Assembly: GCA_038279365.1 (NCBI GenBank)
Contig: JAYODI010000091.1
Location: 1 to 22,687, forward strand
DNA: 22,687 nt
Direction: 5' to 3'
Source of the DNA: Candidatus Latescibacterota bacterium
GTDB lineage: Bacteria; Latescibacterota; UBA2968
The position numbers were made by a program, and so were the translations under genes. This document shows positions 1-22,687 of this stretch, in pieces. The notes beneath the pieces were generated by a model that had not been told where the DNA came from, did not search any database, and worked only from the letters and a program-made list of their open reading frames with translations. Position 1 is the stretch's first letter, and every line of letters begins with the position of its first letter.

Positions 1-50
1 ATTCAATGGATAAAAACAATATAGTTAATTGTTGTGCAAACCAAAGCAAC

Positions 51-79
51 AAAAAAACCTTTCATCGTGAGATGAGAGG
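51..79 (-). terminator. Intrinsic terminator ending the histidine kinase cluster
   Basis: Minus strand reads CCTCTCATC-TCAC-GATGAAAGG (9-bp stem, one mismatch) then T7 (57-51), downstream of the last kinase. Confidence 0.65.
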
Positions 80-174
80 CTGATGTGTGTTGTGATATTT
101 ATTTTTAATGTGCTTATGCCTTTTCTGTGCCTGCTATATCTTCTGCTTCAATGGTTTTTTTTTTAAAATACCGC

Positions 175-1908
175 CTAAAAAAAAAAACGACTGCCCTTCC
201 CTTCATTGCTTTCCACACCAATTTCTCCCCCCATCAAATCTACCAACTGAGACGAAATGGTTAGACCCAATCCTGTGCCACCAAACTCGCGGGTGGTGGA
301 AGTATCGGCTTGTGAAAACGCATCAAAAATGACTTTTTGTTTGTCTTGCGCAATACCAATACCTGTATCAATGACTTCAAATAGGAGGGTGATAGTGTCG
401 GGTTTGTTTGTGATGGCATTGACATTAAGAGTCACACTGCCTATGTCTGTAAATTTGATGGCGTTGCCTAACAAATTGATCAAGACCTGTGATAACCGAC
501 TGGGGTCTCCCAGGAGCTTGGACGGCACATTGTTGGCAACATTTAGATTGAAATGGAGTGATTTTTCTTTTGCCTGAGGTTCAAAGGCTGTCATACTGCC
601 TTTGAGTACGTCATCTAATAAAAAGAGTGTATGTGTAAGACGCATTTGCCCAGCTTCAATTTTTGAAAAATCAAGAATGTCGTTGATCAGTTCTAAGAGA
701 TGGTATCCACTGTTGATGATGTTTTTGACATAGCGATATTGTTTGTCATTGAGGTCACCAAATGTTCTGTCTTCTAAAACTTCGGAAAAACCAATAATGG
801 CATTGAGTGGGGTACGAATTTCGTGGCTCATATTGGCCAAAAAATCGCTTTTGGTTTTGTTGGCGGCTTCGGCTGCTTCTCGTGCTTTGCTTAAGTGTGT
901 GATGTTGTGTAAAAGCATTAAGCGGCTGAGTATGTTGTGATTGCTGTCGCGCAAAGCGGTCACTCGAATGTCGTATGTTTGCACGCCTAATGGATTGGTG
1001 ATATCAAATTCTTGTTCAAAGTCGTTATTTTGTTTGATTTTTTTAACGAGCGCGGGATAGGGGGTCAATATATCAGACAGCGCCAAACCCACGACTTGTT
1101 TTTCTGTACAATTGAAAATTTGTCGTGCAGAAGGATTCATATCTGCTATTCTATCTTGTTGGTCAAATACCAAAACGCCATCTTCAATGTTTTCGACCAC
1201 CTTATCGCGTGCGATGGGGACAATGTCCATAAAGTGAAAGCGCAAAAAACTCCAAAATGCCGACAGTCCCATAATGATAAATGCAAAAGGTGTTAAATCG
1301 AGATGTGGAAAAGGACTGTGGCCAGATAAATAAATGGCGTTGGCAATCCAAGGTGCCAAAACACCCGTAAGCAGCGTTAGGGCTTGGCCCCGATAGAGTC
1401 GATCTGTGCGAGTTAACAGGCGGATAGACAGCAGACCGCCCCACCCCAAGATGACATAAGAGTATGTTGCATGAACCCAAAAGTAGGCACCAAATTGGGT
1501 GTCTAAAACGCCAAACCCACTTGAGGTGTCTATGCTTATGTGGCTGTAAAGCAGGCCATGAAGGGGGTTTGTCCAAACAACAAGAAGGGTTAATATGGGC
1601 TCGATAAGTAAGTATGACAAATAGGGTGCAGGCCGTCCAAGAAAACGCAACATGAATGCCACCCAAAAACCAGGTACGCCCACAATGCCGATATAGGCCA
1701 CATTGGACCAAAATATTTTGGTCGAAATATCAACGCTGGCCATTTCTAAAGCATAAGCCAATGCCCATACGGTTGTTGACAGCATAATGCCTACAAACCA
1801 CCGCATATCTGTGTTGTGGCGGCGATACCACGTGTAGATAGCTGTGCCTAAGGCGGCAAATGCCGATAATGCAAGCGGGATGGTATAGGGTGTGTATTGC
1901 CAAGTCAC
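175..1908 (-). CDS. Sensor histidine kinase, HisKA_7TM + PAS + HisKA + HATPase_c, no receiver domain
   Basis: Hydrophobic N-terminus with WTNPLH and DLTPFAF motifs; PAS-like segment; H-box [11 protein letters not shown]-box [16 protein letters not shown] and GGTGLGL G-boxes. GTG start. The stop follows a T11 run (see findings). Confidence 0.92.
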
Positions 1909-1918
1909 GTTTTTTGTC

Positions 1919-4117
1919 TCATTGATTTTCTAATGCTTTGTTGATGATGTCTACCAGTTGCCCTGGTGTATAGGGTTTGGATAAATAATCATCCATTCCA
2001 GCCGTTAAAAAACGCTCGCGATCACCCGTCATGGCATGGGCTGTTAAAGCGATGATGGGGATGTGGTGATCCGTTGCCCGTTCTTTTGACCGTATGATTT
2101 GTGCGGCCTCAAAACCATCCATTTTGGGCATTTGCCCATCCATGAGTATCAAATCGAAGGTTTGTTTTTCAAATGCTTCTACAGCTTCTTGTCCGTTTTC
2201 GACTGTGGTGACCTTACAGTCTAACTTTTTTAAGATGCCTTGTGCAAAAATTTGATTCATTGGATTGTCCTCAACAAGTAAAATATGCAATTGAGGTCTG
2301 ATAAGGTTGAGGCCCTGTTTTTGTGTTTGTTGTATGTCTGAAGATGGTTTGCCTCTTTTTTCTAAAACAACCGTAAAATGAAAACAACTGCCTTGATTGA
2401 GTTCGCTTTCGACCCACATGCGTCCACCCATCATTTCGACCAAACGAACCGCAATGGCCAACCCCAACCCTGTGCCACCATATTGGCGTGTCATAGATGA
2501 ATCGGCTTGAGAAAAAGCTTCAAAAATAACACCTTGTTTGTCTTTGGATATGCCAATGCCTGTGTCGGTTACGGCAATGTGTAAATTCACGGTTTTTTCT
2601 GTTTGATCGATCAAATCGATCAAAACAGATACGTATCCCGATTCGGTAAATTTGATGGCATTGCCCACCAAGTTGATGATGATTTGATTGAGTCGATCAG
2701 GATCACCTAACAAAATGCGTGGCACTTCGGGTGTAATATCCCATTTGAACCGCAATGATTTTTTGTCGGCCAGTGCCGCCAATGGGTTGAGTGCAACACC
2801 CAACATTTCTTCTAAGGCAAAGGGCGTTGGATCCAATTGCAATTTACCCGCTTCAATGCGAGAAAAGTCTAAGACATCGTTGATAATGGTGAGCAACAGA
2901 TCTGCCGATTTGCGCACAGTTTTGAGATACCCTTTTTGTTCATCATCCAGTTTTGTATCTAAGAGCAACTCTGACATGCCCAAAATACCGTTCATTGGGG
3001 TGCGAATTTCGTGGCTCATATTGGCCAAAAACTCACTTTTGGCCTTGTTGGCGGCTTCAGCCATTTCTTTTGATGCGCGCAGATCACGTTCAACTTCTTT
3101 GAGCCACGTAATGTCGTGAATAAGCAATACACGACAGCGTAACCGACCCAACTTGTCGTGGAGAGAAGAGATGCGCAATTCATAAACCAATGGTATGGGA
3201 TCGTTGTCGATAACAATTTCTTCATGGGCATTTTCAACATTGGAAAAGCGCGCGACCAACTCTGGAAAGTTGGAGAATACATCGGTGGCATATTGGCCAA
3301 TAAGGTTTGCATTGGGTTTGTTCATCAAACGCAAGGTGCCTGGGTTGTAATCGATGATGCGGTTTTCGGAATCAAAAACAATAATGCCATCTTCCATGCC
3401 ATCAATGACGGTATCGCGTGCGATGGGCACCACCGTAAGCAATTGGAAGCGGAATGCACCCCAAAAGACAACCAATCCCATAATAATAAATGCAAAAGGT
3501 GTCAGATCTAAATGTGGAAAGGGGTTGAAGCCAAACAGATACATGATGTTGGCGCCCCAAGGAGAGAGCAAGCCCAATAAGATGGCAATGGTTTGACTGC
3601 GATAAAGTTGTGGCACGCGAATAAGGCGGCGAACCAAAAGGACGGACCCCCAAACCAACAACACATAAGAATAGGCTGTGTGAATCCAAAAAAAGGATCC
3701 GTGTTCAACAAGAAGGATATCAAAATTGACCAGTGTTTCAATGTAGCGACGATGGTGTAACAACCCATGCCAGGGGTTTGTCCAGGCCATAAAAATGGTG
3801 AGCAGAGGTTCAATCAATAACCATTTCCAAGGAAAGCCTTGTTCACCCGAATACTGTTTGGTAAAAACGAGCCAAAAAGCAGGTACGCCTGTGATGCCGA
3901 TGTACATCAAATTGGTCCAAAAAACTTTGGGCGGCAATGCAATGAGAGATAATTCTAAGGTGTAACACAAAGTCCAAAAGGCCATGCTCATCATGAGTCC
4001 GGCAAATGGCCCTGCGCCGTTTGTGTCTCGATGTCGCCAAGCATATATGCTGAGGGCAAATGCAAGGAGTGCAGCACAAATGAGGGGCAGTGTATAAGGA
4101 GTGTATTGCAATGTCAT
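1919..4117 (-). CDS. Hybrid sensor histidine kinase, HisKA_7TM + PAS + HisKA + HATPase_c + receiver
   Basis: Same 7TM motifs (WTNPWH, DLTPFAF); [28 protein letters not shown]-terminal receiver with LLVEDN, LILMDGQMP, ALTA, SKP. Confidence 0.95.
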   Translation of the reverse strand: MTLQYTPYTLPLICAALLAFALSIYAWRHRDTNGAGPFAGLMMSMAFWTLCYTLELSLIALPPKVFWTNLMYIGITGVPAFWLVFTKQYSGEQGFPWKWLLIEPLLTIFMAWTNPWHGLLHHRRYIETLVNFDILLVEHGSFFWIHTAYSYVLLVWGSVLLVRRLIRVPQLYRSQTIAILLGLLSPWGANIMYLFGFNPFPHLDLTPFAFIIMGLVVFWGAFRFQLLTVVPIARDTVIDGMEDGIIVFDSENRIIDYNPGTLRLMNKPNANLIGQYATDVFSNFPELVARFSNVENAHEEIVIDNDPIPLVYELRISSLHDKLGRLRCRVLLIHDITWLKEVERDLRASKEMAEAANKAKSEFLANMSHEIRTPMNGILGMSELLLDTKLDDEQKGYLKTVRKSADLLLTIINDVLDFSRIEAGKLQLDPTPFALEEMLGVALNPLAALADKKSLRFKWDITPEVPRILLGDPDRLNQIIINLVGNAIKFTESGYVSVLIDLIDQTEKTVNLHIAVTDTGIGISKDKQGVIFEAFSQADSSMTRQYGGTGLGLAIAVRLVEMMGGRMWVESELNQGSCFHFTVVLEKRGKPSSDIQQTQKQGLNLIRPQLHILLVEDNPMNQIFAQGILKKLDCKVTTVENGQEAVEAFEKQTFDLILMDGQMPKMDGFEAAQIIRSKERATDHHIPIIALTAHAMTGDRERFLTAGMDDYLSKPYTPGQLVDIINKALENQ
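2991..3129. repeat. Near-identical 139-bp segment shared with 5230-5368 (copy 1)
   Basis: Manual alignment gives 3 mismatches in 139 bp, with 68 consecutive identical bases at 3045-3112. Confidence 0.85.
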
Positions 4118-4169
4118 AAGCGGCTCAATTAAAATAAACTAAAGAAGGATGTGTTTTTTGATTGTTATT

Positions 4170-6186
4170 TCAGGTTTTGAGTATGCGATTAATGGTATCT
4201 ATCAACTGCCCTGGTGTAAAGGGTTTGCTTAAATAATCATCCATGCCAGCATCTAAAAAGCGCTTACGGTCATCTGACAAAGCATGTGCTGTTAGGGCAA
4301 TAATGGGTGTGTGTTTGTTATGTATGGCTTCGTGTTTACGAATGATTTGGGTGGCTTCAAAACCGTCCATAACAGGCATTTGACCGTCCATTAAAATGAG
4401 GTCAAAGGTGTTTTTTTTGCAATGGGAAACAGCTTCTTGGCCATTTTTAGCAACAATAACCCGACACCCTAATTTTTCTAAGATTTGTTGGGTAAATAAT
4501 TGGTTTGTGGGGTTGTCTTCAACTGTGAGAATATGTAAATCGGTGTGTGCCAAAGTCAACTGTTTTTGAGTATCTGTGTCGGATGTGGCATTTGCCTTTT
4601 TGAATGTTGCTGTAAAAGAGAATTGACTGCCGTGACCCACATCACTGGTAACCCAAATTTTGCCTCCCATCAATTCGACCAAGCGGGCAGAAATGGTCAA
4701 TCCCAATCCTGTGCCACCATATTGTCTTGTGGTAGAAGCATCGGCTTGAGAAAATGCTTCAAAAATGGCCATCTGTTTTTCTTGTGGTATACCGATGCCT
4801 GTGTCTCTGACATCCATTTGCAAGGTGATTTCATCGGACGATTGGTGCTGTGTTTTTACGTTGATGGTTATCTGCCCCGATGGCGTAAACTTAATGGCAT
4901 TGCCCACCAAGTTGGTGACAATTTGTGTAAAACGATCCGAATCCCCTTTTATGTGATTGGGAATATCGGGTGCCACGTGCCACTGAAATTGGAGGTTTGC
5001 TTGCTGTGCTTGAAGTGCGAGTGGCTTTAAGATGGTGTCTAAGGTTTCTCGTATGGCAAATGTGTGGTGATACAATTCTAATTTGCCTGCTTCAATACGC
5101 GAGAAGTCTAAAACATCGTTAATGACATTGAGAAGTACGTGAGCTGATTTTTGTACGGTATTCAAATAATCTTTTTGTTGGTTTTCCAATGCAGTGTCTA
5201 AAAGCAATTCGGTCATGCCCATAATGCCATTCATTGGGGTGCGAATTTCGTGGCTCATATTGGCCAAAAATTCACTTTTGGCTTTGTTGGCGGCTTCAGC
5301 CATTTCTTTTGATGCGCGCAGATCACGTTCAACTTCTTTGAGCCACGTAATATCGTGAATAAGCAATATACGGCAACGCAACCGACCCAATCGGTCATAA
5401 AGAGATGAAATACGCACCTCATAGACCAAGGGCAAGACACCGTTTTCTAAGACAATTTCTTCGTGTGCCTGTTCTAAAAAAGGATCGGTAATTTTTGTGA
5501 CAATATCGGGAAATTTTGAAAAAACATCGGAGGCATATTGCCCCAACAATTTTTCATTGGGTTTGTTCAAAAGATGTTTTGCACCTGCGTTGTGGTCTAT
5601 AACGCGGTTTTCAATGTCAAAAACCACAATGCCATTTTCCATGCCCTCAATGACGGTGTCGCGCGCAATGGGTACAATGTTTAAAAGCTGAAAACGAAAC
5701 AGTCCCCAATACACAGCTGCCCCCATGATAATAAATGCAAAGGGTGTGATGTCTAAGTAGGGGAAAGGGCTTAATCCTGAAAGGTAAATGGCATTGGCTG
5801 TCCAAGGGGCAAGGACACCAAAGAGCAATATGCCACCTTGTTTGCGGTAAACGTGTCGTGTGCGCAGTACCATGCGCCACAAAACAACCGATCCACAAAA
5901 TAACAACAGATATGAATATAAAGCATGAACCCAAAAATAAGGGCCCAATGTAACGGTGATGACCGAAAATGAGTGAGATGTTTGCCTAAAAAATTTGAGC
6001 AGACTCGGTTGTCATAGACAAGGATAAAGCATAGGTTATCGGCCAGCCTACAAAACAGTGCATGAGTGCAGCAAATGTTTTGGCACCCGGTGTTTCTTGT
6101 TGGCGATAGGCATAAAAAAACAACCCAGTAGCCAATGCTGCTGATAACAAAAGCGGGATTGTATAGGGGGTATATTGCCAAATCAC
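4170..6186 (-). pseudogene. Disrupted hybrid HisKA_7TM histidine kinase (N-terminal fragment 5986-6186; intact 3' frame 4170-5981)
   Basis: The 6186 GTG frame [12 protein letters not shown] matches both paralog N-termini and stops at TAG where they have Trp (QIF*AN vs KIFWSN/KVFWTN). The downstream frame resumes as TSHSFSVITVTLGPYFWVH. About 58 codons present in the paralogs are absent. PAS, kinase and receiver motifs are intact. Confidence 0.85.
5230..5368. repeat. Near-identical 139-bp segment shared with 2991-3129 (copy 2)
   Basis: See copy 1. It encodes [45 protein letters not shown] in both genes. Confidence 0.85.
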
Positions 6187-6260
6187 GGTTGTACCACTTA
6201 ATTCAGGAGATCAGAAAATCTATTCATTATATGGCAATATAATATATCTGCTATGTTAGC

Positions 6261-6303
6261 AAAAAGAAACCCCTCTTTTTATAACAGAAGAGGGGTTTCT
6301 TTT
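6261..6303 (-). terminator. Intrinsic terminator (potentially bidirectional) after the heparinase-family gene
   Basis: Perfect 16-bp inverted repeat AAAAGAAACCCCTCTT (6262-6277) / AAGAGGGGTTTCTTTT (6288-6303), about 15 nt past the stop at 6318, ending in a T tract on each strand. Confidence 0.85.
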
Positions 6304-6317
6304 GATCTGGTTAGATG

Positions 6318-8264
6318 TTATTCAACGGAGGGTTTTCCGCTTTGCAGAGGCACTTGAACAATGGTGTCATCTATTTTTACGGTTGCCCCTTCATCGTTCA
6401 TGGTAAAGATGCCCGTTTTGATATTGGGAATGATCCCCTTTCCTGGTGTGATGACCCAAGCAAAGGTGGCATTTTTTTCAATGTGGGTTTTAAATATGGC
6501 ACATGAAGCGGCTTGTTTGTGATTGTATTCTCGGCTATACCAGCCTTGAATAAAAGGTTCTTCTTGGCCTTTGATGATTTCGATGTGCCACTTTGAAAGA
6601 CTAATGGGTGTGATGCGTACATTGCCTTTGTCGGCATCCGTTGAGGTGACCGTGTTACCTTGGATATCGACCGTGCAATGAGGATGAAAATGCCATAACC
6701 CCTGAATGTCGCGGGGTCGGTCGGTGGTGATGTGATCGACCACCACCCAAAATTTATTGCGCACATACACCACTGTACGGGTGTGTGTGGCACTGCCTTC
6801 GATGTTGGTATATCCTGCTGTAAACTCTCCGCGCGCAAAGTCGAGGGTGTCTGTGATTTCGTAAACGTCGTCACCCAGCGGTTCGGTCACTTCTTTGATG
6901 TCATTGTTTTGATTGGCCCCATCAATGATCAGTGTGTTGTGTGCGGCGGTGCTTTTAATAAAATCTCTCCACTTGTCTCCCTTGTAATACAACCGCCCTG
7001 CATCAACCAAAATGTCTCGCCCAAATGCGGCAACAGAGAGATGCAACTTGTCGTTGTGTTGATGTCCTATGCCCCAAGGGCCTACATCAAAAACGCCCCA
7101 ATGTGCTTGGGCATCCCACCCACTTCGCATGATGAGTTGCCCTGCCCACGGAAACATGATGGAGGGCAAGCCCGTTGGTTTTTCGCCTTCTTGGCCATTG
7201 GATGCGATATAGGCCCAGTCGGGTCTTTTGTAGCGCGGTGCAGCATGTAACAGGCGTGGGCGATTAAAGTCTAAGTTGGAGTCGTTGTTTAACACACCAT
7301 GCCCATCGGGGCGCATGGAATAGGCCCAATAGTTCCACATGTTTTCCAACCCTTCATACCACATGGGAGGCACATCGCGCCCAGCATTTTCAAAAAGATC
7401 GGCATAACGCTGAAAGGAAAACAAGCTGGCTCCGTGATAATGGCTGGCCAATTCTTTTTGTGGGCCATCGGGGTAAATTTGTTTTTCCATTTCGGGCATG
7501 AGGGTATTGGTTGCATAGTCTAACCATTCGTTGGCATGTTTGTATTCGGGCCATTGCAGTGCGCCATTGGCCAAGGCACACATTTGCATGGCCAACCAGT
7601 TGCCACCTTCGTTGTGATAATTTTGTGTGTAGTGTGCATGGTCGGGTATGCTTGAAAGAATAAGAATGCGCGTGGCAGGTGTGAGGGCATCATTTTCTGC
7701 TAAAGCATAAAACAGATGCGCCCAAACGTTTATGCGCCCCATGGTTTCTAAACCTCGCCAACGTGGGTCTCCTGTCTTTTCGCCAGGATACGGGTTGACT
7801 TGTACCCACTCATAAATGTGGTCATTGATGCGTGCCACGTACGCTGGATTACCCGTTTTTTGATAGGCGCTCAACAGCGTGTGAAGATGGCCGTGGCGGT
7901 TTAAGAAGTAAGCCCATTCACGATCGTCATTGGGGCCACGGTGTGTCCAGTCTAACGATCCATCGGTTTGTCGAGGCACTGTGCCTGTCACATCTTGAAA
8001 GGTAAAGGTGTCTTGTAAGATTTGTTCTGCAACGGGATCGGTTTCATTGCTGGGTTGAACAGGTTTTATCATCTGTGCATTTGTATTGGCTTTTTCTTTG
8101 TAATAGTCGATTAAAATATGACAGGCTTTGATTTTGTCACCCGCTTCATAAGCGGTTTTCACCTGCTCTAAACCTTTGTGATCTAAGTTTAAGGCATTGA
8201 ACATGCGCTCTACACGCTCTGTATGTGTTTCACATACCCATTCAACACTGGTTGCATCTGACAT
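6318..8264 (-). CDS. Heparinase II/III-family polysaccharide lyase
   Basis: 648 aa; EWAYFLNRH, GNWLAM, YPDGPQKELASHYH, MRSGW, GHQHNDKLH, DAGRLYY and TAAHNT motifs are typical of this family. No signal peptide seen. Confidence 0.88.
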   Translation of the reverse strand: MSDATSVEWVCETHTERVERMFNALNLDHKGLEQVKTAYEAGDKIKACHILIDYYKEKANTNAQMIKPVQPSNETDPVAEQILQDTFTFQDVTGTVPRQTDGSLDWTHRGPNDDREWAYFLNRHGHLHTLLSAYQKTGNPAYVARINDHIYEWVQVNPYPGEKTGDPRWRGLETMGRINVWAHLFYALAENDALTPATRILILSSIPDHAHYTQNYHNEGGNWLAMQMCALANGALQWPEYKHANEWLDYATNTLMPEMEKQIYPDGPQKELASHYHGASLFSFQRYADLFENAGRDVPPMWYEGLENMWNYWAYSMRPDGHGVLNNDSNLDFNRPRLLHAAPRYKRPDWAYIASNGQEGEKPTGLPSIMFPWAGQLIMRSGWDAQAHWGVFDVGPWGIGHQHNDKLHLSVAAFGRDILVDAGRLYYKGDKWRDFIKSTAAHNTLIIDGANQNNDIKEVTEPLGDDVYEITDTLDFARGEFTAGYTNIEGSATHTRTVVYVRNKFWVVVDHITTDRPRDIQGLWHFHPHCTVDIQGNTVTSTDADKGNVRITPISLSKWHIEIIKGQEEPFIQGWYSREYNHKQAASCAIFKTHIEKNATFAWVITPGKGIIPNIKTGIFTMNDEGATVKIDDTIVQVPLQSGKPSVE

Positions 8265-8279
8265 GTTGGTTACGACCTT

Positions 8280-8723
8280 TCATTTTTTAAAAAGCTGTTT
8301 GATGTTTTCCATTCGTTTGCGATTGACACCCAAGTCTGAGTGCCCCAATCGCGCAGCGGCTCGAAAGTGAATTTTATTGTCTGTAAATTGGAACTCGACA
8401 TCATCGGGAAAGCCAAAAAACGCAGAACGGAAAACAATGTGGATATATTCGGGTTCACTTTGTATAAGGGTTGTGCGTGGCATTTGGTTTAAGATGTGCA
8501 AGAGTTTTGTGTGTGCTTCTTCACGATCTGTGGCATAATGGATCGGTTCCATGCGTTGTGTGGTGTCTCCACTTTGTGTGGCCACACAATTGGGCAAGTT
8601 GGGCAAAGGCAAGAGTTTGTCATTATGGATGCCTAATTCGGGGCGCGAAGCCGTTCTTGCCCACATGATGCCGATGATGATGATTAATAAAACAACACCT
8701 GCTAAAACCCATAAGGCTTTCAT
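8280..8723 (-). CDS. DUF1499 family protein with N-terminal membrane anchor
   Basis: PNCVATQ, RSAFFGFPDDVEF and RLGHSDLGVNRKR motifs; hydrophobic N-terminal helix; GAGGA RBS. Confidence 0.9.
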   Translation of the reverse strand: MKALWVLAGVVLLIIIIGIMWARTASRPELGIHNDKLLPLPNLPNCVATQSGDTTQRMEPIHYATDREEAHTKLLHILNQMPRTTLIQSEPEYIHIVFRSAFFGFPDDVEFQFTDNKIHFRAAARLGHSDLGVNRKRMENIKQLFKK

Positions 8724-8730
8724 GTTGTCC

Positions 8731-10737
8731 TCAATATAAAGAGACCAAATCGTGTACTTGTTTTTCTAAGCGCATGAGTGCCTGCACGTAAATTTCTGCC
8801 CAATGTTGAAAACCAGATTCATTTTGTTGCTCTATTTCCCACCGCAAACCGGGTAACATCCAGGGTGCATAGCCTTCAAATGGGTCTTCGGCACCAAATA
8901 AGGAACGGCTCCACGGACGTTCTTGTAAACCGTTTGCATGTAACCAAGCACGTTCGAGACCGATGAGTTGTTGGTTGATTTGTTGTAACACTTGAGGGTT
9001 GTCAATGGGTGTGTTGCGTTGGGCTTCATATTGTTTGCTGATGGTGGCTAATTTTTGAATGTGGGTATCAAATATGGTTTTATCAAAAGAGAACCCTATT
9101 GTTTGTGCACGTTGCGACAGGGCATTAAAATGTTTTTCAAAGTCTGTGGCATAGGGGGTGATGGCATAGGGAATAACATCGGCATTAGCAAGGCGCAATG
9201 CAATGATGCCATTGATGGTGGCCATTGTGGGGCCTGATATGAATTGGGGATCGGCAAATTTTTCGTACCACGAAAGGGAGTCGTAAACCGAATGATACAC
9301 GGGCACACCACTGGACATGGCCAAAGCGGCAGAGGGAATTCCTGCGTGAACATAAAATGGCAAGTGGTCGGAGCCACCTCCTAAGTTGCCAAATTGTTCT
9401 TGACCTGCTTTTGTGATGCGTTCTGTCCAGACATCGTATAGGGTTTGGTCGGTTGTTGGGTTTGCCACAGATTGTGTTGCTTCTGTAATGATGCCTTTGA
9501 GTGAGGGCGATGCCGCGGCTCCAAAAGCCAAACCTGTTGCGGCCATATCGGCATTGATATAAGCCACGGCTTTGGTGGATAATTCGGCATTGAAGTGTTC
9601 CACCCATTCTGTGGAACCCATAATGCCAAATTCTTCGGCGTCCCAGTGTGCTATGCGAATGCTGCGTTTGGGGTGGTGACCTGCTTCTTTTAGTTTACCC
9701 AACGCTTCAGAAAGGGTCAACAACATGGCCGTTCCACTGTTGGGATCGGCGGTACCAAAGGCCCAGGCATCGTAGTGACAGCCTAAGATGATCCATTCGT
9801 CGGGTTTTTCACTGCCCCAGAGTGTGCCAATGACGTTGGTTGCACGGGTTTGTTCAAACGTTTGACGCACACAAACCCGCACCGTGAGTTGTGAACCGCC
9901 CGTGATGCGGTATGTAAATGGCAACCCGCCTTGCCAAGCATAAGGCACAGTTTGCCCCGTCATACGTTTGAGAATTTCGATGGCAGAACCATAGGGGAGG
10001 GGAGCCACAGGAATTTTGGGCAATGCGACATCGGAAGGGTCTAAACGCGGTGTTTCGGGCAATGCTGGCTGGTTTGGGGTGAGTGGATCACCCGGATAAG
10101 GCAATGTGAGGAGGGAACCGCGTTGAATGGCACTGTCGTTGGCAAAACGCCCTTCGGGATAGGTGGCACCTTTTGCATACCCCATGTCGGCGGGGTCGGT
10201 GTACATGAGAACGGCGGCGGCACCCATTTCTTGGGCATATTTGACTTTGAAACCTCTAAAATTGAATCCATAACGGGCTAAGACAATTTTGCCTTTTATG
10301 GAAATGTTCATATCGCGCAATTTTTCAAAATCTTCTTTTCGGCCATAATTGGCATAAACAACTTCTGCGGTCACATCTCCGGAGCCTGAAAATGCCACCC
10401 AACCCGGTGTGAGGTCTGGGTGGGCGGAGTAGGGATCGTCTTTGAGGATGTTTTCTTGGTTGTTTAAGGGGATGCGTGTGGGCGTGACCAACGCGACAAA
10501 GGGTGGGGTGTCATTTTTGGGGCTGTAAACATTGTAATCATAGGTGTCTACGGCCAAGCCCGCTTGGTGCATGACCTCGGCGAGATAGTCACCCACTTGT
10601 CGATTGGCGATTGATCCAAAGGGGTGTGGTACTTTGGTGATGTGTGTTAAATGTTCACGAAAACGTTCTGATGTGGGCCATTTTTTTAATTGGGCTTCTA
10701 AGGCCGTTTGTTCTTGGTAAGTGTGAAAGCCGATCAA
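8731..10737 (-). CDS. M28 peptidase, glutamate carboxypeptidase II / transferrin-receptor-like (PA + M28 + dimerisation domain)
   Basis: YANYGRKEDF, FRGFKV, IQRGS (PA domain); HYDAW, ADPNSGT, WDAEEFG, GGGSDH, YHS (metal and catalytic motifs). TTG start 8 nt after AGGAGG (10751-10746). Confidence 0.92.
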   Translation of the reverse strand: MIGFHTYQEQTALEAQLKKWPTSERFREHLTHITKVPHPFGSIANRQVGDYLAEVMHQAGLAVDTYDYNVYSPKNDTPPFVALVTPTRIPLNNQENILKDDPYSAHPDLTPGWVAFSGSGDVTAEVVYANYGRKEDFEKLRDMNISIKGKIVLARYGFNFRGFKVKYAQEMGAAAVLMYTDPADMGYAKGATYPEGRFANDSAIQRGSLLTLPYPGDPLTPNQPALPETPRLDPSDVALPKIPVAPLPYGSAIEILKRMTGQTVPYAWQGGLPFTYRITGGSQLTVRVCVRQTFEQTRATNVIGTLWGSEKPDEWIILGCHYDAWAFGTADPNSGTAMLLTLSEALGKLKEAGHHPKRSIRIAHWDAEEFGIMGSTEWVEHFNAELSTKAVAYINADMAATGLAFGAAASPSLKGIITEATQSVANPTTDQTLYDVWTERITKAGQEQFGNLGGGSDHLPFYVHAGIPSAALAMSSGVPVYHSVYDSLSWYEKFADPQFISGPTMATINGIIALRLANADVIPYAITPYATDFEKHFNALSQRAQTIGFSFDKTIFDTHIQKLATISKQYEAQRNTPIDNPQVLQQINQQLIGLERAWLHANGLQERPWSRSLFGAEDPFEGYAPWMLPGLRWEIEQQNESGFQHWAEIYVQALMRLEKQVHDLVSLY

Positions 10738-10761
10738 AACAGAATCCTCCTGTGCGCATGA

Positions 10762-10779
10762 TGCCTCATTTTTGAGACA
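10762..10779. promoter_or_regulatory. Palindrome, candidate enhancer-binding-protein site
   Basis: TGCCTCA-TTTT-TGAGACA (6/7 symmetric), about 130-145 bp upstream of the sigma54 motif and separated from it by a very AT-rich tract. Confidence 0.4.
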
Positions 10780-10906
10780 GATGCGTCGCGCTGTGTGTTG
10801 AAATGGATGACAGTATAAAAAAAAACGAAATAATATTTATATATAAATGTTTGTTTTATATTGAATTGTGAAAATTTTAAATCTTTTTTGTTGAGATGTG
10901 ATGGCA

Positions 10907-10922
10907 TGGTACACCCCTTGCA
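10907..10922 (+). promoter_or_regulatory. Sigma54 (-24/-12) promoter
   Basis: TGGTACACCCCTTGCA vs consensus TGGCACR-N4-TTGCW; exact GG-N10-GC spacing (GG 10908-10909, GC 10920-10921). Predicts +1 near 10931-10933. Confidence 0.7.
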
Positions 10923-10931
10923 ATATATCAG

Positions 10932-11372
10932 GGTGTCACACAACAAACTGCTTACGTTGCATCGGTGGCTTACACACAGTCAGCGCAATATCTGACTCGG
11001 CACACAATATGCCAACCAAAATGCCAGGATGACGAAGCAGACGCAAGGGTTTTTAATCTTACGTATTTGTTTTCAGATAAAGCGAGGGCACCATGTTATT
11101 CGCTTGCTGAATGAGCCGACCGAGATTTTTTCGGAGGCGACAGTGTATCGTTCGTAAAACGGACCAACGGTTGCATCTTTTGCACACATTGTCAGCACAG
11201 TTACTGACACGGCTCTAAAGCCCCTATCCAAACGCGAAGGTGACCGATGTCGTAGACGAACACGATGAAGCCGGGGTAGAGATAGAAAATAGATCGCTTG
11301 GAGGTTTTTATGCCACCTGCATGTAAATAGCGACCGCGTGCGTTTCGAGGCACACGCGGTCGCTTTCTTTTT
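10932..11372 (+). ncRNA. Candidate large structured non-coding RNA (~440 nt), family not recognised
   Basis: Bounded by a sigma54 promoter and a terminator; no + strand ORF of 60 aa or more; many nested complementary segments, e.g. 10948-10963/11028-11040, 10978-10983/10992-10997, 11080-11086/11099-11105, 11113-11118/11210-11215, 11139-11146/11186-11193. Confidence 0.65.
11329..11372 (+). terminator. Strong intrinsic terminator
   Basis: Perfect 12-bp GC-rich stem AGCGACCGCGTG / CACGCGGTCGCT followed by TTCTTTTT. No T tract on the opposite strand, so it is oriented for a + strand transcript. Confidence 0.88.
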
Positions 11373-11433
11373 GTGTCTTTTTCATTGTGTTGTATCTTGT
11401 CATTTGAGCACCATTTTAAAATGGGCTCTTTTT

Positions 11434-11461
11434 TTGTCAATTGGCAAATTTTAGGTATCTT
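11434..11461 (+). promoter_or_regulatory. Putative sigma70 promoter for the queD-like gene
   Basis: TTGTCA-N16-TATCTT, about 65 nt upstream of the ATG at 11526. Confidence 0.45.
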
Positions 11462-11525
11462 GAATGAGGTTATGACGCATCAATGATTTTGTAGAGCAAC
11501 GTTTTTCCAAATAGGAGAAAAACAC

Positions 11526-11981
11526 ATGGGTGTCTATTATTCGACCAAGCGCATTGGGCCTATTAGCACAGGGCACCGCCAATGGCGAGATATGGGCCAT
11601 TGTTCATTTGTTCATGGATATGGACGGTATGTGCAATTGGTATTTGCGTGTACCGCTTTGGATGATAAAATGTGGGTGGTCGATTTTGGCGGTCTAAAAG
11701 ACATCCGAAAGTGGTTGGAGGACCAATGGGACCATCGCCTTCTGATTGCTTCTGATGATCCTTTGTTGGAGACATTTCAAGATCTTCACAACAAAGGTGG
11801 CATTGATTTGCATGTGATGGATGTGACAAAAGGTTGGGGGCCAGGTATTGAAGCGTCCTGCAAGTTTGTGTATGACTATGTTGACCCACTCATTCGCGCA
11901 CAAAGTGACAATCGATGTTGGGTTAAACGCGTTGAAATTTGGGAGCATGAGAACAATTCTGCGATCTATGAGGTTGAATAA
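11526..11981 (+). CDS. queD: 6-carboxy-5,6,7,8-tetrahydropterin synthase / PTPS family (QueD-like)
   Basis: GHRQ, CSFVHGY (CxxxHG), VVDFGGLK, WDH and terminal WEHENNSA motifs of T-fold PTPS/QueD; AGGAG RBS at 11513-11517. Confidence 0.85.
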   Translation: MGVYYSTKRIGPISTGHRQWRDMGHCSFVHGYGRYVQLVFACTALDDKMWVVDFGGLKDIRKWLEDQWDHRLLIASDDPLLETFQDLHNKGGIDLHVMDVTKGWGPGIEASCKFVYDYVDPLIRAQSDNRCWVKRVEIWEHENNSAIYEVE

Positions 11982-12014
11982 GACCCCCCAACTATAATGA
12001 AAAATCTGTTTCAT

Positions 12015-12054
12015 GCGAAGGTGCGAATAAGCGAATAAACGAATAAACGAAGGG
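12015..12054. repeat. Tandem octamer repeat, 5 units of RCGAANNN
   Basis: GCGAAGGT GCGAATAA GCGAATAA ACGAATAA ACGAAGGG. Confidence 0.8.
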
Positions 12055-12167
12055 TTAAGAGATCATTTATTGAGATTCGTGTCAGAAATCTCATTTTGTT
12101 GGGGCACTCCGTTTGGTGGTATTGCTTGTCATCAAATATACAAGCATAACTCTTTTGGTCAGACGTT

Positions 12168-13118
12168 TTAATACCCTCTCACTTTGTCGACCACGTTGCG
12201 AACGGGTTCACCTTTTAAATAGCGTTCTAAATTGGCAACAAAAAACTCAAATAAACGACGTGCACGGTGTTGTGAGGCACCTGCGCGATGCGGTGTGAGC
12301 AAAAGGTTGGGCGCATCCCAGAGGGGACTGTTTTCTGGCAAGGGTTCTGTTTCGCACACGTCTAAGGCAGCCCCTGCTATTTCACCACTTTTAAGCGCGT
12401 CTACCAACGCATCTTCATCAACAATACCACCACGTGTGACATTGATCAAAAATGCGGAAGATTTCATTTTTTTAAATTCTTCTGCACCAAAGAGATGGTG
12501 GGTTTCTTTGGTGTATGGGCACGCTGTCATGATGGCATCACACCGTTTGAGCAAGTCGTCTAAATTTTCTTTGTTTGCCGGTTTTAATTCTGCAACGCCT
12601 TCAGGTTTTTCTGTGCGTACGGTATCTAATGCCAAAACGGTCATGTCGTAACCTTGTGCCCGTTTTAACATTTCCATTCCAAAACCACCCAGTCCAATAA
12701 GCCCCAACGTTCCTCCCGAAACTTCTACAACATTGACCCCTCCCCAACGTTTTTCTTTCATGCGTTCCAAACCTGGGCGAATACCTCTTGCTAAGGCGAG
12801 TAACATGGCCCAGGCATGTTCGCCACCTTGTGGGGCATGCAAACCTGCGGCATTTGAAATTTTGACATCGCGTTCAATAATTTCGGGAAATAAGAAGTGG
12901 TCCATGCCTGCGCTGAAAGATTGAATCCACTTGAGGTTGGGGGCGGCTGCACATACGGGAGGTTTGAAAAAGCCAATCAGGACTTCAACATCGCTGGCCA
13001 ATGCAACGGCTTCATCGTCGTCGGTTGTGAAAAGGATTTCGCTGTTGTATTTTGCTGCAACGGTTTGAAAGGTTTGGACTTGGTTTTCATCAAACGGGTA
13101 ATGAAGCAATATTTTCAT
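12168..13118 (-). CDS. D-2-hydroxyacid dehydrogenase family protein
   Basis: WIQSFSAGMD, GLIGLGGFG Rossmann motif, INVTRGGIVDE, LDVCETEPLP, TPH. Start moved from 13166 to the ATG at 13118 (MKILLH) because AGAGGGAG precedes it. Confidence 0.92.
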   Translation of the reverse strand: MKILLHYPFDENQVQTFQTVAAKYNSEILFTTDDDEAVALASDVEVLIGFFKPPVCAAAPNLKWIQSFSAGMDHFLFPEIIERDVKISNAAGLHAPQGGEHAWAMLLALARGIRPGLERMKEKRWGGVNVVEVSGGTLGLIGLGGFGMEMLKRAQGYDMTVLALDTVRTEKPEGVAELKPANKENLDDLLKRCDAIMTACPYTKETHHLFGAEEFKKMKSSAFLINVTRGGIVDEDALVDALKSGEIAGAALDVCETEPLPENSPLWDAPNLLLTPHRAGASQHRARRLFEFFVANLERYLKGEPVRNVVDKVRGY

Positions 13119-13227
13119 TTTGCGCTCCCTCTTTTGGGTCTGTTGGCCAAGTGGTGAACGGTTCAATATAGTGGCCGACTGTTAAATGTGAAATGAGAAA
13201 CGCAAGGGCCTCATCATATAATAAAAA

Positions 13228-13256
13228 CTGACATATCAAACTTTTTGTTATATCAT
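13228..13256 (+). promoter_or_regulatory. Putative sigma70 promoter for the GNAT-led operon
   Basis: CTGACA-N17-TATCAT in the AT-rich divergent intergenic region. Confidence 0.45.
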
Positions 13257-13295
13257 GGCACTTTAAATTTTACATTCTGCGTTTGAGGCATTAAG

Positions 13296-13877
13296 ATGTT
13301 TAAGATAGAGCACATACCCCCTCAAGATTTGACACGGTATGCCACTGTTCCTATGCGGTTGGATGTGCAATCTGTGTTTCAGGTTGTGCCCATAGATGAC
13401 GGTTTGGGTGGGTTGGCTTTGAAAGAAGAGAAGCTCGCCAAACCGTATGTGAAGGATTATGATGCCGATGTTGGCAATGCACCACCTTTGTGGGCTGGGC
13501 AATTTGATTTGCAAAATTGGGGTATTTTTTTAGGCGTGGCGGATGATCGCCCCGTGGCGGGTATGGCAATTGCCTGTCGGATGTCGGGTAGTGATTTGTG
13601 TGAGGGGCGAGAGGATTTGGCGGTTTTGTGGGATATGCGTGTGCATCCCAATTATAAAAAAAGAGGTTTGGGCACACAGGTGTTTCAACATGGTGTGTTG
13701 TGGGCGCGTGAGCAGGGATGTAAACAATTGAAGATTGAGACACAGAATATCAATGTGCCCGCGTGTCATTTTTATGCCAAGCAGGGTTGCCATTTGGGAT
13801 CTGTTCATCAATATGCCTATTCTGCAACGCCTCAGGTGCAACATGAAGCCATGTTACTTTGGTACCTCGATTTATGA
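13296..13877 (+). CDS. GNAT N-acetyltransferase (streptothricin-acetyltransferase-like C-terminus)
   Basis: Acetyl-CoA motif VHPNYKKRGLG; KIETQNINVPACHFY; terminal LWYLDL; GAGG RBS. Confidence 0.85.
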   Translation: MFKIEHIPPQDLTRYATVPMRLDVQSVFQVVPIDDGLGGLALKEEKLAKPYVKDYDADVGNAPPLWAGQFDLQNWGIFLGVADDRPVAGMAIACRMSGSDLCEGREDLAVLWDMRVHPNYKKRGLGTQVFQHGVLWAREQGCKQLKIETQNINVPACHFYAKQGCHLGSVHQYAYSATPQVQHEAMLLWYLDL

Positions 13878-15193
13878 ATTTGTTCTTAAAAATTGTTATT
13901 TGTCTGTTCCTTTTTATTCAAGTGACGGAAGGCCGTGTGATGTCTAAACCGCGTGTGATTGTGACAACCGATGGTGAAGGTGATGATCGGTGTTCGATGA
14001 ATCGTTTTTTGCTTTATGCCTATCAATGGAAAATTGAAGGATTGATTTATTCCAGTTCGAAGCACCATTGGAAAGGGCGGGGAGAAATTGAGGGGTTTAA
14101 GTGGCACAATGAAACGTGGATTGAAGATCAGGTGAATGCTTATGCCAAAGTGTATGACAATCTGATTCAACACGCGCCCGATTATCCTAAACCTGATGAT
14201 TTGAGGCAGCAGATTTTTGTGGGCAATATTGATTTGGAAGGGGATATGGATGCACCCACCCCGGGTTCGGATCATATTGTTCGGGTGCTGTTGGACGATG
14301 ACCCTGAACCTGTTTGGATGCAAGCTTGGGGTGGGGCCAATACGATTGCGCGGGCTTTAAAAACGATAGAAGAAAACCATCCTGACCAAATGGCGTACGT
14401 GTCTCAAAAGGCCAAGATTTTTTTGATTTCGGAACAAGATGACACATTTAAAAACTATATTGCAAAACAGTGGCCCGATGTTGAGACATTGCAAAGCAGT
14501 AAGACGTTTATTGCGATTGCCTATCGTTGGAACGAGATTATGTCATCTGAAGTACAGGCTTATTTTAGCCCTACTTGGTTAAGAGAAAATATTTTGGAAA
14601 ATCACGGGCCATTGTGCGCGATGTATGAACCTCGGTCTGATGGTACGTTTCGGTCGGAAGGTGATTCGCCTGCGTTTTTGCATATGATTGATGTGGGGTT
14701 GCGCACTTTGGAACATCCTACATTTGGTGGATGGGGTGGGCGGTTTGAACGGCGGTCTGATCGGTGGCGGTCTGCACCTGATGATGATGATATTTATAAG
14801 CCGATTTTGCGCTGGGCGATTGCGTTTCAAAATGATTGGGCGGTTAAAGCCGATTGGTGTGTGAAGTCGGTAGATGAGGTGAATCGTGCGCCTGTTGTGG
14901 TGATGGATCATGCGTTGGATTTGGTGGCCAAAGCGGGTGAGCAGGTTCGGCTTGATGCATCCAAAACGGAAGATGTGGACGCACTTTCATTTAAGTGGTG
15001 GCAATACAAGGAGCCTGGAACGTATGTGGGAGATGTTGAGATTGAACATGCTGAATCGTCACAGGCTGTGTTGACCATGCCTATGGATGGAAAAGCGGGA
15101 CAGACGGTTCATGTGATTTGTGAGGTGACGGATAATGGGATGCCTGCTTTGACGCGATATCAGCGTGTGATTGTTACTTTTTCTGAAGAATAA
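13874..15193 (+). CDS. DUF1593 nucleoside-hydrolase-like domain protein with C-terminal Ig-like domain
   Basis: PRVIVTTD..DD..SMNRFLLY, QAWGGANT, SEGDSPAF, GGWGGRF, FQNDW, VTDNG.PALTRYQRV. The ATG at 13874 overlaps the GNAT stop (ATGA) and gives a signal-peptide-like N-terminus. An alternative start at 13940 follows GGAAGG. Confidence 0.85.
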   Translation: MNLFLKIVICLFLFIQVTEGRVMSKPRVIVTTDGEGDDRCSMNRFLLYAYQWKIEGLIYSSSKHHWKGRGEIEGFKWHNETWIEDQVNAYAKVYDNLIQHAPDYPKPDDLRQQIFVGNIDLEGDMDAPTPGSDHIVRVLLDDDPEPVWMQAWGGANTIARALKTIEENHPDQMAYVSQKAKIFLISEQDDTFKNYIAKQWPDVETLQSSKTFIAIAYRWNEIMSSEVQAYFSPTWLRENILENHGPLCAMYEPRSDGTFRSEGDSPAFLHMIDVGLRTLEHPTFGGWGGRFERRSDRWRSAPDDDDIYKPILRWAIAFQNDWAVKADWCVKSVDEVNRAPVVVMDHALDLVAKAGEQVRLDASKTEDVDALSFKWWQYKEPGTYVGDVEIEHAESSQAVLTMPMDGKAGQTVHVICEVTDNGMPALTRYQRVIVTFSEE

Positions 15194-15220
15194 GTTTCTT
15201 CTTTTTGATAAGGAAATGAT

Positions 15221-16495
15221 ATGTTCCCTCAAAGTTGTGATACAATGGTTGCACTTGGTGAAGCGACAGCGCATGGACAAACCATTTTTGCTAAAAACAG
15301 TGATCGTCCAGGAAAAGAGTGTCAGCCTTTGGAATTGCATGGGCGTGAGACACATGCCGTGGGTGCACAAACGCAATGCCAATTTGTGACGTTGCCCGAA
15401 GTTGAGGTGACCTATCGGCACGTGGGGTCGCGTCCTATTTGGTGTTGGGGGTATGAGCATGGGTTTAATGAACATCAGGTGGTGATTGGCAATGAAGCGG
15501 TGCATTCACATTTGCCTGTTTCTACAACACCCAAGTTGATTGGGATGGAGATTTTGCGTTTGGGGCTTGAACGAGGGAAAACGGCTGTTGAAGCTGTGGA
15601 TGTGATGACAAGTTTGGTGTCTCAATATGGCCAAGGTAAATTTGAGAATGATGCGGGGGTGCGCACGTATGACAACAGTTATATTGTGGCCGACCCATAT
15701 GAGGCGTATGTGATTGAGACGGCAGGGCATGATTGGGTGGTCAAAAAAGTGGCGGGTGCGTTGGGTATTAGCAATGTGTATTCTGTGGAGACCGATTGGG
15801 TGAAGGCTTCATCTGAGGGATCTGGTGATGGTCGGCTGAATTTTGCAGATGCTTTTACCAAAGATTCTCGCACAGAAGGCAGTGGTGCCATTCGTCGTGC
15901 GCGGTCTTGTGCGGTGCTTTCTCATTTGGCAGGGCAAATTGATGTGCAGACGATGATGCATTTGCTGAGTGACCATGGTTCTGACAAGGCGGATGTGAAT
16001 GTTTTTCAAACCGATCTCAAACAAGGTGGCATCTGTGTGCATTGTAATGAAGATGGCACGGGTGGCAATACGGCGGCCAGTTTGGTTGCCGATTTGTGTG
16101 CCGATGGATCTCGGTTGCCGGTGTATTGGTGTGGTTTTTATTCGCCGTGTTTGGCTTTGTTTTTACCCACGTTTATTGAGGGGCAATTGCCATCTGTGTT
16201 GGGCGTGGGATCGGAGACGCATGATGATAAGAGCCCGTGGTGGTTGTTTCATAAACTGAGCCGTGTTGTGCGCGAGAAACCAGAGGAACGGATTGCATTG
16301 GTGCGCAACAAGTGGTGCGAGATGCAGGGTGAGCTGTTTAAAACGGCGTATGCAATGGCGGAAGAAGGGCGTCACTTGATGGATGGTGGATCGGAAGACA
16401 AAGCTTCGAAATTGCTTACGGATTATATGAATCAAAATACGCGGGGCATGTTGGATGTTGTTGGTGCGTTGCTTGATGGTTTTGAAAAAGAATAG
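15221..16495 (+). CDS. Peptidase C69 / secernin-like Ntn hydrolase
   Basis: N-terminal SCDTMVALG (Cys nucleophile), FAKNSDRP, GYEHGFNEHQVVIGNEAV, LRLGLERGKTA, NSYIVAD. Confidence 0.88.
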   Translation: MFPQSCDTMVALGEATAHGQTIFAKNSDRPGKECQPLELHGRETHAVGAQTQCQFVTLPEVEVTYRHVGSRPIWCWGYEHGFNEHQVVIGNEAVHSHLPVSTTPKLIGMEILRLGLERGKTAVEAVDVMTSLVSQYGQGKFENDAGVRTYDNSYIVADPYEAYVIETAGHDWVVKKVAGALGISNVYSVETDWVKASSEGSGDGRLNFADAFTKDSRTEGSGAIRRARSCAVLSHLAGQIDVQTMMHLLSDHGSDKADVNVFQTDLKQGGICVHCNEDGTGGNTAASLVADLCADGSRLPVYWCGFYSPCLALFLPTFIEGQLPSVLGVGSETHDDKSPWWLFHKLSRVVREKPEERIALVRNKWCEMQGELFKTAYAMAEEGRHLMDGGSEDKASKLLTDYMNQNTRGMLDVVGALLDGFEKE

Positions 16496-16522
16496 AGAAA
16501 GCGAGATTCAAAAAATAAGATT

Positions 16523-18514
16523 ATGAATGACAACCACCATACTCAGACAGATACTATGAACACTCACACCTATCGCCTTCTTTTTTATTCATCTCTTCTT
16601 TTTACCTTCGTGTTTTTATTGGGTTGTCTCTCACCAGATCCCAAAAATCGACAGACTGACAAAGCCTCAGCAGAGTCGGTTTCTGCTCAGACGCAAACAC
16701 ATGCCCCATTGCAAATAGATGCTGAGATTTTACGCACACGATCTTTTGGGGAGTCGCCGATGTGGACGGCAGAGGTGAAGGCAGGTACGTTGCCTCCTGT
16801 TTCTGATCGTTTGCCCGAACACCCGCGTGTGATTATTCCTTTTAAAGAGATTGGTACCTATGGCGGGGCGATTCGCCGTGCCATTACGGGTGATATTGTT
16901 CAGATTCCGGCGACGATGAAAGCCAAAAATGAAGGGTTGATGATTTTTACGCCGCCTATGGGCAATGGCATTGAACCCAACTTGGCAACGCAGTGGCAAT
17001 TTGGCAATGGTGGGCGAGAATTGATTTTGTTTTTGCGCAAGGGTGTTCGGTGGTCCGATGGCCATCCTTTTACAGCCGATGATGTGTTGTTTTTTTATCA
17101 GGATGTGTTGTTCGATGACGAATCGCGCCCACTGGATCGCACGAGTGTGCCGCCTGCGTTTATGGAAAATGGTAGGCCCATTGGGCTTGAGAAAATAGAC
17201 GATTATACGATTCGATTTTTTGCTGATCAATCGATGGGGCAATTGCTCAAAGAGTTGGCGGGGGTGGGTGAAGCGGCGTATCCGAAACACATTTTTGCAA
17301 AGTGGCATCCCAAATACAACAAAGATGCCACGTATGAAGCGTTTCGCAAACGGGCGACTCGGGCACAGTTTTTATATACACCTGATATGCCCACGCTGTC
17401 GGCATGGGCACCTGCCATGTGGATTCATGGCCAGCGCGTGGTGTATAAGCGCAATCCCTATTATTGGAAAGTCGATACCGCAGGTAATCAGTTGCCTTAT
17501 GTGGATGAATTAATTTTACAGGTGATACCAGACCGACAAGTGGTGTTGCTGAAGTTTATTAATGGGGAACTGGATTTGTTTGGGCGGTATTCTCAAATTG
17601 CGATGTTTGAAACGCTTAAACAGGCTGAACGAAGCAGTGGCAATTTTAAAGTGTATTTGTCGGGGCCAGTGCCTGCTCATGTTTTTTATTTGAATTGGGA
17701 CACACCCAAGCTTGAATTGCGAAAAGCGTTTCGCAACCGCGATGTGCGCATTGCGATGTCATTGGCATTGGATCGAGAAGAGATCAGTCAATTGCTGTAT
17801 CATGGATTTTTGGTGCCAGCGGGGTTTTCGTTTTATCCACCTAACCCGTATTATAGCGAAGAGACATTTAAGCGGTTTAGTGAATACGATCCCGCGCGTG
17901 CAAGGGCATTGTTGGATCAGGCGGGGTATCGCGATACAGATGGCGATGGGTTTAGAGAGTTGGGTGATGGGTCGCGGTTTGAGTTGACGTTGGATATTGC
18001 GACGAGTTCGGGTGCAACAGCCGATATTTCTGAATTGGTGACGGCGCATTGGGAAGCGGTGGGCATTAAGGTGAATACGTTTGCGGCGTTGCGAGATATT
18101 ATTGTGCCACGTCGATACAGTGGTGAATTTGATGTGCATTATTGGTGGTTTGACAGCGCCGATGATCCGTTGAGTGCACTTGATGAATGGATCATTACGG
18201 CACATAATATGCCCTATTGGCATCGCGATGCGATGACCGATGGACCTGAATGGCTTCGTGAGACAACGCGTTTGCTTGAGCTGGCTGCGACGAGTACGGA
18301 TACGGTGGCGATACGAAAAAATATGATTCGGGCACGTGACATTTATACAGAGAACATTCCGGCCATTCCCTTGGGTGCTTCGTATCGGGTGTGGGGTGCC
18401 AGCACGCGTTTGGGCAATATTCCCGATGATGTTTCTTTTTCCGAAGCACACGGTGCGTGGGGCAGGCCGATTACACACGAGCAAATTTTCATTAAGTCTA
18501 CGGAGACACCATGA
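16523..18514 (+). CDS. ABC transporter substrate-binding lipoprotein, family 5 (peptide/oligosaccharide)
   Basis: Lipobox LLGC after a hydrophobic stretch; GTLPPVSDRLP, LRKGVRWSDGHPFTADDV, RNPYYWKVDTAGNQLPYVD, DTDGDG. The start may be the second ATG (16556). Confidence 0.92.
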   Translation: MNDNHHTQTDTMNTHTYRLLFYSSLLFTFVFLLGCLSPDPKNRQTDKASAESVSAQTQTHAPLQIDAEILRTRSFGESPMWTAEVKAGTLPPVSDRLPEHPRVIIPFKEIGTYGGAIRRAITGDIVQIPATMKAKNEGLMIFTPPMGNGIEPNLATQWQFGNGGRELILFLRKGVRWSDGHPFTADDVLFFYQDVLFDDESRPLDRTSVPPAFMENGRPIGLEKIDDYTIRFFADQSMGQLLKELAGVGEAAYPKHIFAKWHPKYNKDATYEAFRKRATRAQFLYTPDMPTLSAWAPAMWIHGQRVVYKRNPYYWKVDTAGNQLPYVDELILQVIPDRQVVLLKFINGELDLFGRYSQIAMFETLKQAERSSGNFKVYLSGPVPAHVFYLNWDTPKLELRKAFRNRDVRIAMSLALDREEISQLLYHGFLVPAGFSFYPPNPYYSEETFKRFSEYDPARARALLDQAGYRDTDGDGFRELGDGSRFELTLDIATSSGATADISELVTAHWEAVGIKVNTFAALRDIIVPRRYSGEFDVHYWWFDSADDPLSALDEWIITAHNMPYWHRDAMTDGPEWLRETTRLLELAATSTDTVAIRKNMIRARDIYTENIPAIPLGASYRVWGASTRLGNIPDDVSFSEAHGAWGRPITHEQIFIKSTETP

Positions 18515-20475
18515 ACCAACCTTTTACGCATCCTGGGATGTTACATACCAAGCAAGATCTTACATTCATGAAAGAACACGTTCATGAAGAACCTTGGAAA
18601 ACGGCGTATGCCAATTTGTGTGCCCAGCCTTTTTCTTCGCTCGATTTTAAGCCTGAGCCTCATACGCATGTCATTCGTGGCCCTTATGGTAAACCAAGCA
18701 TTGGTGACAAAGAATTGTCGGGAAGTGCCAATGCCGCGTATAGCCACGCACTTCAATGGGTTGTTACGGGCGATGAAAAACACGCAAATAAGGCGATTGA
18801 AATTTTGAATGCGTGGTCGGGTGTGATTTGGGATTTTCAATTGAATGATGCAAAATTGTTGGCGGCTTGGACGGGTGATTATTTTTGTAATGCGGCAGAG
18901 ATTTTGAAGCACACGGATTCGGGGTGGGCAGAAAAAGACATTGAGCAATTTAAGCGCATGATGCTTACGGTGTATTATCCATTGCTGGAAAACTTCTTTC
19001 CTGAAGCCAATGGCAATTGGGATGGGGCCATTATTAACACATTACTTTGTGTGGGTATTTTTTGTGATGATCACGCTATGTTTAATCGTGTGGTAAATCA
19101 TTATTTGCGTGGTCGCGGCAATGGGGGCATTACGAAATATGTTTATCCAAGTGGTCAATGCCAAGAAAGCACACGCGATCAGAGTCACACACAGTTGGGG
19201 CTAAATGAATTTGCATTGGCTTGCCAAGTGGCGTGGCATCAGGGTGTTGATCTTTACAAAACGGCAGACAATCGGTTGGCATTGGGCTTTGAACATGCGG
19301 CGCGATATATGTTGGGTGAAGATGTTGAAACGTATGGCACCATTTCAGAGCAGGGACGTGAGCGTATTTGGGATATTTATGAGACGGTTTTTCAGCACTA
19401 TCATCATGTCAAAGGGTTGGAGATGCCCTATTGCCAGCGGGCTGTTGAACAAACGCGAAAAGATGAAAAGTCTTGGCTTGCATTGACGATGTATCGAGGT
19501 GCGATAGAAAATGCACCACAAACATTGGATGCTCCGAAACCGAGTTTGCAGGCACCTCATGCTGGGGCGCAATCTGAACCGACGACACAACCGCCTGAAG
19601 ATGCTATTCGGGTGACGATAGAGGATAGTTTACAGGCTGTGTTGGATGGATGTGCGAAAGGGGCTTGGGTGGTGTTGGACAAGGGGCTTTATACATTGCC
19701 TGAAACACTTAAAATACCAAACAAGATTACTTTGTCGGGGCAAGGGTTTGAAACGGTTCTGCATCTCAATTCCGAAAAAACAGGATCTGCACTTGCCAAT
19801 GAACAGGATGATTTAAATCATGTCACTTTGCGTGATTTGGTTATTGAAGGGGCTGTCAAAAGTGAGTCGCCGCGCGACCCAAACAGTGCGCGTCGAACGC
19901 GGTCTTATGCCAGTGCTCCGAGTCGTGCGGGGATTGTTTTTGCCGCACAACATGCGCGTCAAATGCATGACCTTCATTTTGAACATGTGACGGTGCAAAA
20001 TTGTACATTGGATGGTGTGGCTATTCGGGGTGCGCAAAATGTGACGATTGTTGCGTGTGATTTTAGTGACAGTGGTTCGAGTGTGGTACCTGGCCCTGGC
20101 TTGCAACACAATTTGCTGATAACGCGATCCGATACGGTTGAGATTCGTGACAGTCGTTTTGATACGTCGCCGTGGGGAAGTGGTGTGGATATCAGTCATT
20201 GTCAAAATGTGAAACTGTCAAATTGTGAAGTGGCTCGCAATGCGTTGCACGGTGTTCATGTGACAGAGAGTGAACGTGTTCATATTGTGAAGAATCTTGT
20301 GGAAGGGAATGATGCACACGGGATTGTTTTTGATAAGCAGATGGATGGGTGTGACGCGGTTACACTGATGGATAATTTGTCGCGTAACAATGGTAAATGG
20401 GGTATTTGTGTGTCGGATGTTGTTGATGAAACAATAGAAAATAATGTGGTCATAGACAATCAAAACGATCAATAG
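18511..20475 (+). CDS. Alginate-lyase-like helical-barrel domain fused to a right-handed parallel beta-helix domain
   Basis: N-terminal FTHPGMLHT, NGNWD, GQCQESTRDQSHTQLG; Pro-rich linker; C-terminal ITLSGQG and Asn/Gly-rich repeats (NCTLDGV, NALHGV, NDAHGI, NGKWGI). ATGA overlap with the upstream gene. Confidence 0.8.
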   Translation: MNQPFTHPGMLHTKQDLTFMKEHVHEEPWKTAYANLCAQPFSSLDFKPEPHTHVIRGPYGKPSIGDKELSGSANAAYSHALQWVVTGDEKHANKAIEILNAWSGVIWDFQLNDAKLLAAWTGDYFCNAAEILKHTDSGWAEKDIEQFKRMMLTVYYPLLENFFPEANGNWDGAIINTLLCVGIFCDDHAMFNRVVNHYLRGRGNGGITKYVYPSGQCQESTRDQSHTQLGLNEFALACQVAWHQGVDLYKTADNRLALGFEHAARYMLGEDVETYGTISEQGRERIWDIYETVFQHYHHVKGLEMPYCQRAVEQTRKDEKSWLALTMYRGAIENAPQTLDAPKPSLQAPHAGAQSEPTTQPPEDAIRVTIEDSLQAVLDGCAKGAWVVLDKGLYTLPETLKIPNKITLSGQGFETVLHLNSEKTGSALANEQDDLNHVTLRDLVIEGAVKSESPRDPNSARRTRSYASAPSRAGIVFAAQHARQMHDLHFEHVTVQNCTLDGVAIRGAQNVTIVACDFSDSGSSVVPGPGLQHNLLITRSDTVEIRDSRFDTSPWGSGVDISHCQNVKLSNCEVARNALHGVHVTESERVHIVKNLVEGNDAHGIVFDKQMDGCDAVTLMDNLSRNNGKWGICVSDVVDETIENNVVIDNQNDQ

Positions 20476-20487
20476 GAAGGAATCATT

Positions 20488-21534
20488 ATGTTACAATGGG
20501 GTATTATTGGGCCAGGCAGTATTGCGCGTGTTTTTTGCAATGGGTTGCGTTTTTCTAAGACGGGTAAATTGGCTGCTGTGGCGAGCCGAGATGTAGATCG
20601 TGCCAAACAATTTGCAACGATGTTTGGTTGTGAGAAGGTGCATGATTCATATGACGCACTGTTGGCTGATGAAACGATTGATGCGGTTTATGTGGCCACG
20701 GTACATCCCGCCCATGAAGAGTGGGTGATTAAGGCGGCAGAAGCGGGCAAACACATTTTGGTTGAGAAGCCTATGGGTGTGAATGTGGCGGAGGTGACTG
20801 CCATGCTTGATGCGGCCAAAAAACACGATGTGTTTTTGATGGAAGCGTTTATGTATCGGTGCCACCCACAAATTGAGAAGATGGTGTCATTGATTCAAGA
20901 CAAGGCCATTGGTGAGGTGCGGGTGATTCGATCTGCATTTGGTTATCACGCAGGGTTTAACCCTGAGTCGCGTGCATATAATCGTGACTTGGCGGGTGGA
21001 GGGATTATGGATGTGGGTTGTTACCCGGCGTCGATGTCGCGTTTGGTGGCGGGAGCCGCAGTTGGCAAGGCGTTTCTCGACCCAACAGAAGTGAAAGCAA
21101 CAGGGGTGATTGGTGAGACGGGTGTGGATTATTATACAACGGCGGTTTTGCAATTTGAACATGATATGATTGCGCAGATCAGTACGGGTGTGGCGTGTAA
21201 CTTACCAGGTGAGATTACAGTTTATGGTTCGGAAGGGATTTTGTCTTTGCCACAACCTTGGTTGCCGTCTACACCGTGTCGAACGGCGAGAGAAGCTTTG
21301 CCATTGGATACAGCATTTCCGCCGAGTGAAATTCATTTGCAACGCAAAGGGCAAACGGAAACGATTGTGGTAGATGTGGATCGCGATTTGTTTACGTATG
21401 AAGCGGATATGGTTGCCCAATATATTGACAAACGCCAAGCACCTGTGAATTCTTGGGATGACAGTTTGGGCAATATGCAGGTGTTGGAAAAATGGCGTGC
21501 GGAGATCGGTTTGAAATATGCTCAGGATGCTTGA
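20488..21534 (+). CDS. Gfo/Idh/MocA family oxidoreductase
   Basis: WGIIGPGSIA, AVASR, AGKHILVEKP, MEAFMYR, GGGIMDVGCY. Confidence 0.93.
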   Translation: MLQWGIIGPGSIARVFCNGLRFSKTGKLAAVASRDVDRAKQFATMFGCEKVHDSYDALLADETIDAVYVATVHPAHEEWVIKAAEAGKHILVEKPMGVNVAEVTAMLDAAKKHDVFLMEAFMYRCHPQIEKMVSLIQDKAIGEVRVIRSAFGYHAGFNPESRAYNRDLAGGGIMDVGCYPASMSRLVAGAAVGKAFLDPTEVKATGVIGETGVDYYTTAVLQFEHDMIAQISTGVACNLPGEITVYGSEGILSLPQPWLPSTPCRTAREALPLDTAFPPSEIHLQRKGQTETIVVDVDRDLFTYEADMVAQYIDKRQAPVNSWDDSLGNMQVLEKWRAEIGLKYAQDA

Positions 21535-21598
21535 TCATTTGGCTGTTAGATGCCCATGTTGAGTGTTCTGTGAATTAGAAAATAGCGCTTCCTTTCAT

Positions 21599-21636
21599 AA
21601 AAGATCATCCACACATTTTGTTGTGGGTGATCTTTT
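21599..21636 (+). terminator. Intrinsic terminator after the six-gene operon
   Basis: Inverted repeat AAAAGATCATCCACA / TGTGGGTGATCTTTT ending in a T tract, 65 nt after the stop at 21534. Confidence 0.75.
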
Positions 21637-21722
21637 GTTATTAAGAGTTTGAAAAAGATCGAACCTTTTGGAACCGTTAATTGATATATCTGATGAGAGA
21701 CATAAGATTTCTGTTTGGGGAG

Positions 21723-22687
21723 ATGACGTTGCATACGCTATTGATTATTTGTGAACCTGGGCTTCATATATTACAACTTACTGAATTGAAAAATTTGGGT
21801 TATAGCGGCGAGGTTGTGAATGCGGCAAGTGTGCGTGTGGAAAATGCAACGGATGATGATGTGGTGCGTTTGAACTATTTGCTCAGGCAAGCATTGGGTG
21901 TGTATGTGGTTTTGTGGGAAGGGTCTGTTGATACGCTTGATGATATTCGACAGGCGGGTGCTGAAGCGGACTATGCGATGTGGCTCGATTCGAAACAAAG
22001 TTTTCGTGTTGAGGCAGATCGGTTTGGTGAGCATACTTTTCGGTCGCCACAAATTGCGGGTGCAATTGGTCAGCGGATTGTGAATCAGTTTATGGATCGA
22101 AGCGGTGTGCGGGTGCGGGCAGATCTTGATCTCTCAGATGTGCGATTTCATGCGCTGTTGTATGATGATCATTTGGTGATTTCGGTGAATACATCGGGTG
22201 AGCATTTGCGGGATCGTCATCCGAGGGTGTATCGGCATCGTTCCTCTTTGCGTCCATCTATTGCGGCGGCGATGATCGGGCTTTCATCGTTTGGAACGGG
22301 GAGATCGCTTTTTGATCCTATGGCGGGTGGGGGCACATTGCCGACAGAGGCTTGCCTTATTAAGAAGGGGATTCCAGCAGGGGTTTTTCGACCGTTTTAT
22401 GCGTTTGAGAAGTTGGTAAATTTTGATGCGCGATTATTGGACAGTTTGCGAGCCAAGAAACGTGAACCGTTTTTGGTTGATAATGTTCAGATTGGTGCGT
22501 GTGATCGTTCGGTGAAGGCGTTGACGGGGATGCGGCAGAATTTTGAGGCTCAGGGATTGATTGAGGACATTGATCATTGGGAAGATGATGCAGAACAGCT
22601 TCGGAAACTGGATGCGGGGAGGTTTCAAATTATGATTTCCAATCCATCTTATGGGATATGGAATGGAAGTGTGAAACTGGCGCATCA
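21723..22687 (+). CDS. THUMP-domain SAM-dependent RNA m2G methyltransferase (Trm14/TrmN/RlmL-like), 3' end outside the window
   Basis: Not in the ORF track because it has no stop. Manual translation is open from 21723 to the end: SFRVEADRFGEHTFRS (THUMP), NTSGEHLRDRHPRVYRHRSSLRPSIAAAM, FDPMAGGGT (SAM motif), ISNPSYG. TTG at 21729 is better spaced from the GGGGAG RBS and may be the start. Confidence 0.88.
   Translation, partial: MTLHTLLIICEPGLHILQLTELKNLGYSGEVVNAASVRVENATDDDVVRLNYLLRQALGVYVVLWEGSVDTLDDIRQAGAEADYAMWLDSKQSFRVEADRFGEHTFRSPQIAGAIGQRIVNQFMDRSGVRVRADLDLSDVRFHALLYDDHLVISVNTSGEHLRDRHPRVYRHRSSLRPSIAAAMIGLSSFGTGRSLFDPMAGGGTLPTEACLIKKGIPAGVFRPFYAFEKLVNFDARLLDSLRAKKREPFLVDNVQIGACDRSVKALTGMRQNFEAQGLIEDIDHWEDDAEQLRKLDAGRFQIMISNPSYGIWNGSVKLAH

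Follow-up and report, generated by a model that had tools for sequence, protein, structure and literature searches.

What is transcribed from the roughly 440 nt of this Latescibacterota contig that seemed to lack a protein gene, and is the product non-coding? An earlier note on the window (the whole stretch of DNA that was analysed, 22,687 nt) had proposed a sigma54-driven, highly structured, stand-alone non-coding RNA.

Promoter and terminator of the RNA gene

A pattern match places the motif TGGTAC-N5-TTGCA at 10907-10922 on the plus strand, with -24 TGG and -12 TTGC elements and a predicted start near 10932-10934. Since at least one sigma54 motif match also turns up in 24 of 100 shuffled versions of the window, the motif by itself is weak evidence. 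Support comes from its conservation in spacing and core, as TGG..A...CCTTGC with exact spacing is present in all five orthologues, and conservation of the locus begins sharply at the motif. The genome encodes rpoN and about 26 full-length sigma54-activator domain matches. The promoter proposed earlier is thus retained, and transcription would start from sigma54 at this site. An upstream activator site was looked for and none was identified; only GTCGCGCTGTG (10786-10796), retained in four of five orthologues, and TGTGCGCA (10751-10758), invariant among the orthologues, are prominent upstream of the promoter.

At the other end lies an intrinsic terminator (11329-11375, plus strand), in which a 12-bp stem (11329-11340 with 11353-11364) carries a 3-bp apical stem and is followed by a U-run. 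Its energy of -33.6 kcal/mol (z -3.72) was equalled by one of 200 shuffles. The stem is paired in 100% of cells with one C-G to U-G change, and the sequence is near-invariant across the five orthologues, in agreement with the 12-bp terminator of the earlier note. A simple terminator scan did not list the terminator at 11329-11364.

The conserved block extends from promoter to terminator in all five orthologues, with identities of 80.6-98.6% across the RNA and divergent flanks. This conservation confirms the proposed transcription unit, a plus-strand, sigma54-type and terminator-ended RNA gene. On comparative grounds, the locus is a stand-alone RNA gene of ~440 nt (~10933 to ~11372) on the plus strand, bounded by the sigma54-type promoter and the intrinsic terminator.

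Tandem duplication and fold

By self-comparison, the RNA is a tandem duplicate of a ~215-nt unit, and each unit consists of a stem with a three-way junction cap, a Shine-Dalgarno site, an ORF of 5-6 codons and a hairpin. The two halves align with each other at a score of 57 versus 25.6 ± 5.0 (maximum 49) in 300 shuffles, and the covariance model R1, built from module 1 alone, detects module 2 in all three genomes (E 7e-5 to 3e-7). No second copy of the RNA was found in this genome by BLAST, R1 or R3.

Module 1 (10948-11040, plus strand), matched by models R1 and R2, is a 17-bp stem with interruptions, topped by a three-way junction from which hairpin A (10979-10996) and hairpin B (10999-11013) branch off. 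It is paired in 98.3% of cells in a MAFFT alignment of five sequences and in 96.7% across 10 modules, the latter alignment being model-fitted and leaning towards structure. This module is the core of the first domain drawn in the earlier note, which was kept together with its two hairpins. Behind it, hairpin 1 (11115-11138, plus strand; 97.5% of cells paired) matches the 5' arm and loop of the terminator and is probably the leftover terminator of the first unit. Module 2 (11150-11261, plus strand) is, by its R1 match and pair counts, paralogous to module 1 but one stem segment longer, and contains hairpin A at 11191-11208 and hairpin B at 11211-11222. It is followed by a stem, CCGGG/CUUGG, around a variable A-rich loop (11271-11301, plus strand). 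This stem is 100% paired; three of its five pairs vary, on one side only, and its 3' arm overlaps the start of the second Shine-Dalgarno site. In the five-sequence alignment 98.3% of the cells of the two-module model are paired, and variable columns are concentrated in its unpaired positions (108 of 280, versus 12 of 166 paired; Fisher p 3e-14).

The remainder of the earlier fold did not hold. The helices specific to it (10942-47/11066-71, 11041-64, 11113-18/11210-15, 11139-46/11186-93 and 11224-28/11281-85) are paired in 76.9% of cells, and several orthologues break them. What survives of that fold is the core of Domain 1 and the terminator; conservation does not extend to the helices of Domains 3 and 4. 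Nor does folding energy bear out the nearly continuous nested pairing that had been described, as the z-score of the whole RNA is within chance (plus strand -2.06, minus strand -2.00). The energy comparison with shuffles is therefore uninformative on both strands.

An RNA family of one Latescibacterota class

Homology searches establish the locus as the genus-specific tandem form of an undescribed RNA family in one class of Latescibacterota. All searches combined, the family is represented in 21 of 132 genomes, spread over 12 of 31 genera and all four families of the class. The other homologues are single-unit and, judged by eye, have sigma70-like promoters. The family unit is built from a covarying stem whose three-way junction carries two hairpins; a variable linker then leads to a strong Shine-Dalgarno site, to a tiny ORF that in most cases begins Met-Pro-Pro, and to a conserved GC-rich hairpin or terminator.

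BLAST and R1 had pointed to an RNA restricted to the genus, but R2, R3 and pattern searches showed this to be wrong. R2, a model from this genus, matches G058 at E 1.4e-5, and R3, a model from another family of genomes, matches the same site at E 8.6e-10. R3 matches 13 of the 132 class genomes, and laxer filters give three of the 21 genomes of genus g5. In a collection of genome contigs only two congeners were matched; a collection of metagenome contigs gave 12 stretches, of which three are true by the model and nine are chance matches. A weak R1 match in G042 (E 0.02) was later placed inside a true homologue. The class-wide pattern of hairpin A plus RGGAGG was noisy, with 10 control matches and G000 itself missed. 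Alignment A10 was set aside because it included five spurious rows.

Over the 48 pairs of the family set, 83.0% of cells are paired versus 35-46% with the partner slid, and both-side changes are seen in 35 of the 48 pairs versus 12-19, all counted in model-fitted alignments that lean towards structure. None of 500 shuffles reached the observed values of pairing and compensation. Compensatory change across homologues thus favours the fold, and all of it comes from the family-wide set; the number of double compensatory changes inside this genus is zero.

The novelty of the RNA was likewise upheld by Rfam. Rfam 15 gave no match in the window at the gathering threshold, the best sub-threshold match reaching 21.9 bits versus a threshold of 55. 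Across eight homologue loci the sole match was an adjoining ZTP riboswitch, and a further Rfam scan gave two matches, both far under their gathering thresholds. The literature search returned no description of this RNA family, and no described non-coding RNA of the phylum was found in the literature searched. A well-supported structured RNA family is thereby added to a phylum without cultured representatives.

Known RNAs of similar appearance were considered. ARAGORN finds no tmRNA in the window; the tmRNA of this genome lies on contig C172, and its SRP RNA and RNase P RNA were likewise located at other sites. A T-box-like GGUGG stretch occurs in some terminators of the family, has no Rfam T-box match and is absent here. 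With these RNAs located elsewhere and RF00013 matching in none of the 132 class genomes, a rod-like, mostly single-copy RNA might be the divergent, RNA-polymerase-binding 6S RNA of the class. However, the consensus fold shows no large central bubble; its internal loops are small and a three-way junction sits at its apex. The Shine-Dalgarno site, mini-ORF and terminator are foreign to 6S, and the 6S-Flavo model gave no match. We consider a 6S identity extremely unlikely.

Conserved mini-ORFs

The absence of a credible protein gene, as stated in the earlier note, holds for the longer frames. Among the 11 ORFs of at least 25 aa on either strand of 10900-11380, 10 are interrupted, by a frameshift or a stop, in one orthologue or more, and the exceptional unbroken ORF (10936-11046, minus strand) lies inside near-invariant sequence. 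The statement overlooked two mini-ORFs preceded by Shine-Dalgarno sites. Mini-ORF 1 (11093-11110, plus strand; MLFAC-stop) follows a Shine-Dalgarno-like GAGGG at 11084-11088, and mini-ORF 2 (11310-11330, plus strand; MPPACK-stop) follows GGAGG at 11300-11304. The Shine-Dalgarno site, AUG and length of mini-ORF 2 are constant in all five orthologues, with a variable 5-nt spacer, and its stop codon (11328-11330) overlaps the base of the terminator stem at 11329. Mini-ORF 1 has Leu-Phe where Pro-Pro is expected. In G001 its Shine-Dalgarno site has moved yet is present (AAGGAG), the ORF still has five codons, and the stop has changed from TGA to TAA at an unchanged position.

Because R3 was built without the Shine-Dalgarno and ORF region, the 11 homologues detected by R3 alone are unbiased for the mini-ORF. 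Nine of them have a Shine-Dalgarno site, AUG and Pro-Pro; the other two lack Pro-Pro, one reading MPL and one having a GUG start without proline. The proline codons vary at third positions (CCA/CCG, then CCG/CCU/CCA), and other amino acids stay constant despite codon change: Arg AGG/CGA, Phe UUU/UUC, Asn AAU/AAC and Tyr UAU/UAC. In the homologues the spacer between Shine-Dalgarno site and AUG is variable in sequence and 3-6 nt long, and the hairpin begins 19-23 nt past the AUG. With nine of 11 homologues starting Met-Pro-Pro and variation at wobble positions, the mini-ORF looks translated. This family-wide conservation speaks against the purely non-coding nature that had been assigned to the RNA.

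If the mini-ORFs are translated, their products might be the function of the RNA, which would then be an mRNA for the micropeptides MPPACK and MLFAC with the folded domains as 5' regulatory leaders. The strong Shine-Dalgarno sites, the conserved Met-Pro-Pro start and a cysteine that recurs at residue 5 or 6 across many lineages fit such a role, and Ala-Cys (codons 4-5) is common to mini-ORFs 1 and 2 through synonymous codons. Against it, residues past the third vary freely, and length, which is six codons in three genera and 9-32 elsewhere, often running through the hairpin, is set by hairpin sequence. In addition, no conserved modifying or export genes lie nearby, and neighbours differ between families. 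A micropeptide mRNA is therefore improbable.

Conversely, the Shine-Dalgarno sites and AUGs could be untranslated decoys, mimicking translation-initiation regions, in an RNA that acts in trans and has no coding role, as a protein sponge whose modules bind one factor or as a base-pairing sRNA. Hairpin A (GUCAG, an 8-nt loop, CUGAC) and nearby stretches are identical in both modules and in all five orthologues, in units that have otherwise diverged. The folded domain is better conserved than the ORF body, and the locus stands alone with strong terminators. The genome also encodes CsrA, and GGA-containing Shine-Dalgarno-like sites recur. Yet wobble variation and codon changes that preserve amino acids are unexpected for a decoy. 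The position of csrA in a flgL / fliW-like / csrA cluster (names from translations) points to a protein antagonist of CsrA, and the genus has just two invariant GGA motifs. A CsrB/RsmZ-type CsrA sponge, which should expose many GGA motifs in its hairpin loops, was rejected on these two motifs, read from alignment A5 of the five orthologues (11133-35 and 11301-03), of which the first lies inside a stem, together with the lack of an Rfam match.

The analogy with Pseudomonas CrcZ in the earlier note belongs to the same non-coding reading. CrcZ and CrcY are reportedly sigma54/CbrB-dependent RNAs of about 400 nt, and CrcZ/CrcY is said to sequester Hfq. The present RNA resembles them in its sigma54-type promoter, its length, its stand-alone gene with a terminator and its internal repeats. 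It differs in having no A-rich AANAANAA motif of the Hfq/Crc type on the plus strand of 10932-11372 (the sole match is on the minus strand, in the U-run), no Rfam match and mini-ORFs preceded by Shine-Dalgarno sites. Hfq was not found either, as the 98.5% complete genome gave no PF17209 match, its incompleteness leaving a small doubt. The analogy was therefore dropped. On the whole, we regard a purely non-coding, trans-acting RNA as rather unlikely.

Neighbouring genes

In this genus queD lies downstream in three of the five orthologous loci. It is missing in the other two, G002 and L024, where the RNA is retained and no co-directional gene follows it. The RNA thus stands alone in this genus, as the earlier note had claimed. 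The 150 nt ahead of queD are unconserved and contain a sigma70-like site.

The situation is different in other genera, where the element lies directly 5' of a gene with too little space for a promoter. A ZTP riboswitch begins 14 nt past the element in G035 and G047 and is followed by a 2-hydroxyacid dehydrogenase, 47% identical to the gene product at 12168-13166 of the window. In G007, G011 and G004 a homologous gene, CBS-domain-like from reading its translation, lies 45-85 nt past the element. These arrangements, like the position of queD, could suggest a cis-acting leader or attenuator of the downstream gene, here queD. The retention of the RNA in G002 and L024, the unconserved 150 nt with their sigma70-like site, and the lack of relation among downstream genes across lineages argue against it, and a role as a queD leader is highly improbable. 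Many homologues have a second terminator close behind the first; there, as in G002 and L024, the control of read-through considered in the mechanism below would lack an obvious target, which speaks against that mechanism.

Proposed mechanism

Our best explanation, held with a little less than even confidence, is a stand-alone, duplicated family RNA in which ribosome pausing at Pro-Pro of the mini-ORF governs the hairpin. The comparisons show conservation, duplication, family membership, covariation and codon-like variation of the mini-ORF; transcription from sigma54, translation, pausing and their coupling to the hairpin are inferred. Ribosomes would load onto the mini-ORF and either pause at Pro-Pro or run to the stop or into the hairpin. 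The hairpin would form or not accordingly, and its formation would affect 3'-end formation, read-through or RNA stability. The folded domain could be a sensor controlling how ribosomes reach the mini-ORF, or else the part through which the RNA exerts its effect. A sigma54 promoter would have taken the place of the ancestral sigma70-like one in this genus, so that an enhancer-binding protein would control the RNA.

Motifs in which Asp, Gly or Glu comes after Pro-Pro are of the type that needs EF-P. According to passages of PMC5021804, EF-P relieves PPG stalls, and a polyproline stall ahead of the pyrL terminator leads to more termination in cells without EF-P. A wider proposal is that the family is a class-wide, undescribed riboregulator, in which a covarying folded domain is permanently coupled to a Met-Pro-Pro-(Asp/Gly) mini-ORF next to a hairpin. 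Such an RNA would naturally sense EF-P activity, proline supply or translation capacity and would have its own fate as output; in this genus it would have been duplicated in tandem and moved from sigma70 to sigma54 control. We put this forward tentatively, as possible and on the doubtful side. If true, translation status would be tied to an enhancer-binding-protein signal in this genus.

Comparison with known systems

Leader-peptide attenuators with proline codons, such as mgtP/mgtL of Salmonella, share the Shine-Dalgarno site, the very short ORF with consecutive prolines and the terminator hairpin behind it, as does the polyproline-pyrL reporter. MgtL is mentioned in a passage of PMC11611912. 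Within our family, the Shine-Dalgarno site and short ORF adjoining a terminator are found and conserved, whereas the downstream co-directional gene is lineage-dependent, being absent in G002 and L024 and present in other genera. Unlike those attenuators, each ORF here is preceded by a covarying folded domain of 110-170 nt, no one gene is regulated throughout (two of the five loci of this genus have none), and two copies of the unit lie in tandem under sigma54. No anti-terminator pairing conserved across the family was identified, by-eye candidates being confined to single lineages.

NrsZ of Pseudomonas is an NtrC/sigma54-dependent sRNA of repeated stem-loop modules. It is similar in its sigma54 control and in having tandem homologous modules in one transcript; the modules here, by contrast, are ~215 nt long with a three-way junction and a mini-ORF, and have no sequence or Rfam relation to it. 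Tandem riboswitches, such as those for glycine, also have two homologous folded domains in series and then a terminator, and the covariation seen here is typical of ligand- or factor-binding RNAs. Here, however, neighbouring genes differ between lineages with no consistent association, no known aptamer matches, and a Shine-Dalgarno site, an ORF and a hairpin accompany each domain separately.

The succession of folded domain, Pro-Pro mini-ORF and hairpin is a rare architecture. It raises the testable idea that bacteria read translation status through polyproline ORFs of very few codons that lie outside classical operon leaders. A single RNA gene here records both a whole-unit tandem duplication and a sigma70-to-sigma54 promoter switch, events that may inform how regulatory RNAs are rewired. 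For annotation, the locus cautions that 'non-coding' intergenic RNAs may conceal conserved 6-codon ORFs.

RNA-library contigs

Metatranscriptome contigs from four runs in three studies cover pieces within 10949-11366, with no cover 5' of 10949 or across 11367-11456; as assembled contigs they are weak evidence and cannot give transcript ends or levels. Contigs from three studies end at 11275. In one run the depth figure is 46.6 on the RNA versus 10.3 on queD, a contig value from which no level can be inferred. X18, a low-depth contig of a divergent relative, has different letters before 11031, and this junction may reflect another arrangement of units or an assembly artefact.

A conserved transcription unit with a sigma54-type promoter

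The RNA stretch (10907–11375, plus strand) lies between the divergently oriented M28 peptidase gene (8731–10737, minus strand) and the PTPS/QueD-family gene queD (11526–11981, plus strand), beyond which a 2-hydroxyacid dehydrogenase gene is found in convergent orientation (12168–13166). BLAST over 61 related genomes detected the stretch only in its own genome (G000), with no second copy there, and in two genomes of the same genus (G001 and G002; 84% and 81% identity). Scanning public genome contigs with a pattern recovered the same two congeners. The metagenome scan returned 12 stretches, three of which were confirmed by the covariance model (L022 and L023, which are alike, and L024) and nine rejected. 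When the five distinct sequences were aligned (pairwise identity of the RNA 80.6–98.6%), conservation started at the promoter motif and stopped after the terminator, and both flanks had diverged.

The gene order peptidase, RNA, queD and dehydrogenase is shared by G000, L022/L023 and G001. G002 and L024 lack queD, and the terminator of the RNA there directly faces the 3′ end of the dehydrogenase gene. The RNA thus persists even at loci that offer it no co-directional target gene, and the proposal of an earlier note that it is a stand-alone gene holds for this genus. Assembled RNA-library contigs from four metatranscriptome runs, which belong to three studies, match parts of 10949–11366; they indicate presence in those libraries only, not ends, strand or level. 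The 5′ leader of the peptidase gene contains a small hairpin (10759–10775, minus strand), about 20 nt ahead of AGGAGG and adjoined by the invariant TGTGCGCA. It is kept in 5/5 orthologues; in G001 a U-A pair is replaced by C-G, a compensatory change, and in G002 a U-G pair by U-A. Its G-U pair is possible on the minus strand only.

The sigma54 motif named in the earlier note was found by pattern match at 10907–10922 (TGGTAC-N5-TTGCA, plus strand), and the core TGG..A...CCTTGC is present in all five aligned sequences. The bare pattern is weak, as it occurs once in the window and at least once in 24 of 100 shuffles. The source genome encodes sigma54 and contains about 26 full-length hits to the sigma54-activator domain, along with 18 strict TGGCAC-N5-TTGCW sites; the RNA promoter of the congeners is nearly the same as one of these. 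Among the homologues the sigma54-type motif is confined to the window's genus. Outside it, inspection by eye showed, just upstream of the RNA in every homologue, TTGAC(A/T/G) or a close variant located about 17 nt before TAnnnT. The TTGGCA of the genus's promoter may have been derived from an ancestral −35 hexamer. Three consecutive histidine kinases with N-terminal HisKA_7TM, two of them hybrids with receiver domains, are encoded at 175–5948 (minus strand); no link between them and the sigma54 promoter of the RNA could be drawn.

Tandem duplication of a folded module

A covariance model built from 10926–11048 alone (R1) matches 11152–11257 and the equivalent site in both congeners (E 7e-5 to 3e-7). 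Two homologous modules are thus present in the RNA. Alignment of its first half with its second gave a local score of 57, compared with 25.6 ± 5.0 (maximum 49) in 300 shuffles, and spans the module, the Shine-Dalgarno site, the mini-ORF and the 5′ arm and loop of the terminator. Judging from this alignment, the RNA is a tandem duplication of a unit of ~215 nt. The hairpin at 11115–11138 is probably what is left of the terminator of the first unit. G007, from another genus of the same family, has the tandem arrangement too, with a sigma70-like promoter. In run X18, one RNA-library contig of low depth, from a divergent relative, has 15 different letters directly before about 11031; they resemble the end of hairpin 1 and may reflect a different unit order or a repeat assembly artefact.

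In a model-fitted alignment of ten modules, the 30 pairs of the module fold are paired in 96.7% of cases (28–56% with slid partners) and five are changed on both sides. The two-module model comprises 83 pairs, which are 98.3% paired in the MAFFT alignment of five sequences, with nine one-sided and no double changes. Varying columns under this model are concentrated in unpaired positions (108/280, versus 12/166 paired; Fisher p 3e-14). The 32 pairs of helices proposed only in the earlier note are 76.9% paired in the same type of alignment and broken in several orthologues. Of its fold, the Domain 1 core, the small hairpins and the terminator are therefore retained; the long-range closing helices fall, as do Domains 3 and 4.

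The terminator, with a 12-bp stem (11329–11340 with 11353–11364, plus strand), a 3-bp apical stem and a U-run, has a folding energy of −33.6 kcal/mol (z −3.72; 1 of 200 shuffles equally stable), and was left unflagged by a simple terminator scan. The folding energy of the whole RNA, proposed earlier as a check on both strands, is non-discriminating (plus strand −132.5 kcal/mol, z −2.06; minus strand −135.4 kcal/mol, z −2.00).

Conserved Pro-Pro mini-ORFs

That the unit holds no credible protein gene is correct for long ORFs: 10 of the 11 ORFs of at least 25 amino acids on either strand are broken by a frameshift or stop in at least one orthologue, and the sole unbroken one is on the minus strand within near-invariant sequence. 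The statement does not extend to mini-ORFs preceded by Shine-Dalgarno sites. In the second unit, GGAGG (11300–11304, plus strand) is followed after 5 nt by AUG CCA CCU GCA UGU AAA UAG, reading MPPACK with its stop at 11328–11330. Shine-Dalgarno site, AUG, length and stop recur in all four remaining orthologues, the spacer sequence varies, and the peptides in the five sequences read MPPACK (twice), MPPECK, MPPESK and MPPVCR. In unit 1 (plus strand), GAGGG and a 4-nt spacer precede the mini-ORF MLFAC, whose Ala-Cys codons are synonymous with the Ala-Cys codons of the second mini-ORF. In G001 the Shine-Dalgarno site of unit 1 has moved without being lost, and the stop is changed from TGA to TAA at an unchanged position.

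To guard against ascertainment bias, the mini-ORF survey was limited to 11 homologues found by model R3 alone, which excludes the Shine-Dalgarno/ORF region. Nine of them have an AGGAGG-like site, 3–6 nt, AUG and Pro-Pro; one of the others has Met-Pro-Leu and one a GUG start without proline. The Pro codons vary at third positions (CCA/CCG, then CCG/CCU/CCA), the fourth residue is Asp or Gly in most homologues, and residues that recur further on are specified by alternative codons (Arg AGG/CGA, Phe UUU/UUC, Asn AAU/AAC, Tyr UAU/UAC). Such third-position variation, with residues kept by different codons, is a signature of translation at the level of codon comparison. The length of the mini-ORF varies, from six codons plus UAG in three genera to 9–32 codons elsewhere, often through the hairpin. 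The distance from AUG to the hairpin base is conserved at 19–23 nt, as read from the homologue loci.

An RNA family across the class

The model built from all ten modules (R2) matches G058, a genome of another family, over its full length (E 1.4e-5). Behind the match the arrangement is as in the window: AGGAGG, a start AUG CCA CC., six codons, UAG and a GC-rich hairpin. A class-wide pattern (hairpin-A arm, 80–110 nt, GGAGG, 2–6 nt, ATGCCACC) was found in 18/132 genomes and 0/132 for the reversed control; by inspection, eight matches are true ones in other genera and seven lie in a coding-like context. R3, made from the stem and junction of five family f2 genomes, matches 13/132 class genomes, with G058 (8.6e-10) and G054 (7.4e-8) at their previously identified sites and new homologues in families f1, f2 and f3. 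Laxer filters add 3 of 21 genomes of genus g5, and no R3 match was found among 36 sampled genomes from other families of the phylum. All searches combined place a copy in 21/132 genomes, 12/31 genera and 4/4 families, a lower bound owing to strict search filters.

Covariation among homologues, which the earlier note proposed to test, is evident in a model-fitted alignment of 17 sequences, in which the 48 pairs can form in 83.0% of cells (35–46% with a slid partner) and 35 of them are changed on both sides (12–19 when slid). The covariation score is 0.288, compared with 0.05–0.09 for slid partners, and none of 500 shuffles attains what was observed. When five f2 sequences were aligned plainly with MAFFT, RNAalifold found compensatory changes in 19 of 89 pairs. 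The RNA family is new and well-supported, with an unusual predicted Pro-Pro mini-ORF, and in the window's genus its member is duplicated and placed under a putative sigma54-type promoter.

Comparison with known RNAs

Rfam gave no match over the window at gathering thresholds, as the novelty proposed earlier would have it, and at E up to 10 nothing but noise well below those thresholds; the sole Rfam match among the homologues is a ZTP riboswitch adjoining one of them. Full-text literature searches on tandem sigma54 sRNAs, EF-P polyproline leader peptides and Latescibacter* noncoding RNA or riboswitches found no description of this RNA. ARAGORN detected neither tRNA nor tmRNA at the locus, and tmRNA, SRP RNA and RNase P RNA were each detected elsewhere in the source genome. 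The RNA shares a sigma54 motif, size and repeats with CrcZ, to which it had been likened, but the A-rich motifs that define CrcZ are absent and no Hfq gene was found in the genome, so the analogy is not sustained. The earlier note's observation is real, but only in part as described there, and its interpretation finds partial support.

No match to 6S RNA (RF00013) was obtained in any of the 132 class genomes, and the class either lacks a 6S RNA or has one that has diverged beyond detection. This leaves room for a divergent 6S RNA; the window RNA was rejected as a candidate, its consensus fold being without a central bubble. A CsrA sponge is unlikely, as no more than two GGA motifs are invariant, of which one falls within a stem, and csrA lies beside fliW-like and flgL-like genes (names read from translations).

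Proposed mechanism and output

Comparison of the homologues establishes a conserved predicted transcription unit with a folded domain that covaries, a ribosome-binding site and Met-Pro-Pro start that are both conserved, and a hairpin at a fixed short distance. We put a translation-coupled mechanism for the window RNA at slightly less than an even chance. The mini-ORF would be a site of ribosome initiation, and its Pro-Pro followed by Asp, Gly or Glu would be a context where ribosomes pause unless EF-P relieves them. A ribosome paused there would stand against the hairpin and leave it unmelted, and one at the stop (11328–11330) or beyond would melt the hairpin's 5′ arm; melting or not could then alter termination, read-through or stability. 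EF-P-dependent pause motifs form a wider hierarchy that includes Pro-Pro with Asp or Glu. PMC5021804 describes PPG as pausing ribosomes unless EF-P acts, and shows that a polyproline stall ahead of the pyrL terminator increases termination in the absence of EF-P.

In the window's genus nothing conserved lies downstream that could be a regulated target. In eight homologue loci (G058, G054, G052, G050, G051, G042, G060 and G066) a second canonical terminator stands, by eye, ~20–40 nt behind the first hairpin, which suggests that the first hairpin does more than end the transcript. Given the second terminators and the lack of a conserved downstream target, the output of the system may be the RNA itself. 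A purely non-coding RNA acting in trans we regard as less likely than the translation-coupled mechanism.

In other genera, some homologues lie immediately ahead of genes. In G035 and G047 a ZMP/ZTP riboswitch (RF01750; 53.3 bits at 1782–1869 of the G035 locus L040, at the same place in G047) begins 14 nt after the RNA and is followed by a dehydrogenase 47% identical to that at 12168–13166, so the RNA and the dehydrogenase are neighbours in two families, in different orientations. About 60–230 nt past the terminator in G032 (locus L037), a GC-rich stretch with many self-complementary segments has no Rfam match at gathering score and resembles another structured leader. G007, G011 and G004 carry a homologous gene 45–85 nt after the RNA, whose product is CBS-domain-like by reading of the translation.
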